DNA from: Escherichia phage SUT_E1620
Length of the DNA: 64,000 nt
Strand: one strand, 5' to 3'
Sequence record: OQ939939
Part shown: in pieces, positions 1 through 64,000 of the stretch
Layout: each line of letters starts with the position of its first letter
Position numbering within the stretch: position 1 is the stretch's first letter
Made by a program: the position numbers and the translations under genes
The notes under the pieces: model-generated
Databases searched by the model: none
Told to the model about the DNA's origin: nothing
What the model saw: the letters and a program-made list of their open reading frames with translations, nothing else

Positions 1-1
1 T

Positions 2-1054
2 ACTAATGAAACTACTTCAGGTATAGCGGTTTTTAGTAATAGAAATACGGAAGGGACTCAACTTTCCTATTCTAGAATGTACCATGAAATTCAGAGTGGT
101 GTTGGTAAAACTACTATTCAGACTACAAGAGAGGGCGGGGCGACTAACTATTTCCAAATTGATGAGTATGGTAATATTGGGAATATTAACTCAATTATTG
201 CATATGGATATATGGGATTAGGTGCTGCTAATGCTATGGGAAATGCCTCTATTGCGATTGGTGACTCTGACTCTGGGCTAAAATGGAATAGTGATGGTAA
301 CATAAGTACCATAGCAGATGGTGTAAAAATAGCCACATGGACACCTCATGGATTTTATACACATAAAATAATAAGCTCAGATGTTGCTAATACCGAAAGA
401 GGGATGTATGTAAACGGGGTTAGGACTACCGGTGCCTCCGCTCTTGTAGCTGGGGTTGTAGAAGCTGGATCTCATGTTGGTTGGAGAGATAGAGCTTCAG
501 GTATGCTTGTTGAATTGAATACTAGAGGAGCTGCTGCCAATATCTGGAAAGCAACTAGATGGGGTGATCAACATGCTGGTGCATCTGACATCGTTATTTA
601 TGATGATGGATCTCCTTATTATAGAACTCTTGTAGGCGGTGGTGAATTTGGGTTCAATGGCCTTGGACAAGCTACCTGTACTTCTTGGATTAGTACATCT
701 GATATTAGGCTTAAGGCACAGCTAAAAGAGATAGTATCTGCTAAAGATAAGGTAAAATCCCTACAGGGGTACACTTATTTTAAACGTAATAGTTTGGTTG
801 AAGATGAGCATTCTTTTTATTGTGAAGAGGCAGGATTAATCGCACAGGATGTTCAAACTGTACTACCGGAAGCTGTATATAAAATAGCTAACTCAGATCT
901 TCTCGGTGTTAATTACTCTGGTGTTACCGCATTATTGGCTAACGCAGTAAAAGAGATGTTGGCGGATGCGGAGGCTCAGGAAGCTCGTATCAGTAATCTA
1001 GAGGAAGAACTGGCAGAGTTAAAAGCTCTAGTAGCCACTCTGGTAAATAAGTAA
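2..1054 (+). CDS. Tail fibre protein, C-terminal part (5'-truncated by window edge) with C-terminal intramolecular chaperone (peptidase S74-like) domain
   Basis: Frame is open from window position 2 (track ORF 77..1054 is the in-window Met). Gly/Ala-rich fibre-like repeats; C-terminal coiled-coil tail (EEELAELKALVATLVNK) resembling autoproteolytic chaperone domains of L-shaped tail fibres. Confidence 0.7.
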   Translation, partial: TNETTSGIAVFSNRNTEGTQLSYSRMYHEIQSGVGKTTIQTTREGGATNYFQIDEYGNIGNINSIIAYGYMGLGAANAMGNASIAIGDSDSGLKWNSDGNISTIADGVKIATWTPHGFYTHKIISSDVANTERGMYVNGVRTTGASALVAGVVEAGSHVGWRDRASGMLVELNTRGAAANIWKATRWGDQHAGASDIVIYDDGSPYYRTLVGGGEFGFNGLGQATCTSWISTSDIRLKAQLKEIVSAKDKVKSLQGYTYFKRNSLVEDEHSFYCEEAGLIAQDVQTVLPEAVYKIANSDLLGVNYSGVTALLANAVKEMLADAEAQEARISNLEEELAELKALVATLVNK

Positions 1055-1097
1055 GAGTATAGGGGAGTAATTCTCCCCTATTTACTAAGGAAATACT

Positions 1098-3392
1098 ATG
1101 TCACGTAATTTAATGCCTAAATCTGGCGCAATGGCGCCATACATTGTAGTTAATAGAGACGCTGCTGTTGCTGGTGTTTTCTCTATTGACGGAGAAGCTG
1201 GCGCTGTTGTACTTACTTCTAAGTACTTACAAATCTCTAAATATAATTTAGATCAGCAAGCTCTAGCTACTCGTCTTACTGGAATAGATAGCTCTATTCA
1301 AAGTAATACTGAAGCTATTGGAAATATTAATACTGCAATTGGTAGTATTAATAGTAGTCTAAGTGCCAAAGCGGCTAAGGGTGCTAATAATGATATTACA
1401 GAATTAAATGCACTTACTAAGGCTATTACTGTATCTCAAGGTGGTACAGGTGCTACTTCTCCAGATGGAGCACGTTTAGCACTAGAATTAAATCATCTCA
1501 CTAAGTCAACAGATGTCTCATATATGGGATCTCCTGATGGTTCAAAGTTACTTTATATTAGTAATGAGGGGGCTTGGGGAGTTACTGCTGAGGGTGGTGG
1601 CACTAACTATGCACTACCTATTACTCAAGGTGGTACAGGTGCTTTAAGTGCAGCAGAGGCACTAGTTAAGCTAATGGATGGTAAACCATTACCATTAGCT
1701 GCAGATGGGCAAGCTCCTTATGATGCTGTAACTGTAAGGCAACTATCTAATATTTCTGGTGGCGGAAATGCTAGCATGAGTGGAGTTATGAATAACTTCA
1801 TAGGTGCTGTTGAGTGGTTTAATGGTAACCGTACTAAGCTACCTGCCGGCTATATACCAGCAGACGGTCAATTAGAAAGCCGTACCGATCCTAAGACTAG
1901 GGATCTATGGGCGGCAGTTTCAGGTGGATTATTCGTAAGTGTTAGTGATACAGAGTGGATAACTAACTCCTACGGTCAGGATTACCAAAAAACAGGGAAT
2001 AGAGGTGCATATTCTACAGGAGATGGCTCTACTAACTTCCGTGTACCTGATTTAAACGGCGTTAGAAGAAATGGGGATACTATGGATGGAATTCCTTTTG
2101 CAGGATATGATACCCCTTATGCAGCATTCCTTCGTGGTGACGGTGGTGGTAGTATTAATGGAGTATTTGCCTCTGGGGCGCTAAATATGAGTGCTGCCCC
2201 TAATATAATAGGTAACTTTTCTGTAAGAGTACCAAATAACCATGGAATGTACGCTACTGGTATTTTCTCGGGTATAAATCATACAGGATGGCCTGATGCT
2301 CCAGATGCTAGTTATTCTGGAGGAAGTGGAACAGCGGATTTTGTAGATACTCAGAAGTATGGATATTCTCTAAATGCTGCAGCAGGTAGCCCAGTATATG
2401 GAAGAGATGGTACATCAGAGGTACGCCCTACTGCTGTTACTGGTCTTTGGATTATCCGTGCTAACGGTTCTTTTAACGCTGCTGGTTCACAGTATCATGT
2501 TATTAATGGAGACTCTACACGCCCTGCTGATGGAACTACTACTTATGGTGGCTTTGCGTATAGTGACTACAGAATAGGGGAAACAGTTAATCACTCAGCT
2601 TTAATAGTAAGTGCCAAAAGATTTGGTAATCCTTATAGTGTTGCTGTTCTTCAGTCCTATAATGATGAGACAGGGGATCTTGCCAACCTAGAGGTACAAT
2701 CTAATGGTGTTGTTAACTTACCTACTTCGATTAATAATAAATCCTGGATACAAGCTTTTGGTGCCAACGGCCTGCATTTAGATGCTGCTACTACTGCTCA
2801 AGATCTACATACTATGCCTGGTGGAGGTTGTGGTGTATCTCAAGCAGAGAGAAATGCTATCGAGTTGAATAATAACCCAGGTGCTGTAGGTTCTGGTGGT
2901 TATGTTAACTGGCTGCAAGGATGGTGGTATGACGATAGGTTCCAGTTCGGTGCTATTCGTAGTGGTTCTACTGTATTGGATGCTGTAGCCTTATCTACAT
3001 ATTCTAATGCATTGGGGTTAAAACAGTGGTTCTTTAGGGCTAATGATGGTAGGATTGCTTCCACTGCAGGTACTATTGCTATTGAAGGTTCAGATATCAA
3101 ACTTAAGGAGAATATAGTTAGAGCACCAGAAGGGGCCTTAGATAGAATAACTAAAATCACCCCTAGAGAGTTTGACTGGAAAGCTGGAGGTAGGCATGAT
3201 AGAGGATATATTGCTCAGGAATTACGTGATGTAGATCCTACCTATGTATATTCATCAACTGTTGGGGAAGGAGAAGAGGTATTAAACGTTAGTACATCTG
3301 CTTTGATTTCTGACTTAATAGCTGCTGTTACAACTCTTAAACAAGAGTTGGATTCTGCCAAATTAGAAATTAAAAAGCTAAAAGCTAAATAA
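1098..3392 (+). CDS. Tail fibre protein (764 aa) with C-terminal intramolecular chaperone domain
   Basis: RBS AAGGAAA upstream; repeated QGGTGA motifs; C-terminal REFDWKAGGRHDRGYIAQEL plus coiled coil, similar to the end of the upstream ORF; strong terminator follows. Confidence 0.75.
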   Translation: MSRNLMPKSGAMAPYIVVNRDAAVAGVFSIDGEAGAVVLTSKYLQISKYNLDQQALATRLTGIDSSIQSNTEAIGNINTAIGSINSSLSAKAAKGANNDITELNALTKAITVSQGGTGATSPDGARLALELNHLTKSTDVSYMGSPDGSKLLYISNEGAWGVTAEGGGTNYALPITQGGTGALSAAEALVKLMDGKPLPLAADGQAPYDAVTVRQLSNISGGGNASMSGVMNNFIGAVEWFNGNRTKLPAGYIPADGQLESRTDPKTRDLWAAVSGGLFVSVSDTEWITNSYGQDYQKTGNRGAYSTGDGSTNFRVPDLNGVRRNGDTMDGIPFAGYDTPYAAFLRGDGGGSINGVFASGALNMSAAPNIIGNFSVRVPNNHGMYATGIFSGINHTGWPDAPDASYSGGSGTADFVDTQKYGYSLNAAAGSPVYGRDGTSEVRPTAVTGLWIIRANGSFNAAGSQYHVINGDSTRPADGTTTYGGFAYSDYRIGETVNHSALIVSAKRFGNPYSVAVLQSYNDETGDLANLEVQSNGVVNLPTSINNKSWIQAFGANGLHLDAATTAQDLHTMPGGGCGVSQAERNAIELNNNPGAVGSGGYVNWLQGWWYDDRFQFGAIRSGSTVLDAVALSTYSNALGLKQWFFRANDGRIASTAGTIAIEGSDIKLKENIVRAPEGALDRITKITPREFDWKAGGRHDRGYIAQELRDVDPTYVYSSTVGEGEEVLNVSTSALISDLIAAVTTLKQELDSAKLEIKKLKAK

Positions 3393-3396
3393 AATA

Positions 3397-3428
3397 AAAC
3401 CCCAGTGGACAATCCACTGGGGTTTTTT
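3397..3428. terminator. Bidirectional rho-independent terminator
   Basis: CCCCAGTGG-ACAATC-CCACTGGGG hairpin flanked by A-run upstream and TTTTTT downstream; sits between convergent genes. Confidence 0.85.
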
Positions 3429-3429
3429 A

Positions 3430-3702
3430 TTACTCTTTACTGCCTGCGATAATACCTAAGTTATATACGGCAAGCATAGCCCTAAGGGTAGGATCTTGAG
3501 ACTCAGAACACAGTTTAATAAAACCTTCTTCATCCCATTGCTCTACATTGCCAAACATATCCACTTTTAATACTACCTTATCAAGGGTAGGGGGTGCTAC
3601 AATCACATCATAGAAATTCGGGTGTTGATTAACATCAATCTCTATTTGATTAGGATCAGCAAAATTATTTACTTCCTGAGCTTCCAAAGCCGCCTTCTCC
3701 AC
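3430..3702 (-). CDS. Hypothetical protein (90 aa)
   Basis: Six-frame ORF; overlaps start of downstream dUTPase gene in operon-like fashion. Confidence 0.5.
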   Translation of the reverse strand: MEKAALEAQEVNNFADPNQIEIDVNQHPNFYDVIVAPPTLDKVVLKVDMFGNVEQWDEEGFIKLCSESQDPTLRAMLAVYNLGIIAGSKE

Positions 3703-4111
3703 GATTAGTCTCCTCTAGTTCGTCAACGATTTCAAAATGATGAGTTGAGTAGTGTGGTAGTACCACTAACTGACAAAGTCTCTCGAAATTCTCCAGAGTT
3801 TGCATTTCAGAACCATAGTTATAAAGGTTCATCTTAATAGTACCACGGTAGTCTGAGTCGATCACTCCTGCGGTGTTTGCGATCATTAGTTTACGCTTAC
3901 CTAAAGAGCTGCGAGGAACTACCAAACCAAACCAACCTCGCGGAATTTCCACCGCGACACCGGTGTCAATCATAAGGGATTTGCCTGGTGCAATAGCACG
4001 TAAATCTGCCGCAAGGTTAGTACCAAAGAATGCACGCAGATCCATACCTGCGGCATCATCAGAACCAATCCTCGGCATGCAATCTGGATGAGTTAGTTTA
4101 ATTTTAATCAT
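3665..4111 (-). CDS. dut: dUTP pyrophosphatase (dUTPase)
   Basis: 148 aa; dUTPase motifs AGMDLRA, PRSSLG, GVIDSDYRG, RGEGGFGSSG. Confidence 0.9.
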   Translation of the reverse strand: MIKIKLTHPDCMPRIGSDDAAGMDLRAFFGTNLAADLRAIAPGKSLMIDTGVAVEIPRGWFGLVVPRSSLGKRKLMIANTAGVIDSDYRGTIKMNLYNYGSEMQTLENFERLCQLVVLPHYSTHHFEIVDELEETNRGEGGFGSSGSK

Positions 4112-4983
4112 TGTCCTGCGATCTCCAAAATATCTTTCGTAAACTTATCTAATACGTCTTGACCCACAGCAGCAATAGCATCTACACAATAGGTCGGTAA
4201 ATCAACCAGAATCAGATTTCGGAAAAGCAACTCCTCCGATGCGTTCAGATTCTGTATATATTTCTGTTTCCCAGGCAGAGGGAGTTGATCAATAATATCC
4301 AGAACATTACCAAATTCACGGATAATATTATAACCACGTTTTGCACCGATGCCTTCAACACCACGGATGTTATCACCAAGATCTCCCATAATTGCTTTCA
4401 GAGAGATAAACTGATCTACATCGTCAACGTTATGATGTTCATACATATCACGAAGATGGTACTCACGACGTGTGGTGAAGGAGAAGCGAGAAACTCGATC
4501 AGTTAATAGAGTATCCCAGTCACCATCAGTAGAGATCAGCCAAACGTGATCATATAAATGACCAATGAGCTTAACAACATAAGCTGCCATATCGTCTGCT
4601 TCTACACCACGAATAGTGAAAGTTGGGAATGTGGTTTCACACAACTCGAAAGCATCACGAAGATACTCGAAGAACTGTTCATCTAGTGCTTTCTCTTCTT
4701 CTGTACGTTGAGCATACTTTTCATCACGGTTGCCCTTATAATCAGGAAGGTGCTCTAAACGGAATACAGACTTTCCTTTATCACCGAGAACGATTGTAGT
4801 TCTAGCTGAGTAGGATTTTGCGAGAGATTGAATTGTAGAAACATAACTTGAAGCGAAGGGTTTCTTACTATTATTATGTTTGAAGCGGAAGCCTAAGTTA
4901 GTTCCATCAACAATCATTAGGTTGCGACGAGAAGCCAGCTCAGCTTCTTCCTCTTCAATAAATTTTCCCCAGGATTTACTCAT
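4108..4983 (-). CDS. Flap endonuclease / 5'-3' exonuclease (T5 D15-like)
   Basis: 291 aa; PIN-like N-terminal and helix-3-turn-helix region (GIGAKRG); length and position match T5 D15. Confidence 0.85.
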   Translation of the reverse strand: MSKSWGKFIEEEEAELASRRNLMIVDGTNLGFRFKHNNSKKPFASSYVSTIQSLAKSYSARTTIVLGDKGKSVFRLEHLPDYKGNRDEKYAQRTEEEKALDEQFFEYLRDAFELCETTFPTFTIRGVEADDMAAYVVKLIGHLYDHVWLISTDGDWDTLLTDRVSRFSFTTRREYHLRDMYEHHNVDDVDQFISLKAIMGDLGDNIRGVEGIGAKRGYNIIREFGNVLDIIDQLPLPGKQKYIQNLNASEELLFRNLILVDLPTYCVDAIAAVGQDVLDKFTKDILEIAGQ

Positions 4984-5465
4984 TATTTAATTAAGTCCTC
5001 AACAGATGCGTGATGTAACCACGGTTCGAATAACCCGATTACGATTTCTATGTCTTTCTTATTTAACACCATATGGGTACGACTCATTAAGTTGTCGACC
5101 ATAGGGTCTGAGCTATCCAAAGCAATTAACCACTGTCCTCTGTCTTTCTTGAATATTAAGGCTGGTTTGGAGTTCATCTGTTCACCTTCACGGGAACACT
5201 GCTGCCACCACTTCTCTAGAGTGGATTCACCAACGTTAAATAAATTACTTGATATGTTATCATCTTTATACCACTTAACTTCGAAGCAGTATTTACTAAT
5301 GTGTCCGCTTTGTGGTGGAAGGTAGATGTCACCCTTCAGTCCATGGCTCTGGCCAAAAGCACCAGAACCTGGAACACGTTCCCACTCAAGACCTGTACGT
5401 TCACGTAGTATATCTCTTACCTGATATTCCCCACGTTTACCTTTCTCTCTACTATCTACGGCCAT
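4983..5465 (-). CDS. Hypothetical protein (T5 D14-like position)
   Basis: 160 aa ORF, start overlaps stop of upstream gene; synteny with T5 recombination cluster. Confidence 0.55.
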   Translation of the reverse strand: MAVDSREKGKRGEYQVRDILRERTGLEWERVPGSGAFGQSHGLKGDIYLPPQSGHISKYCFEVKWYKDDNISSNLFNVGESTLEKWWQQCSREGEQMNSKPALIFKKDRGQWLIALDSSDPMVDNLMSRTHMVLNKKDIEIVIGLFEPWLHHASVEDLIK

Positions 5466-5468
5466 GTT

Positions 5469-7307
5469 TTATTCTAAGTAGGAAAATCCTTCTGCATCTT
5501 TTTTAACAGTAATCTTATGGGCTAATGGATGCGTATGCCCATGAGAAACAATGATAGAATTCAGACTATCTTCCTCATTTAATAATTCAACGAGAGTATC
5601 AAGTCCTTTCGTATCAATAAAGCTAATAACTTCGTCAAGGAACAGAAGATTAATATTAACTTTACTAATAGATGTTAACAGCATTCGAATAGCTAACAGA
5701 GTTGCTAGGTTAATTCTACTCTGCTGACCAGTAGAGCAGTTCTCCATACTGGTACGGTTTCCATCATTGAAGATTACTACTTGTAATTTAGTTTCATCAA
5801 GCTCAAATCCAAGTGCGAACTTACCACCAGTCATAATAGAAAGATATTTATTAATCAATTCCTCAAATACTTTCACACTATGTTCTAGTTTATATCCTAC
5901 CAGATTTTTCAATGCAGCAATCAGAATATCAAGATCAGCAACAGCTTCTGATACTCCATCCAGTTTGGACGTTATCTCAGACATTTCTGCCTCAGCTTTT
6001 TCAATCTGTTCTAGTTTCGCTTTATACTTTGCATTGGCTAACTCGACATTTGCATTATGCTCTTTGGCAATTGCAACTTTAGAACGTCCATCAGCGATTT
6101 CCTGTTCTAATTGTCGGATTTGCACCTGTAGGATTTGCACATTGAGTTCTTCAAAAGAAGCGTCACTCATTGAATTTTTGAACTCGTCTCTAGCTGCTAC
6201 TGCCTTATCCAAAGCATCCTTAGCTCTAGTATACGCAGTGTACTCGACTTGTTCTTTCTTCAACTGCTCCAATGTAGCTTCAAGAGATTGTTTCTCTTTG
6301 AACAGAGGATCGTATTCTGTTCTAGCCATATCCATTGCTTTTTGAGCAGCAGTTGTATCAAGATGCGTACCACAAGTAGGACATTCAGTATTTGAAGCCT
6401 CTTGCTTAAACTTCTGATAACGTTTCTTGACTTCTCCCGCACGTGAGGTAACAATCGTTAAGTCACGCGTAACACTTGAGATCTCTTCAGATTGGTCAGT
6501 GGGCGCAGGGAAATTTTTGAAAGGCTCGAAAGATTGTTCGGCAACTTGTACAGCTTTGTCCAAATTACGGAGTTTAGTAATATTAGCCTCTTGTGACTTG
6601 GCTAATGCCGCCTTAATTTTCGATTCAGTAAGTTCTTGTGCTAACGGTTCTTCATCAAATTCTGGAACTTCAACTGGCTCCTGTAAACTTCCGAGATTAC
6701 CTTTTCCATTGAGGATCTTCGTAATTACGGCCATCTGGCCTTGCAAGTTACTTAACGTACTTGCCACTTCTTTACGATCAGCCTTAATAGTTTCTGACAT
6801 CTCTTTATACTGTTCCTGATTGAACAGATTAACAAGAAAAGCTTTACGTGTTGCATCAGTTGCTTTGAGGAAGTCTAGATTGGAACCAACAGATTGATAG
6901 ATTAGTTTAGTGAATGTTTGGAAGTCACCACCCATAATCTCTTCAATCATCTTGTACGTTTGAGTTGCTGTGTGTCCACTGATATCTTCTCCATTCTTAA
7001 TCAGTGTAACCTTAGCAGTTGATTTAACTACTTTATGCAATTCATACTCATCTTCATCTTTCGAGAAGTAAGCATGCATATCATACTCTTTCTTCGGAGA
7101 ACCCCAAGAGAATAGGGCGTCCTTCTTGATACCACGTGAGTTCTTGTTATAAAACAATTCCTCAATAACAGTAGCAATAGTGGACTTCCCTAGACCGTTT
7201 CCTCCGATTAACTGAGTAACTGGATTCTTATCGAAATGAATTACGATATCCTTACCGTAAGACATAACGTTGCTGAATTTTAGTGTCTTAATTATAATCT
7301 TTGACAT
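5469..7307 (-). CDS. SbcC/Rad50-like ATPase (recombination nuclease subunit)
   Basis: Walker A GGNGLGKST near N-terminus, long central coiled coil, C-terminal signature/D-loop region (LLFLDEVISFID). Start placed at internal Met (MSKIIIKTLKF) to avoid overlap with SbcD-like gene. Confidence 0.8.
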   Translation of the reverse strand: MSKIIIKTLKFSNVMSYGKDIVIHFDKNPVTQLIGGNGLGKSTIATVIEELFYNKNSRGIKKDALFSWGSPKKEYDMHAYFSKDEDEYELHKVVKSTAKVTLIKNGEDISGHTATQTYKMIEEIMGGDFQTFTKLIYQSVGSNLDFLKATDATRKAFLVNLFNQEQYKEMSETIKADRKEVASTLSNLQGQMAVITKILNGKGNLGSLQEPVEVPEFDEEPLAQELTESKIKAALAKSQEANITKLRNLDKAVQVAEQSFEPFKNFPAPTDQSEEISSVTRDLTIVTSRAGEVKKRYQKFKQEASNTECPTCGTHLDTTAAQKAMDMARTEYDPLFKEKQSLEATLEQLKKEQVEYTAYTRAKDALDKAVAARDEFKNSMSDASFEELNVQILQVQIRQLEQEIADGRSKVAIAKEHNANVELANAKYKAKLEQIEKAEAEMSEITSKLDGVSEAVADLDILIAALKNLVGYKLEHSVKVFEELINKYLSIMTGGKFALGFELDETKLQVVIFNDGNRTSMENCSTGQQSRINLATLLAIRMLLTSISKVNINLLFLDEVISFIDTKGLDTLVELLNEEDSLNSIIVSHGHTHPLAHKITVKKDAEGFSYLE

Positions 7308-8265
7308 ATTTAGCAGCTCTAGCCAAGATTCTATCAATGTCGTCTTGAGACAGCTTTTCAACTTCACGGAAGTAAAGCTCAAGCTCGCCTAACATATCAA
7401 GATCAACAAGATTTAACTTAGCATCTTTAGTAACTCGATGGTTAATCTTTTTATCTAAGAGATCAGAATCTTTAATAGACTTTAACTGAACGACGTCACC
7501 AGTGACTTCATAAATTACACGGTCATAGTCACTAGGCTCCATTTCCTCACCAACTCCGATTGTTTTACGAATCAGTTGTGGTAAGTCACCAAGTTCAATC
7601 CATTCTACTTTTAATGTGTCGGTATCAATGATAAAACAACCATTTGTACCTTTTGTTCGTTCTCTATGGAACGATGTAGTTAATGGAGATCCTGGATAAA
7701 GAAGTCTAGTAGAACCAACAGTTTGACTATTAGTATAAGAATGTAAATCGCCAGCAATTACAGTGTCATAACAGTTATACCTCGTTAGATCAATCTCTGG
7801 TTTTACATGTGGAGGGATTTCACCACGAACATGCGTGAAACATAGTTTTGATTCAGATGGTTTCCACTTTGGTTTGTGGATTTCATCATAAGGGATAATA
7901 TCAAATTCAGGAGAACGATATGGTTTAGTAATGACTTCCCAATTTCCGTTTGTTACTTTATTAATAACTCCTGCATAATGATACAGACATGAAATAGTTT
8001 TAGTTAACATTTCATGGTTCCCAGTGAAGATCTTGCCTGAATGGTCAAGTCTTGACATGAACTGTTCAAGAAGTTCTATTTCTTCCGACGATGGGTCGGC
8101 AACATCAAGAATATCACCACCAGCAATATGCAGATCACAGTTATGATTATGGAATATGTCATTTAACCGTTCTCCTAGCATCAGGAAGCGACGCTTCTGC
8201 CATTCCTTTGGAACTTTATCTTGTCCTAATTTGATATGATGATCAGCACTAAATAGTATTCTCAT
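7288..8265 (-). CDS. SbcD/Mre11-like metallophosphoesterase nuclease
   Basis: Calcineurin-like motifs ADHH, GGDILD, GNHE; adjacent to SbcC-like ATPase. Confidence 0.8.
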   Translation of the reverse strand: MRILFSADHHIKLGQDKVPKEWQKRRFLMLGERLNDIFHNHNCDLHIAGGDILDVADPSSEEIELLEQFMSRLDHSGKIFTGNHEMLTKTISCLYHYAGVINKVTNGNWEVITKPYRSPEFDIIPYDEIHKPKWKPSESKLCFTHVRGEIPPHVKPEIDLTRYNCYDTVIAGDLHSYTNSQTVGSTRLLYPGSPLTTSFHRERTKGTNGCFIIDTDTLKVEWIELGDLPQLIRKTIGVGEEMEPSDYDRVIYEVTGDVVQLKSIKDSDLLDKKINHRVTKDAKLNLVDLDMLGELELYFREVEKLSQDDIDRILARAAKYVKDYN

Positions 8266-8270
8266 AAGTT

Positions 8271-8296
8271 AAAAAGAAAGGGAGCCGTAGCTCCCC
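8271..8296 (-). terminator. Rho-independent terminator (minus strand)
   Basis: GGGAGCCGTAGCTCCC hairpin followed on minus strand by T-run (plus-strand AAAAAGAAA). Confidence 0.7.
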
Positions 8297-8304
8297 TTGG
8301 TTTA

Positions 8305-9078
8305 TTAGTCGTCCAGATCGCTAGCAGCTTCAGCGTCGATGCCTTTCTGAGAACCAGCATCACCACCAGACTTAGCGTCACCGCCGTCTTGCTTCTCACG
8401 ACCTTCCATGAAGGCGAGAATAGCTTCTTTCTGCTCTTCATAGGACGGAACCGGGTAGGTTTCTTCCAGAGAAGGAACTTTTTCGAACTTGATGAACTCA
8501 CCAGTATCATCACACATAGCTTCACCGAGGATATCAACATCAGCGGCGTGCAGTTTAGACTCAGCACTGGTAGGATCTTTCAGTTTCATCTGGAACTGCA
8601 TTGCTGCGATCTGCTGTACATCGTACTCAGTATCGAAGCCTTTACCTTTCTTCTCGATAGAAATATCGATATCGAATGGATCTGCCAGTTCAAGCTGCTT
8701 CATGATAGACTGGATGCCTTTCAGGATAGTAGCTTTAACTTCCATAACTTTCAGTTTGTTATCGGAACGGTCGATAACGAAAGCAATGTAGTTTTTCTTC
8801 GGTTTCAGCGGAACACGATTACCATCTTTGTCCAGCTCTTTCTCGAAGAAGCCCATTTCGTGAATCGGGTCAGCTTTACCGCGAACGAAGCTCTCTTTAG
8901 TACGGTTGAAACGCAGACACTCAAACGGAGCTGCATTACCATCTTTGTTAGTCAGCCAGTAGACATAACGTGGAAGAACACCAGAAACGATACGAACACG
9001 AGTTACACCGTTGTTGAATTTCAGGAAGTCGATTTTATCGTTAGAACCGCCAGTAGTTTCGCCCCAAGACTTAGCCAT
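8305..9078 (-). CDS. Putative abundant DNA-binding protein (possible ssDNA-binding protein), acidic C-terminal tail
   Basis: 257 aa; host-optimal codon usage (CTG, CGT, GGT, ACC) suggesting high expression; acidic C-terminus DAEAASDLDD as in SSB-type proteins. Functional call is inference. Confidence 0.45.
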   Translation of the reverse strand: MAKSWGETTGGSNDKIDFLKFNNGVTRVRIVSGVLPRYVYWLTNKDGNAAPFECLRFNRTKESFVRGKADPIHEMGFFEKELDKDGNRVPLKPKKNYIAFVIDRSDNKLKVMEVKATILKGIQSIMKQLELADPFDIDISIEKKGKGFDTEYDVQQIAAMQFQMKLKDPTSAESKLHAADVDILGEAMCDDTGEFIKFEKVPSLEETYPVPSYEEQKEAILAFMEGREKQDGGDAKSGGDAGSQKGIDAEAASDLDD

Positions 9079-9433
9079 ATTTTATTTCCTCTTTAAAGAT
9101 TATCTTCGATTTATTGATTGCAATTAGTGGGTTAGTGTCGATTACAGAACGTGGTATCCATATGGGGACATATTGCATGTCTAAACTCGGATCGTTTGTA
9201 AACTTATATTCGGCATAATTTCGTAGACTTAGAATTCCTAGATATTCTGCCAGTTGTCTATTAGACAATTTGTAAGGGTTATCAACAATAGTTGATTCAT
9301 TCAAGATGAATGAAGAACCGACCAGTAACTGGTGAGCATCAGGCTCTGCAAGCATTCTATTAAATAGCTTGACAATCAGGTCGGAGTTTCCTCTAGCTAA
9401 GAGGTAAATTCTCTCGTAATCAAAGAATTTCAT
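9071..9433 (-). CDS. Hypothetical protein (120 aa)
   Basis: ORF downstream of two consensus minus-strand promoters. Confidence 0.55.
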   Translation of the reverse strand: MKFFDYERIYLLARGNSDLIVKLFNRMLAEPDAHQLLVGSSFILNESTIVDNPYKLSNRQLAEYLGILSLRNYAEYKFTNDPSLDMQYVPIWIPRSVIDTNPLIAINKSKIIFKEEIKYG

Positions 9434-9449
9434 TTTTGTCTCTCATCAA

Positions 9450-9495
9450 TTTATGTATATATTATACATTAAATAGGGAGGATTTGACAAGTACA
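9450..9495 (-). promoter_or_regulatory. Sigma70-type early promoter (minus strand)
   Basis: Reverse complement reads TTGTCA-N18-TATAAT followed by conserved CATAAATTGATGAGAGA box and start codon. Confidence 0.6.
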
Positions 9496-9554
9496 ATTTT
9501 TATTTTTCTGCTTCGGACTTTCTTATCAATCCGAAACTTTCTCTCTCAAATTTA

Positions 9555-9595
9555 TGTGTATATTATACAATAATTATGAGCAGTTGCCAAATGCA
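9555..9595 (-). promoter_or_regulatory. Sigma70-type promoter embedded in 3' end of helicase gene (minus strand)
   Basis: Reverse complement TTGGCA-N17-TATAAT plus conserved downstream box; -35 lies in last codons of ORF 9574..10926. Confidence 0.55.
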
Positions 9596-10926
9596 ATTTT
9601 AGCTAATTGTACTGCTTTCTCCGGAGTCATAGTAATAGTTTTCCATGCATTATTGCGATACACGGCCATACGTCCAGAAGCCTGTCTTAAACCAGTACCT
9701 CCTTTCATAATTAAATCTACAACAATCGGATCTAGCTTTCCGTCAACAATACGTTGAACGCGGCCTGCTAACTGTTCTATGAGAGATTCATTATTAATGA
9801 GACTTCCCATTATTAAACAAGACAGCTCGTTAAGAGAAATACCTTCTGAGAAGATACTCTGAGCTGCTGCAAGCACACAGGGTCCGCCCTCCGCTACATC
9901 TTTCTGGATTCTCAATCGGTCATCCAAAGGAGTTGCACCTATAATCTCATAGGTTGTAACACCACGTTGAGCGAGAGCTTCTAGTATTGTTTGAATTAGT
10001 TCTGTTCTATCACTTACAAAGAGAACCTTATGCCCCATAGACACATATAAATGTGCTAAGTTTATAATAGTTTCCCGATATTCAGGATGATTATACACAT
10101 CGTTAGCACGTAATGCCCACGGTACGTTCTGGTTTCCTGATAATTCTACAGGCACGGAGTACCTATGGATTGTGGGTGGAACAGTATTATTAACCGGAGG
10201 ACTAAAGATCTTATATCCAAAGAAGTCTTTGAACATAACTTGTAGCCCATCTTTACGTTTTAATGTACCTGATAGACCGATCTTGTAGCGAGCACATGAG
10301 ATCTCTAGGAAATTAGTGAAAGTTGTAGCTACACAGTGGTGAACTTCATCAACTATAACAGTACCGAATACCTTAGAAAGATTATTCGCATGTTTGTTCA
10401 CTGTTTGTATATTACTGACCACGATTGGTGGATCAATGTTATACTTTCCAGAACCTATAATACCCGGCTCGAATCCAAACCATTTACGAACTTCTGCAGC
10501 CCACATTTCACGAATGGATGTGTTAGTGCAGATTACCAGAGTTTTCTGGCCAAACTTATATGCAAGAGCTAGAGCTAGGATAGTTTTACCAAATCCAGGC
10601 TTACCATTGATAATACAAGTATCATCGCACTCTTCATATATAGGAAGCTGATCTTCCTCACGTAGCTTGAACTGAGGTTCTGGTATTTCTACCGGAGCTA
10701 ACGTGCGTTTGTCAACTAATTCGTATTTTACTCCCTTAGCATCTAGTAAATCTAGACGCGTAATGGGAATCCACTTAATCTCTTTAGCAACAACACCACT
10801 ATTCTTATACATAATAGGGTATTTACTAGTCATTGTCTCGATGTGATAAGTGGTTTGTTTACTACAGTAATCCCAGAGTTCATCATCGGGCTTGAAATAG
10901 GCTTTATTAGATATAACAACCTTCAT
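9574..10926 (-). CDS. DNA helicase, superfamily 2 (T5 D10-like)
   Basis: Walker A GKPGFGKT, DEAH-like DEVHH, helicase C-terminal motifs (QLAGRVQR). Confidence 0.85.
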   Translation of the reverse strand: MKVVISNKAYFKPDDELWDYCSKQTTYHIETMTSKYPIMYKNSGVVAKEIKWIPITRLDLLDAKGVKYELVDKRTLAPVEIPEPQFKLREEDQLPIYEECDDTCIINGKPGFGKTILALALAYKFGQKTLVICTNTSIREMWAAEVRKWFGFEPGIIGSGKYNIDPPIVVSNIQTVNKHANNLSKVFGTVIVDEVHHCVATTFTNFLEISCARYKIGLSGTLKRKDGLQVMFKDFFGYKIFSPPVNNTVPPTIHRYSVPVELSGNQNVPWALRANDVYNHPEYRETIINLAHLYVSMGHKVLFVSDRTELIQTILEALAQRGVTTYEIIGATPLDDRLRIQKDVAEGGPCVLAAAQSIFSEGISLNELSCLIMGSLINNESLIEQLAGRVQRIVDGKLDPIVVDLIMKGGTGLRQASGRMAVYRNNAWKTITMTPEKAVQLAKIAFGNCS

Positions 10927-11420
10927 AATTTTATTCTAAGTCTAGGAATTTCAGGCTCCTCTTGATGGACTTGATAAATAACAGGGCTATTATTTACCAG
11001 AATATAGCTTATATAAGCTGGAACATAGGATAGCACGAATGGATACGGGACTTTAGCCACATAGCATTGATACTTTCCATTATAAATTCTTGCAGAATGC
11101 AGAACTTTAGATGTGCTAACATCATAGAACGTAGTTTTCTTCCAGTTAATGAGATTTCCATCAGAATCTATGAACTGGCTACGCTTTGACCCAACTAATT
11201 GGGACAACATTGATATTCTACCACGAATAGGATAGAGCTTATAAGGTAATTCTTTCCGCTTCTCAAATAAGGCTAACCTACGTTGAGAGAATGTGCCAGG
11301 CAACTCCCTGTTATCTAACACATATTTATTATATCTTGTTGTAATTATGGAATAATCACCTTCCTGCTCAATTGATACAAACGCCCGTAAAGCATATACG
11401 GGCAATTTGAAATCAAGCAC
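10923..11420 (-). CDS. Hypothetical protein (165 aa)
   Basis: ORF with start/stop overlaps to flanking replication genes. Confidence 0.55.
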   Translation of the reverse strand: MLDFKLPVYALRAFVSIEQEGDYSIITTRYNKYVLDNRELPGTFSQRRLALFEKRKELPYKLYPIRGRISMLSQLVGSKRSQFIDSDGNLINWKKTTFYDVSTSKVLHSARIYNGKYQCYVAKVPYPFVLSYVPAYISYILVNNSPVIYQVHQEEPEIPRLRIKL

Positions 11421-13980
11421 CTAAAATCCTTTTCACATTATCCAGATCTTTACATACAGCAATAAACTTATCATCCTTGTACTTGCTGTGGTCTGGATGC
11501 TCTTTATCCATTGCAGCTAACTTCTTATACTCGAAATCTGCATCGAGTAATACACCCTTAACATAACGAGTATACTCATCATCATCAATACAAGCGATTG
11601 ATGGGTGCTGTTTCTTCATCTTACCACAAGAGTAGTCACGAGAACCACCTTTCTCAGAATCAGAATCAATACCGATTGGGCAGCCAGGGATACTAATACC
11701 ACGATCCTTCTGGATGTTACGAATCAGAATCTCGTTATACTGATCGATCAGATCTTCACGTACAATGGCAACCACGGAGTCGTGAACCAACATGACGATC
11801 TTCATCTCTTTTCCTAGACCCAGGGACAGGATTTCTTCATCAGCATCAATAGCCCCTAACAGGAGACTATCAGAAGATGCAGACTGAATGATTGCGTTAA
11901 ATCCAGAACGGATTTCTTCACCCTGAACACCACGATCTTCGGAATGGATGTTATGCAGACGACGCTTACGACCAAAGTGACTATAGATGAATCCAAAGTT
12001 CTTGATCTGATCGTGGCACTTATCAATCCAACGCTTAAGCTGAGGGAACTGACCGAAGTAAGTTTCGATATAGTCCTTCGCATCTGCAACGGTACATTCA
12101 ACAAACGGTTCGCCTGTCTTAGCGGCCTGTTCCAGAAGAGCTTCGTTAACAGAGTGAGCGACTTTAGCTGGGCCAGAACCATACAGAATACCGAAGGTAA
12201 TTGCCTTAGCAGCCTGACGCAGAGCTGGGAACAACTTCTTAACATCACGCGGTTCACAGGTCAGTTTAAATACCATGTGTGCGATGTTTGAGTGGAAGTC
12301 AGGATATTTATCAGGTTCATTCTTCATGTTGATAAATACTTGTTGCATATTTCTGTCACCAGACAGAACAGCAGCATAGTAAACTTCCGCAGTTGTTAAG
12401 TCCCATGCAATTACACGATATCCAGGAGGAGCTACTACACAACCCTTGATAATAGATTCATCACGTGGTAACTGTTGTAGGTTCAGCTTACCAGAAGAAC
12501 TCAGACGACCAGAAGTAGTCATATGTTCGTGGAAACCGGTACGAATACAACCATCTGCATCGATGCTCAGAAGAATCTTCTCAACATATGTAGAGATCAG
12601 CTTAGTCAGCTTACGAATCTCTAGCAGAGTTTTAGCAATCGGATGCTGAGTAGCCAATTCATTCAGAGCTTCTGCGTTTGTAGAATCTGCACCTGTATCT
12701 GTCAGTTTACCAGTTGGAGTCAGACCAACATAATCAAACAGAAGAACACGAAGTTGCTTAACAGAGTTCGGGTTAAATGCTTCGTTCTGATCTTTCTCTA
12801 GCTGAACGACTTCTGGATAAGTATACAGCTTTTCACGAGCCTTGTTCAGGTTGTGAGTTAACTGATACTGAGCTTCTTTCAAGCGATCAACAGAAATCGG
12901 TACACCTCGATCTTCAACACGTTGAAGGAATACACAACCAGGCATCAGAACGTCATAGTACAGACTGCAAAGCTTTTCATTCTTCTCAATTTTTGGTAAG
13001 AAGAAGTTATGCAGACGCAGAGTAGCATCGGTATCTTTTGCAGCATATGGCCACATAATATCAAATGGAATCAGATCATAGCTGAAATCCTCTTTTTTGA
13101 TCTTATGTGCCTTGCAATAATCATCCTTGAACTTATCCAGTTCAAAGTCGTAATCGCCCATGTCAGTATACTTCATAGCCAGAGATTTCAGGCCGTGGGT
13201 ACCACGACGTTCATCGAGAACATAGTGTTGTAACATGGTATCGTGAAGTCTACGCTCTTTATGTGCTTTCTCGAAGGAAAGTCCTAGATGATAGGAATAA
13301 AAGTGCATATCGAACTTCAAGTTATGGAAAACGATCTGATGATTCTTGCTATCCAGAATTTTCTGGAGATAATGTACAGCTACTTCGGTGATACTGTCAG
13401 AATCAATATAGACACCCTGATACTCTTGGTGAGACATAGAAACACCAAGTAGATAACCATCACGAGCGTACAGAGCTGAGGTTTCGGAGTCGAATGCGAT
13501 AGGACCGATAACCATGTTATACACCATCTTGATGTATTCTTCAGCTTCATCTGGATCAGTAATAGGACGATAATCACCAGCTTTTGCAATCTTCTCACGA
13601 CCATTAATAATATCGTGAATACTTTCTACAGTTGCATCGAAAACTGGTTTCATTTCAGGTTTAAAGTGTAACTGAGCTGGACTAATACTTGCAATCCAAT
13701 TGGCATAGCCGCCATGCTCTACACGTTTACCAGTATAATCACCGATACCTTTCTTACCTGCGAAATACAGGAAAGGTTCAGCACCAACTAGTACAACAAA
13801 ATCGTAATCGTTCGGATCGAACGGGTTATCTGGAGTTCCGATTGTAATATGCTTTTTCAGCAAACGGCCAGATAACTTCTCGTTACACATATGGAATACA
13901 TCAACTTCCTCACCATAAAGCTGGAAGTGTTTATCATAACGAGTGTTATTTAGAGCTTTATCAACTACTGCAATTTTCAA
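11413..13980 (-). CDS. DNA polymerase, family A, with 3'-5' exonuclease domain
   Basis: 855 aa (same length as T5 DNA polymerase); exo motifs (FDSETSAL), polymerase motifs (RxxxKxxxFGxxYG-like KAITFGILYGSG; VHDS). Confidence 0.9.
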   Translation of the reverse strand: MKIAVVDKALNNTRYDKHFQLYGEEVDVFHMCNEKLSGRLLKKHITIGTPDNPFDPNDYDFVVLVGAEPFLYFAGKKGIGDYTGKRVEHGGYANWIASISPAQLHFKPEMKPVFDATVESIHDIINGREKIAKAGDYRPITDPDEAEEYIKMVYNMVIGPIAFDSETSALYARDGYLLGVSMSHQEYQGVYIDSDSITEVAVHYLQKILDSKNHQIVFHNLKFDMHFYSYHLGLSFEKAHKERRLHDTMLQHYVLDERRGTHGLKSLAMKYTDMGDYDFELDKFKDDYCKAHKIKKEDFSYDLIPFDIMWPYAAKDTDATLRLHNFFLPKIEKNEKLCSLYYDVLMPGCVFLQRVEDRGVPISVDRLKEAQYQLTHNLNKAREKLYTYPEVVQLEKDQNEAFNPNSVKQLRVLLFDYVGLTPTGKLTDTGADSTNAEALNELATQHPIAKTLLEIRKLTKLISTYVEKILLSIDADGCIRTGFHEHMTTSGRLSSSGKLNLQQLPRDESIIKGCVVAPPGYRVIAWDLTTAEVYYAAVLSGDRNMQQVFINMKNEPDKYPDFHSNIAHMVFKLTCEPRDVKKLFPALRQAAKAITFGILYGSGPAKVAHSVNEALLEQAAKTGEPFVECTVADAKDYIETYFGQFPQLKRWIDKCHDQIKNFGFIYSHFGRKRRLHNIHSEDRGVQGEEIRSGFNAIIQSASSDSLLLGAIDADEEILSLGLGKEMKIVMLVHDSVVAIVREDLIDQYNEILIRNIQKDRGISIPGCPIGIDSDSEKGGSRDYSCGKMKKQHPSIACIDDDEYTRYVKGVLLDADFEYKKLAAMDKEHPDHSKYKDDKFIAVCKDLDNVKRILGA

Positions 13981-14034
13981 ATTTAGTCTCCTTTTGGTAA
14001 GTAAGTATAACTTCAGTGTTTCTTCTCTAACTTA

Positions 14035-14080
14035 CCAATATATTATACCAAATCTTTGAGCGATTCGGCAACTAAAATTT
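14035..14080 (-). promoter_or_regulatory. Sigma70-type promoter for DNA polymerase gene (minus strand)
   Basis: Reverse complement TTGCCG-N18-TATAAT; -10 overlaps primase stop codon. Confidence 0.55.
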
Positions 14081-14933
14081 CAATACGTTGAGCCAACATA
14101 TCGATCTCTTCTTTATTTAAGTCACCTGGGTCTTTGCCTTCTGGAAGAAGGAAGTTACCAACTACAGGTGTTAAACGTGTTTTTGTACGAATTAGCTTCG
14201 CTAGTGCTTGGGCAGCTTTATTACCAGAGGCATCATTATCTAGCAAGATAACAACTACTCTTACTCCAGCAATAATGTAAGGACTGAACTTATCAGCAAT
14301 GTTATCAGATGTAAACTGATGTGTACCAAAGCAGCAAGAAGCATAATCCACACCGTTATCTTCTAGATTTAACATATCAAAGATACCTTCAACTAGAACA
14401 AGAACTGGTGTATTATATCGTACAGGGAAAATCGGTGGTGAAACTTGTTTTGGTTTTACTAAGTATTTAGGAGGGGCAGAACTGTTTATAGAACGTCCCA
14501 GAAATAGGATATTGCGTCCAACAGCATCTGTTATTGGGAATACAATTCTGCCTTCCCAGTCTGCTTGATGTTGGAAAGCAAAATATTTCTTCAAGGTCTT
14601 AGAACTGATACCTCGGAAATCACCTTCGAAAAGGTAAGCAGATTCAGGAATTGCAAGATTCGTAGATCCATTCCTAATCTCTGAAATCTTTTTACGTACT
14701 TGTGACAATCTTGGTGACTGTCTGTACTGAGTCTCATTAAAATAATGGTAAATGCTCGGTATTCCTCTACCGAAGCCACAACTCAAGCAGTGCATAATAC
14801 CTGATTCAGGATCAATACGCAAACTTGGGTGTTTATCATCATGATCTGGATTGAGACAACAGATGAGGATGTCCCCACCTGTGTCTTTGTATTCAATGCC
14901 TTTCAGATCAAGTAGTTCTGTTATTCTACTCAT
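14043..14933 (-). CDS. DNA primase (zinc-binding + Toprim domain)
   Basis: CHC2-like zinc motif (CCLNPDHDDKHPS...CLSCGF), Toprim acidic motif (VLVEGIFDMLNLED). Confidence 0.8.
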   Translation of the reverse strand: MSRITELLDLKGIEYKDTGGDILICCLNPDHDDKHPSLRIDPESGIMHCLSCGFGRGIPSIYHYFNETQYRQSPRLSQVRKKISEIRNGSTNLAIPESAYLFEGDFRGISSKTLKKYFAFQHQADWEGRIVFPITDAVGRNILFLGRSINSSAPPKYLVKPKQVSPPIFPVRYNTPVLVLVEGIFDMLNLEDNGVDYASCCFGTHQFTSDNIADKFSPYIIAGVRVVVILLDNDASGNKAAQALAKLIRTKTRLTPVVGNFLLPEGKDPGDLNKEEIDMLAQRIEILVAESLKDLV

Positions 14934-16402
14934 ATATCGCTGGCCTGTTCACCTGTTGAATTTTCAGCTTTGTCTTTCTTAGCACGTTTAGGTTGAGCTG
15001 GTTTATCCTTTTCAATAGGAATAACGAACTCAGCTTCCATTTGCGCAATATCTTCCATTGCTAGGTTGGTAGTGTTATCCATTCGTAGAGTTTCCCAGTT
15101 CATCTTAGGCATAAACTTCACACTATCAGAGGAACGAGTCTTAACGAAGTCAAACATAATAGCACCTTGACCGTTATCAGCTTTTGCAGCATTAAGATTA
15201 GCAGCCATATCTGCGGAATCAAGAATCCCTTTAGACATACGCGTTCTACCATCTTGGTCAATCTGGTAAGGGGCAACACCAGCCACGTTATGTTTCTGGC
15301 AGATAGATTTGAAAGATGAACTAACAACCATCTGTTCTTTCCAGTCATACATATCAATGGTCTTTGAATCTGGAAGTCTTGTTTGGTTAATATAGTCTAG
15401 AAGAGCTACAGTAACCTTATCACCATACTTAGCAACTAGTTTATTTAATTCTACGTCAACCGTCGTAATAGACAGTTCAGGATCGTAAACGATGATCATA
15501 GGAGTGTGAAGCTCATAGCCTTCAAGGAGTTTACTTTCCATATCATAGAAGTCACTCATTTTAGCCATAGTGTATTGCTTAACGAAGTTATCGAAAAGCT
15601 CTTCACCACCATTAAACATCCTAGCCCTAGTTCTGGCTAATCTCAACAGAGCAGCACCTTCAAGAGTGTTGTTACGCATTGCTAATGCAGATACTCCAGC
15701 TAACATAGCCAGATTACGTCTAAACACTTCGTGCTCTTTCATCTCAATTGAGAAATATGGAGCAATGTCTCCATTCAAATATTGCTGAACCTGTATGTTT
15801 GAACAGATAATGGATTTACCAGTACCACGCCAACCACCAAGCAGTAACGTTTCTGTGCGAGCTAAACCAATTTGAGCGTCGAACTCATTACAAATACCAA
15901 GAGCGATCAAGTTCAGTTTGGTATCTTCTTCTCTCTGGAAAATACGCATTGTGTCTGCGTTGAATACCTTTCCAGTATTCGTTACTTTCTCTTCTAATTT
16001 TAAGTGAAGGGAGGCAACTCGGTTGAGAATTTCTCCCTGATCCAGCATTGTTAAATCTTGAAGCACGTCTGTTTCTAGAAGCTTCAGGAATAGATCCTGT
16101 GTATATTCGGCTTCTAGGACTTCAAGCGCCTGTTCCATGCTCACTTCTGGAATTTGAGTGTTAGCTAAGACGACAAGAGCTTGAGAAAGGCGGGCGTTCC
16201 TATTGGCCTCAAGCATCAGTGCGTCAATGGACGGCATTGCGTTATATTTCTTATAATAATTCTGGACGGCTTGGTAAATTGAGGAGAAAGCGTCATTAAA
16301 ATGATCTTTATGCAGTTTTGAGAATGTTTCCAATGCTATTTGCTTCTGTTCAGAAGCGAGAAGCATCTTCAACACTACAGCTTGCACGTTAAACAAGGTC
16401 AT
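14930..16402 (-). CDS. Replicative helicase, DnaB-like (RecA-fold ATPase)
   Basis: Walker A GGWRGTGKS; start set at internal Met preceded by AAGGAG (track ORF extends to 16453). Confidence 0.75.
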   Translation of the reverse strand: MTLFNVQAVVLKMLLASEQKQIALETFSKLHKDHFNDAFSSIYQAVQNYYKKYNAMPSIDALMLEANRNARLSQALVVLANTQIPEVSMEQALEVLEAEYTQDLFLKLLETDVLQDLTMLDQGEILNRVASLHLKLEEKVTNTGKVFNADTMRIFQREEDTKLNLIALGICNEFDAQIGLARTETLLLGGWRGTGKSIICSNIQVQQYLNGDIAPYFSIEMKEHEVFRRNLAMLAGVSALAMRNNTLEGAALLRLARTRARMFNGGEELFDNFVKQYTMAKMSDFYDMESKLLEGYELHTPMIIVYDPELSITTVDVELNKLVAKYGDKVTVALLDYINQTRLPDSKTIDMYDWKEQMVVSSSFKSICQKHNVAGVAPYQIDQDGRTRMSKGILDSADMAANLNAAKADNGQGAIMFDFVKTRSSDSVKFMPKMNWETLRMDNTTNLAMEDIAQMEAEFVIPIEKDKPAQPKRAKKDKAENSTGEQASDI

Positions 16403-16435
16403 TCTCCTTTGCACGCTTTCGTGCCTTCTAAATGC

Positions 16436-16468
16436 AAAAAGGGGAAGGAGCATAGCCCCCTCCCCTTA
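16436..16468 (-). terminator. Rho-independent terminator (minus strand)
   Basis: GC-rich hairpin (GGGGAAGGAGCATAGCCCCCTCCCC) followed on minus strand by T-run. Confidence 0.6.
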
Positions 16469-16484
16469 GGTTTAATTTACCAGA

Positions 16485-17252
16485 TTATTCAGCAGCCGCA
16501 GCTTTTGCATCCAGTTTAGCACGCTTAGCGGCACCATCATAGTCCTTAGCAACCAGACCACGACGAGACAGCATAGATTTAACACCGCGCTCAGACTTAC
16601 CAGTTTTCTCAGCGATCTCAGCAACAGTCATGTTAGCCAGATCCAGACCTTCTAACAGATCTTCACGAGTTTTAGCACTTGAAGTTTCCTGTACCGGCAT
16701 AGCAGCGATACGACCTTCACGAAGCAGACTCAGAGCTTTACCACGGATCTGCTTAATATTGCGACCGAAGTGAGCAGCGATAGCTTCAATAGTAGCACCA
16801 GCAACAACCTGATTAACGAAATCAGTTTCTTCGTCAGGAGTGAAGGAACGAACAGCAGCAGCTTTTTCGGTTGGCTTAACAGAAGCAGTCATTTCCAGAC
16901 TCAGGATCTTACCCTGTACCTGCTTAGCACCGAACTGACCACCAGCTACAGCAGCAGCGATTTCAGCGTAAGTATACTGACCAGCATGAGCGTTCAGGAA
17001 ATCAACCAGTTCAGCTTCCTGCTCAGGAGTCCACGGGGATTTCTGTACTTCGTTTGCTTTCTGTACTTCGAAACCTTCTTTACGCAGCTTAGAGCCAACA
17101 GAGCGAGCGGTAACGTCTTTACCAGTCTCGGTAGCCAGTTCAGCAGCGATAGCAGCTACTTGTTCTTGAGAGATTACAGCAACACCCAGAGCAGTGGCTT
17201 TTGCTTTCAGAGACTCGGTTACACCTTCTACGTTCCAGTTCAGTTTAGACAT
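16485..17252 (-). CDS. Abundant DNA-binding protein (T5 D5-like position), Ala-rich with internal repeats
   Basis: 255 aa; host-optimal codon usage; duplicated GxKxLSL/HTH-like segments; synteny next to ligase genes. Confidence 0.55.
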   Translation of the reverse strand: MSKLNWNVEGVTESLKAKATALGVAVISQEQVAAIAAELATETGKDVTARSVGSKLRKEGFEVQKANEVQKSPWTPEQEAELVDFLNAHAGQYTYAEIAAAVAGGQFGAKQVQGKILSLEMTASVKPTEKAAAVRSFTPDEETDFVNQVVAGATIEAIAAHFGRNIKQIRGKALSLLREGRIAAMPVQETSSAKTREDLLEGLDLANMTVAEIAEKTGKSERGVKSMLSRRGLVAKDYDGAAKRAKLDAKAAAAE

Positions 17253-18027
17253 TATTATTTTTCTCCAATAGTTCTTTAATCGACAGGATTTCTATCCCAT
17301 TCGTTTCGGCTTTCTTATAAGATGAGGAAGAACGTTTTGATTCATCCTCACAGATTAGGTATTTGACGTCTTTGGTAACGGACTTCTTAACCGTATATCC
17401 TAGACTTTCTAAATAGTTTGTTGCATCCGTTCGATTTGCAAAATCTTGCAAAGATCCGGTAATACAGACCGTGATTCCATTTGGCTGGGCAACTAAATCA
17501 TCTGTAATGATGATATCAGCTTTAGCACCTCGAATACCAGTTGAGAATTTCCACGGTAATTCAATAACATCCTTGCCTTGTGGGGAATTTAGCCAGGTTT
17601 TGTAATTTTCTCCAGCCTTGCCGTCAGCCTTCACATCGTGGAAGCTAGTGCAATTTTGGGACAGTTTCTTTGCTGCAACCTCTCCAATAAGAGGAATTCC
17701 TAAAGAACCGAGAACCGAACCAAAGTCAATGTCTCCGCGAACCTTAGTATTTAACTCGCTAATCAACTTAGCGGCAACCTTGCTACCCACAGCTCCGACC
17801 AAATCTTCTTCGGTCAGGTAAAACAGTTCTGAGATCTTAGTCAGTTCCAGCTTCTCAATAGTTTTCGGGCCAAAGCCCTTTAACTTCATTTTTGTGCAGA
17901 AGTTCTCGATTAACTTACTTGATTGCGCTGGACAGTTGGACTTATTCCTACAGAATAATTGCCCGTTGACAAGATCTAGCTTAGAACCACAAGAGGGACA
18001 TTGTGTTGGAATTTCGATTTTCATCAA
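17245..18027 (-). CDS. NAD-dependent DNA ligase, subunit B (Zn-finger/HhH/BRCT part)
   Basis: Cys4 motif CPSCGSKL...CRNKSNC, HhH-like GIGPKT, C-terminal BRCT-like region. Confidence 0.75.
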   Translation of the reverse strand: MMKIEIPTQCPSCGSKLDLVNGQLFCRNKSNCPAQSSKLIENFCTKMKLKGFGPKTIEKLELTKISELFYLTEEDLVGAVGSKVAAKLISELNTKVRGDIDFGSVLGSLGIPLIGEVAAKKLSQNCTSFHDVKADGKAGENYKTWLNSPQGKDVIELPWKFSTGIRGAKADIIITDDLVAQPNGITVCITGSLQDFANRTDATNYLESLGYTVKKSVTKDVKYLICEDESKRSSSSYKKAETNGIEILSIKELLEKNNNV

Positions 18028-18044
18028 ATTTCTTCCTTATCAAT

Positions 18045-18095
18045 TTATATAAATATTATAGCAAGTATTTAAGCATTTAGCAACTACAATTTTAA
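18045..18095 (-). promoter_or_regulatory. Sigma70-type early promoter (minus strand)
   Basis: Reverse complement TTGCTA-N17-TATAAT plus conserved ATAAATTGATAAGG box immediately before ligase B start. Confidence 0.7.
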
Positions 18096-18226
18096 CTAAC
18101 TTTGCTTACCCTCGCCATAACTTTCTATCCCTCAACTGAATGATAATAGTATATACCTAAGCGGCGAAAATGTCAATAACCACTTTATAATTCCGACACG
18201 GTAAACGGGTAGCAAAGGGTTACGAA

Positions 18227-19198
18227 TTAGTCGTATACTCGCTCTACTATACAAGGGATTACACCACCAGCACGAATCACTCGAATCTGGCAACCGATCT
18301 CTAAATCGAGAGCGTTAATATAATCAACGTTATTAAGAGTTGCTTTAACGATTGTGGCATCATCAATAATCACCGGTTCGAAATAACCAACTGGAGTTAC
18401 TTTACCAGAAGCCCCTACTTGCCATTCAACTTTAACAAGTGTGGTAATTTCGCCTTCTTCATCCTCTTTAATAGCAAATGCACCACGAGGAAATTTATTA
18501 GTCCAACCTTCACGGAAGAATTTATTGTTGTCGTTAATACGAACAACTTTACCGTCCGTCGGAATCCATTTAAAAAAGGAACGAACATTAACAACTGTCA
18601 AGAAGTTCTCATTCTCTAGCCAAAGCATATCTTTTAAATAGGCTTCTGTAATACCGACTGTTTCCGCTGAACACTGGATACCATATGCAACGAAGATTAA
18701 ACCACCTTCACCAATACGTTGCATGAAATCATCACTATCTTTCAGGTTAATAGCACCCGAAGCGTAGTTACGTTTGTTCTCTACTTCTTTAGTAATGAGA
18801 ACTTCACCAGTGATTTGAGTTGGTACTTTTTGGGAAATAGTTTTGGGGATGTTTAGCATTTTAACATTATGCGTTACATCATTCCCTAGAATACCGTTAC
18901 CACGAGTTAACGCTTGAACAAATTCACCATTAATGTATAATAGAGAAATCGCACAACCATCTAACTTATCAGTTTCAACCTGACCTAATGGATTAAACGG
19001 AGCTTTATCACCACGATCGTAATAGACTTTCTGTAAAGAATACATACGATACAAATGAGGAATATCACCTTTCGGCCCGATTTCTTCCTCTAGCGGGAAT
19101 CTTTTAATCAGACGATCATATTCTTCATCGGAAATAAGACTCATTCCCTGGTAGTACGCTTCTTGACAACGTTTGATAAAGTCTTTTACATTATTCAT
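18227..19198 (-). CDS. NAD-dependent DNA ligase, subunit A (adenylation/OB part)
   Basis: KxDG adenylation motif (ETDKLDGC), NAD-ligase N-terminal region. Confidence 0.8.
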   Translation of the reverse strand: MNNVKDFIKRCQEAYYQGMSLISDEEYDRLIKRFPLEEEIGPKGDIPHLYRMYSLQKVYYDRGDKAPFNPLGQVETDKLDGCAISLLYINGEFVQALTRGNGILGNDVTHNVKMLNIPKTISQKVPTQITGEVLITKEVENKRNYASGAINLKDSDDFMQRIGEGGLIFVAYGIQCSAETVGITEAYLKDMLWLENENFLTVVNVRSFFKWIPTDGKVVRINDNNKFFREGWTNKFPRGAFAIKEDEEGEITTLVKVEWQVGASGKVTPVGYFEPVIIDDATIVKATLNNVDYINALDLEIGCQIRVIRAGGVIPCIVERVYD

Positions 19199-19409
19199 CG
19201 TCTGCGATTTCCATTTTGAGTTCTTTGTTATACTGAGCAGCCATACCAGCTAAATCAGCAGCTTCTTTCAACCACGCATCTTTGTACGCTTTCTGGTTTG
19301 GAGTGCCGATACTATCCTGGTAATTGATTCTTGCTATGGAGAGCAAATTAAGTTTTGCTTGAATCTTTGGAAGTGTTATTGTCATTGCCATAATTGATCC
19401 TCTCATCAA
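19191..19409 (-). CDS. Hypothetical protein (72 aa)
   Basis: ORF directly downstream of consensus minus-strand promoter. Confidence 0.6.
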   Translation of the reverse strand: MMRGSIMAMTITLPKIQAKLNLLSIARINYQDSIGTPNQKAYKDAWLKEAADLAGMAAQYNKELKMEIADDE

Positions 19410-19460
19410 TTTATATAAATATTATATATGAAAACTGAGTCGAAAGCAAGTACATTTATA
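19410..19460 (-). promoter_or_regulatory. Sigma70-type early promoter (minus strand)
   Basis: Reverse complement TTGCTT-N17-TATAAT plus ATAAATTGATGAGAGG box. Confidence 0.7.
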
Positions 19461-19476
19461 AAGAAAAAGCCAAGAA

Positions 19477-19785
19477 CTAGGCATTCTTGGCTTTGAGTTC
19501 TTCAGCTCGTTTCTGTACTTCATGCAAGACCTCGGATTCACTGAGGATTTGCGTAAAAGCGTAAAATAGCTGTGATGTAGTTTCTAGGGTATAAGGAAAA
19601 GAGAAGCCGGATTTCGTTGGAAACCACTCTCCAGTAATATCTTGGAGCCAGTAACGAATTCCCATGTATAGATTCCCACGAAATTCAGATACGGTTAGTC
19701 TTACTTGTTCCCCCTCCTTCTCCCAAAGCATGATGGACTGGTCGTCAACGTGTCCTTCATAGTTTTGATTTACCTGATCACTCAT
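19477..19785 (-). CDS. Hypothetical protein (102 aa)
   Basis: Six-frame ORF; terminator downstream of preceding gene. Confidence 0.55.
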   Translation of the reverse strand: MSDQVNQNYEGHVDDQSIMLWEKEGEQVRLTVSEFRGNLYMGIRYWLQDITGEWFPTKSGFSFPYTLETTSQLFYAFTQILSESEVLHEVQKRAEELKAKNA

Positions 19786-19794
19786 TTACATATC

Positions 19795-19826
19795 CCAAAT
19801 ACACAAAAAGCCCCATATAGGGGCTA
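19795..19826 (-). terminator. Rho-independent terminator (minus strand)
   Basis: AGCCCCATATAGGGGCT hairpin followed on minus strand by TTTTTGTGT. Confidence 0.7.
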
Positions 19827-19835
19827 ATTGGTTTC

Positions 19836-20132
19836 TTATCGGCCTACTGGAGAAGCACGATCTAACTCTGACTGGAGGCTCGTCACACGGCGAACTTTCG
19901 CAACAGGAATGAAACGGAAGCTATCATTAGTACGAGAGAAAACGAGGATTTCATCTTCTTTCGGCTTACGGATGTGCTCACGTTTAATACGCTCAGCCAG
20001 GTATTTATCCTGAGCTGGATCAAATTCCATCGTACCCTGAAGGTACGTGGTTCCTTTCTGACGAAGTTTTTCGTAATGAAGATAAAACTCACCAAATTTT
20101 TCGCATTGAGCAATAATTTCAGCTTTATTCAT
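19836..20132 (-). CDS. Hypothetical protein (98 aa)
   Basis: Six-frame ORF. Confidence 0.55.
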   Translation of the reverse strand: MNKAEIIAQCEKFGEFYLHYEKLRQKGTTYLQGTMEFDPAQDKYLAERIKREHIRKPKEDEILVFSRTNDSFRFIPVAKVRRVTSLQSELDRASPVGR

Positions 20133-20168
20133 AACTGTATTCCTTGTGTTGGTGGATTTATCTAAGAA

Positions 20169-20579
20169 TTACTTAGTGATAGCTCGGATAGCTTCTGCCA
20201 GATGAGCAGCTGCTTTACCGGTCAGCTTGTCGATGATTGCGTCGTCCAGGAAGTCCGGTGCTAAGCCAGCATCAGAGAATGCAGAGCGAAGATCGGAGTG
20301 AGCCTGAGCTTTGGAAGTACGAGAACCACCAGAAGCTTTTTCTCCAGTAGATACGCTTGATTTAGCAGTAGAGCCAGCAGCTTTCTTGATATACAGACCT
20401 GCTTTGGTCAGCTTCATACGGAAACCGTTCGGAGTTACACCATTTTCCTGAGCAATTTCGCTAACAATTTCCATGCTAACGCCCGGACGCTCATCTTCTG
20501 GGAATTGCTCCATACGAGCAACGTAGTCGGAAGACATTTTTTCGAACAGTTCATCAGTCCACTGAGTTGGAGTAGTCAT
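20169..20579 (-). CDS. Hypothetical protein (136 aa), likely highly expressed
   Basis: ORF after consensus promoter; host-optimal codon usage. Confidence 0.6.
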   Translation of the reverse strand: MTTPTQWTDELFEKMSSDYVARMEQFPEDERPGVSMEIVSEIAQENGVTPNGFRMKLTKAGLYIKKAAGSTAKSSVSTGEKASGGSRTSKAQAHSDLRSAFSDAGLAPDFLDDAIIDKLTGKAAAHLAEAIRAITK

Positions 20580-20629
20580 ATTTTTCGATTTCCTTAATTA
20601 AGAATTAAACAGAATAGTTCTTTCAAACT

Positions 20630-20675
20630 ATGAGAATATTATATCAAGAATTATAGGATTAAGCAACTGAAATTT
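20630..20675 (-). promoter_or_regulatory. Sigma70-type early promoter (minus strand)
   Basis: Reverse complement TTGCTT-N17-TATAAT. Confidence 0.65.
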
Positions 20676-20686
20676 TTCAGTAACTG

Positions 20687-20941
20687 CTACACATCTAGTT
20701 CAACGATCTCCCAATCGTCGGCCAGAGCTTCGTCTAGAGTTAGCTCAGTGGTTTTCCACGATGCATCGTCTAGCGTGAGTTTAGTGCGTCCATCTTTAGA
20801 CCACCACCAAGTAAATTCTATGATGTCATTATTATAAACATCTACTTTGATAATAGTGGTAGAATAGGTATTATTTTCCCAGCTATCTCGCTGGAGATAT
20901 TTTACGTCTCCAGCTTTTAACAGATCAGTTAGTTTACTCAC
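20687..20941 (-). CDS. Hypothetical acidic protein (84 aa)
   Basis: Six-frame ORF, stop overlaps upstream gene. Confidence 0.5.
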   Translation of the reverse strand: MSKLTDLLKAGDVKYLQRDSWENNTYSTTIIKVDVYNNDIIEFTWWWSKDGRTKLTLDDASWKTTELTLDEALADDWEIVELDV

Positions 20942-21638
20942 GGCGTTTTCCTTTCTCTTTATCGAGTTTCAAGGCAGCTTTAACAGCTTCATTAACCAAT
21001 GTGATAACTTCTTCACGACTCCACTTAAAGCCTAGAGCTTTAACATCAACTCCCAGCTTTTCCAGATGTTTAACAGAAGCTAATTCGTAGTGCATATAGT
21101 GAACGTTCTGTTGTTTACCTTCTGATAACAACCAGACACGATAACAACCAACTGGGTTAGTCATTGCTTTCTTGATTTCACCAATACACTGATAGCCAGG
21201 AACCCAAACAAGTTCACCAACTTCAAATTCTTCTGCCATTGCATCATCAGGAATCAACGGAGGATTCAATGGATCAACAATATCGTTTAAACGAAGCAGA
21301 GCACCATAACGTTCCAGAACAGATTTAATCATCGCTACAGAACGATAGTTACGATCAGCAATTTCTTCAAAAGAATCACCAGAAAGATACTGTTCAATTA
21401 CGTTTGCAAGCTCAACACCTTCAATCAGTGTTCCACGCTTCTTCTTTTTCATTTCCGCAACCTGAACCTGACGATCTCTCCATTCTTCAATCATTCGTTC
21501 CATAGTTGGGTTAGAAGAAACACCGAGCATTTCACATGCTGCTTTCTTAGTACCACCATTCTCCAAATGTTCAATAACCTTTTTAAAGGTTTCATCAGGG
21601 ATTTCATGGATAAGTTTCTTTCTACGAGAACCAGCCAT
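20934..21638 (-). CDS. Hypothetical protein (234 aa), possible HTH regulator
   Basis: ORF after consensus promoter; basic C-terminus. Confidence 0.55.
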   Translation of the reverse strand: MAGSRRKKLIHEIPDETFKKVIEHLENGGTKKAACEMLGVSSNPTMERMIEEWRDRQVQVAEMKKKKRGTLIEGVELANVIEQYLSGDSFEEIADRNYRSVAMIKSVLERYGALLRLNDIVDPLNPPLIPDDAMAEEFEVGELVWVPGYQCIGEIKKAMTNPVGCYRVWLLSEGKQQNVHYMHYELASVKHLEKLGVDVKALGFKWSREEVITLVNEAVKAALKLDKEKGKRRE

Positions 21639-21654
21639 ATTTAAACTCCTCTCT

Positions 21655-21710
21655 CAAATTTATGAATCTATTATACAGAAAATTTTTGCATAAAGCAAGA
21701 AAATTTTTAA
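21655..21710 (-). promoter_or_regulatory. Sigma70-type early promoter (minus strand)
   Basis: Reverse complement TTGCTT-N17-TATAAT plus CATAAATTTGAGAGAG box. Confidence 0.7.
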
Positions 21711-22165
21711 ACTGGATACAGTTCAGCTTTGAAAGCGGCTCTAACCTCTATGGCCTCTTCTAGAGAACTGCACTGTTGGTACTTACGAACACCATGCTTC
21801 TGCATCAACACACAGTATTTTTCACCGCGCATGTAGATATTGGGTTCACCTAACTTATTATCTTTCCGCACGTCTATGTTGTGCATTTGATCAGATCTAT
21901 TGGAATCTTCTAGGTTCTCAATAAAATTACAGTCTTTTATTCTATTCTTGTGGTCTATTTCTTCGGGAATATAGCCCTTATGATATAGAAATACTAGCTG
22001 ATGCTCTCCCCAATGACGACGTTTGAATCCAATTCTGATATACCCTTTGTGCTTACCGCCAGCAAATTGACCTATTAGTCTCTTCTGTGTGGTTTTCTTC
22101 CATTTAAGATGTCCGGTTTCAGGATCATACTCAAAGGCTTCTCTAACTTCCTCTTGAGTTATCAT
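21707..22165 (-). CDS. HNH homing endonuclease
   Basis: Motif LVFLYHKGYIPEEIDHKNRIKDCNFIENL shared with other HNH ORFs in the window. Confidence 0.8.
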   Translation of the reverse strand: MITQEEVREAFEYDPETGHLKWKKTTQKRLIGQFAGGKHKGYIRIGFKRRHWGEHQLVFLYHKGYIPEEIDHKNRIKDCNFIENLEDSNRSDQMHNIDVRKDNKLGEPNIYMRGEKYCVLMQKHGVRKYQQCSSLEEAIEVRAAFKAELYPV

Positions 22166-22377
22166 TTTCTTTAATAAGTTCCCCTAATTCTCTATAAACT
22201 TGGTCGAGTTCAAACCCTATTCGTAAGGATATCCGCACCTTCCGTTGTTTTAGTAACCAAATAGACACATTTGGGATACCTGCTAACCTCGGAGGAACTA
22301 CACGACATAGTTTCTCCGCAGTATCGTAAACAGAAGTTTTACGTTCTTTTATGGGAAACTTCCTTGTTTCCCACTTT

Positions 22378-25290
22378 TTATTCTTCACTATCATTTCTAG
22401 CTCCCAATTCAGCAAGAGCTTCCTCATGCATCTGACGTTCTTCGTCTGTCATAAACTTAACTGGAATCGGCATACATTCGATCTTACAGTAAGTTCTGTA
22501 CCAGTCCACAATCTTTTCCGTATCCAGATCTTTACCGATACCCATCATGCCAAGATACATACGAGCATATTTTGGGTTAGCACTCTGACCTGTCTTAAGG
22601 AAGAAATCCTTCTTCTTATTCTTAAGAGCTTCGATAAACGGTTTGATTGTTACATTTGAACACTTCTTAATATCTTCCCAGAACATGTCGTGCATCTTAT
22701 GGAAGAATGCAGCTCTATCGTTTGGTTTATCCTTGATATACTGTTCAACGTGTTCCACTGTTACATCTTTAATAGAATCCAGATGATAATAGCGAACCAG
22801 AAGTAACTTGGCTTCATAGGCATCTGCATGACGTGGTGCGCAATATTCAGGAGTTGAGTGCAAAATAGCTTTGATTCGCTCTTCTGTATACTCTTTGCCT
22901 GCACCTTCGATAGTCCCCCAGCTTTCACTGAAGATATCAATAGTTGCACCTTGATCGAGAAGATAATAACGCAAAGTACTGGTATAGTTTCTAGATTCCA
23001 GCTCACGACGGCGTGCGTACAGTTGCTGAGCTAACTCAATCCAACCCTCGTCAATATTATATTGCTCGGAACCCGCAGAGAATCCACTCGTAGATTTATC
23101 AATAAAATAATAAATGTTCTGAGCACCACGGTCGCGCCTGATTGCTTGAAAACGCATGTTTGGCGCTTGGTTTGAGGTTCTAGTGATTACGAATACGTTA
23201 TCAAAATAGTTAAAGTCAACACCACTCGTTACAGATGGACTACATAACAAACAATCAATCTGTTGATCAATTAGCTCATTAGTTGTATAATCCAGAATAC
23301 GTCGGATATCTACATCAGACGTAGAGTTTGAGTGAATTTCTTTAACTAACGCACCAGTATTACGACGTAATGCCATTCCTTTTTCATTCAGTTCATCCGG
23401 TCCACAGTCAGATACTAGGATTGACTTCTCACCCATCTCTAGAGATGTTTGAAGTGCAACCCAAATACTGGATTCGTCAGGGAATTCATAAGCGTGAGCT
23501 TTCGCCAGCATTTTACGGTGATGATTATAGAATGCAACTGGTTTATCAAAATCAATCAAAGAACCATAGGCTTCAATCGTTTCTGCACTGATATCACCAT
23601 CAGATAAGATAACAGTTTTAGCAGTAATAAGGATATCACGAAGAACCTGAATACATTCACGACGGTTTTTAACAACCGGAGCGAATAACAGATCATTCAT
23701 TACTGCGTCACATTCATCAATAAAGATCGTATCAATCTGACCCACAAAGCTCTTGAACTTATGGATAGAGTGAATAGTTGAAGACATACGATCAATAGCA
23801 CCACGTTTGAAGTTCAGCATATCAACTGACTTATCATACTGGCCAGCACCGAATTTCTTCGCGTTAGAAGATACAAGTGCCCTAGTATTTGTGATTGCAA
23901 TAAAGTTTCCTGGAAGAACACCTGCATCTAGCCACTTAGTTACTGCTGTAGTTTTACCCGTACCAAGACTTGCCTTAACAAATGTTAAATGTCCTTTTGG
24001 GGGTACAATGTTAATCTTCAGGTATGGAACTTCGGGAGGTGAATCTGTATCCAGACGTTTTAATGGTACGCCTTTTAAGTTGGGCGGAATCTCACGTTTG
24101 GAGTTATTTACAAATGCTTTGAGAGCCTGCTTACGACCGTTATTAAAGTAATCTTGAATATTACGACTATTATCTTTAGTTGCAATATATTCAGATAAAG
24201 CTGGTTTAATCTCACGTTCTAACCACGTAAAGTCAACACCATCTTCTAACGCTCTGTGATAAAGTTTTGGGATAATACGCAGGTACACTCCATCCTCAGC
24301 TTCTTCTAGCTCGCTGATGGTTTCTTCCACTTTATCAGATGCAGCCTTCTTGCCTTTAATTTGGTCAAGTAAGGAGTAGAATTCTTCTTTGAACTCACCT
24401 CTAGTTGTTTCAAAGTCAACTAGGTTATTAGGTAGATTCACCTTCGAACCCTTAACATACACAAGACGTGGTTTATTCTCCGCTTTAAACGGATCGACTA
24501 TACCATCATCAAATAGGGGATCTGCAAAATAGTGAAGCTGAACAGAAGAATAATAAGCTAAGTCAGCAATATCAAAGCCATACTTTTGCTTACTACTGTC
24601 ATTTATAGATGTAAATAAGAACTTTAACTGTCCCTGCGTTACCTTGACATTAGATTCTAGCATTAAGTGCATTCGGATACCTGGTTTTAATCCAGCCGAA
24701 GACGATGCATGGGCAATAAACCCTGCATCAAGAGGAAACATATCCTCACTAATACTATTCAACATCTTAATAATATGACGTGCCATGCCAACAAGATTAA
24801 ACTTGTCATAGCCCCCAGTATCTACAATACCATCCACGTCCATAGCAATAATATGACTAGGATTGGATACGTTAAAGTTTCCTCTGGTACGACGCACATT
24901 ATCTTTTGGAGCTAAACATTTACCACGAATAGCTACAATATGCGGGTCTTTGGTAAGACGACGCATGATAGGTAACATTTCAGCAAGGTTTTGCGGGTCA
25001 AGTTCTTCAAGTACATCAAATTTGAAGGGCATGGAAGCTGGTTTACCTTCTGGATGCTCTTTAGAGAATCGCTTTGCAAAGGTGTAATCTTCCACTTTGA
25101 TCTCTTTCCAGATGCCAGTGGCTTTATCTCTGGAAAATCCTGCGTGACCTTGTAGGATTGAGAACACAACAATACTCCTATGTTGGTTATTCGGATATCT
25201 TTCTTTAGGACTATTCAAAAGAATAGAACAACTATTACTACCATTTACACAAACATTAATCATCATCAAGCAGTATGAATAAGTTATCAT
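22378..25290 (-). CDS. Replication-origin-binding-protein-like ATPase/helicase (large, ~900+ aa); true start uncertain
   Basis: Walker A LGTGKTT, Walker B-like FIDECDA; large size and position as in T5. The first ~60 codons of the track ORF look non-coding. Confidence 0.6.
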   Translation of the reverse strand: MITYSYCLMMINVCVNGSNSCSILLNSPKERYPNNQHRSIVVFSILQGHAGFSRDKATGIWKEIKVEDYTFAKRFSKEHPEGKPASMPFKFDVLEELDPQNLAEMLPIMRRLTKDPHIVAIRGKCLAPKDNVRRTRGNFNVSNPSHIIAMDVDGIVDTGGYDKFNLVGMARHIIKMLNSISEDMFPLDAGFIAHASSSAGLKPGIRMHLMLESNVKVTQGQLKFLFTSINDSSKQKYGFDIADLAYYSSVQLHYFADPLFDDGIVDPFKAENKPRLVYVKGSKVNLPNNLVDFETTRGEFKEEFYSLLDQIKGKKAASDKVEETISELEEAEDGVYLRIIPKLYHRALEDGVDFTWLEREIKPALSEYIATKDNSRNIQDYFNNGRKQALKAFVNNSKREIPPNLKGVPLKRLDTDSPPEVPYLKINIVPPKGHLTFVKASLGTGKTTAVTKWLDAGVLPGNFIAITNTRALVSSNAKKFGAGQYDKSVDMLNFKRGAIDRMSSTIHSIHKFKSFVGQIDTIFIDECDAVMNDLLFAPVVKNRRECIQVLRDILITAKTVILSDGDISAETIEAYGSLIDFDKPVAFYNHHRKMLAKAHAYEFPDESSIWVALQTSLEMGEKSILVSDCGPDELNEKGMALRRNTGALVKEIHSNSTSDVDIRRILDYTTNELIDQQIDCLLCSPSVTSGVDFNYFDNVFVITRTSNQAPNMRFQAIRRDRGAQNIYYFIDKSTSGFSAGSEQYNIDEGWIELAQQLYARRRELESRNYTSTLRYYLLDQGATIDIFSESWGTIEGAGKEYTEERIKAILHSTPEYCAPRHADAYEAKLLLVRYYHLDSIKDVTVEHVEQYIKDKPNDRAAFFHKMHDMFWEDIKKCSNVTIKPFIEALKNKKKDFFLKTGQSANPKYARMYLGMMGIGKDLDTEKIVDWYRTYCKIECMPIPVKFMTDEERQMHEEALAELGARNDSEE

Positions 25291-25654
25291 ACCTCAGTGC
25301 TGCGCTCTCTTAACTCTTATCCAGATCAGAACCTAGGTCATTGGCCGCTAAGCCGATTCTGATTGCCCTCACTATCCTATTGGTAGGTGGCTACTGGACG
25401 TGTCACCATTCGCTGCTCTTTTCGTTCGCACCCCCATATAAAGCTCTGCCTATATAACGAGCTAAATATGCACGGTTTGGATTTACCTTTCCGAATTCAG
25501 GGTACGCAGATCACTTAATTGATAATTAACTAATGCAGTATAAACACTAGTAATAGTTAAAACAACCCTTAATGGGGCAGCCTAACTGTTCCGTATTGCG
25601 GATTGTAAACAAGAAAAATTAGCAAAATCAATTTTTACTAATGTCTCTCATTTA

Positions 25655-25700
25655 TGGGAATATTATACTATAAAATAATACTCCCTTGCAAATGAAATTT
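25655..25700 (-). promoter_or_regulatory. Sigma70-type promoter (minus strand) with ~350-nt leader before origin-binding-protein gene
   Basis: Reverse complement TTGCAA-N17-TATAAT plus CCCATAAATGAGAGA box. Confidence 0.6.
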
Positions 25701-26152
25701 TACTGGATTGATTCCCTACCGTATAATTGACCTCTAAACATCTTGGCCATAGAACATGCAACCTCATAGTTGTCATATGTTCCTTTAACTATACGTTTAC
25801 GGTTAATAGTAAATACTACTTGCCAATTCTTACTACCAGAAGGGTAAACATGCATTCCTTTCTTATATTTGATATTTCTTAGATTACCGGATACTGTTTG
25901 CTCTCTAAGATTTTCAATACGATCATCACCTTTTATAGTATTCACATGATCTACTAAATCAGGTAAGTATCCATGATGCATTAAAAATATTGCTCTATGC
26001 CGAAGCATAGTCCTATTCCCTAGAGATATACGATAATATCCGTTACCCGTAGAAACACAACATTCTTTCCCTGCATTTCTTCCTGTAGTTCTAAATAACT
26101 TACCATCTTCATATCGGAAGTTATCTAAAAGTTCTTGCTGTGTGAATGACAT
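25700..26152 (-). CDS. HNH homing endonuclease
   Basis: Motif HRAIFLMHHGYLPDLVDHVNTIKGDDRIENL; start set at internal Met MSFTQQ. Confidence 0.75.
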   Translation of the reverse strand: MSFTQQELLDNFRYEDGKLFRTTGRNAGKECCVSTGNGYYRISLGNRTMLRHRAIFLMHHGYLPDLVDHVNTIKGDDRIENLREQTVSGNLRNIKYKKGMHVYPSGSKNWQVVFTINRKRIVKGTYDNYEVACSMAKMFRGQLYGRESIQ

Positions 26153-26291
26153 CCTCACCTCCAATACATATATTATTACATAATCCATCCAAATTGTCAA
26201 CGACAATTTATTTTGACTGTCAATCGACTGGAAAGATTACGTAATAATCCGAGCACTAATAGCCCGGATTACAAATTTCAGCTAATAAAAA

Positions 26292-26687
26292 TCATTCATC
26301 ATTTAAGCCCGAAACATAAATCCCAACACGATTTAATTGTTCTTTAGCTTCTGCGAGAATATTTGGAGTGTACTCCCAAATATCATCTTCCACCTGTAAA
26401 AGATGGGGCGAACAACCGTCATCAGGCACACGACATATGGCCAAACCACGTGGATGGAATATAGAGAAGTTTAGGGCAACAATCAAGCCCATGCTGGACA
26501 ATTCATTCCAGTCAGCTTCCCAACCATCATCTTCATTTTCGTCCACAAAGACACCTACACTAGGGTCTGTTACAGAAGTAAACGGAAATGTTACACTAAC
26601 CTTGTCAACCCCCCACCAACGTGCAAGGAGCCCCTCAGCACGCTCTACCAAACTAGGATCTATCTGACGCCAAAATACTTGTTCCAT
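26292..26687 (-). CDS. Hypothetical acidic protein, paralog A of tandem pair
   Basis: Shares DWxELxxMGLxxALNxxxFxP and C-terminal WxYxP...LxRxG motifs with adjacent ORF. Confidence 0.6.
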   Translation of the reverse strand: MEQVFWRQIDPSLVERAEGLLARWWGVDKVSVTFPFTSVTDPSVGVFVDENEDDGWEADWNELSSMGLIVALNFSIFHPRGLAICRVPDDGCSPHLLQVEDDIWEYTPNILAEAKEQLNRVGIYVSGLNDE

Positions 26688-26696
26688 TCTGCCTCC

Positions 26697-27125
26697 TTAA
26701 GCAGTTAAACCTGGGATCATATACCCGAAACGACGAAGTTTCTGAATTCCCTCATTTACTTCCTCGGGCGAATATGACCAGCCCTCACGTTCATTTACCT
26801 GGAAAGCAGGAGCTTCACCAGTGCGATAATTTACAATAAGACGGTGATTTGCAGGCATAAACAGCTTATGGTTCAAGGCAAAAACCAGACCCATTTCATC
26901 GAGTTCTTTCCAGTCTACAATCTCTTCTACTCCCTCCCCTAAATCCACGCTAACTCCAATACACGGAGCTTCCTCTAGCGGGCCTTTAAAGGATAAGAAG
27001 ATATCGTTATTCTCACACCAAATCTTGAGCAGATTGATGGTTTCATTATACATACCATTAGGGAGAGAGCGCCAGAAGTTGAGAAGCATAGGATTTACCT
27101 CTTTCATGAAAATATTATTGAACAT
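26697..27125 (-). CDS. Hypothetical protein, paralog B of tandem pair
   Basis: See paralog A; tandem duplication. Confidence 0.6.
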   Translation of the reverse strand: MFNNIFMKEVNPMLLNFWRSLPNGMYNETINLLKIWCENNDIFLSFKGPLEEAPCIGVSVDLGEGVEEIVDWKELDEMGLVFALNHKLFMPANHRLIVNYRTGEAPAFQVNEREGWSYSPEEVNEGIQKLRRFGYMIPGLTA

Positions 27126-27127
27126 GC

Positions 27128-27667
27128 TTATACCTTAAGTTTCTGAAGAGCCTTACACATTTCAAGATCTGGACTAAATTCCAGCATATAGCTGATAGCA
27201 TTTAAATCTTGAAGGTTTATTCCAGTCCTACCATTTACAATAACAGTAGGAAATTGGTACATCATAGCACCAGCATCATCTAGGACGCACCAATGCTTGA
27301 GCTTATGTTTTTCTACGAAACGTAAGACAGAATTACCTCGAGATAAACCACCTCCAGTAAAATCTGTTGTACCAAGGAAACGATCGATCAAACCGAGCCC
27401 GGTCATAATCTGAACGTTCTCCATCTCGTTTCGTACAGAAAACCATGAAGATACCCCAACAATCATTATTGGAGAAGGTTTAAGGAAGTTCTGAAAAGCC
27501 TGGAGTAATGGCTTATAAACCCAATCACTACCAAAGAATAGCTTTTCACTATCTGGAGCATGATGGTGAGAGATGCTCGAATTGAGCACCCCATCAATAT
27601 CCAGGAAAATTATAGGAGTATTACTTATTTCCACCAGTAGCATCCCACGTCCAGACTTTAACTTCAT
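27128..27667 (-). CDS. HAD-superfamily hydrolase (phosphatase/nucleotidase-like)
   Basis: N-terminal FLDIDGVLN matches HAD motif I (DxDGxx); 179 aa. Confidence 0.65.
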   Translation of the reverse strand: MKLKSGRGMLLVEISNTPIIFLDIDGVLNSSISHHHAPDSEKLFFGSDWVYKPLLQAFQNFLKPSPIMIVGVSSWFSVRNEMENVQIMTGLGLIDRFLGTTDFTGGGLSRGNSVLRFVEKHKLKHWCVLDDAGAMMYQFPTVIVNGRTGINLQDLNAISYMLEFSPDLEMCKALQKLKV

Positions 27668-27806
27668 CAGTAAAAGGAACTGGAACCTTCAGCTCACCTT
27701 TACCCCACATAACAGATAGGAACAGAGAATAAATGGTAATCATACCGATTAGGTTGACAAACCATACTAGACCTTTCCAGATACCCTTAAAAATCTTCTT
27801 TATCAT
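27621..27806 (-). CDS. Small membrane protein (61 aa)
   Basis: Hydrophobic helix WKGLVWFVNLIGMITIYSLFLSVMW; overlaps neighbours in operon fashion. Confidence 0.45.
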   Translation of the reverse strand: MIKKIFKGIWKGLVWFVNLIGMITIYSLFLSVMWGKGELKVPVPFTDEVKVWTWDATGGNK

Positions 27807-28018
27807 TCGTTCTCCTCTAGGAACGCTTTATGTTCCGGTGTGTCGATATAGATTACACAGAAATCATCTGACATATAATCCATTTCCCACAACTCTTCAC
27901 GATAGCACCATGTTTTATCTGGCCATACAATTATATCATCAGGGTGTCTTTTAGGTGATTTGTAAAATCGGGGATCTGATCCCATATCTCCCATTTTACC
28001 CTTATTAGGATGCGACAT
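27803..28018 (-). CDS. Hypothetical protein (71 aa)
   Basis: Six-frame ORF in operon. Confidence 0.45.
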   Translation of the reverse strand: MSHPNKGKMGDMGSDPRFYKSPKRHPDDIIVWPDKTWCYREELWEMDYMSDDFCVIYIDTPEHKAFLEENE

Positions 28019-28847
28019 AAATAGTTCCTTCCATAAAGGCTTCTACTTGACCAATGAAATGCTTGTTACCAAAAACTTCGGCAGCTCCAGCACGCCATAC
28101 AGTAACACCACGTTTCTCATACTCAAGCTGTTCGTCATAACGAACTTGTGGGTTAACAACCATCATCTTAGTTCCACGACATACAGCAGGAAATAGCTCC
28201 CAGTTGAAGTCGATTACTTGGTTGCTACAACCTACTACAATAACCATATCATTGCTAGTAAGTGTATCAAACAGGTTAATCTGACCCATATACCACGGAG
28301 CCGTCTCACCAAAGAATGTTACGTTTGGTTTTACCCATTCGTAATCCTCAGGGGCAATCGCAGTATACCCAACATCTTCGATGATTTGGTTGCGACCCTG
28401 ACGATAGATCACCTCTTTCAAGTACCCGTGAGCGTGAATGATTTCATCACGAGGGATACCAGCACGTTCCAGAAGGTCATCAACGTTAGTAGTGAAGTTC
28501 TTCACGCTATCCGCACCATAACGCTGGAACCATTCTGCAATTCGCAGATGGGCAATGTTAGGCTCAACAGTCTGTAATTCCTGACGACGCATATTGTAGA
28601 ACTCATGAGTCTTGAGATACAGATCGTTACCATCTTCATCAATGCCATGGAAACGAGCACTGAAGTAGTTAGGGTCATCTTCACCACAGAAGCGACGGAA
28701 GCCAGCTTCAAAGTTAGGCAAGCTACATACTTCCTCTAGATCGTACTCATCCCACAAGGATTTCCCACTAGCAGTATCAGTACGGAAAGCACGAACACCA
28801 CTATCTACACTCAAACCTGCACCACTAACAACGATTAGTCTACGCAT
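28005..28847 (-). CDS. Sir2-like (sirtuin-fold) NAD-binding protein lacking the zinc-ribbon module
   Basis: GAGxSxxSGxxxFR (VSGAGLSVDSGVRAFR), TTNVD (cf. TQNID), catalytic-type HG (HAHGY), VVVGCS (cf. VVVGTS); no CxxC pairs. Confidence 0.7.
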   Translation of the reverse strand: MRRLIVVSGAGLSVDSGVRAFRTDTASGKSLWDEYDLEEVCSLPNFEAGFRRFCGEDDPNYFSARFHGIDEDGNDLYLKTHEFYNMRRQELQTVEPNIAHLRIAEWFQRYGADSVKNFTTNVDDLLERAGIPRDEIIHAHGYLKEVIYRQGRNQIIEDVGYTAIAPEDYEWVKPNVTFFGETAPWYMGQINLFDTLTSNDMVIVVGCSNQVIDFNWELFPAVCRGTKMMVVNPQVRYDEQLEYEKRGVTVWRAGAAEVFGNKHFIGQVEAFMEGTIYVAS

Positions 28848-29041
28848 TATACGATTCCTTGCTTGAATCCTTCGATGATATTTTGGAGCAGAATTGCTTC
28901 TTCTGGGCGAACCTTCTCTTGCTTAATAAGCATATCCAAACCAGCAATACAAGTAGCTACCCCAGCATTATATCCAGCATTCCACTGCTCCATGAGCATA
29001 TTTTCTAAATTACTTTTTAGATTCTGATTCAAGAAGTCCAT
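28847..29041 (-). CDS. Hypothetical protein (64 aa)
   Basis: Start at internal ATG (MDFLNQ) preceded by GGAGG. Confidence 0.45.
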   Translation of the reverse strand: MDFLNQNLKSNLENMLMEQWNAGYNAGVATCIAGLDMLIKQEKVRPEEAILLQNIIEGFKQGIV

Positions 29042-29214
29042 AAAGTTTTTCCTCCAATTCCATAATACGATTTTCGTAAGAAGCACGCAGCTTCTCGATG
29101 GACAAAGCACGAACTGTAACTTCATCTGAATTGATCGCTAGCTGAGCTAGATCTTCTGTTTCCATACGTCCGTTGTAAATTAAGCGATACTTAAGATGTT
29201 TTACGTTTTTCATA
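29010..29214 (-). CDS. Hypothetical protein (68 aa)
   Basis: ATG (MKNVKH) preceded by GAGAGGAG directly downstream of promoter. Confidence 0.5.
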
Positions 29215-29229
29215 TTTTCTCCTCTCAAA

Positions 29230-29280
29230 TTTATGAGAATATAATATCAAATAAAAGCGATATAAGCAAGTACTTTATTT
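29230..29280 (-). promoter_or_regulatory. Sigma70-type early promoter (minus strand) for accessory operon
   Basis: Reverse complement TTGCTT-N17-TATTAT plus CATAAATTTGAGAGG box. Confidence 0.65.
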
Positions 29281-29965
29281 ATTTTTCTACCTTCACACAC
29301 CCATTATTAATTAAATACTCTTCCGCGACTGTAGCAGATATATCGAAGAATTCAGTACATCCAGCAAATCCTGTATACTTTAACCTATATCCTGAAAAGT
29401 ATTCATGAGCCTGCTTCTCAATAGCTCTACTTTTAGACTTGGTACCTATATCTACTGAATAGACACCAAAAATATACAAATCCATTATATTGGAACTTTT
29501 AACTATCTCTTTCCTTCGTCTTTCAGGAGAGACACTAATTCCTATTTTAGTTCCCATATTACTACACATAATGTATATAAAACCAGGAACACTCCAATCA
29601 GTATCACATACAGGACATCCAGAATTCTTATTCTTTACATTACCTACTGTAGCTTCCCACGTATGCCCATACTCACATTCAAAAAGGGTTTTAGTAGCAT
29701 TATTTTTATACTCTCCAATAAGGGTTATACCTCTGCCACGTAACTCTTCGTTCACCGAATCTTTGGTAAGCTTTAAAGTACCTGAGCATATTGGACAGCC
29801 AGATTTGCTGTTCCTTACATTATTAACCGTAGCTTCCCACGTATGACCTATATTACATCTGAACGTACCCTTACTAAGGATTCCTGAATACTCGCTTACT
29901 AGCTTAATTCTTCTAGGCTCTAAATCTTTATTGATAGTATCTTTATCTAACTTCCTTCGTACCAT
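29279..29965 (-). CDS. Duplicated zinc-ribbon protein with C-terminal T5orf172-like (GIY-YIG-related) domain
   Basis: Two repeats of GHTWEATVxNVxNxxSGCPxC; C-terminal GFIYIMCSNMGTKIGIS resembles T5orf172 domain core. Confidence 0.6.
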   Translation of the reverse strand: MVRRKLDKDTINKDLEPRRIKLVSEYSGILSKGTFRCNIGHTWEATVNNVRNSKSGCPICSGTLKLTKDSVNEELRGRGITLIGEYKNNATKTLFECEYGHTWEATVGNVKNKNSGCPVCDTDWSVPGFIYIMCSNMGTKIGISVSPERRRKEIVKSSNIMDLYIFGVYSVDIGTKSKSRAIEKQAHEYFSGYRLKYTGFAGCTEFFDISATVAEEYLINNGCVKVEK

Positions 29966-29974
29966 TTAGTCCTC

Positions 29975-30020
29975 CTTATACTATTATACACAAATTTTTA
30001 GCTCGAAAGCAAATAAAATA
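29975..30020 (-). promoter_or_regulatory. Sigma70-type promoter (minus strand)
   Basis: Reverse complement TTGCTT-N18-TATAAT. Confidence 0.55.
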
Positions 30021-30047
30021 AAAGCCAGGTCGACTAGCAACCTGGCT
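30011..30047 (-). terminator. Rho-independent terminator after nrdD (minus strand)
   Basis: GCCAGGT...ACCTGGC hairpin followed on minus strand by TTTTATTTTATTT. Confidence 0.75.
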
Positions 30048-30053
30048 GATTCA

Positions 30054-31928
30054 TTATTTAGCGCGAATGTCCTGATGTTTCACTCGACCCATAACCTCAT
30101 GTTGTTTACCTGGGTTAAACGGACGAGCACCTGGATTTCCAAGATATCCACAAACTCGACGAGTTACCTCAAGAGTCTCAGGATCATGATTGCCACAAAT
30201 TGGGCATTTGAAACCATCCTCAGAAGCTATAGTTTCACCCAAGAACCCACATTCCCCACAAGAGTCTACTGGAGTATTAATACCGAAGTAATGAACTTTA
30301 CTTGCAGCATAGTTAATAACCCATTCCAGTGCATCAGGGAATCGTTTCATATCCGGTAATTCCACATAGGAAATGCACCCACCAGAAGCAATAGGAGTAA
30401 AGTTAGACTCATAATCAAACTTCACATTTGGAGCAACCTTACGTTCTACATCAAGGTGATGGGAATTAGTGTAATATCCTTTAGCCAGAATATCTTCATG
30501 CTCTGGGAAATACTCACGGTCTAGGCGACAGAAGCGATCACATAGAGATTCAGATGGTGTAGCATACAGACTATACCCTAATTGAGTCTCTTCCTTCTTC
30601 TGATCAGCACGATCACGCATGTATTGTAGCACACGTTGAACGAACTTGATACAAGACTCAGACATTGTATCTACATCTTTACCAAACATGAGTTGCAACA
30701 TTTCGTGGCAGCCAATATATCCTAGGGATACAGAAGCACGCTTGTAGAAATGATCAAATACATATTCATCTGGCCCCAGACGTAATCCAAAGGCTCCTGA
30801 CATATAGAGGATGGGCGCAGCTTTAGCTTGAATGTATTTTAAGCGATCAACCCTCCACTCCAATGCTTTTAACGCGGTATCCACACGCAGCTCAAGCAGA
30901 TCGAAGAATAGATCAATATTTCCTTCCGCTTCGATAGCGATTCGAGGAAGGTTTACGGAAACAACGCCTAAGTTGTTACGACCAGAAGTTTCACCATCTT
31001 CCGCAGCAGCCAGGAATGAACGACAGCCCATAGAGACTTTGTAGTCCCCCGTAACTTCTACAACCTTATCATAACTGATGTAGTCAGGATACATACGTTC
31101 AGCAGTACATTTCATAGCTAACTTCTTGATATCATAGTTAACATCACCAGGTTTCATGTTTACGCCCTCACGCAAAACAAATACCAGTTTAGGGAAGATA
31201 GCTGTACGTTTATTGATACCCAAACCATCCATACGTACTTCTAGTATTGCTTTCTGTACAAGACGTGCTTCCCAAGAAGTTCCTAGACCAAAACCAAAGG
31301 TAATAAACGGACTTTGACCATTAGAGTTGAACATCGTATTGATTTCATACTCCAGGCCCTGACAGGCATCGTAAACTTCTTTCTCAGTCATTTCCGTAGC
31401 CATTACAGATGCTTTAGCTTCATCCTTAGTCCAACGCTTTGCAAACGCATGATTCTTATCATAAGACTTACGAACATAAGGAGCCAATACTTCATCTAAT
31501 CGGTCTACAGAAGTACCCCCATATTGATGTGAACTAACCTGAGTGATAATCTGAGCTGTGATAGCAGCCGCAGTAGTAATAGAGTTTGGTGTACTGATTT
31601 CAGCATTACCAACCTTCATACCATTCTTCAACATATCTTCCAAAGCAACCAGGCAACAGTTAGTCATACCTAACGCAGCGTAATCAGCATCATGGAAGTG
31701 AATATCACCAATCATGTGAGCATTTCGAATCTGGATTGGCATTTCTTCCAGAATCAGATATTTACTCAATTCCCCTGCAAGCATATCCCTTTGTGTAGGG
31801 AAACGTTCTGAGGGCTTATTGGCATTATTAAACAGCAGCTCTTCATCTGCTGAACCTTCGATAATTTCTTTGCAGTTTCGAATCAAGGACTGCATTCCTT
31901 TATACTTTAGTTCTTCATTGCGATTCAT
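30054..31928 (-). CDS. nrdD: Anaerobic ribonucleoside-triphosphate reductase (class III RNR)
   Basis: 624 aa; C-terminal zinc site CGECGF...CPICG and glycyl-radical motif RVCGYLG. Confidence 0.9.
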   Translation of the reverse strand: MNRNEELKYKGMQSLIRNCKEIIEGSADEELLFNNANKPSERFPTQRDMLAGELSKYLILEEMPIQIRNAHMIGDIHFHDADYAALGMTNCCLVALEDMLKNGMKVGNAEISTPNSITTAAAITAQIITQVSSHQYGGTSVDRLDEVLAPYVRKSYDKNHAFAKRWTKDEAKASVMATEMTEKEVYDACQGLEYEINTMFNSNGQSPFITFGFGLGTSWEARLVQKAILEVRMDGLGINKRTAIFPKLVFVLREGVNMKPGDVNYDIKKLAMKCTAERMYPDYISYDKVVEVTGDYKVSMGCRSFLAAAEDGETSGRNNLGVVSVNLPRIAIEAEGNIDLFFDLLELRVDTALKALEWRVDRLKYIQAKAAPILYMSGAFGLRLGPDEYVFDHFYKRASVSLGYIGCHEMLQLMFGKDVDTMSESCIKFVQRVLQYMRDRADQKKEETQLGYSLYATPSESLCDRFCRLDREYFPEHEDILAKGYYTNSHHLDVERKVAPNVKFDYESNFTPIASGGCISYVELPDMKRFPDALEWVINYAASKVHYFGINTPVDSCGECGFLGETIASEDGFKCPICGNHDPETLEVTRRVCGYLGNPGARPFNPGKQHEVMGRVKHQDIRAK

Positions 31929-31949
31929 TATACCCTCCTTCTCTAACTA

Positions 31950-31995
31950 AGACTACTATTATAACTCATTCGAAGGCGGATGTCAACAATATTTT
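31950..31995 (-). promoter_or_regulatory. Sigma70-type promoter for nrdD (minus strand)
   Basis: Reverse complement TTGACA-N17-TATAAT. Confidence 0.6.
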
Positions 31996-32169
31996 ACTAT
32001 AAAGTTCTGTAACATGATCTGAGTCAAAAAATTTTATTTGCCAACCTCTACTAAAAATAGTATAATCACGCATCCGTGTACGCGATATAAAATGATTATC
32101 TAGTACCATACATCTCCCAATAAAAGCAAGCAAATTTTTTATTTAAATGCAATATCATAGGCTTATTTA

Positions 32170-32215
32170 AAATTGTAGTTGCTTTCTCCCGTATATATTG
32201 GTATAATATATTTGT
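32170..32215 (+). promoter_or_regulatory. Sigma70-type early promoter
   Basis: TTGCTT (32179-32184), 17-bp spacer, TATAAT (32202-32207); second TTGCCA-N17-TATAAT at ~32040-32069. Confidence 0.65.
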
Positions 32216-32280
32216 AAGTTGATAAACAAGATCTTTTTGTTGATCCTCTGTTAGCGAAGTACACTATAGGAGTGTTATTT

Positions 32281-33033
32281 ATGGGAAAAGCACGTCAAAA
32301 AAGAGAGAACCGCAATGGTTCAAGAAAGCGTGGCAACAAGTATGAGAGTAACGTAATTCAAGCAGATTTCTCTGGTGATTACGCCAATCCAGTTGCTAAA
32401 TCCCTAGTTGGTAAAAACCGTGAGCAAAAATCATATATCAATATGATCAAGAACAACACAGTGACTGTGGGTATTGGTGAACCAGGTACTGGTAAAACCT
32501 TTATTCCGTCCGTTCTTGCAGCTCAGGAACTCGTAGACATTCACTCAGATATTGAGCAAGTGATCCTCGTGCGTCCGAACGAACCTCTAGGTAAATCTCT
32601 TGGTATGCTCCCAGGTGATCTGGCAGAAAAGCTAGAGCCTTGGTTGGAACCAATAGCCGATGGCATGAAATGGGCAATCGGTGATCACGCCTACAAAGGA
32701 TATGTCGAACGTCAGAAAATTAAATTCCTGGCTATCGAACATGCCCGTGGCCGAACTTTCAACAACTCCTATGTAATTGTCGATGAAGCTCAGAATATCT
32801 CCGTTGAAGCAATGATCTGTCTTTTGACTCGTGTAGGACAAGATTGTCGTTTAATTATCTGTGGAGATATAGCTCAGAAAGACATCAAGGGTGATTCAGG
32901 TCTAGCACTTCTTATGGAAGTCTATGAGAAGTACGAAAACTCTCCTTTCTCTATGATCGAACTGATCGACAACGTTCGCTCACCAGAGTCTAAAGCATTC
33001 TACGATATCTTTAAGGATATGGGGAAGGTGTAA
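32281..33033 (+). CDS. phoH: PhoH-like ATPase
   Basis: Walker A GEPGTGKT, Walker B VIVDEAQ; ATG at 32281 preceded by AGGAG (track ORF uses upstream GTG). Confidence 0.85.
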   Translation: MGKARQKRENRNGSRKRGNKYESNVIQADFSGDYANPVAKSLVGKNREQKSYINMIKNNTVTVGIGEPGTGKTFIPSVLAAQELVDIHSDIEQVILVRPNEPLGKSLGMLPGDLAEKLEPWLEPIADGMKWAIGDHAYKGYVERQKIKFLAIEHARGRTFNNSYVIVDEAQNISVEAMICLLTRVGQDCRLIICGDIAQKDIKGDSGLALLMEVYEKYENSPFSMIELIDNVRSPESKAFYDIFKDMGKV

Positions 33034-33034
33034 T

Positions 33035-33277
33035 ATGGGAAACGTCGTACATCTGCACCGCAAAACTAAGATCCACCGTACTTCATTGAGTGCTGCTAAT
33101 ATGATTACACGTAAGGAAGGGGAAGAAAGTCCTAAGACTACCCTAGCGTGGAAAATTGTAGCCTCTAATCCAAATCGGCCTTTCAACTATAATGAACTGA
33201 GTACTTCTATAGACATTCTTATGGCTAAGGAAATACGACAGAAACTAACTGATATGACCGATAAACTTAAATGGTAA
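33035..33277 (+). CDS. Hypothetical protein (80 aa)
   Basis: ORF overlapping phoH stop; terminator follows. Confidence 0.5.
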   Translation: MGNVVHLHRKTKIHRTSLSAANMITRKEGEESPKTTLAWKIVASNPNRPFNYNELSTSIDILMAKEIRQKLTDMTDKLKW

Positions 33278-33285
33278 GACAGACG

Positions 33286-33318
33286 AGCCTGGGTATGAAA
33301 ATATCCGGGCTCTTTTTA
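33286..33318 (+). terminator. Rho-independent terminator
   Basis: GAGCCTGG...CCGGGCTC hairpin followed by TTTTT. Confidence 0.7.
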
Positions 33319-33400
33319 TCTGTAAAATTGTACTTGCAAAATGACTCAAAACAAAGTAGAATATCTCCTAAATCCTGATAACTACAAAAAGGAAAGCCAA

Positions 33401-35731
33401 ATGAGCCATCGTATAGAAAAAGTAATTAAACGTGACGGTACTGTTCAGGACTTTGCTCCTGAAAAACTCAATGATTGGGCTGCATGGGCATGTAAAGATA
33501 CTGACGTAAGTTGGTCTGCCGTAGTTATGGCTGCCCTGAAAAATCTACCCAAAGGTGTTGTAGACTCCGATACACTCCAAGATGTGTTAATTAAAGCCGC
33601 TGAAGGTCTTATCAAAGACAACCCAGCATATGATACTGTAGCAAAGGAATTACGTCTTGCGCAGATGCGTAAACGCCTATACGATTCCTTTGAACCTCCT
33701 TCTCTGCGTTTCTTCCACGATCATATGGTTCGTGTTGGCGCCTGGGAAGACATGAGTGCATGGATTAGCGATGATCAGTTTGATGCTCTGAATCAAGTTA
33801 TTGATCATGATCGCGATCGTTTATTCACCAGTGGTGGGCTGAAACAGTTCTTCGACAAGTATTCCCGTCGTAATATTGCAACTGGTGAAATTTATGAAAC
33901 CCCGCAGTTTGCTTACATGGGTATGGCAATGGCGATGTTATCTCAACCTAACTGGACAATTCTAGATGCAATCGACCTCTACAATGCAATGTCGCTCCAC
34001 AAAATCAACGTTCCTACGCCGCCACTGGTTGGCCTGCGCTCTAGTGACCGTGGATTTGCTAGTTGCTGTCTCGTGGATTCCACTGACACGCTGGATTCAA
34101 TCGACACAGCCGAGCACATCGTCTTCAAAATGGTCGCAGCCAGAGCGGGAATCGGGTATCATCTTGAAAGCCGATCAATTGCTGATCCGGTGCGAAATGG
34201 GGCATTCCCGCATTCCGGAAAACTGCCATATTATCGACACATTGACCGATCAGTAAAAGCTAACACTCAGCAAACCCGTGGCGGTTCTGCTACTGTGTCT
34301 TATCCATACTTCGATCCTGAAATCATTCAGTTGATGCAGGTTAAGCAGCAACGTGCTACAGACGAGAATAAAATCGATAAGATGGATTACTCTCTGAGCT
34401 TTAACAACCTTCTATTAAAACGTTACCTGAAAAACGAAGATATTACGCTAATGTCCTACTTCTACGCACCAGAAGTTCATGAAGCGTTTTATGGCGAAGA
34501 TGAGGCTAAGTTTGAAGAAATCTACGTGGCAGCGGAGAAACGTGTGGCTTCTCTTACAAAGATCGACCACGAAGGAAAAACAATTCCAGCAGCTCCTAGA
34601 ATCTCTGCAAAAGAAATCCTAGATACTTGGTTACGTATCCGTATGGAAACAGGGCGTATGTATGCTCATCACATTGGTGAATCTAACCGTCATGGTAACT
34701 TCCTTGACCCGATTCGTATGACCAACCTTTGTGTTGAAATTACTCAGCCAACCCGTCCATTCCATCACATTACGGAGCTGTATAAGACCCAAGATCAGTT
34801 AGACGATATGCGTCCAGAAGATATTGGTGAAGTATCTCTGTGTAACTTAGGTGGTGTTGTACTAGGTCGTATGGAATCTCTGGCTGAATGGGAGAAAACT
34901 TGCTACATTCTTCTGAAATTCGTTGATACAATCATCGAGATTCAGGATTACCCATTCCCAACTATGGAGTACACGGCTAAGAAACGTCGTAACGTTGGTA
35001 TTGGTCTGATGAACGCAGCAGGTGCAATGGCAGCAGAAGGTTTGGCTTACGAAGGTGTTGAAGCCCGTAACTGGATTCACCGTGAAGCTGAAAAGCTGTC
35101 CTACTTCCTACATAAAGCCTCTGTACGTCTGGCTAAAGAACAAGGTGCATGTGACTGGTTTAATCGTACTAAGCCTTCGCAAGGAACTCTGGTAATCGAC
35201 ACGTACAAGAAAACTGTTGATGAACTGGTAACTGTAGGTCTAGAAATGGATTGGGAATCTCTGCGTGCAGATATTCTGAAATATGGTATGCGCAACTCTG
35301 TTCTTACTGCTCAGATGCCAGGTGAAAGTTCCTCTGTACTGCTAGGTGTTACTAACTCTATCGAACCGCCCCGTAAGATCGTATCTATCAAGGGTAGTGC
35401 AGTGAATAAAGTAATTGCAATTGCTCCAGGTGCAACTGATTGGGATACATTAATGAGCTATAAACTGGCTTATGATGTAGATCGTATCGAGTGGATCAAA
35501 TGGGTAGCAACCATGCAGAAATTCTTCAGCCAGTCTATCAGTACGAATATGTACTATGACTACACCAAGTTCGAGAATGAAATCATTCCCGGCCCAGTAG
35601 TAGTTCGTGACTTTATGACTGCTGTTAAGTACGGTTGGAAAACTTGGTACTACGCTAACTTCAACACTGAAAATGGTGGTGGAGCTGGTGAAGAAGCAGC
35701 AGGTTGTGCATCAGGTGGTTGTAACCTATAA
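33401..35731 (+). CDS. nrdA: Ribonucleoside-diphosphate reductase large subunit (class Ia)
   Basis: ATP-cone N-terminus (VIKRDGT), active-site NLCVEI, C-terminal Cys pair; start at MSHRIEK with RBS AAGGAAA (track start 33341 lies in promoter). Confidence 0.9.
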   Translation: MSHRIEKVIKRDGTVQDFAPEKLNDWAAWACKDTDVSWSAVVMAALKNLPKGVVDSDTLQDVLIKAAEGLIKDNPAYDTVAKELRLAQMRKRLYDSFEPPSLRFFHDHMVRVGAWEDMSAWISDDQFDALNQVIDHDRDRLFTSGGLKQFFDKYSRRNIATGEIYETPQFAYMGMAMAMLSQPNWTILDAIDLYNAMSLHKINVPTPPLVGLRSSDRGFASCCLVDSTDTLDSIDTAEHIVFKMVAARAGIGYHLESRSIADPVRNGAFPHSGKLPYYRHIDRSVKANTQQTRGGSATVSYPYFDPEIIQLMQVKQQRATDENKIDKMDYSLSFNNLLLKRYLKNEDITLMSYFYAPEVHEAFYGEDEAKFEEIYVAAEKRVASLTKIDHEGKTIPAAPRISAKEILDTWLRIRMETGRMYAHHIGESNRHGNFLDPIRMTNLCVEITQPTRPFHHITELYKTQDQLDDMRPEDIGEVSLCNLGGVVLGRMESLAEWEKTCYILLKFVDTIIEIQDYPFPTMEYTAKKRRNVGIGLMNAAGAMAAEGLAYEGVEARNWIHREAEKLSYFLHKASVRLAKEQGACDWFNRTKPSQGTLVIDTYKKTVDELVTVGLEMDWESLRADILKYGMRNSVLTAQMPGESSSVLLGVTNSIEPPRKIVSIKGSAVNKVIAIAPGATDWDTLMSYKLAYDVDRIEWIKWVATMQKFFSQSISTNMYYDYTKFENEIIPGPVVVRDFMTAVKYGWKTWYYANFNTENGGGAGEEAAGCASGGCNL

Positions 35732-35740
35732 TAAAAACAA

Positions 35741-35768
35741 GGAGATCTTCGGGTCTCCTTTTTTCTTT
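35741..35768 (+). terminator. Rho-independent terminator
   Basis: GGAGATC-TTCG-GGTCTCC hairpin + TTTTTTCT. Confidence 0.8.
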
Positions 35769-35771
35769 GAA

Positions 35772-35815
35772 ATTTTACTTGCTAATCGCTACCAGATTTG
35801 CTATAATATTCCTGA
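35772..35815 (+). promoter_or_regulatory. Sigma70-type early promoter
   Basis: TTGCTA (35779-35784), N18, TATAAT (35803-35808). Confidence 0.65.
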
Positions 35816-35838
35816 AATAGTGAGAAAGAGGAAAATCA

Positions 35839-36984
35839 ATGACTACTTTACTAAACCTGAATTGGGATCATACTAACGCTGACCTTTTCCTGGGCGATTC
35901 TCTTGGTATCGCAGATTACGTTCGTGTAGCACATCCTGAACTTGAGCGTCTAGCACTTCTGCAACGTTCTCAATTTTGGACTGAAACTGAAATCAGTCTG
36001 GAAGCCGATAAGAAACAATGGCCAAACCTTCCGCGTGATATTCAGGAAATTACTCTCCTGAACTTAGCATGGCAGACCCAAACAGATTCTTTCATTAGCC
36101 GTGCTCCTGAAGCAGCTATTATGCCGCTTGTAAGCCGTCCTGAATTGGAGGGTATGCTCAAGCAGTGGAGCTACTTCGAAGATCTGCACAGCCGTGCGTA
36201 TAGTAATATTATTCGTAACGTTCTGACTGATCCAGCAGAATTTATTGATTCTGTAACTAAAAACCAAGAAGCATTTGCACGTATCGCAGATTCTGTTGAA
36301 CTGTTTGATGAATTGTATCTGTTAGGTCAGTATTTCCTTGCAGTACGTAATCATCGTGGTGATAATACTTATCCAGAAACTGAGTTCCCTGAAGTTAAAC
36401 GTGAAACTCAGGCTAAGCTGTTAGATGCTTACTTTGCAATCTACGGTCTGGAAGCAATGCAGTTCTACGCATCCTTTGCATGTACCTTTGCTCTAGCAGA
36501 GAACGATATTCTGCAAGGTATTGCTAAGAACCTGCAATTAATCGCTAAAGATGAAGCTCTACATACTCAAATGTCTAAAGCTATCATCCAGATTATGTTC
36601 CAGCAGTTTGATAAAGATCTGGTAGACGAAGCATTAGCTAAAGCACCAGCACAACTCCTAAAAACTCTGAAAACTGAGATTGAATGGGGCCACTTTATCT
36701 TTAAAGGCCGCAGTCTGATTGGTTTGAACGCAGAATTGCTTGAAGAATACCTTTACTTTGTAGGACGTAACGCATTTATGCACATTGGTGTAGAATGGCC
36801 AAACCACTTACCTGTAATTACTAAGAATCCGATTCCGTGGATCATGAACTGGTTGGATACTACTTCTCTACAACCTGCTCCGCAAGAGATTCAGATTGGT
36901 GCAGCCTACCGCGTAGGTCAAGTCACAGAAACCTCTGCTGATACTCTGAAAGATCTTGGCAACGAATTTGAGGGTATGTTCTAA
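35839..36984 (+). CDS. nrdB: Ribonucleoside-diphosphate reductase small subunit
   Basis: 381 aa; di-iron ligand motifs (ExxH pairs), directly downstream of nrdA. Confidence 0.85.
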   Translation: MTTLLNLNWDHTNADLFLGDSLGIADYVRVAHPELERLALLQRSQFWTETEISLEADKKQWPNLPRDIQEITLLNLAWQTQTDSFISRAPEAAIMPLVSRPELEGMLKQWSYFEDLHSRAYSNIIRNVLTDPAEFIDSVTKNQEAFARIADSVELFDELYLLGQYFLAVRNHRGDNTYPETEFPEVKRETQAKLLDAYFAIYGLEAMQFYASFACTFALAENDILQGIAKNLQLIAKDEALHTQMSKAIIQIMFQQFDKDLVDEALAKAPAQLLKTLKTEIEWGHFIFKGRSLIGLNAELLEEYLYFVGRNAFMHIGVEWPNHLPVITKNPIPWIMNWLDTTSLQPAPQEIQIGAAYRVGQVTETSADTLKDLGNEFEGMF

Positions 36985-37514
36985 TGATAGCAGCAATCTA
37001 TGCAACTGGGCCGAATGGGGAGTTCGGCCTCAATGGTAAACTCCCTTGGGGTTCTTTCAAAGAAGAACTAAATACTTTTTATGCTACTTTGGATTCTCTA
37101 GCACCTGATAATATTATTGTAGGAGCAGGAACTTGGTTAGCCTTCCCTGAGACTCTGCAAAAAAGAATACTAGGAGATTCTGACCTATTTATTTATGCAA
37201 ATAGACCACTACCTAACTCTGTAGGATCAGCTACACGCATAAGCAACATTGGATACCGTCTGCCTGATTTTCTCAAGGAAGAGGTAACTGTAGTATTAGG
37301 GGGAGCAACTCTGCTTCTTGAAATGTATGTCAAAAATCATCTAGATATGGCGTATATCTCTACTATTACTTCAGCCACACCATTATCTGCTGATGTACAT
37401 CTACATCATCATATTACTTTAACTAATTCAATGGCAACTAGAATGGACTATGTGGCAGGACAGAATGCAGATAAAACGCTTTCATTCTTACAAGAATTGG
37501 TGATATTTAAATGA
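36984..37514 (+). CDS. Dihydrofolate reductase
   Basis: 176 aa; N-terminal IAAIxxxGxxG...LPW motif; precedes thymidylate synthase. Confidence 0.75.
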
Positions 37515-38365
37515 AGCAATATATTGAAACTGGAAAACGTATTCTTGAAGAGGGTGTATGGGTAACGAATCCTAGAACAGGGGTTCGTTGCCTAACCATT
37601 ATTGATGCAGACTTTACCTTTAACGTAGGAGCAGGAGAACTGCCGCTAGTAACTACTCGTAAAGCATTTGCTAAACAAGCAATAATGGAAATGATCGGAT
37701 ATCTCCGTGGGTACGACTCAGCAGCACAATTCCGCGCTATTGGTGTTAATACATGGAATGCTAATGCAAATGAAAATATTGCTTGGCTAGGTAATCCATT
37801 CCGTAAAGGCGAGGATGATATGGGACGAGTCTATGGTGTTCAAGGACGTCATTGGACTAATTCTGATGGTATGGTATTTGATCAGTTAGCCAAAGTCTAT
37901 CATAATTTGAAAAGAGGGATTGACGATCGTGGAGAAATTTTAACTTTTTGGAACCCTGGGGAATTTCGTAAAGGATGCCTACGTCCGTGTATGCATACCC
38001 ATCAATTCTCTATTTTAGGTGATACACTATACCTAAACTCTTTCCAGAGGTCTAATGATTTCTTGCTGGGCCAAGTATTTAATATGGTGCAATGCTATGC
38101 ACTTCTAGCTATTATGGCACAGATTACAGGTCTTAAGCCAGGTATTGCTCGTCAAAAGATTATTAATCTTCATATCTATGAAGATCAGTATAATGTTCTG
38201 ATGGAGCACAAGCAATTCGATCGTGAACCTTTTGCATCTCCTACTTTAGAAATCAATCCAAATATTAGAACTTTGGATGATGTATTAACGTGGGTAAGTA
38301 AGGATGATTTTACTGTTCGTGGCTATGAACACCATCCTGCTATTGCATATCCATTTACGGTGTAA
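37511..38365 (+). CDS. thyA: Thymidylate synthase
   Basis: 284 aa; catalytic-Cys region [10 protein letters not shown], conserved N-terminal region. Confidence 0.85.
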
Positions 38366-38368
38366 CAT

Positions 38369-38722
38369 ATGTTAATTATACTATTATTTGTCATATTCTT
38401 TCTAAAACATTTTATGGCCGATTATCCACTCCAAACACCATATATGCTAGGAAAGACGCATAAAATAGGGTGGAAACTTCCATTATTAACCCATTCGCTA
38501 GTACATGCTGGATTAACATTTGCAATTCTAATCCTATTCACATCACCAGGAATGTCTATAGCTTTAGCTATTATGGAATTAATTCTACACTTTATTATAG
38601 ATTATTGGAAAGCACAACGCTGCAAATACGCTATAAGCGATGCTAAGTTTTGGATAGCTTTAGGATTTGATCAGTTACTGCATTATCTGACATACGCCCT
38701 AATAATCTTGATTATAATCTAA
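38369..38722 (+). CDS. Small integral membrane protein (117 aa)
   Basis: Multiple hydrophobic helices; terminator follows. Confidence 0.55.
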   Translation: MLIILLFVIFFLKHFMADYPLQTPYMLGKTHKIGWKLPLLTHSLVHAGLTFAILILFTSPGMSIALAIMELILHFIIDYWKAQRCKYAISDAKFWIALGFDQLLHYLTYALIILIII

Positions 38723-38726
38723 TTCA

Positions 38727-38755
38727 AATAGCCCTTCGGGGCTATTATATTTAAA
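38727..38755 (+). terminator. Rho-independent terminator
   Basis: TAGCCC-TTCG-GGGCTA hairpin followed by TTATATTT. Confidence 0.7.
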
Positions 38756-38800
38756 TTTCATTTGCTTACTGAGTGAAATTCAAATATAATATACTTCTAA
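38755..38800 (+). promoter_or_regulatory. Sigma70-type early promoter
   Basis: TTGCTT (38762-38767), N17, TATAAT (38785-38790). Confidence 0.7.
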
Positions 38801-38820
38801 TTTGACAGAAGGATTTAATA

Positions 38821-39399
38821 ATGACAGCCATAGTAGCATTTAAATATAAAGATAAAGTATACTTAGCTGGTGATCGTATGGGTTCTAATGGCTATACGAA
38901 ACTGCTGGTTAAAAATCCGAAAGTATTCAAAATCTCTGATGATTTGTACTTCGGATACACTAGTTCCTTCTACATGGGACAATTACTAGAGCATAGCTTT
39001 ACTGTACCACCACGTTTAGCAGATATTTCCGATGATAAATATTTATATACGGAAATAGTACCTAAATTACGTGATATGTTTAACCAGAAAGATTTTGGCG
39101 AAAAGAAAAATGAAAAATATGCTGAACCTAATCTGGGACAATTTATTATGCTCTACAAAGGAAGAATCTTTATTTTCCAATCTAATGCTTCTATTCTAGA
39201 AGTTGAACATGCCGGTGTAGGCTGTGGAGGAGAAGATGTACTTTCCAGTATTCGTACAGGTTTAGCTATTGCGGATTGTCGAGCCACAGATTTAGATGTA
39301 GATGATATATTTGAAATCATTGATCTGGCTTTTACGCATTGTGCAGATTATATGTGTGGTGTATCTTCTCAACATGATGTTTTAGTAATTGGAGAATAA
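38821..39399 (+). CDS. Putative Ntn-hydrolase (HslV/proteasome beta-subunit-like peptidase)
   Basis: N-terminus MTAIVAFKYKDKVYLAGDRMGSNG parallels HslV [24 protein letters not shown] (Thr after initiator Met, AGD motif). Confidence 0.5.
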   Translation: MTAIVAFKYKDKVYLAGDRMGSNGYTKLLVKNPKVFKISDDLYFGYTSSFYMGQLLEHSFTVPPRLADISDDKYLYTEIVPKLRDMFNQKDFGEKKNEKYAEPNLGQFIMLYKGRIFIFQSNASILEVEHAGVGCGGEDVLSSIRTGLAIADCRATDLDVDDIFEIIDLAFTHCADYMCGVSSQHDVLVIGE

Positions 39400-39401
39400 A
39401 T

Positions 39402-39671
39402 ATGTCTATTCTTTTATCTGCTTTAGAAGCAAAACAAAATACTATTGCTAGCATTAAAAAGGAAGTAATTGACCTAGAATCACTTATTGCCGTAGAGATT
39501 GACAAAGCTATTAAAGATAAAGAATTTAATTGTCACATCCAGGGATTAACTGAATACTCAGAAAACGCTAGAAATAGCGTCATGCAAAAACTTAGCAAAC
39601 TAGGTTATGTTGTAGAAGCTAAGTATGAACAGCGTGAAGGTTTTTGGCTTGAAATTGATTGGAGCAAATAA
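39402..39671 (+). CDS. Hypothetical protein (89 aa)
   Basis: ORF tightly packed between neighbours. Confidence 0.5.
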   Translation: MSILLSALEAKQNTIASIKKEVIDLESLIAVEIDKAIKDKEFNCHIQGLTEYSENARNSVMQKLSKLGYVVEAKYEQREGFWLEIDWSK

Positions 39672-40147
39672 TGTCGGTTTTCCACATATATACAGATGGT
39701 GCATGTAAAGGCAATCCTGGTTTAGGTGCGTGGGGATTCGTTGTCTATAATGATAATGATGATCGTATTGGCTCTAAATCTGGCTTCAGCCCTAAAACTA
39801 CTAATAACGAAATGGAACTTACTGCAATTGTAGAAGTTCTTCGTTGGTCTACTAAGAAAGATAATCGTCCAGTAATTATCTACACTGATTCTGCTTACTG
39901 CAAAAATGGTATGGAAAGCTGGATGTGGTCTTGGCAGAAGAAAGGCTGGAAGAAGGGAGATGGTGAAACTCCTCTTAATCTAGAACTCTGGCAAGAAGCA
40001 TTTAAACTAACTCAACAGTATATTAACTTCCATGATACCAATCCAACCTTTGTTAAGGTTAAAGGTCACTCAGGTATTCGTGGTAATGAAGAAGTTGATG
40101 CTCTATGCAATACTGTAATTACTGAGCAAGAACTTGCTGAGATGTAA
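39659..40147 (+). CDS. Ribonuclease H
   Basis: HIYTDGACKGNPG, MELTAIVEVL, IYTDSAY and C-terminal GNEEVDAL motifs of RNase HI. Confidence 0.85.
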   Translation: MEQIMSVFHIYTDGACKGNPGLGAWGFVVYNDNDDRIGSKSGFSPKTTNNEMELTAIVEVLRWSTKKDNRPVIIYTDSAYCKNGMESWMWSWQKKGWKKGDGETPLNLELWQEAFKLTQQYINFHDTNPTFVKVKGHSGIRGNEEVDALCNTVITEQELAEM

Positions 40148-40157
40148 TAAATAATTT

Positions 40158-40205
40158 AAAAATTCACTTGCTTAAAGCCCTCGAATTTAGTATAATATTC
40201 GTATT
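40158..40205 (+). promoter_or_regulatory. Sigma70-type early promoter
   Basis: AAAAATTCACTTGCTT (-35 at 40168-40173), N17, TATAAT (40191-40196). Confidence 0.75.
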
Positions 40206-40223
40206 GAAAGTGAGGAGGGCTTT

Positions 40224-40502
40224 ATGCGAATTTACAACTCAAATTCATTAGGATTTAAACCTTTGAGAAAACGCGCACAATCTCCGCGTCAGATCAGAAA
40301 GGCAAATATTGGTGAGCCAGAAACTAGGCTTCCACCACCTCCGGAGCAGCGTCTAGTTTATCTAGATGAAGAATTAGCCGAAAGGGAACGCAAAGCTCAA
40401 GAAGAAATTGAGCGCAAGAAACTGTGTACTGCTCCTGCATATAACAAGGGTGGTTATCAGTACGTTTCCAGTGAGGAACAAGCTAAGATGATCGGCAGAT
40501 AA
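40224..40502 (+). CDS. Hypothetical protein (92 aa)
   Basis: ORF after consensus promoter and GAGGAGGG RBS. Confidence 0.6.
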   Translation: MRIYNSNSLGFKPLRKRAQSPRQIRKANIGEPETRLPPPPEQRLVYLDEELAERERKAQEEIERKKLCTAPAYNKGGYQYVSSEEQAKMIGR

Positions 40503-40509
40503 TTTTTAA

Positions 40510-40560
40510 AAAATTCATTTGCTAAACGCTTCAAAATTTCGTATAATATATCTCATAAAT
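40510..40560 (+). promoter_or_regulatory. Sigma70-type early promoter
   Basis: TTGCTA (40519-40524), N17, TATAAT (40542-40547), downstream CATAAATTGATCAAC box. Confidence 0.75.
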
Positions 40561-40585
40561 TGATCAACAAAAAGGAAAACAAATA

Positions 40586-41101
40586 ATGGCTAAGCAGAAA
40601 AACGCAAAAACTCAGGCAGCTCCGGCAGTTAAAACTTTCGCTCAGACCGAAGCCAATCGTAAGGCTCGTCTGGAACGTCATCTGCGTAAGCATCCTACTG
40701 ATGCTCAGGCTCAGACTGCCCTGAAGTCTGCGGCTCCGGTTCGCCAGAAGCCGAAGGCCAAGAACTCTACTCGCGCAACTGCTAAGCAGGTTGTGTTCAT
40801 CAAGGGTGAAGGTCATAAGTCTGTACCGGTAACTCTGAGCTTTAACGGCGGTGCTGAGATGTTCGCCCGCAACGGTATGGCTCTGAAAGACTACGAAAAA
40901 GCAGTCAATCAGAAGCGTAAGCCAATGGCTGACGTAATGCGTGAATCCCGTGGACAGTTTGGCTCCGTTAAACCGAATATCTTCGGTGTAGAGTACAGCC
41001 GTGACAACGTTCGCGCTCTGTGCTATGGTATCGGTATTAAGTTTACTGGTGCTTCTGATCGTAAATCCGCTAAACCTGCTCGTAAGCGTAAAGCGAAGTA
41101 A
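40586..41101 (+). CDS. Lysine/alanine-rich basic protein, likely highly expressed (unknown function)
   Basis: 171 aa; strong RBS AAAGGAAAAC; host-optimal codons; the 190-aa minus-strand ORF over the same DNA is judged antisense artefact. Confidence 0.65.
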   Translation: MAKQKNAKTQAAPAVKTFAQTEANRKARLERHLRKHPTDAQAQTALKSAAPVRQKPKAKNSTRATAKQVVFIKGEGHKSVPVTLSFNGGAEMFARNGMALKDYEKAVNQKRKPMADVMRESRGQFGSVKPNIFGVEYSRDNVRALCYGIGIKFTGASDRKSAKPARKRKAK

Positions 41102-41107
41102 TGATTG

Positions 41108-41125
41108 ATGGGGCGAAAGCCCCAT
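41108..41125 (+). terminator. GNRA-tetraloop hairpin (weak terminator or processing site)
   Basis: TGGGGC-GAAA-GCCCCA hairpin, weak T-tract; motif recurs at ~41388 and ~43337. Confidence 0.4.
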
Positions 41126-41162
41126 ATATTAACTCTTTCTCTGACTAATTAAGGATATTTTT

Positions 41163-41378
41163 ATGTTCTCTAAGAAACCACGTTCCGTTACTGAAATCGT
41201 TGCTTCCTTTACCACTATTACTGATGAACTTCAAGCTCGTATTGAAGCTGACCAGAAAACTGCTGCTGATATTCAGAAACAGCAAGAAGAACTCGCTCTG
41301 AAACTGGCTGAAACCAATAAGAGTGAAAAATCTGCTCAAACTATTAAGGAAAATATCCTTAAACTGCTGGGCAAGTAA
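41163..41378 (+). CDS. Hypothetical protein (71 aa)
   Basis: ORF with host-optimal codons. Confidence 0.55.
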   Translation: MFSKKPRSVTEIVASFTTITDELQARIEADQKTAADIQKQQEELALKLAETNKSEKSAQTIKENILKLLGK

Positions 41379-41419
41379 TTTAAATCAGGGGGCGAAAGCC
41401 ACTCTTATTTGGAGAAACT

Positions 41420-41632
41420 ATGCGTAACTTCGTTGCAAAGAATGATTTTAACCGTGCTAGCACTCACAAGTCTGCTAGAGACTACACTCGTCTTTCTAAA
41501 CATGAGCTTCTAGAAGAAATCATGGAAGAAAACTGGGATGTTAGTGAAAATGGAACAGACCTGTTTGAAGAAGAGGAACTTCCTCTGAAAGACCCCAAAC
41601 AGTGGGAGTCTATTAAAGAGACAGCTCTTTAA
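41420..41632 (+). CDS. Hypothetical acidic protein (70 aa)
   Basis: ORF with RBS GGAGAAA. Confidence 0.55.
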   Translation: MRNFVAKNDFNRASTHKSARDYTRLSKHELLEEIMEENWDVSENGTDLFEEEELPLKDPKQWESIKETAL

Positions 41633-41662
41633 TAGTTTTCTACAACAATAAAGGACATAATT

Positions 41663-42364
41663 ATGAAATTCAAGCCCTTTGGTATGCTGGACATTGAATC
41701 TCTAGGTACTCCAGGAAATTGCGGTACTACTCATATTGCAATGCCTTCTTTCGCTTTTGTAGCGATGCACGGAATTGATAAAGATCCTGATCTGGTATTC
41801 GTTACTCTAGACGTTCAAGATCAGCTTAATGCGGGTGCTAAGGTAACTGCCTCTACTATTGCATTCTGGATGGATCAAGCTAAAAACAGTCCATCTGCGC
41901 TCCATATTATGGAGGCTCTAAATGGTCGTAATCCTAAACTGATTGCCTTCCGTGATGGTAAGCATCACTGCACTAATGACGTAGGCTCTAATTATGCTGC
42001 CTTCTCTATGGCTCAGAACATTATGGAATTGTCTCTAGGAGATAATGCTCTGTATTACGGCAATGGCCCAGAGTTTGATATGACAATCTACTCTGCAAAT
42101 ACGTTCCATGCCGGAACCAATGAAGAAATAGTTCCGTGGAAATTCTGGAACTTAGGTAACGTTCGATCTTTCCGTAATCAGTGGATGCAAGCTGGTTATA
42201 GCTATAAAGATCTAGAAGCCGAAGGTGCTAGCTGGGCAAAAGCTAAAATGGAAAAAATGGACACCATTCGTTATGGAATCTACCCTGTGAAGCATGATCC
42301 AGCATTCGATGCTTTAGTTGAAAGTTATTGTGTAGCCGTCATGATCGAAAAAATCAAAATTTGA
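41663..42364 (+). CDS. Putative DEDDh-type 3'-5' exonuclease
   Basis: N-terminal MLDIESLG (exo motif I-like DxE), C-terminal HDPAFDAL (motif III-like H...D); weak, by eye. Confidence 0.4.
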   Translation: MKFKPFGMLDIESLGTPGNCGTTHIAMPSFAFVAMHGIDKDPDLVFVTLDVQDQLNAGAKVTASTIAFWMDQAKNSPSALHIMEALNGRNPKLIAFRDGKHHCTNDVGSNYAAFSMAQNIMELSLGDNALYYGNGPEFDMTIYSANTFHAGTNEEIVPWKFWNLGNVRSFRNQWMQAGYSYKDLEAEGASWAKAKMEKMDTIRYGIYPVKHDPAFDALVESYCVAVMIEKIKI

Positions 42365-42410
42365 TTTGCTTTCAGCTCCAAAATTCTGTATAATATATTC
42401 ATAAATTTGA
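42360..42410 (+). promoter_or_regulatory. Sigma70-type early promoter
   Basis: TTGCTT (42366-42371), N17, TATAAT (42389-42394), CATAAATTTGAGAGAAC box. Confidence 0.75.
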
Positions 42411-42434
42411 GAGAACAACAAAAGGAAAACAATT

Positions 42435-42617
42435 ATGCCAGTATCTAAAAACGTCCGTAAAAATGGTAAAGTAGCAAAACGTAACCTGGGTCTACGTCGT
42501 ATGGCTGAACGTCAGTCCGGCATCCAGAAAATCTTTAACGTACTGAATCGCGCCAATCCGAATATTGATAACAGTTCTGATACTGTTCTGCGCACTCTGC
42601 TCGCAATCGGTCTGTAA
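42435..42617 (+). CDS. Hypothetical basic protein (60 aa)
   Basis: ORF after promoter with RBS AAAGGAAAAC. Confidence 0.55.
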   Translation: MPVSKNVRKNGKVAKRNLGLRRMAERQSGIQKIFNVLNRANPNIDNSSDTVLRTLLAIGL

Positions 42618-42668
42618 TAGACCGTTTTTAAAACAAATTCAAATCTCAAACTTCATATAAGGAAGCAA

Positions 42669-43310
42669 ATGATGACTACTCGTATCTCTAAAACTCGTGC
42701 TCTGGCAACTATCAAGTCTCTGGAAGCTAAAATCCGTAAAGCTACTGAACAACAGCTTTTGATTGCTGTTGGTGAAGGTAAAGACAAGAATCAAGTTGTC
42801 GTTGGTGCTGCAATCGAAGTAGATGCTCTGTCTACTCGTATTAAAACTGATTTCCAGTCTCTGCTGGATATGATGACCCAGCGTGATCATCTGAAAGCAG
42901 CGCTGATCAAGAGCAATGCTGAAACTGTTGTAGAGATCGGTTCCCGCTCTATGACTGTTGCGGAAGCAATCGAAGCTAAGCGTTCTATGGAACTCAAAGC
43001 TCAGTTGCTGGCTAACATGCGTAAGCAGTTCCATGCTGCTACTGTTAAGTTTAACACTCAGAAGGCTCAGTTTGATGCCAAGTATGAGCGTTTGCAGGAT
43101 ACCATGGCTACCCGCGATAAGAAGACTTCCGAGGATGAAGTTAAGATGCAGCTTAACCTGCTGGAACTCAAGAACACTCCGTTCCTGATCGATCCGCTGG
43201 AGCTGGAAAAGCTGATCAAGCAACACGACGAAGAATACCAGGACTTTGCAACCAACGTTGACTTTGTTCTGTCTGAGTCCAACGCCTCTACTTTTATCGA
43301 AGTAGAGTAA
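42669..43310 (+). CDS. Hypothetical coiled-coil protein (213 aa), likely highly expressed
   Basis: Host-optimal codon usage; overlapping minus-strand ORFs judged antisense artefacts. Confidence 0.6.
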   Translation: MMTTRISKTRALATIKSLEAKIRKATEQQLLIAVGEGKDKNQVVVGAAIEVDALSTRIKTDFQSLLDMMTQRDHLKAALIKSNAETVVEIGSRSMTVAEAIEAKRSMELKAQLLANMRKQFHAATVKFNTQKAQFDAKYERLQDTMATRDKKTSEDEVKMQLNLLELKNTPFLIDPLELEKLIKQHDEEYQDFATNVDFVLSESNASTFIEVE

Positions 43311-43684
43311 TAATTTAAAAGACTAGTAAATCGGTAGACGAAAGCCCAAGCATCTTACCTCGCAGCAGCGGTTGAAATACGAGGTTAAATAAGACCGCTG
43401 ACCATACTATAAGGTATAATCTATTGGAGATTATGTTTATTACATCAGACATTTAATCTGACACGTAAAAACAAAAGGTCGTTGGTAGTACCAACACAAC
43501 TTCAAAGATCAACGCTCAAGTATGAAAGCTGAAAAGTTAAAAGCACTCAAACTTCTAACCTTCTAAAGCTAAAAGATGCAAAGTATTCGTTGATGATTCA
43601 AACCCTAGATCAAAGGTACATGGCTCATAAGATATGGCCTGTGGCGCCTCTAGGCTGTTTATCGGTTTACTAGTCTCTCAATTT

Positions 43685-43730
43685 AAAAATGTATTTGCTA
43701 ATTAGTTTAGTTTTCTGTATAATATATTTT
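43685..43730 (+). promoter_or_regulatory. Sigma70-type early promoter
   Basis: TTGCTA (43695-43700), N17, TATAAT (43718-43723). Confidence 0.7.
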
Positions 43731-43753
43731 TAAATTGATGAGACGAGGCTCCT

Positions 43754-44071
43754 ATGACTTTACATATTTTGTTTGATGATGTACGTGACTTAAATGGAAT
43801 GGATATCATCATCAGAAACCCTGATGTAGCGTACGAAATGCTCTATCAGTTACAACTCCAGGGTAATTATCTTTATTTAGATAATGACATGGGTAGTAAA
43901 GTAGAAGGCCACCATTTGTTAAGTCGTATCCTAGAAGATAAAGATTTGTACCCTAAAAAGGTGGTTTTAGTCACCAGCAATTCTGTTGCTGCAGAAAATA
44001 TGCGCCAACAGTTAAAAACAGCTGGTTATCAAGAAAACCCCAATCGTATTGAGTACGATTGGCAGGAGTAA
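43754..44071 (+). CDS. Hypothetical protein (105 aa)
   Basis: ORF after consensus promoter. Confidence 0.55.
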   Translation: MTLHILFDDVRDLNGMDIIIRNPDVAYEMLYQLQLQGNYLYLDNDMGSKVEGHHLLSRILEDKDLYPKKVVLVTSNSVAAENMRQQLKTAGYQENPNRIEYDWQE

Positions 44072-44075
44072 ATAA

Positions 44076-44600
44076 ATGGAAATAACCCAGGAAAACCTAT
44101 TATCCTTATTTCACTACAATAGTGAGGAAGGTAGATTGTACTGGAAAGCTAATCCCAATAAAGCCCCTGCATGGAATGCCAAATGGGCGGATAAGCCTGC
44201 TGGGGCTAAAGATGGGAAATCAATAGTAGTGTCCATTGATAATAAATCATACAGACACCATAGATTAGTATTTTTATATCATAAAGGATACTTACCAGTA
44301 CAAGTTGATCATAAAGATAGGACTAGGCATGACACTAATCCTTTCTGCGATAAAATAGAAAATCTCAGAGACGCCACTCATTCACAAAATAATGCTAATA
44401 AAGATATTGGGAAGGCCAATACTTCTGGCTATAAAAATGTGTATAAAACACATCAAGGGTGGAGGGTTATTGTAAAGAAAGATAAAAAGCCTATAGAGGG
44501 CGGAACCTTTCTTAGTCTAAAAGAAGCGGTAGATGTAGCAAATGATTTAAGGTTTGACCTATTCGGTGAATTTGCACTATACCAGCCGTATAAGGAGTGA
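44076..44600 (+). CDS. HNH homing endonuclease
   Basis: Motif HRLVFLYHKGYLPVQVDHKDRTRHDTNPFCDKIENL. Confidence 0.8.
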   Translation: MEITQENLLSLFHYNSEEGRLYWKANPNKAPAWNAKWADKPAGAKDGKSIVVSIDNKSYRHHRLVFLYHKGYLPVQVDHKDRTRHDTNPFCDKIENLRDATHSQNNANKDIGKANTSGYKNVYKTHQGWRVIVKKDKKPIEGGTFLSLKEAVDVANDLRFDLFGEFALYQPYKE

Positions 44601-44604
44601 TACT

Positions 44605-45054
44605 ATGTTGAAAGTATTACTCCTGCTGGCCACTACTATAAGTAGCTTACCTGCTTATGCCACACATGATGCTAAAGAGATAGACTGTATTGCAAAAAAC
44701 ATCTATTTTGAGAGTCGTGGTGAGGGCACTAAAGGAATGATCGCAGTTGCACAGGTTACTAAAAACCGTGTTAACTCTGGTACTTTTCCTGATTCTTACT
44801 GTAAAGTAGTATATCAGTCTAACCAGTTCTCTTGGGTGGCCAAGAGACCAAAAGTTGATAAAACCGATGAGGCTTGGCAAGTTGCTAAGAATTTAGCTAG
44901 AGTGATATACTACGTTGATTTACCACAAGATCCAACACATGGAGCGTTATACTTCCATAGTGGTAAAGATAAACCGTACTGGACAAAGAAGTTTAAGAAA
45001 ACAACGAAGATTCAAGGCCATACGTTCTACAAGCCTGTGGTTAAGAAAACTTAA
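44605..45054 (+). CDS. Secreted cell-wall hydrolase (SleB-like)
   Basis: Signal peptide MLKVLLLLATTISSLPAYA; motif NIYFESRGEGTKGMIAVAQVTKNRV; start set at internal ATG after AAGGAG. Confidence 0.7.
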   Translation: MLKVLLLLATTISSLPAYATHDAKEIDCIAKNIYFESRGEGTKGMIAVAQVTKNRVNSGTFPDSYCKVVYQSNQFSWVAKRPKVDKTDEAWQVAKNLARVIYYVDLPQDPTHGALYFHSGKDKPYWTKKFKKTTKIQGHTFYKPVVKKT

Positions 45055-45100
45055 AAATTCGATTGCTTAAAGCCTTAAATTTCTGTATAATACTTTCATA
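45055..45100 (+). promoter_or_regulatory. Sigma70-type early promoter
   Basis: TTGCTT (45063-45068), N17, TATAAT (45086-45091). Confidence 0.7.
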
Positions 45101-45122
45101 AATTAATGAGAGGAAGCGAAAT

Positions 45123-45293
45123 ATGAAATCAGTTGTAATTATTGGTGTTAATACTCGTGGTATCCGTACTACGAAAACAGTTAAAACTACTAACGTTGCT
45201 GAAATTACTACAAACCCTAAGAAGTTTGATTTCGCTAAAGTCTCGGCAGTTATGACAGAACAATCTTTTAACCAAGCACTGGGAATTAAATAA
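45123..45293 (+). CDS. Small hypothetical protein (~56 aa)
   Basis: ATG after GAGAGGAAG RBS downstream of promoter; below track size cut-off. Confidence 0.35.
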   Translation: MKSVVIIGVNTRGIRTTKTVKTTNVAEITTNPKKFDFAKVSAVMTEQSFNQALGIK

Positions 45294-45736
45294 TGGAAGA
45301 GAATATTCTAGATGTTTTGCGTAGGGCTTTGCAGGAATCTAAGGTTGATGGTTCTGATAAAGAAGTAGCTAAAAGCTACCAGACCATAATCGGAGATCTT
45401 CAGCGTGTTGATAAAGACTTCATTACTTCTGAACAGTTTGTATCTTATCTAAAAGCTCAACTGAAAAGCATTAATCAGACGAAAGCTAAACTTCACGGTC
45501 AAGACCTTGATAATTATAGCTTGCAGTCTGCTCAGTATGAGTATATACTGAACAAATGGCTACAACAGTATCTGCCGCCTCAGTTATCTGATTCTGAGAT
45601 TCGCAAATACTTTGCAGAATTAGTTAAGTTGAACCCTGGGATTACAAAAGGTATGCTGATGAAAGCGATTAAGGAAGAGTTTCCTGGTCGTTACGACGGT
45701 GGCATTGCTGCTCAGGTTGCTGGCGAATTTAATTAA
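45293..45736 (+). CDS. GatB/YqeY-domain protein
   Basis: 147 aa; pattern YLPxQLSxxEI...GITKGMLMKAIKEEFPGRYDGGIAAQVAGE parallels YqeY C-terminal region. Confidence 0.55.
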   Translation: MEENILDVLRRALQESKVDGSDKEVAKSYQTIIGDLQRVDKDFITSEQFVSYLKAQLKSINQTKAKLHGQDLDNYSLQSAQYEYILNKWLQQYLPPQLSDSEIRKYFAELVKLNPGITKGMLMKAIKEEFPGRYDGGIAAQVAGEFN

Positions 45737-45780
45737 AAATTGATTTGCTAAACGCCTCAAAATTCTGTATAATAGATTCA
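45733..45780 (+). promoter_or_regulatory. Sigma70-type early promoter driving ORF-free tract
   Basis: TTGCTA (45745-45750), N17, TATAAT (45768-45773), CATAAATTAGAGAAC box; no ORF for ~830 nt downstream. Confidence 0.7.
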
Positions 45781-46621
45781 TAAATTAGAGAACAGCGAGC
45801 CGATTACGCTGAGTGAGTTTAGTGATTCCTACTAGGATAGCTATTCCACTGAATAGAGTCGGTGAGTTGGAGACTAGTAAGTACTCTGAGAGAGGCTACG
45901 AGCTAACGCTTATTGCTATTGATAGGGAACTGAAAATCTGCGGAAAACTCGGGAGCTGTCCCGAAATCTCGTAAACTCTTCTCTAGTTTATGTTAGTGGG
46001 GTGTCGAACTGACTTATGTGATAACACTGCCGTCCTAGTATAAACGGTAATATCAAACCGTAACTGGTGGAAGATGCAGGTTCGAATCCTGCGGTCGGAA
46101 AGAATCAGATAACTCGGGCTTATACCGGATAAGCATTCGCTGCTGGAGTACATACTATGACGGTTCAGGAGGTACGCCGCCTGATCAGTATTAGGTTAGA
46201 ATCGAAACAGCTAAACCACGAGGAAACCTGACGGCCTCAACCAAACTCGGAACTCGGGATCACTGCCTAGTGTGTGCCCCGTTTAACATAGAGACTAGGC
46301 ATCGAAAATCGGAGGTGTGATTCTACCAGACCGCGTGAATATGAGAGTGGGAAATGCTGGCATGAGAGATGTCACTAATGGTGCCCAATAGTACAGGTAA
46401 TTCGCGATAATTCCTGTTGAGTGGCAGCAGTAGGCTGGGAGTCATGACCTAAGCCTAACCGAGTTCTTCACATACGGAGAACATAACCACAAAGTCACCC
46501 TGACTTAAACTGGAGGATATTGTCTGACGGAAGGGCTGCAGAGCTTAATCTGAGGGGGCTGACCCTACCTACCGTCGGGTATCTTTAAGAGCTTTTATAA
46601 GAGTTCTTAAAAATACCTAAA

Positions 46622-46693
46622 CGGGGTGTAGTCTAAGGGATAGGCAGGAGTCTTCTAAATTCCTTTATGCAGGTTCGAATCCTGTCACCTCGG
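46622..46693 (+). tRNA. tRNA-Arg (anticodon TCT)
   Basis: Hand-folded cloverleaf: acceptor CGGGGTG/CACCTCG, anticodon loop CTTCTAA, T-loop GGTTCGAATCC, 3' GCCA. Confidence 0.75.
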
Positions 46694-46722
46694 CCAATTT
46701 TATTAACTGTTAGGAAAATAAA

Positions 46723-46923
46723 ATGAAAACACGATATATAGTAAAAGTAGTAGGTGAACATTCACAAGTAAATACCACCGATGTTACAGCACTAGCATTT
46801 GAGGTAATCTCCGGTATAGTCATATTTCATAATGGAGATATCAAAGCTCCTGAATTTGCTGTGGATGCTAGCCTGTTTATTTCTGCAACTAAAGTAACTG
46901 TAGTAGCTAACTCTTCTAAATAA
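46723..46923 (+). CDS. Hypothetical protein (66 aa)
   Basis: ORF with RBS AGGAAAA. Confidence 0.5.
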   Translation: MKTRYIVKVVGEHSQVNTTDVTALAFEVISGIVIFHNGDIKAPEFAVDASLFISATKVTVVANSSK

Positions 46924-46934
46924 TAAGGAAATAT

Positions 46935-47879
46935 ATGTTTACTAAAAACACTAAAGAACTGACTTCCGATCAAAAAGTAATTCGTACTATTAAACGTTGG
47001 GGTGTTGGTGCTGTAGTTGGTCTTGGCGCTCTTATTCTGGCTCTCAATTCCTATACAGTTGTTCAGGACGGTACGGTTAAAACTCAGACTTTCCTGGGTA
47101 AAGTTAGTCCTAATCCTGTATTGCCGGGGTTCCATATTGTTAACCCATTTGCTTCTTTTGATACTTTTAGTACGAAAGATATTTCCATGAAACTGGATAA
47201 ACTTCAGGTTCCTAGCCAGGATAAGTTTAAGTCTACTGTTGACATTACCGTTATGTTGCAGTTTGATGGTGCTAAAGCTCCTATGAACCGTGTTAACGCA
47301 GGTACTCAGGATCAAGCTCTGAACAAGTACGTTGAAGAGAAGATGCTGTCTACGATTCGTGAGTTTGGTAAGTCTGTACCAAAAGCACAAGATCTGTTCG
47401 ACGCTAAGATTCAGGCTCAACTGCAAACCGCTATTCAGCAAGAAGTAGAAGAGTACGCGCGCCCTTATGGTTACACCGTTAAGCAAGTATTCCTTCAGGA
47501 TATTACTCTGCCACCGGTAATTATGGAACAGGTACAGAACACCAAAGTTCGTGAAGAACAAGTTAACGCTGCAAAAGCTGAACTGGCTCGTGTTGAACAA
47601 GAAGCACAGCAGAAAGTTAAGCAAGCTGAGGCAGATCGTTCCGCTCGTGAAAATATGGCAGTAGCTAACGAACGTGACGCAGATGCTAAACTGTACGCAG
47701 CTAAGAAAGAAGCTGAAGCTAACGCCGCTCTGCAACGTACCATTACTCCTGAAATGATTCGTTGGAAGCAGCTGGAAGTTGAAATGCTTCGTGCTGAAAA
47801 ATACCAAGGTGGTGTACCGCAGACTGTTGTCGGTACTGGCTACGATGGTCAAATGATCATGGATATGCGTAACAAGTAA
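46935..47879 (+). CDS. SPFH/band-7 (prohibitin-like) membrane protein
   Basis: N-terminal TM helix (WGVGAVVGLGALILAL), SPFH-like core, C-terminal coiled coil; 341-aa minus-strand ORF here judged antisense artefact. Confidence 0.7.
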   Translation: MFTKNTKELTSDQKVIRTIKRWGVGAVVGLGALILALNSYTVVQDGTVKTQTFLGKVSPNPVLPGFHIVNPFASFDTFSTKDISMKLDKLQVPSQDKFKSTVDITVMLQFDGAKAPMNRVNAGTQDQALNKYVEEKMLSTIREFGKSVPKAQDLFDAKIQAQLQTAIQQEVEEYARPYGYTVKQVFLQDITLPPVIMEQVQNTKVREEQVNAAKAELARVEQEAQQKVKQAEADRSARENMAVANERDADAKLYAAKKEAEANAALQRTITPEMIRWKQLEVEMLRAEKYQGGVPQTVVGTGYDGQMIMDMRNK

Positions 47880-47902
47880 TAGTTACACGTAATCTTCGAA
47901 CC

Positions 47903-47938
47903 AAGCCCGCGTTTCCTCCGAGAGCGCGGGCTTTTCTG
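47903..47938 (+). terminator. Rho-independent terminator (first of tandem pair)
   Basis: AAGCCCGCG...CGCGGGCTT hairpin followed by TTCTG. Confidence 0.75.
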
Positions 47939-47954
47939 TATTTAAGGCAAAAGA

Positions 47955-47992
47955 AAAAGCCCCTTACCTTTCGGCAGGGGCTTTTGTTTTTT
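47955..47992 (+). terminator. Rho-independent terminator (second of tandem pair)
   Basis: AAAAGCCCCT...AGGGGCTTTT hairpin followed by GTTTTTT. Confidence 0.8.
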
Positions 47993-48053
47993 GGTTTAGA
48001 ACCATACTCTTGGTGTACAGCAACCACCCATACGGGAGAGAGAGGAATCAAAC

Positions 48054-48350
48054 ATGAAACGCATTGTACTTGCATTGACTCTAGTATCTACTTCTGTATT
48101 TGCTGCTCCGCAACAGGAACTTTGTCAAGTTCAGGTTTGTAATAAGTTAGAACGATTTACTTTGGATATTTGGTCACACATTAAAGATAATATGGGTGAA
48201 CAGTGTTTTGATATTGTTCTGCCAAAAGAGCAGGCTGTTCCTGGTGCTGTTCTTAGCTCAGAGTCACGTTGGTGGCAGGGTTCTTCTATCAACCCAACTA
48301 AGAAGTCAGTGACACGTATCAAACAAGTATATCAGTGCAACGTTCAGTAA
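48054..48350 (+). CDS. Secreted small protein (signal peptide)
   Basis: 98 aa; N-terminal MKRIVLALTLVSTSVFAAPQ signal-peptide-like; RBS GAGAGAGG. Confidence 0.6.
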   Translation: MKRIVLALTLVSTSVFAAPQQELCQVQVCNKLERFTLDIWSHIKDNMGEQCFDIVLPKEQAVPGAVLSSESRWWQGSSINPTKKSVTRIKQVYQCNVQ

Positions 48351-48351
48351 A

Positions 48352-48398
48352 ATTTCACTTGCTTAATGCCGAAATTTTCTGTATAATATATTCATAAA
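48352..48398 (+). promoter_or_regulatory. Sigma70-type early promoter directly upstream of tRNA-Ser
   Basis: TTGCTT (48359-48364), N17, TATAAT (48382-48387); tRNA starts ~15 nt after -10. Confidence 0.75.
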
Positions 48399-48401
48399 TT
48401 T

Positions 48402-48492
48402 GGAAGATTAACCCTAAAGGTAAGGGAGCTGTTTGCTAAACAGCCAGTAGCTGTGGAGACACGGTGTGCCAGTTCGAATCTGGCATCTTCCT
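48402..48492 (+). tRNA. tRNA-Ser (anticodon GCT), long variable arm
   Basis: Acceptor GGAAGAT/ATCTTCC, anticodon stem-loop GCTGT-TTGCTAA-ACAGC, T-loop GCCAGTTCGAATCTGGC, CCA encoded. Confidence 0.75.
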
Positions 48493-48500
48493 CCAAATTT

Positions 48501-48575
48501 GGTTCTCAAGCTCATTTGGTATGAGCCGTCGCCTCATAAGCGAAAGGTAGGTAGGTTCGAATCCTCCGGGAGCCA
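48501..48575 (+). tRNA. tRNA with CAT anticodon (Met, fMet or Ile-lysidine)
   Basis: Acceptor GGTTCTC/GGGAGCC, anticodon loop CTCATAA, T-loop TTCGAAT, CCA encoded. Confidence 0.7.
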
Positions 48576-48595
48576 CCAATTAACTAGGAGACTAT

Positions 48596-48781
48596 ATGTC
48601 TAGATTCTATGAAATGAAGAAAGCATTAGAAGAATGTCGGTGTAAGGATTGTCATGGTGGTGGTAGGCAGGATGATGCAGAACCTGGGGATATTTTCTAT
48701 AGAGAATGGGAATGTCCTACATGTAAAGGTACTGGTATCAACCCTGAATATGCAATTTGTCTAGACATTGAGCGAGGCTAA
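48596..48781 (+). CDS. Small zinc-ribbon protein (61 aa)
   Basis: CxCxxC...CPTC cysteine pairs; RBS AGGAG. Confidence 0.5.
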   Translation: MSRFYEMKKALEECRCKDCHGGGRQDDAEPGDIFYREWECPTCKGTGINPEYAICLDIERG

Positions 48782-48782
48782 G

Positions 48783-49121
48783 ATGGATATTTTTACTACT
48801 CCGGCAATAAACCTTTTAGGTGTTGGCTTGTTCCAAGCTACGGTGTATCGTACTGATGATTCTACTGATGTGGTAACGTTCATCGTACCTGAGTTCTTCC
48901 TAGAAAAGTTCTTTGAAGAGTTTGAGCAGTTCCGTGAAGAACACAATGCTCATTCCGATATGGAAGATCTAGCAGCTATGTTCCCTGCGGTTTACGGCTA
49001 TATCTTTGAAGGTAATGGCCTAGATCTTAATAAATCTGAACTCGTTGAACTTAACTGGGGCATCAATTTTGAAGTTGGCTCTCCATTCCCTCGATATTTC
49101 CAGGGTTTAGAGATTCGCTAA
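48783..49121 (+). CDS. Hypothetical acidic protein (~112 aa)
   Basis: ATG (MDIFTT) immediately after upstream stop; acidic composition. Confidence 0.55.
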   Translation: MDIFTTPAINLLGVGLFQATVYRTDDSTDVVTFIVPEFFLEKFFEEFEQFREEHNAHSDMEDLAAMFPAVYGYIFEGNGLDLNKSELVELNWGINFEVGSPFPRYFQGLEIR

Positions 49122-49129
49122 GATTACAT

Positions 49130-49203
49130 GGGGGTGTAATCGAATTGGCATAGGTACTGGACTTAAAATTCAGGTTTTGTGGGTTCGAATCCCACCACCC
49201 CTA
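49130..49203 (+). tRNA. tRNA with TAA anticodon (Leu-type decoding UUA) but short variable loop
   Basis: Acceptor GGGGGTG/CACCCCT, anticodon stem-loop CTGGA-CTTAAAA-TTCAG, T-loop GTGGGTTCGAATCCCAC, A73, CCA. Confidence 0.6.
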
Positions 49204-49357
49204 CCAAATTAAGGAAATAAAATGAAAGCTATTAAGAAAGCACTACGTAAATTTATGTACTGTCGTTTTCATAGCATCAAGGCTTCAACTAATGGTACGA
49301 CTTACGATCGCTATGATCCTAAGTTTGGCTTACATTCTAAATAACTGGAGATAATAA

Positions 49358-49564
49358 ATGGCTAATCCTGAAATTACGGCACAACGCTTTATGCTGAAAG
49401 GAATTATTGCTGAAGCAGGCATGACAGAAGAAGTTGCAGATTTTCAAAAGCAGTTCCTAAATATTCTCACTCAAGCCAAAGAGCTAGGAGAGAAAGAACA
49501 TGGCGCGGCTATTATGGCAATCACATTGGTTGGGCTTGATCTGGCAGAAGAATCAGGAGTTTAA
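49358..49564 (+). CDS. Hypothetical protein (68 aa)
   Basis: Six-frame ORF with RBS GGAGATAA. Confidence 0.5.
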   Translation: MANPEITAQRFMLKGIIAEAGMTEEVADFQKQFLNILTQAKELGEKEHGAAIMAITLVGLDLAEESGV

Positions 49565-49577
49565 CTCCTCCAAGCAG

Positions 49578-49625
49578 AAATTTTAAAAATGTACTTGCTT
49601 TTTACTTAAGATTTCTGCTATAATA
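49578..49625 (+). promoter_or_regulatory. Sigma70-type early promoter
   Basis: TTGCTT (49595-49600), N18, TATAAT (49619-49624). Confidence 0.65.
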
Positions 49626-49654
49626 GTTATATAAATTGATGAAGGAGTTAACGA

Positions 49655-49930
49655 ATGTCAAAACGTGTTACTGCAACTGGTGTTGAAAGTGCTGTTTGTA
49701 AATCCTGGGGTGGCTGGGAAGGTGAGATTGAATGGCTTTATTTCTACGATGTAGAACTTCTGCCGGAAGTCAAAGCTAAATGTGTGGAAGCTGGTATGGC
49801 TCCTGATGCAAAGGCTGATATCGAAATCACCATGACTAAGCTAGAAGGTCGTGTAATTACGCTCAATGATGATTATGAAGAAGTGTTCGAGCTTCCATTC
49901 AAACTGAGTGTCACTCCTAGCTTCGAGTAA
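49655..49930 (+). CDS. Hypothetical acidic protein (91 aa)
   Basis: ORF after promoter with RBS GAAGGAG. Confidence 0.55.
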   Translation: MSKRVTATGVESAVCKSWGGWEGEIEWLYFYDVELLPEVKAKCVEAGMAPDAKADIEITMTKLEGRVITLNDDYEEVFELPFKLSVTPSFE

Positions 49931-49957
49931 CTGATATAGCACTGAGCAAGTTCTTTA

Positions 49958-50000
49958 AAATTTGACTTGCTCAGTCCTTCAAAACTTGATATAATATTTA
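49958..50000 (+). promoter_or_regulatory. Sigma70-type early promoter upstream of tRNA cluster
   Basis: TTGCTC (49967-49972), N17, TATAAT (49990-49995). Confidence 0.65.
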
Positions 50001-50118
50001 TCTAATTTGGAAACATATCTGAATGAGAAGTAATTAAGCGAGTTGCTTTTAGGGGTAAAGTCAGGAAATCCTGAAATATTCCACCTTGAGTTTAACCGAC
50101 TTACTTTTCATTCAAATA

Positions 50119-50196
50119 TGGGGGATTGGCTCAGTGGCGACGGCGCCTGGCTGTAGACCGGGTATATCACGCGGAGGTTCGAGTCCTCCATCCCCC
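50119..50196 (+). tRNA. tRNA-Tyr (anticodon GTA)
   Basis: Acceptor GGGGGAT/ATCCCCC, anticodon stem-loop CCTGG-CTGTAGA-CCGGG, extended variable region, T-loop GGAGGTTCGAGTCCTCC, CCA. Confidence 0.7.
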
Positions 50197-50207
50197 ACCA
50201 AATTTAA

Positions 50208-50279
50208 TGCACCTATCGTCTAATGGTTAGGACATCAGGATTTCAATCTGAGAATCGGAGTTCAATTCTCCGTGGGTGT
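50208..50279 (+). tRNA. tRNA-Glu (anticodon TTC), isotype tentative
   Basis: Acceptor GCACCTA/TGGGTGT, anticodon stem-loop TCAGG-ATTTCAA-TCTGA, T-loop CGGAGTTCAATTCTCCG, GCCA end. Confidence 0.6.
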
Positions 50280-50291
50280 GCCAATTAATAA

Positions 50292-50359
50292 TTGGGGTAC
50301 GCATAGGTTGCTAGTGGGCCTCCAAAACCCATGAAAAGGTTTCGAATACCTTTACCCCT
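50292..50359 (+). tRNA. tRNA-Trp (anticodon CCA), 5' boundary uncertain
   Basis: Anticodon loop CTCCAAA, T-arm AAGGTTTCGAATACCTT, 3' TACCCCT-G-CCA; short D-arm, position-1 mismatch. Confidence 0.5.
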
Positions 50360-50377
50360 GCCAGATAAGAAAATAGT

Positions 50378-50941
50378 ATGTTTAAGACAATACCTGAATT
50401 TCCTATGTATAAAATTTCTGAAACAGGCAAAGTTTACTCATTGCATGTTAACAGAGAAATAGCTACTTATCTTAACAATAAAGGTTATCCATGTGTTAAG
50501 CTAAGTAAAAATGGTGTTGAGCATACTCTTTTAATATCTAGACTATTATGCAGAGTATTTAAAGATTTAGAAGATCTTTATTCCTCTAAAGAAGTAGACC
50601 ATAAAGATAGAAATCCGGCAAATTTTGAACTAAGCAACCTACAAGTTCTTAGTAAAGAAGAGCACGTAATAAAAACATGTTCTGATAACAATATTAGTAG
50701 AAGAACGGATGTTTGTCCTATTTGTGGTGATACTAAGCATAAATCCTCAAAAGCCTGCTTAAAGTGTACTGCTTCGGCTAGGATTAAGAGTAGAGATATT
50801 ACAAAAGAAGATATAGAGTATTGGGTACGAAACTTCTCCTGGGCTAGAGCTTCAAGAGAACTTGGACTATCTGATAATGGACTCCGAAAGAGATATAAGG
50901 CTCTTGGGGGAGACCCTAAAAATATTTGCACCTTTAGCTGA
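50378..50941 (+). CDS. HNH homing endonuclease with C-terminal DNA-binding module
   Basis: HNH core (EVDHKDRNPANFELSNL), Cys cluster, C-terminal LSDNGLRKRYKALGG shared with ORF 52201..52782. Confidence 0.75.
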   Translation: MFKTIPEFPMYKISETGKVYSLHVNREIATYLNNKGYPCVKLSKNGVEHTLLISRLLCRVFKDLEDLYSSKEVDHKDRNPANFELSNLQVLSKEEHVIKTCSDNNISRRTDVCPICGDTKHKSSKACLKCTASARIKSRDITKEDIEYWVRNFSWARASRELGLSDNGLRKRYKALGGDPKNICTFS

Positions 50942-50999
50942 GATGGATTAGCGCTTGCCTGAAGAGCTTGAGAGGTTGGATCGTTACCAACGGGGTGCA
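50928..50999 (+). tRNA. Candidate tRNA-Phe (anticodon GAA) with non-canonical T-loop and weak anticodon stem
   Basis: 7/7 acceptor pairing GCACCTT/GGGGTGC, D-stem GCTG/TAGC, anticodon loop CTGAAGA, T-stem GTTGG/CCAAC with loop ATCGTTA (54/58 swapped), A73-CCA; anticodon stem has two U-U mismatches. Confidence 0.45.
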
Positions 51000-51019
51000 C
51001 CAATTTGAAGGAGATGCTG

Positions 51020-51292
51020 ATGCATCCTGAAAACTTCTTTATTTACTGTGCGGATAAGTCGCTGAAACGTAGAATTAACAAAGTCTATCATTATCGTGCC
51101 AGTCAACAGCCTTATGTTTACGCTTTTGACGGAGATCACATTCCACTAGATCAATTAGCGTGTGATTACATGGTATTGAAGAACTTTGATGAGACAAAGA
51201 TCTCAAGCGTTCATAATCGACAGAATCCACTAACGTGGAAGTATAAGAAGAAAAAGAAAGGCATCATATTTCTGAAAAATGTAGTTGCTTAA
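51020..51292 (+). CDS. Hypothetical protein (~90 aa)
   Basis: ATG after AAGGAG RBS (track ORF starts at upstream TTG). Confidence 0.5.
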   Translation: MHPENFFIYCADKSLKRRINKVYHYRASQQPYVYAFDGDHIPLDQLACDYMVLKNFDETKISSVHNRQNPLTWKYKKKKKGIIFLKNVVA

Positions 51293-51320
51293 CCGCTTAA
51301 AGTTCTGTATAATTATTACA
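51280..51320 (+). promoter_or_regulatory. Sigma70-type early promoter
   Basis: TTGCTT (51285-51290), N16, TATAAT (51307-51312). Confidence 0.6.
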
Positions 51321-51342
51321 TAAATTGAACTGGAGAAGCAAC

Positions 51343-51567
51343 ATGACTGAACAAGAACTGAAAGAACGTAAGCTGGTAATGCTTCGTTTACTAAACATTT
51401 TCTCTGGTATGGATGGTGGAATTGACTTCATTAATCTACGTTGCTTTGTAGAAGAAGCAGAAGGCGAATCTATCACTAAAATTCTTAAACATATGGGATT
51501 ACTTTTAGATGCTGCTGGTGTAGCTACTGAATATAAACTAGAAGATTTGCCGGAGCGTGTTAAATGA
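51343..51567 (+). CDS. Hypothetical protein (~74 aa)
   Basis: ATG (MTEQELK) after GGAGAAG RBS; track start 51325 lies at the transcription start. Confidence 0.5.
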   Translation: MTEQELKERKLVMLRLLNIFSGMDGGIDFINLRCFVEEAEGESITKILKHMGLLLDAAGVATEYKLEDLPERVK

Positions 51568-51755
51568 AAAAGTTAGTCAAATTTAAGTGTTGTGGTTCTG
51601 AACATATCTTCACACGTTTGCGTGAATTTAAAATGTGTAAGTGTGGTAAATCAGGCTATGATGCTGGAGACGGTTATTACTCCCGTACTCTAGGAGATTT
51701 CAACGATTTAGAATTCGTTGATCTCGAAAAACAAGATAAATCGACCGTTGGCTGA
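51564..51755 (+). CDS. Small Cys-rich protein (63 aa)
   Basis: CCGSEH...CKCGKSG zinc-ribbon-like; 3' end overlaps tRNA-Cys. Confidence 0.5.
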   Translation: MKKLVKFKCCGSEHIFTRLREFKMCKCGKSGYDAGDGYYSRTLGDFNDLEFVDLEKQDKSTVG

Positions 51756-51814
51756 ATGGCTTAGGCGGAGGCCTGCAAAACCTCCTTATGTGAGTTCGAA
51801 TCTCATGCGGTCGT
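51742..51814 (+). tRNA. tRNA-Cys (anticodon GCA)
   Basis: Acceptor CGACCGT/GCGGTCG, anticodon stem-loop GAGGC-CTGCAAA-ACCTC, T-loop GTGAGTTCGAATCTCAT, T73, CCA. Confidence 0.7.
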
Positions 51815-51825
51815 CCAAATTTTTA

Positions 51826-51905
51826 GGGTCGTTAGCCAAGCGGTTTGGCGGTGGACTGTTAATCCATGTCGAAAGACAACGTAGGTTCGAATCCTACACG
51901 GCCCG
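51826..51905 (+). tRNA. tRNA with GTT (Asn) anticodon and a 13-nt hairpin variable arm
   Basis: Acceptor GGGTCGT/ACGGCCC, D-stem GCCA/TGGC, anticodon stem-loop GTGGA-CTGTTAA-TCCAT, variable arm GTCGAAAGACAAC, T-loop GTAGGTTCGAATCCTAC, G73, CCA. Confidence 0.6.
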
Positions 51906-52011
51906 CCATATTCTGTGTAGAGTTAAGTAAACCGGTAGCCAACCAGTTATCATTGCTGATATCGAATTCAGTCACAGATACCATTTTTCATTAACAACTG
52001 AGGAAATAGAT

Positions 52012-52197
52012 ATGACAACTCGTGCAATTGCTCGACTAGAAGCTGATCGTGATAGTCTGATTAATAATATTAAGGTTCGTGATAATATTATTAAGGCTCT
52101 GAAAGCTGAACTTCTTGAAGAACTTCAAGGTCAAGTAGAGCGTCGTGAAGCTCTAAAAGAGGTTGAGGAAGCTATCGAAAAACTCAAAGCTGAGTAA
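52012..52197 (+). CDS. Small coiled-coil protein (61 aa)
   Basis: ORF with RBS GAGGAAATAG. Confidence 0.5.
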   Translation: MTTRAIARLEADRDSLINNIKVRDNIIKALKAELLEELQGQVERREALKEVEEAIEKLKAE

Positions 52198-52200
52198 ATT

Positions 52201-52782
52201 ATGCACGGAATATCCTTACCCATTCCAGGGTTTGAGGAGTACTTAGTAAGTTTGGATGGGTTAGTATTTAGTATCAAATCAAACAAAATACTAACCCCAA
52301 TAACCAGTAATTACGGATACTTATCTATACGTCTCCATAAAAATGGTCAACAGAGAAATACCGGTGTACATAGGATTTTAGCATGTGCATTTAAGAAATT
52401 ACCAAGTCTAGACTCTGAACTAGAAGTTGACCATATTAACACAGACATTACTTATTGGGGTCTTAATAACTTACAAGTGCTCACAAAAGAGCAGCATCTA
52501 GAAAAGACTTTAAAAGATAAAGGATTTAGTAAACTAAACCATGATAATTGTTGTAAGGATTGTGGTAAAGCTATTTCTTTAAAAGCTGAAAAATGTCAGG
52601 AGTGCTCTTCACATAAACCAAAAGATATCTCTATAACTAAAGAAATAATCGAGGTTACAGTAAGAGAGCTAGGCTGGTCAGGTGCAGGGAGAAAGTTAAG
52701 TTATTCAGATAATGGGTTGCGTAAAAGATACACTTCTTTAGGAGGCAATCCTAAAGAACTTAAAAAGTTAAAGGTACTATAG
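52201..52782 (+). CDS. HNH homing endonuclease (paralog of 50378..50941)
   Basis: HNH core (EVDHINTDITYWGLNNL), Cys cluster, C-terminal LSYSDNGLRKRYTSLGG. Confidence 0.75.
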   Translation: MHGISLPIPGFEEYLVSLDGLVFSIKSNKILTPITSNYGYLSIRLHKNGQQRNTGVHRILACAFKKLPSLDSELEVDHINTDITYWGLNNLQVLTKEQHLEKTLKDKGFSKLNHDNCCKDCGKAISLKAEKCQECSSHKPKDISITKEIIEVTVRELGWSGAGRKLSYSDNGLRKRYTSLGGNPKELKKLKVL

Positions 52783-52844
52783 TCTAACGGTTAGGATACT
52801 CCCCTGTCACGGGAGAGGTAGGGTTTCGATTACCCTTAGTACCG
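52773..52844 (+). tRNA. tRNA-Asp (anticodon GTC)
   Basis: Acceptor GGTACTA/TAGTACC, anticodon stem-loop CTCCC-CTGTCAC-GGGAG, T-loop AGGGTTTCGATTACCCT, G73, CCA; first 10 nt overlap HNH gene stop. Confidence 0.75.
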
Positions 52845-52853
52845 CCAAATTAT

Positions 52854-52926
52854 ACATCCATAGCTCAATGGTTAGAGCTACCGCCTCTTAAGCGGAGGGT
52901 TCTAGGTTCAAGTCCTAGTGGGTGTA
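52854..52926 (+). tRNA. tRNA-Lys (anticodon CTT)
   Basis: Acceptor ACATCCA/TGGGTGT, D-stem GCTC/GAGC, anticodon loop CTCTTAA, T-loop CTAGGTTCAAGTCCTAG, A73, CCA. Confidence 0.65.
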
Positions 52927-53141
52927 CCAAACATCAGAGCAGCGTGATGTACTGCAAAGACCCAAAGTCCGGGGGGACTTCTTGATTCAAAGGAGCAGGC
53001 ATTAATTATCATTCTAGCGTGGTGGAGAGGGGACACCAGCTTGCCGAGGGTAGAAGCTCGTTCGATTCGAGTGAAAGAATGGTTCTCGTAAATCCGCACA
53101 AGTGATAGCAGGTTCAAGTCCTGCCTAGATTGACTTATTAT

Positions 53142-53212
53142 GCGTTCGTAGTTAAAAGGTATAATTTTTGGTTGCCAACCAGAAGTTGAGGGTTCGATTC
53201 CCTCCGACCGCA
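53142..53212 (+). tRNA. tRNA-Gly (anticodon GCC)
   Basis: Acceptor GCGTTCG/CGACCGC (one mismatch), anticodon stem-loop TTTGG-TTGCCAA-CCAGA, 4-nt variable loop, T-loop GAGGGTTCGATTCCCTC, A73, CCA. Confidence 0.65.
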
Positions 53213-53459
53213 CCAAATTTAGGTTTCTGCTTCCTAGAGAACGGACTCCTAGATAAACAAGGCGATGAGTTTCCGGCCGGTTCTAGTCGCTGAAAATCCT
53301 CCCGACCAGGTAGGTGTAGGTAAACGAAAGTTTACTTATTGAGTAGGTTCCGATAGATCGGCGGATCTATTCTGGCATTTAAGAGAAGTCTCGCAAACTT
53401 CTTTGTCAGCAGAGCGTTTGAAGCGTGAGGTGGCCTACACAATAAGTAAATTTATTAAA

Positions 53460-53505
53460 AACTCATTTGCTATTTCACTTAATTCTCTGTATAATATATC
53501 TTATA
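53460..53505 (+). promoter_or_regulatory. Sigma70-type early promoter upstream of tRNA-Pro
   Basis: TTGCTA (53466-53471), N18, TATAAT (53490-53495). Confidence 0.7.
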
Positions 53506-53527
53506 AAGTGAGTTAACAAAGAATATT

Positions 53528-53602
53528 CTCCGTGTAGCTCAGTTTGGCCAGAGCGTTCCGTTTGGGGCGGTAGGGTCGGGGGTTCAAATCCTCCCACGGA
53601 GA
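53528..53602 (+). tRNA. tRNA-Pro (anticodon TGG)
   Basis: Acceptor CTCCGTG/CACGGAG, D-stem GCTC/GAGC, anticodon loop TTTGGGG, T-loop GGGGGTTCAAATCCTCC, A73, CCA. Confidence 0.75.
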
Positions 53603-53611
53603 CCAAACAAT

Positions 53612-53686
53612 TGCGGGTTAGATCTCTGGTAGAGATCGCTAGTCTCATAAGCTAGAAAGAGGTAGGTTCGATTCCTACACCCGCTT
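53612..53686 (+). tRNA. tRNA with CAT anticodon (Met, fMet or Ile-lysidine)
   Basis: Anticodon stem-loop CTAGT-CTCATAA-GCTAG, T-loop GTAGGTTCGATTCCTAC, 3' ACCCGCT-T-CCA; 1:72 U-U mismatch. Confidence 0.65.
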
Positions 53687-53710
53687 CCAATTTAATAGAA
53701 GGATTTCGAA

Positions 53711-53874
53711 ATGAAATTATTTCGTTTAAAAGTAAGTGACCTGCGATCTAGCAAAGATCGTAAGAAGTATCCACTAGCCCATTACGGTAAAGATGAAAAC
53801 GAAGTGATGGCGGAATTTGGTATTAATCATCCTTACTTGAAAGTCTACTCTATTAAGGAAGTCTATGCTAATTA
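53711..53874 (+). CDS. Small hypothetical protein (~54 aa)
   Basis: ATG after AAGGA RBS; below track size cut-off; stop overlaps next ORF start. Confidence 0.35.
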
Positions 53875-54338
53875 ATAAAGTTTTAGCTGCCTTAAACCTT
53901 CCTGATAACTTCATTATAGATGATAAGCTCATAAGAGCTTATATGAGCAAATATAACGAAATTTCGGGTAAAGAAGGTAAGTTAAAAACTTCAGAGTTTA
54001 GATTCTGTTATCGAATGGCAGCCTTAAATCTCTTAAAGTATAAAAGGGAGCATAAAATACCTATAACGGAAGGTTTTGTATATGTAATTGGTAATCCAGC
54101 ATGGCCAGGCATGTATAAAATAGGTATGACTATAGATGTGAATGAGAGGTTAGCAAGTTATCAAACTTATTCACCTAATAGAGACTACAAGCTATACCAT
54201 TTCAGATTTTCGTCGGATAAAAGACGTACAGAGAAAGAATTACATAATCTTCTTAAAGATTATAGAGTATCTGGAGAGTGGTTTGAAGTACCTATACTAG
54301 ATGCTTTTAAATTATTAGTAGAAAAATTGGATTGCTAG
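53865..54338 (+). CDS. T5orf172-domain (GIY-YIG-related) protein
   Basis: Core GFVYVIGNPAWPGMYKIGMTIDVNERL; 3' end overlaps tRNA-Lys. Confidence 0.6.
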   Translation: MLINKVLAALNLPDNFIIDDKLIRAYMSKYNEISGKEGKLKTSEFRFCYRMAALNLLKYKREHKIPITEGFVYVIGNPAWPGMYKIGMTIDVNERLASYQTYSPNRDYKLYHFRFSSDKRRTEKELHNLLKDYRVSGEWFEVPILDAFKLLVEKLDC

Positions 54339-54403
54339 CTCAACTGGATAAGAGTAGCGGACCTTTAATCCGTCAGTTCTGGGTTCGAATCCCAGGCAAT
54401 CCA
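54329..54403 (+). tRNA. tRNA-Lys (anticodon TTT)
   Basis: Acceptor GGATTGC/GCAATCC, anticodon stem-loop GCGGA-CCTTTAA-TCCGT, T-loop CTGGGTTCGAATCCCAG, A73, CCA; first 10 nt overlap upstream ORF end. Confidence 0.7.
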
Positions 54404-54410
54404 CCAAACT

Positions 54411-54481
54411 GCTCGGTTAGTTTAATGGGAGAACCCCGTCTTTACACGGCGGTTGCGATAGTTCGATTCTATCACCGAGTA
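54411..54481 (+). tRNA. tRNA-Val (anticodon TAC)
   Basis: Acceptor GCTCGGT/ACCGAGT, D-stem GTTT/GAAC, anticodon stem-loop CCGTC-TTTACAC-GGCGG, T-loop GATAGTTCGATTCTATC, A73, CCA. Confidence 0.7.
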
Positions 54482-54503
54482 CCAATTAACTCAAAATAAG
54501 GAA

Positions 54504-54866
54504 TTGCAAATGCAATTATCAAGCAAGGTTCAAGGCTATTTCGGTCATGTAACAATGGAGTTCGCTATCTCTAAAGGTTGGGATTTCGAGCAAGATCTAG
54601 CTGAGTTCTACAAAGATATTGATCTGAACGTACCATACATGGGACTCTCCACTGGTCAAGTGATCACAGAAGGCGATGTGTTCAAGGCAAGTCAAGGTGA
54701 GGTAACACCTAGTTTTGCCAAGTTCTGGTTAGGACTTACTTTGAAGGAAGATGCACCAGAGGATGGTGTGGTTATACAGAGTATGCACTCTGGAAGCTCT
54801 GATTACTACCTTTTCGTTAGCGACGTTAAGGAACTACAAGAAATCGCTAAAAATGTACTTGCTTGA
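54504..54866 (+). CDS. Hypothetical protein (120 aa)
   Basis: ORF with RBS AAGGAATTG. Confidence 0.55.
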   Translation: MQMQLSSKVQGYFGHVTMEFAISKGWDFEQDLAEFYKDIDLNVPYMGLSTGQVITEGDVFKASQGEVTPSFAKFWLGLTLKEDAPEDGVVIQSMHSGSSDYYLFVSDVKELQEIAKNVLA

Positions 54867-54900
54867 TGCTTAATTTCTTGTTATAATATTTATATAAATT
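54855..54900 (+). promoter_or_regulatory. Sigma70-type early promoter (overlaps 3' end of upstream ORF)
   Basis: TTGCTT (54859-54864), N17, TATAAT (54882-54887), ATAAATTGATGAGGAG box; ~250-nt untranslated leader before tRNA-Ala. Confidence 0.7.
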
Positions 54901-55149
54901 GATGAGGAGAAATCCTCATCAAAGTTCACTAAGGTATTAGCTCGACCTAGGACTGGCTGCCAAAAAGCACAATTGCAATTAGACCCCTAATGGCGGGGGA
55001 TACTTTGCAATAAGTTCTAGATTAGTCCACTAGATTCAGCGGCAACTGAATAGTGTATCGGGTTTGTGAAGAGCGGTTATCCTCTACTGGCTAATGTCTG
55101 AGGGTAATACGCACACCGAGCTAATAGCCTTAGTAAACTTAAAGATTTT

Positions 55150-55220
55150 GGGGATATAGTTTAATGGTAGAACATCTGCTTTGCACGCAGAAGACGAGGG
55201 TTCAACTCCCTCTTTCTCCA
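55150..55220 (+). tRNA. tRNA-Ala (anticodon TGC)
   Basis: Acceptor GGGGATA/TTTCTCC with G3-U70 pair, anticodon stem-loop TCTGC-TTTGCAC-GCAGA, T-loop GAGGGTTCAACTCCCTC, A73, CCA. Confidence 0.7.
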
Positions 55221-55228
55221 CCAAATTC

Positions 55229-55301
55229 GGGGTCATAGGTTATTTGGTTAAACTTACTGCCTTGCAAGCAGTGGAACTCAGTTCAATTCTGAGTGGCTCC
55301 A
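55229..55301 (+). tRNA. tRNA with TGC anticodon (second Ala-type; isotype tentative)
   Basis: Acceptor GGGGTCA/TGGCTCC (G3-U70 present), anticodon stem-loop ACTGC-CTTGCAA-GCAGT, T-loop CTCAGTTCAATTCTGAG, A73, CCA. Confidence 0.55.
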
Positions 55302-55323
55302 CCAAACAAATTAAGGAAATAAT

Positions 55324-55542
55324 ATGGTATTCTTAGCAACCTCTGTAGTTCTTGCAGCTTTAGCACTAGCTATCTATTTTAGAACTGCTAAAGATTTAGC
55401 TAAAGAAAAGAAAACTTTCTTTACTGATTATTCTTGGGGCGCTCCATATACTGTCCGCTTTATCAGCTTAGAAGCTATGCTGATAATGGTATTCAGTGGC
55501 GTAGGTTCCATTGTTGCGGGATTATTATTTATTTCTAACTAA
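55324..55542 (+). CDS. Small membrane protein (72 aa)
   Basis: Two hydrophobic helices; RBS AAGGAAATAA. Confidence 0.55.
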   Translation: MVFLATSVVLAALALAIYFRTAKDLAKEKKTFFTDYSWGAPYTVRFISLEAMLIMVFSGVGSIVAGLLFISN

Positions 55543-55549
55543 ATAAAAT

Positions 55550-55627
55550 GGGGATGTGGCGAAATTGGCAGACGCGCTAGATTTAGGTTCTAGTCTTCGG
55601 GTGTGGGTTCGAGTCCCTCCATCCCTA
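55550..55627 (+). tRNA. tRNA-Leu (anticodon TAG)
   Basis: Acceptor GGGGATG/CATCCCT, anticodon stem-loop CTAGA-TTTAGGT-TCTAG, extended variable region, T-loop GTGGGTTCGAGTCCCTC, A73, CCA. Confidence 0.7.
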
Positions 55628-55646
55628 CCAAACATTGGATTAACTC

Positions 55647-55859
55647 ATGATGAAAACTCCTATAACTGATATCTGGTTAGCTGTTAATACATTAACTAAA
55701 GAGTATGTGTTTATAGAGTATGGTCAGAGGTATGACCAAAAGATGTATAATCTCATACTTCCAGTATCCGCTAATGAAGTTTATGATTTAATCCTGAGAT
55801 CTACGGAAGAGCAAATCGACTTGGTGACGAAAACCGCTTGGAAAGTGGCTGACTTGTGA
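55647..55859 (+). CDS. Hypothetical protein (70 aa); 3' third overlaps tRNA-Ser
   Basis: Six-frame ORF; last ~55 nt coincide with tRNA-Ser(GGA), so coding status uncertain. Confidence 0.4.
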   Translation: MMKTPITDIWLAVNTLTKEYVFIEYGQRYDQKMYNLILPVSANEVYDLILRSTEEQIDLVTKTAWKVADL

Positions 55860-55894
55860 AAGCAGGCTTGAGAGTTCGAATCTCTCTTCTTCCG
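55805..55894 (+). tRNA. tRNA-Ser (anticodon GGA), long variable arm
   Basis: Acceptor GGAAGAG/TTCTTCC, anticodon loop TTGGAAA, ~20-nt variable arm, T-loop GAGAGTTCGAATCTCTC, G73, CCA. Confidence 0.65.
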
Positions 55895-55904
55895 CCAAAC
55901 AACT

Positions 55905-55991
55905 GGAAGGTAGGACATAGTGGTATGTAACAGGTCTTGAAAACCTGCCCGCTGTAGCGATATGGTGATGGTTCGACTCCATTACCTTCTG
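55905..55991 (+). tRNA. tRNA-Ser (anticodon TGA), long variable arm
   Basis: Acceptor GGAAGGT/ACCTTCT, anticodon stem-loop CAGGT-CTTGAAA-ACCTG, ~19-nt variable arm, T-loop GATGGTTCGACTCCATT, G73, CCA. Confidence 0.7.
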
Positions 55992-56359
55992 CCAAATCTT
56001 GAAGTATGCCGGAATCGGTAGACGGGGCTTCCTAAAGGGCGTAAGGGGAACATCCACTCCTCATAAGATACCCGAAAACGAGGCTGAGATAAATGGTCTA
56101 TCTCGTGAAGGTTCAAGTCCTTCTGCTTCTTGATATTCAATGGCTCAAAGAGTAACGGTGCTATTTGATGCTCTTAGTAAGACTTTCCCGACATGCGTTC
56201 GGGAGTAAGCTGCTAAGGCTAGAGTAGAAGAGTTTCGGAGAGCCGCCACAATTGAAAATTCGTACTCGTCTTGAGCTGCGTGCAATAGGAGATAACTTGA
56301 TTAGTATTCTAGAAAATGCTATTTGAGGATGGTTTCGCTAATCCTGCGAGTTTTCAATT

Positions 56360-56433
56360 GTGGCTATATCATAATTGGTTAATGATCCTGATTGTGAATC
56401 AGGCCTATGTGGATTCGAATTCCACTAGCCACC
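56360..56433 (+). tRNA. tRNA-His (anticodon GTG)
   Basis: Acceptor GTGGCTA/TAGCCAC, D-stem TCAT/ATGA, anticodon stem-loop CCTGA-TTGTGAA-TCAGG, T-loop GTGGATTCGAATTCCAC, C73, CCA. Confidence 0.75.
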
Positions 56434-56442
56434 CCAAATATT

Positions 56443-56514
56443 GCGTCCTTATTTCAATGGAAAGAATGTAAAGCTACGAACTTTACGATCGGGGTTCGAT
56501 TCCCTGAGGATGCA
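56443..56514 (+). tRNA. tRNA-Arg (anticodon ACG)
   Basis: Acceptor GCGTCCT/AGGATGC, anticodon stem-loop TAAAG-CTACGAA-CTTTA, T-loop CGGGGTTCGATTCCCTG, A73, CCA. Confidence 0.7.
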
Positions 56515-56541
56515 CCAATTAACTTATATAGGAACTAAAAT

Positions 56542-56742
56542 ATGGCTGATTTCTGCAAAGAATGCTCTATCGATATGTGGGGCAAAGATACTGGTGATCT
56601 TTCTGGTCTGATTACAGAAGCCGAAGTTAAAGAAGGCTATGGTGCTGTTGTAATCTGTGAAGGTTGTGGTATTATTCGTGTTGATCATAATGGTAAACGT
56701 CTAGAAGAACCAGATCCAATTGCCACGGTTCCTGTAGAATAA
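56542..56742 (+). CDS. Small zinc-ribbon protein (66 aa)
   Basis: CKEC...CEGC cysteine pairs; RBS TAGGAACT. Confidence 0.5.
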   Translation: MADFCKECSIDMWGKDTGDLSGLITEAEVKEGYGAVVICEGCGIIRVDHNGKRLEEPDPIATVPVE

Positions 56743-56749
56743 AAATTAT

Positions 56750-56822
56750 CGGGATGTAGATCAATTGGCAGATCGTCGGCCTCTGACTCCGAAGGTTCCA
56801 CGTTCGATCCGTGGCATCCCAG
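56750..56822 (+). tRNA. tRNA-Gln (anticodon CTG)
   Basis: Acceptor CGGGATG/CATCCCA (C1-A72 mismatch), D-stem GATC/GATC, anticodon loop CTCTGAC, T-loop CCACGTTCGATCCGTGG, G73, CCA. Confidence 0.7.
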
Positions 56823-56831
56823 CCAAACAAT

Positions 56832-56904
56832 TGGAGAGTAGTGTAACGGTTAGCACAACGGCCTTTGACTCCGTTAATGGTAGGTTCGATTCCTCCTTCT
56901 CCAG
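56832..56904 (+). tRNA. tRNA-Gln (anticodon TTG)
   Basis: Acceptor TGGAGAG/TTCTCCA (U1-A72), anticodon loop CTTTGAC, T-loop GTAGGTTCGATTCCTCC, G73, CCA. Confidence 0.7.
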
Positions 56905-56913
56905 CCAATTTAT

Positions 56914-56985
56914 GCGTGATTAGTTCAGTGGCTAGAATAACTGGCTTCCAACCAGTAGACACGAGTTCGACTCTCGTATCCCGCA
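56914..56985 (+). tRNA. tRNA-Gly (anticodon TCC)
   Basis: Acceptor GCGTGAT/ATCCCGC (one mismatch), anticodon stem-loop ACTGG-CTTCCAA-CCAGT, 4-nt variable loop, T-loop ACGAGTTCGACTCTCGT, A73, CCA. Confidence 0.7.
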
Positions 56986-57004
56986 CCAAATATAAGGAAA
57001 CGTT

Positions 57005-57226
57005 ATGGACGTTTTTGAGTTTCGTAATAAAAACCCCAATAGACGAGTTTTAATTATTGGTGAAACATATCGAGCTTATGAGCAAGAAGATGGTTCGGTT
57101 TTATTAAATGATGAAAAACAAGGCTATAGCTTTCATCCAGAAGAAACATATGAAGAATTTCGTACTAAGTTTCTTTTACCAGACTGGCTAGCAATAGCTG
57201 AGCAAAGAGAATCCGAAGATGGCTGA
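57005..57226 (+). CDS. Hypothetical acidic protein (73 aa)
   Basis: ORF with RBS AAGGAAACG. Confidence 0.5.
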   Translation: MDVFEFRNKNPNRRVLIIGETYRAYEQEDGSVLLNDEKQGYSFHPEETYEEFRTKFLLPDWLAIAEQRESEDG

Positions 57227-57383
57227 TAATCTAAAGCTAAAAGTAGATAAACGAATGAAGTGCGTTGAGGTTGAGTTAGGAGAAGAACGTTTAAAACTCT
57301 CATTCGAATTTCTACAGCAGTTGGCTATGACAGTAATGTCTGATAAGTCCCCTATATTTGAAAAAGAAATCCCGTTGAAATAA
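57219..57383 (+). CDS. Small hypothetical protein (~54 aa)
   Basis: ATG overlapping upstream stop; below track cut-off; coordinates approximate. Confidence 0.3.
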   Translation: MADNLKLKVDKRMKCVEVELGEERLKLSFEFLQQLAMTVMSDKSPIFEKEIPLK

Positions 57384-57392
57384 TGGGTTTAT

Positions 57393-57464
57393 TGCTCCTA
57401 AAGCATTGCTGGCGATGCAGTTGCCTTGTAAGCATCTGAACCGGGTTCGATTCCTGGTGGGAGC
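57393..57464 (+). tRNA. tRNA-Thr (anticodon TGT)
   Basis: Acceptor GCTCCTA/TGGGAGC, D-stem GCAT/ATGC, anticodon loop CTTGTAA, T-loop CCGGGTTCGATTCCTGG, A73, CCA. Confidence 0.7.
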
Positions 57465-57474
57465 ACCAAATTTA

Positions 57475-57525
57475 AAAAATTCATTTGCCTTCTCTCTTAT
57501 TTCTTGTTATAATATTTATATAAAT
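57475..57525 (+). promoter_or_regulatory. Sigma70-type early promoter
   Basis: TTGCCT (57484-57489), N17, TATAAT (57507-57512), ATAAATTAATGAGAGGG box. Confidence 0.7.
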
Positions 57526-57543
57526 TAATGAGAGGGAAACCAA

Positions 57544-57837
57544 ATGAAACGTTATCTTTCTGTCGTGTTCCAAACTGGTGGTCAACGCTACACTTATGAA
57601 TTTCCTGAGTCCTGGAAAATTAAAGAAGGTGATCAAGTTGTTGTATTAACACCTCGTGAAGGCTTCAAAGTAGTAACGGTTAAACAAGTATTTCCAAAAG
57701 ATCACGAACCATCTAAGTCTATTCAGTACAAGATGATTCATGGTCTAGTTCGTAAAGTACCACGAACTGAGGTAGAAGTAGATAAGACTGGTGAAGCTAA
57801 ATACCAGTATACTTCTTACTTAGATGAAATGATGTAA
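57544..57837 (+). CDS. Hypothetical protein (97 aa)
   Basis: ORF after consensus promoter, RBS GAGGGAAAC. Confidence 0.6.
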   Translation: MKRYLSVVFQTGGQRYTYEFPESWKIKEGDQVVVLTPREGFKVVTVKQVFPKDHEPSKSIQYKMIHGLVRKVPRTEVEVDKTGEAKYQYTSYLDEMM

Positions 57838-57838
57838 T

Positions 57839-57911
57839 GCTCTGATAGTTCAACAGGTTAGAACAGGCGACCGATAATCGTCAAATCTTGGTTCGATCCC
57901 AAGTCGGAGTA
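57839..57911 (+). tRNA. tRNA-Ile (anticodon GAT)
   Basis: Acceptor GCTCTGA/TCGGAGT, D-stem GTTC/GAAC, anticodon stem-loop GGCGA-CCGATAA-TCGTC, T-loop CTTGGTTCGATCCCAAG, A73, CCA; begins 2 nt after upstream stop. Confidence 0.7.
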
Positions 57912-57920
57912 CCAAATTAT

Positions 57921-57993
57921 AGTTAGTTGGCAGAGTGGTTATGCACCTCCTTCATACGGAGCGACTACAGTGGTTCAAATCCACTACTAACTA
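57921..57993 (+). tRNA. tRNA with CAT anticodon (third CAT tRNA)
   Basis: Acceptor AGTTAGT/ACTAACT, anticodon loop TTCATAC, T-loop AGTGGTTCAAATCCACT, A73, CCA. Confidence 0.7.
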
Positions 57994-58033
57994 CCATTAA
58001 AAGAGCTAGAGATAGCTAAATATAGGAGCAGTT

Positions 58034-58228
58034 ATGTTAACAGTTAAAGTAATGGCCACTAATGGTGGTGAAGAAATTCATGATGGTACTAGTGTAGGAT
58101 TTAATCCCAAAAATAAAAGTATTCATATTTCAGGGTTAGATCAACCAATTTTCTTAAAGGAGAATGAAGTCGCCTACGTTATGAACCAAAACGGTAAAAC
58201 TGTTTCCGTTTACCACGGAAAGCAGTAA
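58034..58228 (+). CDS. Hypothetical protein (64 aa)
   Basis: ORF with RBS TAGGAGCAG. Confidence 0.5.
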   Translation: MLTVKVMATNGGEEIHDGTSVGFNPKNKSIHISGLDQPIFLKENEVAYVMNQNGKTVSVYHGKQ

Positions 58229-58599
58229 AGAACAGAGGATTAGGTCTTTGCACCAGATCCTGCTGAGAAGAGAGCCCACATTCTATAAATGGCCGGGCGT
58301 GACAGCAGGAAGTAGACTGCAACTCCATGCTATCCAGGAGTATAAATGTAGAAGCTAAGACTTTAGATAGCCATTGTCTTAGCGTGAGCAATCACGTAGT
58401 TGCAACAGACCTGGAAGATCGCAACGTTAAAATCAAAGTTCCAGTGCTTATTTATCTAATCGAGACCATCAATCTCACCGGAATGCTAGCACCCCAACAG
58501 TAGCTAGTGATTAGATAGTAAGCAAGCCTGCCTTCCAGTTTTTATCTTGCTTCTGGGTTAACAAAAAGCTGAGCCAAATTCTAACATCAGGGAGATCTA

Positions 58600-58968
58600 A
58601 TGAAAGCATATCAAAGTCTTAAGTCTGGCGTAATTAACATTGTTCATAACAATCAGATCATTCAACTATATTCTAAAGATGGTGAACTTAAACAGAAAGT
58701 TCTAGTCGAAGATCTAGAAGGTATCACACCTCACTTTGACCCTGAGGCCTTTCGCATTGTAGATGTGGAAGTGGTTCCTCAAGTCGAGGGTGGTCAGCAC
58801 CTAAATGTCAATGTGTTAAGCCGTGATCAGCTTTTGGATGCACAGAAACATCCTGAAAAATATCCTCAGTTGACCATCCGTGTCTCTGGCTATGCTGTTC
58901 GATTTAACGCATTGACGCGTGAACAACAGAACGACGTTATTAGTCGTACATTTACTCAGGCGATATAA
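58600..58968 (+). CDS. grcA: Autonomous glycyl-radical cofactor (GrcA/YfiD-like) protein
   Basis: C-terminal ~70 aa ([12 protein letters not shown]...[23 protein letters not shown]...RTFTQ) closely matches GrcA/PFL C-terminus as I recall it, including RVSGYAV glycyl-radical motif. Confidence 0.75.
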
Positions 58969-59049
58969 TGGGGTTTGGATACGATTTCTCCCAGCTACGC
59001 AAGGTAGTCGAGCAAACTCCATTTATCTCCCAAGTTTTAGGAGAAATGT

Positions 59050-59343
59050 GTGGATCGAGCATTAAGACGCCATCACCGGCAACGTGTGAAAAACAATCGC
59101 AAAAAGTATTGGACAGTCTTCCCACATGAAGAAAGCCCTAAGCGGTTAGGCATTATCACTACCACTCCTTGCATCTGTTCTTGTTGGATGTGTGGGAATC
59201 CTCGCAAATACTATAAGAATAGTAAAGCAGGCATGAAAATCTCGGAGATTAAAAAGATGGATGCAATGATCTTAGGTATCGGATACGGCGAAGGTATTTC
59301 AAATGATGAATTTGATGGCTTCGTAGGTTTCGGTAAAGGTTAA
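59050..59343 (+). CDS. Basic Cys-cluster protein (97 aa)
   Basis: Motif PCICSCWMCGNP (CxCxCxxC), basic N-terminus; function unknown. Confidence 0.5.
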   Translation: MDRALRRHHRQRVKNNRKKYWTVFPHEESPKRLGIITTTPCICSCWMCGNPRKYYKNSKAGMKISEIKKMDAMILGIGYGEGISNDEFDGFVGFGKG

Positions 59344-59352
59344 TTAATAATA

Positions 59353-59388
59353 AACCCCAGCTATTGAATAAGTAGTCTGGGGTTTTCT
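59353..59388 (+). terminator. Rho-independent terminator
   Basis: AACCCCAG...CTGGGGTT hairpin (large loop) followed by TTTCTTG. Confidence 0.6.
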
Positions 59389-59407
59389 TGTATATAGGAT
59401 TTTCGAA

Positions 59408-59593
59408 ATGAAAATTTTTAAAGTGAACTATAGCGGCCTGTGGTTAAGTGGTACAGCTATTGTTGTTGCGGAAACTGCGGAAGAAGCAATCGAACTGGCT
59501 AGAAATCATAGAAGTTCTATAGAATTCGAGAATGTGACAGTAGAAGAACTCCCTAGCAGTGGGGTAGTATACAACGACAACGGAGATTACTAA
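59408..59593 (+). CDS. Hypothetical protein (61 aa)
   Basis: Six-frame ORF. Confidence 0.45.
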   Translation: MKIFKVNYSGLWLSGTAIVVAETAEEAIELARNHRSSIEFENVTVEELPSSGVVYNDNGDY

Positions 59594-59651
59594 TGTTATA
59601 TTTTGAAGTTCGTCCACATTAAGTTAATTTAAAAGACTTAATGGAGGTAAT

Positions 59652-59999
59652 ATGAGCCGTACATATCGTAAACAATCTGGTGATCAGTGGTGGAAATCTA
59701 AAGCTAAGTATATTCAGGAGTACACGTTCCTTAAAGGGAGTGGCTACTGGATTCGGGTTACTTACGCTAAATCCTGGGATGAAATAGAGCAGGAAATGAA
59801 GGAAGCAACTATCCACAACGAGAAAAAGGATGGTTACAACTGGGATTCTGTTAGCAAGAATGTTAAGTGGCATTCTAACAAAATGGTTCGTCAGGGAAAC
59901 CGTCGTGAGCTTCACCGTGTGATGAAAGATCCAGAAAATTACGACTATAATCGCGATCATGACCTGCGTAAGCGTGGGTTGTGGTGGTGCTACGACTAA
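59652..59999 (+). CDS. Hypothetical basic protein (115 aa)
   Basis: ORF with RBS GGAGGTAA. Confidence 0.55.
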   Translation: MSRTYRKQSGDQWWKSKAKYIQEYTFLKGSGYWIRVTYAKSWDEIEQEMKEATIHNEKKDGYNWDSVSKNVKWHSNKMVRQGNRRELHRVMKDPENYDYNRDHDLRKRGLWWCYD

Positions 60000-60005
60000 G
60001 GAAAT

Positions 60006-60503
60006 ATGGAAACCTGGAAAGACATAACAGGTTTTGAGGGTAAATACCAGATATCTAATAATGGGAATGTCTCTAGTTATTTATCTGGTAAAATTCTCAA
60101 ACCCCAAGTAAATAGACAAGGGTATCTTGTCGTCAACCTATATTATGAAGTAGGTAAAGCTAGAAAATTTAGGATACACAGACTTGTAGCTGAGCACTTT
60201 ATACCTAATCCAGATAATAAACCCTTCGTTAATCATCTGGATGGTGATAAGTCAAATAATGACGAGGATAACCTAGAATGGAGCACCTCGGAAGAGAATA
60301 ATAGACATGCCCGTGAAAATGGTTTAGCTAATTGGGCGAAAGGGGAACAGCATGGTAGGTGTAAACTATCTGATGCAGATATCTTTTGGATAAGAAGTCA
60401 TTATCAGCCAAGAAACCGAGAATTTGGTCAAGCTGCTTTAGCTAGGATGTTCGGTGTAAGTCAACCTCACATATCGTATATAATTAACGGGCATAAAAGG
60501 TAA
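60006..60503 (+). CDS. HNH homing endonuclease with C-terminal HTH
   Basis: N-terminal ITGFEGKYQISNNGNV motif, HNH-like HRLVAEHFIPN...NHLDGDKSNN, C-terminal HTH-like segment. Confidence 0.7.
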   Translation: METWKDITGFEGKYQISNNGNVSSYLSGKILKPQVNRQGYLVVNLYYEVGKARKFRIHRLVAEHFIPNPDNKPFVNHLDGDKSNNDEDNLEWSTSEENNRHARENGLANWAKGEQHGRCKLSDADIFWIRSHYQPRNREFGQAALARMFGVSQPHISYIINGHKR

Positions 60504-60509
60504 AAATGA

Positions 60510-60560
60510 AATAATTCATTTGCTAAAGAACCTCTTTATTGATATAATATTTATATAAAT
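60510..60560 (+). promoter_or_regulatory. Sigma70-type early promoter
   Basis: TTGCTA (60519-60524), N18, TATAAT (60543-60548), ATAAATTGATAGAGAGGG box. Confidence 0.7.
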
Positions 60561-60579
60561 TGATAGAGAGGGCTTTGAA

Positions 60580-60861
60580 ATGAAAACTCGCCTAGACTGT
60601 GCTGTTCATGTACTTGAGCATGATATTATTGGGACTTGTATGTCCTATCATGAAGCAGGCAGAATGATTGTTAAACGTGTTGCTGATGTTTGTAGTTTGA
60701 AAATCACAGAAGATGAAGCAGACGAACTGCTTGGACAGGCAATAGAGAAAACAGAAATTTTCTTATGTGATTCTTGTTCTTGGTGGTGTGAAGCTCACGA
60801 ACATTCTTTCAATGATTATGACATATGCCGTGACTGTAAAGAGGACGATGAAGATGAATAA
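60580..60861 (+). CDS. Hypothetical Cys-rich acidic protein (93 aa)
   Basis: ORF after consensus promoter; CDSCSWWC...CRDC motifs. Confidence 0.55.
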   Translation: MKTRLDCAVHVLEHDIIGTCMSYHEAGRMIVKRVADVCSLKITEDEADELLGQAIEKTEIFLCDSCSWWCEAHEHSFNDYDICRDCKEDDEDE

Positions 60862-61150
60862 GTTTATTATTGCTCTAGTAATTTCAGCAGTTAGTTTCGG
60901 TTCTCTGGCATCTACCAAAGTTTCTATGAAAAATAATAATGTTAGAGTTCAGCAGAACGGTATTACCACTGAATACGGTAAAGTTAGGTCGGTAAAGGAA
61001 CGTAATGGTAATATAGAAATTATGACCAATAAAAATTTCTCAACGCCAGCAGTAACTATTCACCGTAATGGTAATATTACTACTCAACGTTCTAATAACT
61101 CCGATTCCTTCACTTGTCGTTACGACTGTGATGTTGAGATGGAAGAATGA
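60848..61150 (+). CDS. Secreted small protein (signal peptide)
   Basis: Start at MKMNKFIIALVISAVSFGSLAS after AAGAGG RBS (track ORF starts further upstream in overlap). Confidence 0.55.
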   Translation: MKMNKFIIALVISAVSFGSLASTKVSMKNNNVRVQQNGITTEYGKVRSVKERNGNIEIMTNKNFSTPAVTIHRNGNITTQRSNNSDSFTCRYDCDVEMEE

Positions 61151-61671
61151 TTACCCAGGAAAGATTAAAAGAATTACTGATATATGATCCGGAAACAGGA
61201 TTATTCTATAGACGCCTAAAAAGCGGTAGAATAAAACCCATAAATAATAAACCTAATAACTATGGGTATATTCAGATTAGGGTTGGGAATGGATATAGGG
61301 AATTAGCACATAGATTAGCCTTCTTATACATGGAAGGGTATATTCCTGAATTTGTTGATCATATCAATAGAATTAGAGATGATAATCGATGGAGTAACCT
61401 TAGGGATAGTTCTAGACAGGAAAATAACAGGAATAGAGCTGCTACTAGCAACTCAGGATACTTAGGAGTATCTTGGGATATTCACCTCCAGAAATGGAGG
61501 GTTTATACTAATAATGATGAGGGTGCAAGAGTTTATGGTGGTCTCTTCAATCATGAAGACTTAGAATCTGCGGTATACAAAGCCAATGGGCTGCGTCTAG
61601 AACTGCACGGTACTCTCGCAGTTATTGAAGAATTTACAGGCTTTCCAAAAGAAATGGAGAGAAGAACGTGA
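61147..61671 (+). CDS. HNH homing endonuclease
   Basis: Motif HRLAFLYMEGYIPEFVDHINRIRDDNRWSNL and AP2-like segment (YLGVSWD...KWRV). Confidence 0.8.
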   Translation: MITQERLKELLIYDPETGLFYRRLKSGRIKPINNKPNNYGYIQIRVGNGYRELAHRLAFLYMEGYIPEFVDHINRIRDDNRWSNLRDSSRQENNRNRAATSNSGYLGVSWDIHLQKWRVYTNNDEGARVYGGLFNHEDLESAVYKANGLRLELHGTLAVIEEFTGFPKEMERRT

Positions 61672-61961
61672 AAGAGCTAAATCTCAACAGTCTAGTACAG
61701 ATTCCAGCAACTGATGCTGTACTAGAATATCTTAGAAAGGATCATGTTAAATTCTGGACTGATTATAGCTACGAGCATAACTCAGATTTAGCTACTGATT
61801 TTGCAAATAAACGAATAGCTGAGTATACAGATCCTAGAGTTAAGAATGGTGTGATTACTTTACCACTTTGGGATGTGATGGAAAAGTTTGGTAAAGATTT
61901 GTGCCCAGGTTGTGTACCATTGTTTGTTACTATTCTAATTGATGAAAAGGATCTTAAATGA
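61668..61961 (+). CDS. Hypothetical protein (97 aa)
   Basis: ORF overlapping neighbours by 4 nt. Confidence 0.5.
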   Translation: MKELNLNSLVQIPATDAVLEYLRKDHVKFWTDYSYEHNSDLATDFANKRIAEYTDPRVKNGVITLPLWDVMEKFGKDLCPGCVPLFVTILIDEKDLK

Positions 61962-62242
61962 TTATCTCTCCATTTGCTTTGTGGTTTGTTATTGGTGCAG
62001 TTGTCGCGATTTACAGCCTGATTGATGATCTGTATATCTCTAAAAATAAAGATGTTATTCTTTATGTAATAAATAAATATCGTCCGCCAGAGTTAGCAGA
62101 ATTTGATGATGAAAAGATGTTCAAATTCATCATGTCTGGCATGCTTATTATGGACACCTTGTTCGGGCCGGTAGCTACTTATTTCTTCTTCCGTAAAACT
62201 CGTAAGATGAAAAAGTTTCGTGCTGAAATGCAGAGCAAGTAA
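61958..62242 (+). CDS. Small membrane protein (94 aa)
   Basis: Two hydrophobic helices. Confidence 0.5.
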   Translation: MIISPFALWFVIGAVVAIYSLIDDLYISKNKDVILYVINKYRPPELAEFDDEKMFKFIMSGMLIMDTLFGPVATYFFFRKTRKMKKFRAEMQSK

Positions 62243-62358
62243 AGAACTCGCGTAGGACCGAGTTGCGTCACCTGCAACTGTTACGGATAAGGGAGTCGTG
62301 CCCCTTAATGCGGTAAGTGGTGAGTTGGTCGCTGACCTCAACTTTAACTGGAGATATC

Positions 62359-62706
62359 ATGAGCTTTATTTTATTCTTTGTAGCAGCATGGTTTATTATT
62401 GGTTTAGGCTATGCTATTGCAGTTATTCGTCATCTGGATGAATATTCTGCTGAATGGTTTATTAAGTACCTACGTTTAGACGATCAAGAACACGAGTTCG
62501 ACAGTGCTGAGGAAAGACAGGCTGTCCAGTCAATGACTCCCAAAGAATGCTTGCTTTACATGCGTGTAATTGGTTTCTTTGGACTGTTGGTAGCGGGGCC
62601 GCTAGGTCTTACTATTGCTCCCTACAAAGAAGTTGTTGACGACATTAAACTATGGAGAACTGCTGGATCGCTACGTCGTGCTAGAGAATTAAGTAAACAA
62701 GAGTGA
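62359..62706 (+). CDS. Small membrane protein (~115 aa)
   Basis: Start at MSFILFF after GGAGAT RBS; hydrophobic helices. Confidence 0.5.
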   Translation: MSFILFFVAAWFIIGLGYAIAVIRHLDEYSAEWFIKYLRLDDQEHEFDSAEERQAVQSMTPKECLLYMRVIGFFGLLVAGPLGLTIAPYKEVVDDIKLWRTAGSLRRARELSKQE

Positions 62707-62740
62707 TGATAATCACCTCCTAGCAAGAATAATAATGACA

Positions 62741-62777
62741 AAGCCCAGCCTGCAATTTTGCGACTGGGCTATTTTTG
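62741..62777 (+). terminator. Rho-independent terminator
   Basis: AAGCCCAG...CTGGGCT hairpin followed by ATTTTTG. Confidence 0.7.
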
Positions 62778-62784
62778 TAATAAA

Positions 62785-62830
62785 ATTTCAGTTGCTCAGA
62801 TGCCACAAGTATTGTATAATATGTTTATAG
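62785..62830 (+). promoter_or_regulatory. Sigma70-type early promoter
   Basis: TTGCTC (62792-62797), N17, TATAAT (62815-62820). Confidence 0.7.
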
Positions 62831-62851
62831 ATTGAGGCAAAAGGATAATTT

Positions 62852-63550
62852 ATGAGAATCATTTCAAAGTTCAATGATGTATACGATTTGCAGAATAGTT
62901 TATTTGATCCAGATCGTGTCTGGGAGCGTAAAACTGAAGAGCTGCTAGTAAAAGTAACCGACGATGTAGAAAAGAATATTGTTCATAATCGTCAGGTGTT
63001 TCGTGAAGGTTCCTTATCCTTCCGTGGTGATTTCGAATACTCAGTAAATCCGCTGTTTATTGCAGGTGAAGTTTACTGGTTACATGAGCTGTCCTGCTGG
63101 CATCCGGCATTCAGTTTCAAAACGTTCAACATCGATGCTGTATTTGATAAAATGGAAGAAATGGGATTACATGCCCGTTCTTACTTACTAGACAAGAATC
63201 GTGGTGATGTTCGTGAAACCATGCGAGATATGTTGGTTGAAGCAAAACCTAAAGCAGAACGTATCTTATCTGAACTGCGCGTACCAATTGCATATGTGAA
63301 AGGTATTAAGAAGAACGATAACGATGATGTTCGTAACTTCGTAATTCAGACAAACATTCGTTTCCACCAGTCAGGTATTCCGTGGCAGGAAATTGAAAGT
63401 AACTTATACCGTTTACACCAAGTTCTCGAACAGTATATCTTCGGTGTACTAGGAACTGGTGAGCCTGATATGATTACCGTATCAGATAAAGACAGGTTAG
63501 CAGCACATGGATTTGATACAAAAACTTCTTTCAGGAATATGGCAAGGTAA
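62852..63550 (+). CDS. Hypothetical protein (232 aa)
   Basis: ORF after consensus promoter, RBS AAAGGATAA. Confidence 0.6.
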   Translation: MRIISKFNDVYDLQNSLFDPDRVWERKTEELLVKVTDDVEKNIVHNRQVFREGSLSFRGDFEYSVNPLFIAGEVYWLHELSCWHPAFSFKTFNIDAVFDKMEEMGLHARSYLLDKNRGDVRETMRDMLVEAKPKAERILSELRVPIAYVKGIKKNDNDDVRNFVIQTNIRFHQSGIPWQEIESNLYRLHQVLEQYIFGVLGTGEPDMITVSDKDRLAAHGFDTKTSFRNMAR

Positions 63551-63956
63551 GTGGTATATCCTGGGAGCAGGTCTAGCGATAGGCATCGGATTCGGTGCTT
63601 ATCACTTAGTAAATAAGGTTGAGACTCTAGCAGGTGATCTTGCAGTAGCTACTAAAAAGATTACGTCCCTAGAGACTTCCCTTAATAATGTGAAAGCTGA
63701 GAGTGAACTTCGTGAAACTCGTATGAATCAGTATTTCACAATGAATAATGTTTCCCAAGCAGATCTAGACAAGAAAATTAGTCAGCTTGATAAAGCACTT
63801 AGTCGTCAAGACATTATAGCTGCAAAGCCTGGATTGGTTACATTAATTGCTAAAAAGCAGAGTAAGGAGTTCGAGGAAAGATTAGCATGTTTAACTGGAA
63901 ACTTGGAGTACTGCTCGCAGCCGCAATCACAATCACAGGCTGTGCAGAAGAAATAA
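63507..63956 (+). CDS. Hypothetical membrane-anchored coiled-coil protein (149 aa)
   Basis: N-terminal hydrophobic segment then coiled coil; start uncertain (overlaps upstream ORF by 44 nt). Confidence 0.45.
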   Translation: MDLIQKLLSGIWQGKWYILGAGLAIGIGFGAYHLVNKVETLAGDLAVATKKITSLETSLNNVKAESELRETRMNQYFTMNNVSQADLDKKISQLDKALSRQDIIAAKPGLVTLIAKKQSKEFEERLACLTGNLEYCSQPQSQSQAVQKK

Positions 63957-64000
63957 AACCAGAGCCTTCACATGAGTTAAAGCAAGCCCATGTTGACTGG

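What the first reader, a model, noticed from the sequence alone, without database searches (positions are those of the whole stretch)
52927..53141. Orphan tRNA T-arm inside a 215-nt ORF-free spacer between tRNA-Lys and tRNA-Gly
The spacer contains a perfect T-arm (GCAGGTTCAAGTCCTGC, ~53108-53124) and a second T-arm-like hairpin (GCTCGTTCGATTCGAGT, ~53057-53073), but I could not pair either with an acceptor stem. These could be tRNA pseudogenes, split or intron-containing tRNAs, or tRNA-like small RNAs.
Basis: seen in the sequence. Interest (0 to 1): 0.45.

Follow-up and report, generated by a model that had tools for sequence, protein, structure and literature searches.

The report
Known T5 tRNA-like RNA2 gene
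The "orphan" T-arm belongs to a complete, about 123-base tRNA-shaped RNA gene already annotated in phages T5 and BF23 as RNA2 ("tRNA-like stable RNA with unknown functions"), so the finding is real but already known; only its function is still open.

Summary
A perfect T-arm lies at 53108-53124 and a second T-loop hairpin at 53056-53072. Such motifs are about 100 times more frequent in this window than chance predicts, and all are on the + strand.

The T-arm is not orphan. Bases 53011-53017 pair with 53125-53131 as a 7-bp acceptor stem that abuts the T-arm, and 53020-53038 is a D-arm. Window 53010-53135 is 89.6% identical to T5 rna2. The T5 RefSeq record labels rna2 "tRNA-like stable RNA with unknown functions". 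BF23 has the same rna2 followed by tRNA-Gly(GCC), as in this window.

Across T5-like genera and one 164-kb viral contig, the acceptor, D, T and second T-loop stems keep pairing through many compensatory changes. Weaker copies occur in two T4-like Acinetobacter phages and two metagenome contigs. A ~21-nt core is nearly invariant.

There is no working anticodon arm, so this is not a tRNA, a pseudogene in decay, or an intron-containing tRNA.

Most likely it is cut from the tRNA operon transcript by tRNA-processing enzymes and acts as a non-decoding tRNA mimic. Its target is unknown.

The first 80 nt of the spacer (52930-53009) are a separate conserved element, unexplained.

Novelty: already known.

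The parts
53010..53135 (+). RNA2 (rna2) gene: the whole tRNA-like stable RNA, about 123-126 nt
   Evidence: 89.6% identity over 125 nt to T5 rna2. Scores 111.9 bits, E 1e-32, full length, with family model R1. The conserved block starts and ends sharply here while flanks differ between phages.
53011..53017 (+). Acceptor stem, 5' strand (ATTCTAG); C53010 can add a -1:73 pair with G53132
   Evidence: Pairs with 53125-53131 in the MFE fold. All 7 pairs show changes on both sides across homologs; 96% of cells are paired.
53020..53038 (+). D-arm: 5-bp stem TGGTG/CACCA and loop GAGAGGGGA with the conserved GG(G)
   Evidence: 4 of 5 pairs have changes on both sides (UGGUU/AACCA, CGACU/AGUCG, UGCCG/CGGCA, AGCUC/GAGCU). 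The loop GGG is invariant.
53040..53056 (+). 17-nt segment in the position and of the size of an anticodon arm, but degenerate: 3 outer pairs CTT/AAG and the conserved loop motif C(G/U)AGGG
   Evidence: Paired in 83-88% of cells. RNAalifold proposes a different pairing with no covariation, so the fold is unresolved. There is no 5-bp stem, and position 33 is G here.
53056..53072 (+).
   Evidence: The stem covaries (CUCG/CGAG, ACGG/CCGU, CUGG/CCAG, UUGG/CCAA). The loop UUCRAUU is conserved. 97-100% of cells are paired.
53073..53107 (+). Conserved core (GAAAGAATGGTTCTCGTAAATCC, 53073-53095) plus a variable-arm-like stretch; local pairing unresolved
   Evidence: AAGAATGGTTCNCGTAANTCC is identical in T5-like phages, Serratia phage Kamaji, Acinetobacter phages 133 and Acj9, the 164-kb viral contig L034 and metagenome contigs L054 and L060. 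Two alternative small hairpins are possible; neither has covariation.
53108..53124 (+).
   Evidence: Exact in the sequence. 3 of 5 pairs have changes on both sides; 98% of cells are paired.
53125..53135 (+). Acceptor stem 3' strand (CTAGATT, 53125-53131), discriminator G53132, tail ACT; no CCA encoded
   Evidence: Homologs SIY1lw, Klebsiella L044 and L054 encode N73-CCA at exactly this position.
52930..53009 (+). Module A: a separate conserved 80-nt spacer element that holds neither T-arm hairpin and is not part of RNA2
   Evidence: It occurs independently of RNA2, for example between a tRNA-like gene and tRNA-Phe in Klebsiella phage KpGranit. Present in 133 phage records, 125 of them at 95-99% identity. 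Many RNA2-bearing phages, including T5, lack it.

Best explanation
Window 53010-53135 is the gene for RNA2, a tRNA-like stable RNA of T5-type phages.

Shown:
- It is the full-length homolog of the annotated T5 and BF23 rna2.
- It folds with a 7-bp acceptor stem stacked on a canonical T-arm, plus a D-arm with the conserved GG. Between D-arm and T-arm it carries a degenerate 17-nt stretch where the anticodon arm would be, a second T-loop hairpin, and a nearly invariant core.
- It has no promoter of its own in the spacer and sits in a same-strand run of tRNA genes.

Inferred:
- It is co-transcribed with tRNA-Asp, tRNA-Lys and tRNA-Gly.
- RNase P releases its 5' end at 53010/53011, because the acceptor/T-arm/elbow is what that enzyme recognises.
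- RNase P cutting at the 5' end of tRNA-Gly (53142), followed by exonuclease trimming, defines its 3' end. CCA may then be added.
- The product is stable because it looks like a tRNA, but it cannot decode.

Most likely function (inference, about 0.3 confidence for this part): a non-decoding tRNA mimic that binds or titrates a factor recognising the tRNA acceptor/elbow. That factor could be a host tRNA-targeting defence or toxin, or a tRNA-processing or modifying enzyme. The invariant core would be the specific contact site.

The stated confidence refers to identity and architecture, not to function.
For: Identity:
- 89.6% identity over 125 nt to T5 rna2.
- The RefSeq T5 note reads 'tRNA-like stable RNA with unknown functions'.
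- BF23 has rna2 followed by tRNA-Gly(GCC), RNAIV, promoter P13a, tRNA-Pro and tRNA-fMet. ARAGORN and the blastn mapping give the same order in the window.

Structure:
- The MFE fold closes the acceptor stem onto the T-arm.
- On a hand-built alignment of 12 sequences, 92.9% of cells pair, against 32-49% when partners are slid. 19 of 29 pairs have changes on both sides, and 0 of 500 shuffles reach this.
- The picture is the same on a model-made alignment of 25 sequences.
- RNAalifold recovers the acceptor, D, H3 and T stems on its own.

Family reach:
- Model R1 finds sequences that were not in its seed: Acj9 55.9, L060 54.6, phage 133 53.3 and L054 47 bits.
- Genuine tRNAs match the whole model weakly (about 8-21 bits), as expected for a tRNA-shaped frame.

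tRNA-like 3' end: three lineages encode N73-CCA exactly after the acceptor stem.

Operon context:
- The only promoter-like site nearby is the P13a equivalent at 53467-53495, downstream.
- In L054, Kamaji, My1 and the Klebsiella phages the element sits among same-strand tRNA genes.

Selection: the core AAGAATGGTTCNCGTAANTCC is unchanged while all surrounding helices have been rewritten.
Against: - No expression or end-mapping data were available here. The 'stable RNA' status rests on the GenBank annotation only.
- The fold is not more stable than shuffles (z = -0.22), so support comes from covariation, not energy.
- The middle third (53040-53056 and 53073-53107) has no resolved secondary structure.
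- This copy encodes ACT, not CCA, and has a U.U mismatch at acceptor pair 2:71.
- RNA2 is dispensable in the laboratory: T5Mos lacks 30661-38625, which includes rna2, and still grows. The PARIS suppressor mapped to fragment 31885-32870, which excludes rna2 (PMC11464382; coordinates). At least that decoy role is excluded.
- No antisense target for the core exists in the window.
- In L034 the element has no tRNA within 10 kb, so co-processing with tRNAs is not universal.
Confidence: 0.85

Rival explanations
1. A decaying tRNA pseudogene, or two of them: relics of former tRNA genes that persist in the spacer without function.
For: The RNA is clearly tRNA-derived in layout. The 17-nt stretch at 53040-53056 has the size and position of an anticodon arm but only 3 pairs. 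In some homologs its loop reads CUAGGGN, with U33 and a purine at 37. The region is dispensable in laboratory T5.
Against: Four helices are kept by compensatory changes across genera. A non-helical core of about 21 nt is invariant from T5-like to T4-like phages and environmental contigs. The element has sharp, conserved boundaries in more than 400 phage genomes. Decay would not preserve these features.
Confidence: 0.04
2. A functional tRNA interrupted by an intron or an oversized variable arm, which becomes a decoding tRNA after processing.
For: With the score threshold lowered to 80% and long introns allowed, ARAGORN reports tRNA-Pro(AGG) with a 27-nt intron at about 53015-53134. True tRNAs match the RNA2 model weakly over its full length.
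Against: There is no call at default settings, with or without introns. Rfam's tRNA model gives nothing even at E up to 10. The putative anticodon stem has 3 pairs plus G.G and C.A. Position 33 is G in this copy and in T5. The 'anticodon' is not conserved as a triplet with U33 across the family. From general knowledge, bacterial and phage tRNA introns are group I introns of about 200 nt or more. The inserted part is the most conserved part of the RNA, which is unlike an intron.
Confidence: 0.03
3. A cis-acting processing scaffold: the tRNA-like fold exists only to direct RNase P and exonuclease cuts that mature the neighbouring tRNAs, or to insulate them. The excised RNA itself has no function in trans.
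For: It lies in a polycistronic tRNA run with no promoter of its own, and its fold is one that RNase P recognises (established knowledge). Its neighbours change freely between phages.
Against: A pure processing signal needs only an acceptor/T minihelix. It would not need an invariant 21-nt core, a second T-loop hairpin and a D-arm held across families. tRNAs in the same clusters are routinely separated by only 5-10 nt with no such element. L034 carries the element with no tRNA within 10 kb. The T5 annotators describe the RNA as stable.
Confidence: 0.08

Closest known systems
Bacteriophage T5 / BF23 RNA2 (gene rna2; NC_005859 32959-33083, AY692264 32962-33086, AJ604530 5701-5825)
   Same: Full-length homolog: 89.6% identity, the same length, the same predicted helices, and the same gene order as BF23 (rna2 followed by tRNA-Gly GCC, RNAIV, P13a, tRNA-Pro, tRNA-fMet).
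   Different: Allelic differences only. The D stem is UGGUG/CACCA instead of UGGUU/AACCA (compensated). There is one extra D-loop base, a U.U at acceptor pair 2:71, and the tail is ACT instead of ACA. It is preceded by module A instead of the T5 leader.
Bacteriophage T4 species 1 RNA (rnaC), and species 2 RNA (rnaD)
   Same: Stable small RNAs of unknown function encoded at a phage tRNA cluster (PMC9697503). The 3' ~96 nt of rnaC can be drawn with a 7-bp acceptor-like stem (CGGAACG/CGUUUCG) abutting a canonical T-arm and followed by U-ACA, which resembles the G-ACA of T5 RNA2.
   Different: Homology is not demonstrable. rnaC scores 17.2 bits with the RNA2 model, exactly what T4 tRNA-Arg scores. 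It lacks the conserved RNA2 core and second T-loop hairpin, and it has a 43-nt 5' extension.
Canonical tRNA (Rfam RF00005)
   Same: 7-bp acceptor stem stacked on a 5-bp T-stem with a UUCRANY loop, and a D-arm with GG. The element lies in a tRNA operon. Some homologs encode N73-CCA.
   Different: There is no anticodon arm. About 50 extra nt sit between the D-arm and T-arm, including a second T-loop hairpin. Position 8 is not U. ARAGORN and Rfam do not detect it.
tmRNA tRNA-like domain, and processed tRNA mimics such as mascRNA
   Same: A non-decoding RNA that uses an acceptor/T-arm module to enter tRNA-processing pathways. This comparison is by logic from general knowledge, not a test.
   Different: There is no tag reading frame or pseudoknot ring. 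Rfam's tmRNA model matches only the 17-nt T-arm at 7.3 bits against a threshold of 47. There is no sequence relationship.

Membership tests
T5-type RNA2 (rna2) tRNA-like stable RNA | Full-length sequence homology to the annotated T5/BF23 rna2 | tested here: met
   89.6% identity over 125 nt, window 53010-53134. 111.9 bits, E 1e-32, model positions 1-133.
T5-type RNA2 (rna2) tRNA-like stable RNA | Position in the tRNA gene region, same strand, with the same neighbours as in BF23 | tested here: met
   The window order is tRNA-Asp, tRNA-Lys, [module A], RNA2, tRNA-Gly(GCC), RNAIV homolog, P13a-like promoter, tRNA-Pro, tRNA-Met. BF23 has the same order from RNA2 onward.
T5-type RNA2 (rna2) tRNA-like stable RNA | tRNA-like fold (acceptor, D, T) plus the family-specific second T-loop hairpin and conserved core | tested here: met
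   Covariation counts. Independent RNAalifold prediction. The core motif is present at 53075-53095.
T5-type RNA2 (rna2) tRNA-like stable RNA | Accumulates as a discrete stable RNA in infected cells | not testable with these tools
   Only the depositors' annotation says 'stable RNA'. The primary papers were not in the library.
Canonical tRNA | Anticodon arm: 5-bp stem and 7-nt loop with U33 | tested here: not met
   53040-56 has 3 pairs plus G.G and C.A, and the loop is CGAGGGT with G33. No call from ARAGORN or Rfam.
Canonical tRNA | Acceptor stem, T-arm and D-arm with elbow nucleotides (GG in the D loop; UUCRA in the T loop) | tested here: met
   True tRNAs align globally to the RNA2 model at about 8-21 bits.
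Canonical tRNA | 3' N73-CCA end | tested here: inconclusive
   The window encodes G-ACT. SIY1lw (G-CCA), Klebsiella L044 (T-CCA) and L054 (G-CCA) encode CCA at that position. Post-transcriptional CCA addition cannot be tested here.
Intron-containing or split tRNA | Intron in the anticodon loop whose removal restores a standard cloverleaf; in bacteria and phages, a group I intron | tested here: not met
   ARAGORN's intron option finds nothing. Only at 80% of the score threshold does it give a tRNA-Pro(AGG) with a 27-nt 'intron'. No intron family was hit in Rfam. The inserted part is the best-conserved part.
tmRNA | tRNA-like domain plus tag-peptide reading frame and pseudoknots | tested here: not met
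   ARAGORN calls no tmRNA at default settings. Rfam RF00023 matches only 53108-53124, at 7.3 bits against a threshold of 47.
T4 species 1 RNA (rnaC) | Detectable homology beyond generic tRNA-likeness | tested here: not met
   17.2 bits for rnaC, equal to 17.2 bits for T4 tRNA-Arg with the same model.

The most novel reading that the evidence does not exclude
RNA2 may not be a T5 curiosity. It may be one member of a widespread, selectively maintained class of phage tRNA mimics, found in T5-like Demerecviridae of several genera, a 164-kb viral contig and environmental contigs, with truncated copies in T4-like Acinetobacter phages. These RNAs would carry two or three T-loop modules and an invariant ~21-nt core. 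That core would be the binding site for a specific host or phage factor, for example a decoy or inhibitor of a tRNA-elbow- or acceptor-recognising defence nuclease or toxin, or a sponge for a tRNA-processing or modifying enzyme. The evidence here does not exclude this reading and does not test it.
Probability: 0.2. Interest if true: 0.7.

Novelty: already known. Interest (0 to 1): 0.25.

Why it matters
As a gene it is already on record, so it changes nothing about what T5-type genomes are known to contain.

Its practical value is for annotation. Most of the roughly 500 related phage records leave this interval blank or label it "hypothetical protein", and no Rfam family covers it.

The biological question is still open. 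Phage tRNA clusters are now known to counter tRNA-targeting immunity (PMC11464382; PMC11555353, abstract only). Yet the non-decoding tRNA-like RNAs in these clusters, T5 RNA2 and T4 species 1 and 2, still have no assigned function (for T4; for T5).

The covariation-supported fold and the invariant core found here give concrete handles for mutagenesis and pull-downs.

Tried and rejected
1. Standard tRNA, or tRNA with an intron. ARAGORN at default and with introns found nothing. Relaxed thresholds gave only implausible calls.

2. Any Rfam family. At E up to 10 there was nothing except the flanking tRNAs, tRNA look-alike noise and a 7.3-bit tmRNA T-arm fragment.

3. Alternative pairing of the 5' strand CAUUCU with the internal AGAAUG (53076-81). 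This would make a 'first' tRNA ending after hairpin H3. It is rejected because Serratia phage Kamaji keeps AGAAUG while its acceptor strand is GGGUACU.

4. A pseudoknot between the loop CGAGGG and UUCUCG in the core. It is not supported: G-to-U in the loop (L004, Klebsiella) and U-to-C in the core (L034) are uncompensated.

5. Homology with T4 rnaC, suggested by a shared UCGAUUCGAG..GAAA..CGUAAG string. The model score is no better than for a tRNA.

6. An antisense target of the core within the 64-kb window. None was found at up to 3 mismatches.

7. A promoter inside module A driving RNA2. The best candidate (TTGATT, 16 nt, AATTAT; my own reading of the sequence, not a tool result) matches 8 of 12 positions, is not reported by the scan, and by my reading is not conserved in KpGranit.

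8. Protein coding. There are only 27-28-aa ORFs on the + strand, and the 102-aa - strand ORF runs through two tRNAs.

9. Guilt by association. A YqeY-like protein lies 200 nt upstream in L034 only. It was not found near the element in the window, phage 133 or Acj9.

10. Primary literature on RNA2 (Wang 2005; Glukhov 2018). Neither paper is held in the library. No paper in the library combines 'tRNA-like' with T5-like phages.

Full report
**Setting**

The window is the tRNA gene region of a T5-like phage. ARAGORN finds 27 tRNA genes, all on the + strand between 46.6 and 58.0 kb, and Rfam agrees. The flagged interval lies between tRNA-Lys(CTT), 52854-52929, and tRNA-Gly(GCC), 53142-53215. The closest records are Epseptimavirus-type phages; Escherichia phage SpoonbillGilly and Salmonella phage 1-29 are 99.5% identical over the spacer.

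**Checking the observation**

- The perfect T-arm GCAGG-TTCAAGT-CCTGC is at 53108-53124 as stated.
- The second hairpin GCTCG-TTCGATT-CGAGT is at 53056-53072, one base off the stated position.
- Neither ARAGORN nor Rfam calls a tRNA in the spacer. This holds with Rfam at E up to 10 and with ARAGORN's intron option.
- The + strand has only 27-28-aa ORFs. A 102-aa ORF on the - strand runs through both flanking tRNAs and is not credible.
- A scan for a 5-bp stem closing a TTCRANN loop gives 27 motifs on the + strand and none on the - strand. Shuffles give 0.24 for both strands together.

The T-arm is not orphan.

- ATTCTAG (53011-53017) is complementary to CTAGATT (53125-53131), which follows the T-stem with no gap, as in a tRNA. 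There is one U.U mismatch, and C53010:G53132 can extend the stem. The minimum-free-energy fold of 53005-53141 makes exactly this closure.
- Two bases after the 5' strand comes a D-arm: TGGTG / GAGAGGGGA / CACCA, 53020-53038.
- The fold as a whole is no more stable than shuffled sequence (z = -0.22). Energy alone proves nothing; the evidence has to come from comparison with homologs.

**Identity**

- The T5 record AY692264 annotates six misc_RNA genes in its tRNA region. A blastn of these against the window places T5 rna2 (125 nt) on 53010-53134 at 89.6% identity.
- The RefSeq T5 record describes rna2 as 'tRNA-like stable RNA with unknown functions'.
- The BF23 tRNA-region record describes it as 'tRNA-like RNA with unknown functions'. 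It is followed there by tRNA-Gly(GCC), RNAIV, promoter P13a, tRNA-Pro and tRNA-fMet. The window has the same order.
- The finding is therefore the known RNA2 gene. Most of the roughly 500 related phage records leave it unannotated or call it a hypothetical protein.

**The spacer is modular**

- blastn splits the 215 nt into two independent blocks.
- RNA2 has sharp conserved limits (CATTCTAG ... CTAGAWTGAC). Its flanks differ between phages: a tRNA CCA end, the T5-type leader or module A upstream; tRNA-Gly, RNAIV or other sequence downstream.
- Module A (52930-53009) carries neither T-arm hairpin and occurs without RNA2 next to it. In Klebsiella phage KpGranit it lies between a tRNA-like gene and tRNA-Phe.

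**Structure from comparison**

I collected divergent homologs:
- Pectobacterium phage My1
- Salmonella phage SIY1lw, Klebsiella Sugarlandvirus phages and Serratia phage Kamaji
- a 164-kb uncultivated viral contig, L034
- two metagenome contigs, L054 and L060
- the T4-like Acinetobacter phages 133 and Acj9

The acceptor stem has been completely rewritten several times: AUUCUAG/CUAGAAU, UAUGGGG/UCCCGUA, GGGUACU/GGUAUCC, GACUUUG/CAAAGUC. The D, H3 and T stems have been rewritten as well.

| Test | Result |
|---|---|
| Hand-built structural alignment, 12 sequences | 92.9% of cells pair, against 32-49% when partners are slid |
| Same alignment | 19 of 29 pairs change on both sides; no shuffle of 500 reaches any measure |
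| Same alignment, by helix | Pairs changing on both sides: acceptor 7/7, D 4/5, H3 3/5, T 3/5 |
| Model-made alignment, 25 sequences | Same picture |
| RNAalifold | Recovers the same four helices, without my structure as input (on the same hand-built alignment) |

Caveat: my alignment was made with the structure in mind, and the model alignment leans towards it.

The middle third is not settled. The 17-nt stretch 53040-53056 sits where an anticodon arm would and has its exact size, but it has only three outer pairs. Small hairpins around 53079-53107 have two competing versions, neither with covariation.

What is conserved in the middle third is sequence. C(G/U)AGGG sits in the first loop. AAGAATGGTTCNCGTAANTCC is identical from T5 to Acj9, L054 and L060 while every helix around it has changed.

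**Family model**

A covariance model built from the 12 sequences gives these scores:

| Sequence | Bits |
|---|---|
| Window copy | 111.9 |
| Acj9 (not in seed) | 55.9 |
| L060 (not in seed) | 54.6 |
| Phage 133 (not in seed) | 53.3 |
| L054 (not in seed) | 47.0 |
| Ordinary tRNAs, matching the whole model | about 8-21 |

- The weak full-length tRNA matches are an independent sign that the frame is tRNA-shaped.
- The window holds one copy only.
- In the two Acinetobacter phages the 5' third is degenerate: there is no D-arm and the acceptor pairing is poor.

**Not a tRNA, pseudogene or intron-bearing tRNA**

- There is no 5-bp anticodon stem, and position 33 is G in this copy.
- ARAGORN gives a call only when its threshold is cut to 80%. 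That call is a tRNA-Pro(AGG) with a 27-nt intron, which does not fit phage tRNA introns and would treat the best-conserved part as the intron.
- Compensatory maintenance of four helices, together with an invariant unpaired core, argues against a decaying relic.

**How it most likely works**

Shown:
- The tRNA-like fold.
- The placement in a same-strand tRNA run.
- The absence of a promoter-like site in the spacer. The nearest is the P13a equivalent at 53467-53495, downstream.
- Three lineages (SIY1lw, Klebsiella L044, L054) encode N73-CCA at exactly the expected place.

Inferred from established knowledge of tRNA maturation:
- The RNA is co-transcribed with its neighbours.
- RNase P cuts at 53010/53011.
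- The 3' end is made by RNase P cutting at tRNA-Gly (53142) plus exonucleolytic trimming. CCA may be added, as for T4 tRNAs that lack an encoded CCA.
- The product is a stable tRNA look-alike that cannot decode.

Its role in trans is unknown. My best guess, at about 0.3, is a tRNA mimic that binds or titrates a factor recognising the acceptor/elbow, with the invariant core as the specific contact.

What can be excluded:
- RNA2 is not essential in the laboratory. T5Mos lacks 30661-38625, which includes rna2 at 32959-33083.
- RNA2 is not the PARIS suppressor, which maps to fragment 31885-32870 (PMC11464382; coordinates).

**Comparison with T4**

T4 also encodes two stable RNAs of unknown function at its tRNA cluster, rnaC and rnaD (PMC9697503). 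The model alignment shows that the 3' ~96 nt of rnaC can form a 7-bp acceptor-like stem (CGGAACG/CGUUUCG) on a canonical T-arm, followed by U-ACA, which resembles the G-ACA of T5 RNA2. But rnaC scores 17.2 bits, the same as T4 tRNA-Arg. I therefore treat it as an analogue, not a demonstrated homolog.

**Module A**

This 80-nt block is present in 133 phage records, 125 of them at 95-99% identity. They include Klebsiella Sugarlandvirus phages whose RNA2 is only about 75% identical to the T5-like type. The one diverged copy, phage Eos, keeps the hairpin 52939-42/52952-55 through two changes on both sides (GCAG/CUGC becomes CGAG/CUCG) and breaks the long-range pairing of the MFE fold. It has no Rfam match and no convincing promoter or terminator. 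I leave it unexplained.

**Verdict**

The object is already known and annotated in T5 and BF23. What this analysis adds:
- covariation support for the fold;
- the modular make-up of the spacer;
- the wider distribution of the family;
- the invariant core.

Function remains open.

Noticed in passing
window 52930-53009: Module A is an 80-nt spacer element present in 133 phage records, 125 of them at 95-99% identity. It sits between different neighbours in Epseptimavirus-type and Klebsiella Sugarlandvirus phages. The diverged copy in phage Eos keeps a small hairpin (52939-42/52952-55) by two compensatory changes. It has no Rfam match and no convincing promoter or terminator.
   Followed up: partly
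window 53216-53527, especially 53343-53441: The next spacer holds the homolog of T5 RNAIV, annotated 'stable RNA with unknown functions' (89% identity). It is followed by the P13a-like promoter at 53467-53495. The stretch 53216-53342 between tRNA-Gly and RNAIV is unannotated in BF23 too.
   Followed up: partly
window 54935-55069 and 55998-56358: Homologs of the other T5 misc_RNA genes are present: RNA2H (partial, 78.5%), RNA1 (55998-56141, 82%, with a T-arm at 56107-56123), RNAI (56142-56248, 91%) and RNAIII (56253-56358, 97%).
   Followed up: partly
window 55805-55893: A probable class II tRNA was missed by ARAGORN and by Rfam at gathering score. It looks Ser-like, with anticodon loop UUGGAAA and a T-arm at 55870-55886, just upstream of the called tRNA-Ser(TGA). 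It matches the tRNA-Sec model at 25.4 bits, E 0.013.
   Followed up: partly
window 46029-46100 and 50928-50999: Rfam reports two weak tRNA matches (29.3 and 33.4 bits, just above the gathering score) that ARAGORN does not call.
   Followed up: no
L046 (Klebsiella phage KpGranit) 416-503: Another uncalled tRNA-like gene. It has a 7-bp acceptor stem GGGACUU/AAGUUCC followed by A-CCA and a normal-looking D-arm, but an aberrant arm where the T-arm should be. It lies directly upstream of module A.
   Followed up: no
L003 (phage T4) 2907-3002, - strand: The 3' ~96 nt of T4 species 1 RNA (rnaC) can be drawn as a tRNA-like frame: acceptor-like stem CGGAACG/CGUUUCG, T-arm CCGGG/CCCGG, and tail U-ACA.
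   Followed up: partly
L034 3005-3508 (164-kb uncultivated viral contig): A 167-aa YqeY-like protein (Pfam PF09424, E 1e-15; PHROG 'tRNA amidotransferase') is encoded about 200 nt upstream of the RNA2-like gene (3708-3831). That gene has no tRNA within 10 kb. No such protein was found near RNA2 in the window, phage 133 or Acj9.
   Followed up: partly
L013 (Shigella phage SHSML-45), 3' end of RNA2: In this phage RNA2 ends ...GAATGAC and continues directly with CAAACAATT plus tRNA-fMet, the same junction that follows tRNA-Pro (GGAGAC|CAAACAATT) in T5. This looks like a deletion by recombination between the two GAC ends that removed RNAIV through tRNA-Pro.
   Followed up: no

What the first reader, a model, noticed from the sequence alone, without database searches (positions are those of the whole stretch)
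55995..56359. 365-nt ORF-free interval with tRNA-like 5' and 3' fragments between tRNA-Ser and tRNA-His
It contains an acceptor/D-arm-like 5' segment (GCCGGAATCGGTAGACGGGG, ~56009-56028) and, ~100 nt downstream, a canonical T-arm (GAAGGTTCAAGTCCTTC, ~56109-56125) without CCA, which do not assemble into a normal-length tRNA. This may be a disrupted or intron-bearing tRNA or another small RNA; the remaining ~230 nt are also non-coding.
Basis: seen in the sequence. Interest (0 to 1): 0.45.

Follow-up and report, generated by a model that had tools for sequence, protein, structure and literature searches.

The report
Known phage T5 stable RNA genes
The 365-base gap between two tRNA genes holds three small non-coding RNA genes already annotated in phage T5 (a tRNA look-alike with an oversized anticodon arm, plus two others); they are real and conserved, but their function has been unknown for about forty years.

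Summary
The window is a T5-like phage (Demerecviridae). The interval 55995-56359 is real, has no conserved ORF, and is full of genes. It is homologous (89% identity) to the stretch of the T5 reference genome annotated as three stable RNAs. These are RNA1 ('tRNA-like stable RNA', window 55998-56141), RNAI (56142-56248, ending in GCCA) and RNAIII (56253-56358).

It has a 7-bp acceptor stem, a tRNA-Leu-type D-arm, a 5-bp anticodon stem, a long variable arm and a canonical T-arm. In place of the 7-nt anticodon loop there is a 48-nt structured insert, and no CCA is encoded. Across 27 distinct homologs this fold is 96.7% paired, and 12 of 34 pairs show compensatory changes. The two loops are almost invariant.

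Intron-aware ARAGORN calls RNA1 an intron-bearing tRNA. The inferred anticodon is Phe, Leu or Val depending on the phage, and the insert is too small to be a self-splicing intron, so it is not a decoding tRNA. It is not a decayed pseudogene either.

A viable T5 deletion mutant lacks all three RNAs, so they are accessory. Verdict: already known, function unknown, modest interest.

The parts
55905..55994 (+). tRNA-Ser(UGA), upstream neighbour; ends in encoded CCA
   Evidence: ARAGORN; sequence
55998..56141 (+). RNA1 gene (144 nt): homolog of T5 rna1, annotated 'tRNA-like stable RNA with unknown functions'
   Evidence: 81% identical to T5 rna1 (NC_005859 30501-30644) and in the same position; at least 80% coverage in 492 phage records
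56000..56131 (+). RNA1 cloverleaf core, from acceptor position 1 to the discriminator U
   Evidence: Intron-aware ARAGORN cloverleaf; the same helices come from RNAalifold and the covariation count
56000..56006 (+). RNA1 acceptor stem, 5' strand (UGAAGUA); pairs with 56124-56130; the first pair is a conserved U.U mismatch
   Evidence: Pairs 5-131, 7-129 and 9-127 show changes on both sides; pair 8-128 shows UG/UA/CG
56009..56025 (+). RNA1 D-arm (CCGG-AAUCGGUAG-ACGG), tRNA-Leu type, with the GG of the D-loop
   Evidence: The 18-nt motif is identical to ordinary phage tRNA-Leu genes; the stem is invariant, so its register rests on homology
56027..56031 (+). RNA1 anticodon-stem equivalent, 5' strand; pairs with 56080-56084
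   Evidence: 3 of 5 pairs show changes on both sides; 99.3% paired
56032..56079 (+). 48-nt structured insert replacing the 7-nt anticodon loop: helix P-a (56037-56039/56071-56073) and helix P-b (56045-56049/56058-56062)
   Evidence: P-a has 2 of 3 pairs compensated; P-b has 3 of 5, with four pair types at 48-65 and at 49-64
56050..56057 (+). Tip loop ACAUCCAC of the extended arm, nearly invariant
   Evidence: 0.5% non-consensus letters over 27 homologs; alignment
56085..56105 (+). RNA1 long variable arm (6-bp stem) with the invariant 9-nt loop AAAUGGUCU (56091-56099)
   Evidence: Pair 92-104 is AU/UA/CG; the loop has 0% non-consensus letters
56107..56123 (+). RNA1 T-arm GAAGG-UUCAAGU-CCUUC (canonical T-loop)
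   Evidence: Sequence; 100% paired; also listed as a 'terminator-like' hairpin
56124..56141 (+). RNA1 acceptor 3' strand (56124-56130), discriminator U (56131) and the tail GAUAUUCAAU; no CCA encoded
   Evidence: Sequence; alignment
56142..56248 (+). RNAI gene (107 nt): rod-like fold closed by GGCUC/GAGCC, followed by G-CCA
   Evidence: 90.7% identical to T5 rnaI; found in 304 phage records; consensus fold 99.1% paired but only 1 compensated pair
56249..56252 (+). 4-nt spacer CAAU between RNAI and RNAIII
   Evidence: Mapping of the T5 annotation
56253..56358 (+). RNAIII gene (106 nt), almost invariant across phages
   Evidence: 97.2% identical to T5 rnaIII; 282 records, 280 of them at least 95% identical; 99% mean column identity
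56245..56262 (+). Left arm of an 18-nt inverted repeat (GCCACAATTGAAAATTCG) spanning RNAI's CCA, the spacer and the 5' end of RNAIII
   Evidence: the repeat finder: 94% complementary to 56347-56364
56347..56364 (+). Right arm of the inverted repeat (CGAGTTTTCAATTGTGGC) spanning the 3' end of RNAIII and the 5' end of tRNA-His
   Evidence: the repeat finder; invariant in 10 homologs
56360..56436 (+). tRNA-His(GUG), downstream neighbour; 100% identical to T5's
   Evidence: ARAGORN and Rfam; identity

Best explanation
The interval holds three separate small stable RNA genes, the orthologs of phage T5 rna1, rnaI and rnaIII. They lie inside a tRNA transcription unit.

Shown here:
1. Homology and synteny with the annotated T5 genes.
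2. The three are independent modules that occur in different combinations in different phages.
3. RNA1 is a type II, tRNA-Leu-like cloverleaf. Its anticodon loop is replaced by a 48-nt two-helix extension, and it encodes no CCA.
4. That fold is maintained by compensatory substitutions, while the tip loop and the variable-arm loop are invariant.
5. None of the interval is protein-coding.

Inferred from established tRNA-processing knowledge:
- The RNAs are cut out of the polycistronic tRNA precursor by the host tRNA-maturation enzymes.
- RNase P would cut at the acceptor-like 5' ends of RNA1, RNAI and tRNA-His. Its cut at RNAI +1 would create the 3' end of RNA1.
- Exonucleases would trim RNAI back to its CCA.
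- RNAIII would be released either from the 18-bp helix it forms with its flanks, or by the RNase P cut at tRNA-His -1.

Inferred function, low confidence:
- RNA1 cannot decode. It keeps the acceptor/T-arm minihelix and the D/T elbow, so it probably acts as a tRNA mimic that engages a tRNA-binding host or phage factor.
- The two invariant loops are the likely specific contact sites.
- All three RNAs are accessory, not essential.
For: Identity and synteny:
- 89% identity over the whole interval to T5 30283-30645, where rna1, rnaI and rnaIII are annotated.
- Element-by-element mapping onto the window.
- The same 365-nt unannotated gap occurs in the nearest relative, phage Ace.

Modularity:
- DT571/2 has RNAI and RNAIII but no RNA1.
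- Klebsiella and Pectobacterium phages have RNA1 only.
- Record counts are 492, 304 and 282 for RNA1, RNAI and RNAIII.

RNA1 fold:
- 34 pairs are 96.7% paired, and 12 show changes on both sides.
- 0 of 500 shuffles reach the observed values, and slid registers are 40-52% paired.
- RNAalifold finds the same helices on its own.
- ARAGORN assembles the same cloverleaf when an insert is allowed, and calls a normal tRNA when the insert is deleted in silico.
- The D-arm is identical to phage tRNA-Leu genes.
- In the T5 lineage the insert flanks read C|...|UUAAAA, the canonical Leu(UAA) loop.
- Loops have 0-0.5% non-consensus letters, against 4-6% for the D and T loops.

Other points:
- Not coding: the ORF is broken in most homologs.
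- Co-transcription: no promoter or terminator above background lies inside the interval. The T5 record places promoters P13b and P11 outside it.
- Accessory: the viable T5-123 deletion 29191-32442 removes all three RNAs (PMC11464382).
Against: - No expression or end-mapping data were available here. 'Stable RNA' rests on the T5 record's annotation and on 1980s papers that could only be cited second-hand.
- The annotated RNA1 ends (144 nt) extend 2 nt 5' and 10 nt 3' of the cloverleaf, so the mature ends are uncertain.
- The D-stem register cannot be settled by covariation, because the stem is invariant and RNAalifold prefers another register.
- RNAI has only one compensated pair.
- RNAIII has none, and its fold energy is not unusual (z = -1.7).
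- The proposed function as a tRNA mimic or binding partner has no direct support.
- The fragment of T5 carrying these RNAs did not rescue infection against PARIS.
- No complementary target of the RNA1 loops stands out in the window.
Confidence: 0.85

Rival explanations
1. RNA1 is an intron-bearing tRNA gene. The ~41-nt insert in the anticodon loop is spliced out to give a working ~91-nt tRNA (Phe-AAA or Leu-UAA).
For: - Intron-aware ARAGORN calls tRNA-Phe(AAA) with a 41-nt intron at 56000-56131, and calls an intron-bearing tRNA in all 27 homologs.
- In the T5 lineage, removing 40 nt would leave a perfect Leu(UAA) loop, CUUAAAA.
- One GenBank record annotates the element as tRNA-Phe.
Against: - The inferred identity changes among close relatives (Phe AAA, Leu UAA, Val AAC), and the intron position ranges from 33 to 39.
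- In the window's lineage the would-be U33 is a C paired with G in helix P-a, and that pair covaries G-C/A-U.
- The insert has its own compensated helices and an invariant loop, which is unexpected for a discarded spacer.
- 41-48 nt is far below the size of any self-splicing group I or II intron, and Rfam finds no intron.
- From general knowledge, E. coli and these phages have no known tRNA-splicing endonuclease.
- No CCA is encoded, unlike every neighbouring tRNA.
- The window already has a tRNA-Phe(GAA) and a tRNA-Leu(UAA).
- T5 lists the full 144-nt RNA as the stable species.
Confidence: 0.04
2. The interval is decaying junk: a tRNA pseudogene disrupted by an insertion, plus spacer DNA, with no function.
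For: - It is dispensable for plaque formation in T5-123.
- It is absent, in part or whole, from some relatives.
- No function is known.
Against: - 12 compensated base pairs and 96.7% pairing in RNA1.
- Loops more conserved than those of real tRNA arms.
- RNAIII is at least 95% identical in 280 of 282 records, and 97% identical between phages whose neighbouring ORF and tRNA-Ser are 86-87% identical.
- RNA1 is retained in three subfamilies or genera, with a completely re-paired acceptor stem in Klebsiella phages.
Confidence: 0.02
3. The interval encodes one or more small proteins, as 'hypothetical protein' annotations in several phage records imply.
For: - Short ORFs exist: 44 aa with a TTG start, plus 22, 24 and 20 aa.
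- Many GenBank records place hypothetical CDSs over the region.
Against: - The 44-aa frame carries in-frame stops in 10 of 27 homologs and is frameshifted, with stops, in the T5 group.
- Substitutions come as paired, compensatory changes rather than in a codon pattern.
- The curated T5 and DT571/2 records annotate RNAs here, not CDSs.
Confidence: 0.02
4. The three structures act only in cis. They serve as processing 'punctuation' or stabilisers for the polycistronic tRNA transcript, giving RNase P, RNase III or exonucleases defined entry and stop points. The released RNAs have no role in trans.
For: - All three carry acceptor-like terminal helices abutting their neighbours. RNAI +1 directly follows RNA1. 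An 18-bp helix joins RNAI's CCA, RNAIII and the 5' end of tRNA-His.
- They sit inside a tRNA operon with no internal promoter or terminator.
- No trans target was found.
Against: - Punctuation needs only terminal helices. It does not explain two invariant internal loops and a maintained 48-nt extension in RNA1, or near-total sequence invariance along all 106 nt of RNAIII.
- Many relatives process the same flanking tRNAs without one or more of the elements.
- The RNAs are recorded as stable, i.e. they accumulate.
Confidence: 0.12

Closest known systems
Phage T5 stable RNAs RNA1 (rna1, T5s03), RNAI (rnaI, T5s02) and RNAIII (rnaIII, T5s01) of NC_005859
   Same: Orthologous: 81%, 91% and 97% identity. 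Same order, lengths (144, 107 and 106 nt) and position just before tRNA-His. RNAI has the same GCCA end.
   Different: In T5 a small ORF (T5.063) separates tRNA-Ser(UGA) from RNA1; in the window they are 3 nt apart. The RNA1 helices differ by compensated substitutions.
Phage T4 small stable RNAs RNAC (species 1, 139 nt) and RNAD (species 2, 119 nt)
   Same: They are small stable RNAs encoded at the edge of a phage tRNA cluster, and their roles are still unknown. RNAC has a canonical T-arm, a terminal helix and enlarged internal arms. Neither has an Rfam family.
   Different: There is no detectable sequence homology. ARAGORN's cloverleaf inside RNAC uses internal sequence, not the RNA's ends, so the architecture is analogous at most.
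Type II tRNA, specifically tRNA-Leu(UAA)
   Same: 7-bp acceptor stem; U8; a Leu-type D-arm identical over 18 nt to phage tRNA-Leu genes; a 5-bp anticodon stem; a long variable arm; a canonical T-arm with UUCRA. The T5 lineage keeps a CUUAAAA remnant.
   Different: There is no 7-nt anticodon loop and no conserved anticodon or U33. A 48-nt insert sits in that place. No CCA is encoded. The 1-72 pair is a U.U mismatch and the discriminator is U. The element is not called by ARAGORN or the Rfam tRNA model.
Bacterial tRNA-Leu(UAA) genes interrupted by a group I intron
   Same: A Leu-type tRNA body with extra sequence in the anticodon loop.
   Different: From general knowledge, group I introns are at least ~200 nt and are inserted between anticodon positions 34 and 35. 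Here the insert is 41-48 nt, sits at a different and variable position, and gets no Rfam intron hit.
tmRNA (SsrA)
   Same: A tRNA-like acceptor/T-arm module whose anticodon arm is replaced by other RNA, and which is processed by RNase P.
   Different: ARAGORN finds no tmRNA. There is no tag reading frame and there are no pseudoknots. RNA1 keeps a full D-stem, an anticodon stem and a variable arm, and lacks CCA.
Bacterial Y RNA-like YrlA (Rfam RF02553), which has a tRNA-mimicking domain
   Same: A non-decoding RNA that imitates the tRNA elbow.
   Different: There is no Rfam YrlA hit in the interval. From general knowledge, the topology is opposite: in YrlA the RNA ends lie at the anticodon-stem side, whereas in RNA1 they lie at the acceptor stem.

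Membership tests
T5 rna1 / rnaI / rnaIII stable RNA genes | Sequence homology to the annotated T5 genes over their full lengths | tested here: met
   81.4%, 90.7% and 97.2% identity, full length, E-values 8e-34 to 1e-47; alignment
T5 rna1 / rnaI / rnaIII stable RNA genes | Conserved position and order in the tRNA cluster: after tRNA-Ser(UGA) and directly before tRNA-His | tested here: met
T5 rna1 / rnaI / rnaIII stable RNA genes | Accumulation as discrete stable RNAs in infected cells | not testable with these tools
   Only the T5 record's wording and second-hand citations of Ksenzenko et al. 1982 were available; the papers are not held
Canonical (decoding) tRNA | Acceptor stem, D-arm, anticodon stem and T-arm in cloverleaf order, with conserved tertiary nucleotides (U8, G18G19, T54-Psi55-C56) | tested here: met
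   The first acceptor pair is a U.U mismatch.
Canonical (decoding) tRNA | A 7-nt anticodon loop with U33 and a conserved anticodon | tested here: not met
   A 48-nt insert takes its place. The implied anticodon is Phe, Leu or Val depending on the homolog. Default ARAGORN and Rfam tRNA make no call.
Canonical (decoding) tRNA | A 3' CCA (encoded in all neighbouring phage tRNAs) and aminoacylation | tested here: not met
   No CCA follows the acceptor strand in any of the 27 homologs. Aminoacylation itself cannot be tested here.
Intron-containing tRNA (group I/II self-splicing) | An insert with a ribozyme core, at a fixed site in the anticodon loop, whose removal restores a conserved anticodon loop | tested here: not met
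   There is no Rfam intron hit at E<=10. The insert is 40-41 nt by ARAGORN. Position and anticodon are inconsistent.
tmRNA | A tRNA-Ala-like acceptor with CCA plus a tag-peptide reading frame | tested here: not met
   ARAGORN tmRNA search is negative; Rfam is negative
tRNA pseudogene | Neutral decay: unpaired substitutions, indels, and no constraint on loops | tested here: not met
   96.7% pairing, 12 compensated pairs, invariant loops
Any Rfam family | A score at or above the family's gathering threshold | tested here: not met
   There are no hits in 55995-56359 at gathering level. At E<=10 there are only noise hits: snoR120 at 17.7 bits and PCA3_2 at 12.2 bits.

The most novel reading that the evidence does not exclude
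RNA1 is a purpose-built tRNA mimic. It is derived from tRNA-Leu(UAA) and keeps the acceptor/T-arm and elbow, so host tRNA-handling proteins accept it. Its invariant tip loop (ACAUCCAC) and variable-arm loop (AAAUGGUCU) then capture or block a specific tRNA-binding factor, for example a tRNA-targeting defence nuclease or a tRNA-modifying or tRNA-charging enzyme. That would make it an RNA-based counter-defence or host-takeover tool. RNAI and RNAIII would be further accessory effectors of the same kind.
Probability: 0.2. Interest if true: 0.65.

Novelty: already known. Interest (0 to 1): 0.3.

Why it matters
Small stable RNAs in phage tRNA clusters (T4 RNAC/RNAD and the T5 RNAs I, III, IV, 1, 2 and 3) were found decades ago and still have no known role. 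Phage-encoded tRNAs, meanwhile, have recently been shown to defeat tRNA-cleaving defence systems such as PARIS.

This work does not discover the genes. It does add the following:
- These RNAs are present in about 300-500 sequenced T5-like phages.
- In most records they are unannotated, or mis-annotated as hypothetical proteins or as 'tRNA-Phe'.
- They have no Rfam family.
- RNA1 has a covariation-backed structure with two invariant loops, which gives concrete mutational targets.

The practical value is better phage genome annotation and a testable handle on an old open question.

Tried and rejected
1. Rfam at gathering level and at E<=10 over the interval found only flanking tRNAs and noise. 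T4 rnaC/rnaD and the T5 locus are likewise unmatched.
2. The intron-bearing tRNA reading is formally called by ARAGORN -i. I rejected it because anticodon identity and intron site are inconsistent across homologs and because the insert is too small.
3. The protein-coding reading fails because the frame is broken in homologs.
4. I searched bacterial genomes for RNA1 using its two invariant loops. The 4 hits (Polynucleobacter, Psychroflexus) match the ~1.8 expected by chance and lack tRNA arms. In viral contigs only T5-like genomes matched.
5. I searched the window for RNA targets complementary to the RNA1 loops. The longest runs (8-11 nt) are reached by 15-98% of shuffled queries (the first attempt, timed out).
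6. I tested whether the other stable RNAs share a 'tRNA plus insert' design. ARAGORN -i finds no cloverleaf in RNA2, RNA3, RNAIV, RNA2H, RNAI, RNAIII or T4 rnaD. It finds only a doubtful internal one in T4 rnaC.
7. Single-sequence folding significance is weak: z = -0.5 for RNA1, -2.1 for RNAI and -1.7 for RNAIII. The RNA1 minimum-energy fold mispairs the variable arm and anticodon stem relative to the covariation model.
8. The literature searches found no functional study of the T5 stable RNAs. The primary T5 papers are not held.
9. Iterating the search from the most divergent RNA1 copy found no new phage groups.
Full report
**What the window is.** The window carries at least 27 tRNA genes in 12 kb. 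Over the region around the finding it is 96-99% identical to Salmonella and Escherichia phages of the family Demerecviridae, the T5-like phages, genera Epseptimavirus and Tequintavirus.

**Checking the observation.** The gap between tRNA-Ser(UGA) (55905-55994) and tRNA-His (56360-56436) is exactly 365 nt.
- The D-arm-like string lies at 56008-56027 and the T-arm at 56107-56123.
- No CCA follows. The flanking tRNAs and the next element downstream do encode CCA.
- Default ARAGORN, the Rfam tRNA model and all other Rfam families are silent here.
- Only ORFs of 52 codons or fewer lie in the gap.

**What is already annotated there.** A search with the interval alone finds 499 phage records. The T5 reference genome NC_005859 matches at 89% identity over its positions 30283-30645. 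There the record annotates three misc_RNA genes:
- rna1, 'RNA1, tRNA-like stable RNA with unknown functions', 144 nt.
- rnaI, 'RNAI, stable RNA with unknown functions', 107 nt.
- rnaIII, 'RNAIII', 106 nt.

Phage DT571/2 has RNAI and RNAIII annotated in the same place but lacks RNA1. Aligning the window with T5 maps the elements as follows:

| Element | Window coordinates |
|---|---|
| RNA1 | 55998-56141 |
| RNAI | 56142-56248 |
| spacer CAAU | 56249-56252 |
| RNAIII | 56253-56358 |
| one U | 56359 |
| tRNA-His | from 56360 |

So the 365 nt are completely filled by three known genes. The T5 record lists seven such stable RNAs in its tRNA region. The window also carries homologs of RNA2, RNA3, RNAIV and part of RNA2H. 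The primary literature could only be seen as citations: Ksenzenko et al. [quoted passage not shown] 1983; Glukhov et al. 2018.

**The two tRNA-like fragments are one molecule.** I aligned 27 distinct RNA1 homologs. They include T5, a Klebsiella phage, Pectobacterium phage DU_PP_V, TrudiGerster and Yersinia phiR2-01. From the alignment I derived this structure, in RNA1 numbering (add 55997 for window coordinates):
- Acceptor stem 3-9/127-133.
- U10 and G11.
- D-stem 12-14/26-28, with the loop AAUCGGUAG.
- Anticodon-stem equivalent 30-34/83-87.
- A 48-nt insert (35-82) containing helix P-a (40-42/74-76) and helix P-b (48-52/61-65), capped by the loop ACAUCCAC.
- Variable arm 88-93/103-108, with the loop AAAUGGUCU.
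- T-arm 110-114/122-126, with the loop UUCAAGU.
- Discriminator U134 and the tail GAUAUUCAAU.

On the alignment, 96.7% of cells are standard pairs. 12 of 34 pairs show changes on both sides, spread over five of the seven helices. No shuffle out of 500 reaches the observed pairing, covariation score or number of compensated pairs. Sliding the 3' partners by 1-3 columns drops pairing to 40-52%. Pairs 48-65 and 49-64 each show four pair types, and pair 92-104 shows AU, UA and CG.

RNAalifold, run without my structure, returns the same helices except for the D-stem register. That stem is invariant and so cannot be decided by covariation. I keep the tRNA register because the 18-nt D-arm motif is identical to ordinary phage tRNA-Leu genes.

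The single-sequence minimum-energy fold is misleading for the variable arm and anticodon stem. Its energy is also not unusual, at z = -0.5.

With introns allowed, ARAGORN calls 56000-56131 as a 91-nt 'tRNA-Phe(AAA)' with a 41-nt intron. It uses exactly the arms listed above. With the insert deleted in silico, it calls a normal type II tRNA.

The biology does not follow, for these reasons:
- Across the 27 homologs the same program infers Phe(AAA), Leu(UAA) or Val(AAC), with the 'intron' at positions 33, 35, 36, 37 or 39.
- In the T5 lineage the insert flanks read C|...|UUAAAA, which would rebuild the canonical Leu(UAA) loop. Together with the D-arm, this points to descent from a tRNA-Leu(UAA).
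- In the window's lineage the would-be U33 has become a C paired with G40 in helix P-a, and that pair covaries G-C/A-U.
- The insert is far too small for a self-splicing intron, and Rfam finds none.
- The insert carries compensated helices and the most conserved loop of the molecule.
- No CCA is encoded.
- The genome already has tRNA-Phe(GAA) and tRNA-Leu(UAA).
- T5 lists the full-length RNA as the stable product.

I put this rival at about 4%.

**Not a pseudogene and not coding.** Compensated pairs and invariant loops exclude neutral decay. The tip loop has 0.5% non-consensus letters and the variable-arm loop 0%. The D and T loops have 4-6%, and the joining regions 13-26%. The Klebsiella copy keeps the fold with a wholly different acceptor stem. 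The 44-codon TTG-started ORF over RNA1 has in-frame stops or a frameshift in most homologs.

**RNAI and RNAIII.**
- RNAI begins with GGCUC and ends with GAGCC-G-CCA. That is an acceptor-like helix with a discriminator and an encoded CCA.
- RNAI's consensus fold is a long irregular rod. It is 99.1% paired on 20 homologs, against 30-55% for slid registers, but only one pair is compensated. The fold is plausible but not proven.
- RNAIII is remarkable mainly for its invariance. Mean column identity is 99% in the alignment, and 280 of 282 phage records are at least 95% identical.
- Between the window and T5, RNAIII is 97.2% identical. The adjacent ORF and tRNA-Ser(UGA) are 86-87% identical, and RNA1 is 81%.
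- With so little variation, RNAIII's internal fold cannot be tested.
- RNAIII's terminal helix is part of an 18-nt inverted repeat (56245-56262/56347-56364, 94% complementary). The repeat also includes RNAI's CCA and the first bases of tRNA-His.
- The annotated RNAIII ends fall inside this helix with a 2-nt 3' overhang. That geometry fits RNase III cleavage. It fits equally well an RNase P cut one base upstream of tRNA-His. I could not distinguish the two.

**Independent modules.** The three elements occur in different combinations:
- RNA1 alone in Klebsiella and Pectobacterium phages.
- RNA1 plus RNAI.
- RNAI plus RNAIII, in DT571/2.
- All three.

These combinations are seen. Record counts are 492, 304 and 282 for RNA1, RNAI and RNAIII. 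A pattern built from the two invariant RNA1 loops finds only T5-like viral contigs. In 185,579 bacterial and archaeal genomes it finds only chance-level hits. Iterating from the most divergent copy adds no new groups.

**How it most likely works.**
- Shown: the homology and synteny, the RNA1 fold and its selective maintenance, the absence of coding potential, and the modularity of the three elements.
- Inferred from the standard tRNA-maturation pathway: the RNAs are transcribed as part of the tRNA operon. There is no promoter or terminator signal above background inside the interval, and the T5 record places promoters P13b and P11 outside it. The RNAs are then released by RNase P at acceptor-like 5' ends and by 3' trimming.
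- RNA1 lacks CCA. If it is matured like CCA-less T4 tRNAs, it would need RNase BN/Z and the CCA-adding enzyme. This comes from general knowledge and was not tested.
- Inferred with low confidence: RNA1 is a non-decoding tRNA mimic whose two invariant loops contact a partner.
- The RNAs are accessory. The viable mutant T5-123 (deletion 29191-32442) removes all three. Its coordinates are in the NC_005859 frame, because the paper's fragment 31885-32870 carries exactly the tRNA-Pro, fMet, Lys and Val genes annotated there.
- The deleted fragments other than the tRNA-Lys one did not restore growth against the PARIS defence (PMC11464382).
- No complementary target for the RNA1 loops stands out in the window.

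**Comparison with what is known.** These genes are members of the T5 rna1, rnaI and rnaIII families. Homology and synteny were tested and met; stable accumulation is not testable here.
- The closest analogues elsewhere are T4 RNAC and RNAD. They sit at the edge of the T4 tRNA cluster and their roles are also unknown. I found no sequence homology and no shared cloverleaf.
- RNA1 works like a tRNA body but fails the defining tests of a decoding tRNA (anticodon loop and CCA).
- It also fails the tests for an intron-containing tRNA, tmRNA and any Rfam family.

**Verdict.** It is already known and annotated in the reference phage. What is new here is modest:
- A covariation-supported secondary structure of RNA1.
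- RNA1's likely origin from tRNA-Leu(UAA).
- The inconsistency that disqualifies the 'intron' call.
- Distribution figures for the three RNAs.
- The point that most GenBank records leave these genes unannotated or mislabel them.

Interest is 0.3.

Noticed in passing
window 55805-55893: A tRNA-Ser(GGA) gene directly upstream of tRNA-Ser(UGA) is missed by default ARAGORN and the Rfam tRNA model. It gets only a weak tRNA-Sec hit of 25.4 bits. It is called at a relaxed ARAGORN threshold, and it matches the annotated tRNA-Ser-GGA of phage Ace except for a D-loop indel. It is only 70.7% identical to the T5 copy.
   Followed up: partly
window 50928-51002 and 46028-46101: Two Rfam tRNA hits (33.4 and 29.3 bits) are not called by default ARAGORN. 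At a relaxed threshold the first is tRNA-Phe(GAA). The second is an odd 74-nt 'tRNA-Ser(ACT)'-like element, possibly another tRNA-like RNA or a degenerate tRNA.
   Followed up: partly
window 53010-53134, 53343-53441, 51911-51983, 54935-55069: These are homologs of four more T5 'stable RNAs of unknown function': RNA2 (tRNA-like, 89.6% identity), RNAIV (89.1%), RNA3 (95.9%) and a partial RNA2H (78.5% over 113 of 172 nt). None has an Rfam family.
   Followed up: partly
window 56245-56262 / 56347-56364: An 18-nt inverted repeat ties together the 3' CCA of RNAI, the whole of RNAIII and the 5' end of tRNA-His. The annotated RNAIII ends sit in this helix with a 2-nt 3' overhang, a geometry typical of RNase III products.
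   Followed up: partly
window 56359-56360; L004 963-1040: The base before tRNA-His G1 is U, and the T5 record includes it in a 78-nt tRNA-His. Bacterial tRNA-His normally carries an encoded G at position -1, so this phage tRNA-His may have an unusual 5' end.
   Followed up: no
window 55894-55904 versus L001 607-983, L002 and L003 ~694-930: Relatives carry an extra 200-360-nt ORF ('hypothetical protein') between the two tRNA-Ser genes. In T5, an HNH endonuclease gene (hegC) overlaps the start of tRNA-Ser(GGA) and a small ORF follows tRNA-Ser(UGA). In the window the two tRNA-Ser genes are about 11 nt apart. The tRNA cluster is an indel hot spot for small ORFs.
   Followed up: no
GenBank records of relatives (e.g. 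JLBYU43 OK272477.1/NC_105512.1; SP3, Seabear, 3-29, Stitch, VEc33): RNA1 is annotated as 'tRNA-Phe' in JLBYU43. RNA1, RNAI and RNAIII are covered by 'hypothetical protein' CDSs in many records, and most records leave them unannotated. Only T5, DT57C and DT571/2 label them as RNAs.
   Followed up: partly
L009, L013, L015 (about 30-170 nt of the extracted segments); L008, L011, L012; L010: Unrelated IMG/VR viral contigs carry the 5' part of a tRNA-Leu (acceptor, D-arm, anticodon stem and loop, e.g. ...ACTCGACTCAAAA). This is followed by ~110 nt of non-tRNA sequence that includes a terminator-like hairpin, before the matching 3' stem strand (TCGAGTC). These are either interrupted tRNA-Leu genes or prophage attachment-site junctions.
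   Followed up: no
L139 1909-2047 (- strand; T4 rnaC): Intron-aware ARAGORN finds a weak tRNA-Leu(UAA)-like cloverleaf with a long variable arm inside T4 species 1 RNA. The RNA also has a perfect T-arm, CCGGGUUCGAAUCCCGG. This hints that T4 RNAC may also descend from a type II tRNA.
   Followed up: partly

Follow-up and report, generated by a model that had tools for sequence, protein, structure and literature searches.

To judge by its family, the 122-residue protein described here, encoded by Escherichia phage SUT_E1620, is a GrcA-type spare part for glycyl-radical chemistry. We consider it highly probable that the protein is activated by the host's PflA and repairs host pyruvate formate-lyase (PFL, the product of pflB) after cleavage by oxygen, and that host activases serve both this protein and the second glycyl-radical protein of the phage, the class III ribonucleotide reductase NrdD. 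The window, by which we mean the whole stretch of 64,000 nucleotides analysed here (record OQ939939), derives from a T5-like siphovirus (Demerecviridae, Epseptimavirus). The closest records to this phage are only about 96–97% identical. Positions of the features discussed below are collected in Table 1.

Table 1. Features of the phage DNA considered in this work, with their positions in the window.
Feature	Position	Strand	Remarks
GrcA/Y06I-type autonomous glycyl-radical cofactor gene	58600..58968	+	122 aa, ATG start, stop codon included; ORF list, Pfam, NCBIfam, PDB and PHROG matches
Shine-Dalgarno sequence GGGAG of the GrcA-like gene	58590..58594	+	5 nt upstream of the ATG; read from the sequence
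N-terminal half of the GrcA-like protein, residues 1–60	58600..58779	+	probably a diverged GrcA N-region, predicted to be beta-rich
C-terminal glycyl-radical domain, residues 61–122	58780..58965	+	counterpart of PflB 698–759
RVSGYAV loop	58879..58899	+	within the C-terminal domain of the GrcA-like protein
Radical Gly97 codon	58888..58890	+	within RVSGYAV
97-aa basic Cys-rich ORF (RRHHRQR...PCICSCWMCGNPRK)	59050..59343	+	GTG start after AGGAG; phrog_4499
NUMOD4/HNH_3 homing endonuclease	60006..60503	+	1 kb downstream of the GrcA-like gene
228-aa protein, DUF4379 treble-clef zinc finger + CapR + T5orf172/MUG113	29279..29965	-	directly downstream of nrdD
NrdD, class III ribonucleotide reductase	30054..31928	-	624 aa, no ATP cone; Pfam NRDD E 2e-172
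NrdD Gly594 codon	30147..30149	-	radical glycine of the second glycyl-radical protein
phoH-like gene + nrdA + nrdB block	32272..36984	+	ORFs; same order annotated in GreteKellenberger
nrdA	33341..35731	+	aerobic class Ia reductase
nrdB	35839..36984	+	aerobic class Ia reductase; block adjoins nrdD

The initial annotation had described an open reading frame that ends in a GrcA/PFL glycyl-radical module. The frame is as described, the peptide quoted from it corresponds to residues 94–106, and the homology search proposed as a check bore out the similarity to GrcA in Pfam, NCBIfam and PDB alike. Pfam Gly_radical (PF01228) matches residues 62–122 (E 4e-18), and the top curated models for the protein are three NCBIfam GrcA models, of which TIGR04365 comes first (E 2e-34). 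The best PDB match is E. coli GrcA/YfiD (6OWR; residues 50–121, E 2e-29), followed by residues 698–758 of E. coli PFL (E 2e-26), and PHROG 1209 matches the protein over its whole length (E 7e-47). This match to the glycyl-radical family is far beyond chance. An alignment of 23 sequences, made up of phage proteins, bacterial proteins and the PflB C-terminus, contains 37 invariant columns, among them E63, G64, Q66, H67 and the whole P89–N103 stretch (numbering of the phage protein). Pfam, PDB, the alignment and a structural superposition all identify a PFL-type radical domain that includes the RVSGYAV loop. The proteins GrcA/YfiD and Y06I are small and stand alone, at about 115–130 residues, and the phage protein is of the same kind, with 122 residues, a Shine-Dalgarno sequence of its own and its own stop codon.

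YfiD and T4 Y06I are the only two validated spare-part proteins (PMC8683613, PMC13450708). As cited in PMC8683613, Wagner et al. (2001; BBRC 285:456) reported that the E. coli PFL activase puts a glycyl radical on Y06I, and the same work, as relayed in PMC8683613 and PMC13450708, is the source for the rescue of PFL cleaved by oxygen at Gly734 by activated YfiD or Y06I. The protein described here aligns end to end with Y06I (Vs.6, gene vs.6), at 52% identity over residues 1–122. The two are of nearly the same length (122 aa here and 120 aa in T4), both start with MKAYQ, both belong to PHROG 1209 and both have the same PFL-type domain; neither gene is linked to nrdD in its own genome. They differ in the N-terminal half, where the T5 clade has another middle segment in place of the AR-I-V-SK of T4, and in the relation of their 3′ ends to the host, the last 62 codons being 96% DNA-identical to E. 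coli grcA in T4 and only 70% in the T5-type gene. In T4 vs.6 these 62 codons specify 61 of 62 residues as in E. coli K-12 grcA while the N half is phage-type (positions 3001–3363 of the T4 locus aligned with 3067–3450 of the E. coli locus), and Y06I of T4 looks like a recent chimera that arose by recombination with host grcA.

Relative to E. coli GrcA (YfiD, 6OWR, TIGR04365), the phage protein is 74% identical over its residues 51–122 and 79% identical over the final 62. The two share the RVSGYAV loop, every invariant residue of the radical domain and the overall architecture, whereas their N-terminal halves can barely be aligned; a further difference is that the phage gene, being phage-encoded, lies outside host regulation. 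Identity to the C-terminal domain of PflB (residues 698–759; 2PFL, 1H16) is 76% over 61–62 residues. A PFL enzyme has about 760 residues, a ten-stranded barrel and the catalytic pair Cys418–Cys419. We rejected identity with PFL or 2-ketobutyrate formate-lyase for the phage protein, which with its 122 residues covers PflB positions 698–759 only. The names "pyruvate formate-lyase", "formate acetyltransferase" and "2-ketobutyrate formate-lyase" are wrong for it, because it lacks the barrel of roughly 700 residues and the catalytic Cys418/Cys419.

These enzyme names are nonetheless in use. GenBank already contains the identical protein, in some records as glycyl radical cofactor, and names across the family's records vary from pyruvate formate-lyase, 2-ketobutyrate formate-lyase, formate acetyltransferase and acetyltransferase-related to ribonucleotide reductase subunit. 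Autonomous glycyl radical cofactor GrcA is also found, and a T2 record has "tail sheath monomer". PHROGs v4 labels phrog_1209 "unknown function" despite the characterisation of T4 Y06I.

The N-terminal half is where the phage protein departs from its bacterial counterparts. The NCBIfam GrcA HMM aligns with residues 54–121 only, and alignment and HMM agree that no other N half in the family has diverged as far as that of the T5 clade. The phage protein as a whole aligns end to end with T4 Y06I and with PHROG 1209, and the 23-sequence alignment shows weak motifs common to the T4, jumbo-phage and bacterial GrcA proteins. The protein scores 118.3 bits in total against TIGR04365 and falls short of the 170-bit equivalog cut-off; the scores are 234 for E. 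coli GrcA, 153.3 for T4 Y06I and about 136 for the jumbo-phage forms. Since the validated T4 Y06I also scores under 170, the cut-off marks the bacterial equivalog and not function.

An AlphaFold model of the phage protein (mean pLDDT 77) has four strands in the N half, at pLDDT 86–90, and a C-terminal part consisting of a helix and the Gly-hairpin module, which superposes on PFL (2PFL) at 0.8 Å over 42 residues. We considered whether the N-terminal beta-sheet was a novelty of the phage and rejected this, as bacterial GrcA, modelled likewise with the same kind of alignment, is given a similar beta-rich N half of high confidence. Because the bacterial model also shows it, the predicted beta-rich N half is a trait of the family. 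By NMR the N half of YfiD is disordered, and it matters both for binding to cleaved PFL and for activation (PMC8683613).

By tBLASTN the protein is present in 1585 phage records. About 440 of these are T5-like phages at identities of at least 86%, some of 100%; the remainder are T4-like phages, whose matches all span 100% of the query, RaK2-type jumbo phages, and Vibrio and Aeromonas relatives of T4. The 3-kb neighbourhood of the gene is 95–97% identical to many Salmonella and Escherichia phages. The gene itself is identical at the DNA level to bas26_0140 of Escherichia phage GreteKellenberger, which is about 96% identical over the 3-kb region. Against the Tequintavirus orthologues of T5_ev219 and VSe12, at dS of about 0.6, dN/dS is 0.07–0.09 overall; by half it is 0.105 for residues 1–60 and 0.02–0.05 for residues 61–122. 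Both halves are under purifying selection, the C-terminal half very strongly.

These data bear on the idea that the phage picked up the 3′ end of a host pflB or grcA gene and that this fragment, without function, is drifting in the variable tRNA region. Its position among the small ORFs and homing endonucleases of that region would suit such an origin, as would the inconsistent names given by annotators. The selection analysis effectively refutes it, however, and we give it next to no credence: an unbroken frame is kept by about 440 T5-like genomes and across at least four phage lineages, and the gene has a good Shine-Dalgarno sequence. At the DNA level it matches E. coli grcA and pflB at only 70–73%, which marks it as an old gene that the phage has maintained.

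The GrcA-like gene closes the phage tRNA cluster on the downstream side and runs in the same direction as the tRNA genes, 27 of which are located upstream of it between 46.6 and 58.0 kb. Downstream are small genes with no assigned function and then the HNH homing endonuclease. The latter is present in some relatives only, the matches of several records stopping at about query position 2500. A scan for promoters and terminators around the GrcA-like gene gave counts at the level of shuffled sequence.

Two of the small downstream frames overlap. The 97-aa ORF differs from its counterparts in two Tequintaviruses by substitutions that are all at third codon positions, and its residues 1–69 recur in Erwinia, Serratia and Rhizobium jumbo phages; because of this substitution pattern and this recurrence we regard it, from its sequence, as a real gene. 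The 49 nt that precede its start are identical in all three phages compared. In GreteKellenberger the annotation covers no more of this gene than a fragment for the C-terminal 53 aa, starting inside the Cys motif. The overlapping frame of 53 aa at 58968..59129 (+ strand; phrog_31464) is annotated in several records and shows no coding pattern.

The initial annotation had also noted a phage NrdD with a radical motif of its own, encoded far from the GrcA-like gene. The Pfam NRDD match and the sequence RRVCGYLG agree with the first point, and the distance of 26.7 kb between the two genes with the second. The reductase retains C91, the finger-loop M300-x-C302, the Zn-ribbon cysteines 557, 560, 575 and 578, and G594, and so has the radical glycine, finger-loop cysteine and Zn ribbon of a class III NrdD. 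It is 54% identical to E. coli NrdD, and like T4 NrdD it has no ATP cone. In the 31 residues around the radical glycine, 25 are as in E. coli NrdD, compared with 18 of 31 for T4 NrdD. T4 NrdD needs its own NrdG. The similarity of the radical loop is consistent with activation of the phage NrdD by host NrdG, with which it agrees but which it does not prove; from its residues the enzyme looks catalytically intact and host-compatible. As for the gene next to nrdD that encodes the 228-aa zinc-finger protein, GreteKellenberger has only a 93-aa hypothetical gene at the same position, and for this reason the 228-aa gene is probably a mobile, nuclease-type insertion.

No activase of the NrdG/PflA type had been recognised in the window by the initial annotation, and our searches of it by motif scan and tBLASTN likewise came up empty. 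Of the window's open frames with 50 aa or more, only the 97-aa ORF has a CxxxCxxC match. We rejected this ORF as a mini-activase: it is basic and far too short for a radical-SAM enzyme, has no Pfam match, belongs to phrog_4499 and occurs in unrelated jumbo phages. The whole-genome search that had been suggested was run on the complete 114-kb genome of GreteKellenberger and found none there either. Its other CxxxCxxC matches were set aside, since they fall in frames that are antisense or carry no annotation, or close to the C-terminal end of a small hypothetical protein, and no activase is listed in its annotation. With E. coli NrdG, E. coli PflA and T4 NrdG as queries, tBLASTN of the window and of the complete GreteKellenberger genome gave E-values of 0.48 or worse. 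This negative result is meaningful because the same queries found NrdG both in RaK2 and in Aeromonas phage 65 (1e-31 to 1e-39; 38–47% identity), and PflA and NrdG also showed up by cross-detection, at 1e-8 to 1e-11. A class III module comprises NrdD and its cognate NrdG, and the latter was found neither in the window nor in the relative's complete genome, a difference from T4, which encodes NrdG.

To our knowledge, no PflA homologue has been described in T4 either, and lack of a phage-encoded PFL activase is therefore the norm for the family. For NrdD, a phage collection contained the reductase in 2923 records and NrdG in 2273, and in size this excess corresponds to the group of Demerecviridae NrdD, which accounts for 387 records at identities of at least 90% and a further 160 at 60–80%. 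RNRdb holds 30 phage NrdD and 21 NrdG entries (PMC2795772), and Dwivedi et al. (2013) reported that many phages carry only nrdD together with nrdAB, with phoH between nrdD and nrdAB in T5, SPC35 and EPS7 (PMC3653736). The order nrdD-phoH-nrdAB of these three phages is exactly that of the phage studied here, and the three are apparently among the phages with nrdD and without nrdG in that study. As no phage activase was found, the GrcA-like protein would need host PflA and NrdD would need host NrdG, in keeping with the earlier suggestion that both depend on host activases. The link drawn there between this pair of genes and anaerobic or oxidatively damaging conditions is supported as well, such a rationale being accepted for GrcA/Y06I (PMC8683613). 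The novelty implied does not hold up: T4 Y06I was characterised in 2001, and the missing activase of T5-type phages has already been published.

Based on these findings and on the work on YfiD and Y06I, the following sequence of events can be proposed. The GrcA-like gene would be expressed early in infection. Constitutive PflA of the host would then recognise the unchanged loop and take a hydrogen from Gly97, a step that the sequence suggests and that has been observed in vitro for the T4 homologue. Once oxygen has cut active PflB at Gly734, the phage protein would dock into the shortened enzyme, fill the place of the missing C-terminal domain and restore PFL activity, as demonstrated for YfiD and Y06I. 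What the phage would gain is continued production of acetyl-CoA, ATP and formate in micro-oxic, fermenting host cells. The host would probably be unable to induce its own stress-responsive grcA after infection, because in a T5-type infection the host genome is shut off and broken down. A1 acts in host shut-off and genome degradation in T5-type phages, and an A1 protein is annotated in GreteKellenberger.

An exact PflA recognition loop might equally be expected of a decoy that sequesters the PflA of the host or obstructs PflB, thereby shutting down or redirecting fermentation, and the strong divergence of the N half in the T5 clade could be read in the same way, as in YfiD this half mediates productive binding to cleaved PFL. 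We nonetheless think a decoy quite improbable. Conservation extends beyond the activase-binding loop to all 37 columns that are invariant in GrcA and PflB C-termini, the C-terminal half has the very low dN/dS given above, and the effect of T4 Y06I on PFL is to restore it, not to inhibit it (PMC8683613).

Repair of PflB by the phage protein could bring an additional benefit, in that sustained PFL activity would feed formate to the phage NrdD, as biochemistry and the gene neighbourhood in other phages would suggest. PFL is the main source of formate in fermenting enterobacteria. Formate is the reductant of class III reductases of the E. coli/T4 type (PMC4493059; PMC2795772, Table 1). We compared 80 viral loci with a GrcA-like gene, and in 4 of the 80 both NrdD and NrdG are encoded within 10 kb. 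The gene order is nrdD-nrdG-vs.6-nrdC-nrdB in Aeromonas phage 65, nrdD-vs.6-nrdA.1-nrdG in RaK2, and nrdD-hyp-grcA-hyp-MTase-nrdG in Yersinia phage fHe-Yen9-04 and a related 357-kb phage. The GrcA-like gene is unlinked to nrdD in T4-like and T5-like phages, and nrdD is present in every GrcA-carrying lineage examined. Together, the three lineages with linkage to nrdD and nrdG and the constant co-occurrence with nrdD suggest a role of phage GrcA in formate supply. On this basis we tentatively raise the possibility, which we hold to be less probable than PFL repair as such, that phage GrcA-type proteins, instead of helping fermentation in general, belong to a module for anaerobic dNTP synthesis and, by way of host PFL, secure the formate that NrdD cannot do without as its reductant. 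Retention of the GrcA-like gene by T5-type phages, which are without NrdG, fits this reading. The formate coupling rests on three lineages, two of which may be jumbo phages related to each other, and a shared gut or anaerobic niche could explain the co-occurrence of GrcA and nrdD. A literature search for T5-like phages with PFL/GrcA, or for a link between GrcA, NrdD and formate, returned nothing relevant; such work has possibly been published elsewhere.

The same gene arrangements could be taken to mean that the protein is a dedicated accessory of NrdD, either a spare radical domain for NrdD cleaved by oxygen or a relay that lets host PflA replace NrdG. In RaK2 and fHe-Yen9-04 the gene has nrdD on one side and nrdG on the other, in Aeromonas phage 65 it adjoins nrdG, all GrcA-carrying lineages examined have nrdD, some GenBank records say ribonucleotide reductase subunit, and the literature raises the question whether glycyl-radical enzymes besides PFL have spare parts as well (PMC8683613, PMC13450708). 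We judge it very unlikely all the same. The domain is PFL-type throughout, at 76–79% identity to PflB and GrcA, with RVSGYAV instead of RVCGYLG, and the protein has no Zn ribbon. The T4 orthologue works on PFL with the PFL activase (PMC8683613). Moreover, nrdG is present in all three linked lineages, which argues against a replacement of NrdG. It is thus unlikely that the GrcA-like protein is the first spare part for a non-PFL enzyme, namely NrdD, and we prefer repair of host PFL as its role.

In one further locus, an IMG/VR provirus contig, E. coli pflB and the adjoining intergenic region run on into pflA for its initial 15 nt (ATGTCAGTTATTGGT) before unrelated sequence takes over (L077, positions 10255–10700), and tBLASTN of this locus detected no PflA. 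The arrangement suggests that a mobile element or prophage has inserted at the 5′ end of pflA in this contig.

The protein family, the mechanism and the dependence on the host activase are already known from T4 Y06I, and the addition made here is a modest one, the presence of a GrcA-like gene inside the nrdD-nrdG cluster of Aeromonas phage 65, RaK2 and a Yersinia jumbo phage. It is also useful to note that the phage GrcA family is named inconsistently across records. T5-like phages offer a clean natural case in which two glycyl-radical proteins would rely fully on the radical-SAM activases of the host. The recurrent location of the gene within phage nrdD-nrdG clusters provides a testable tie by which, in phages infecting gut bacteria, the repair of PFL would be connected with the supply of formate and with dNTP synthesis under anaerobic conditions.
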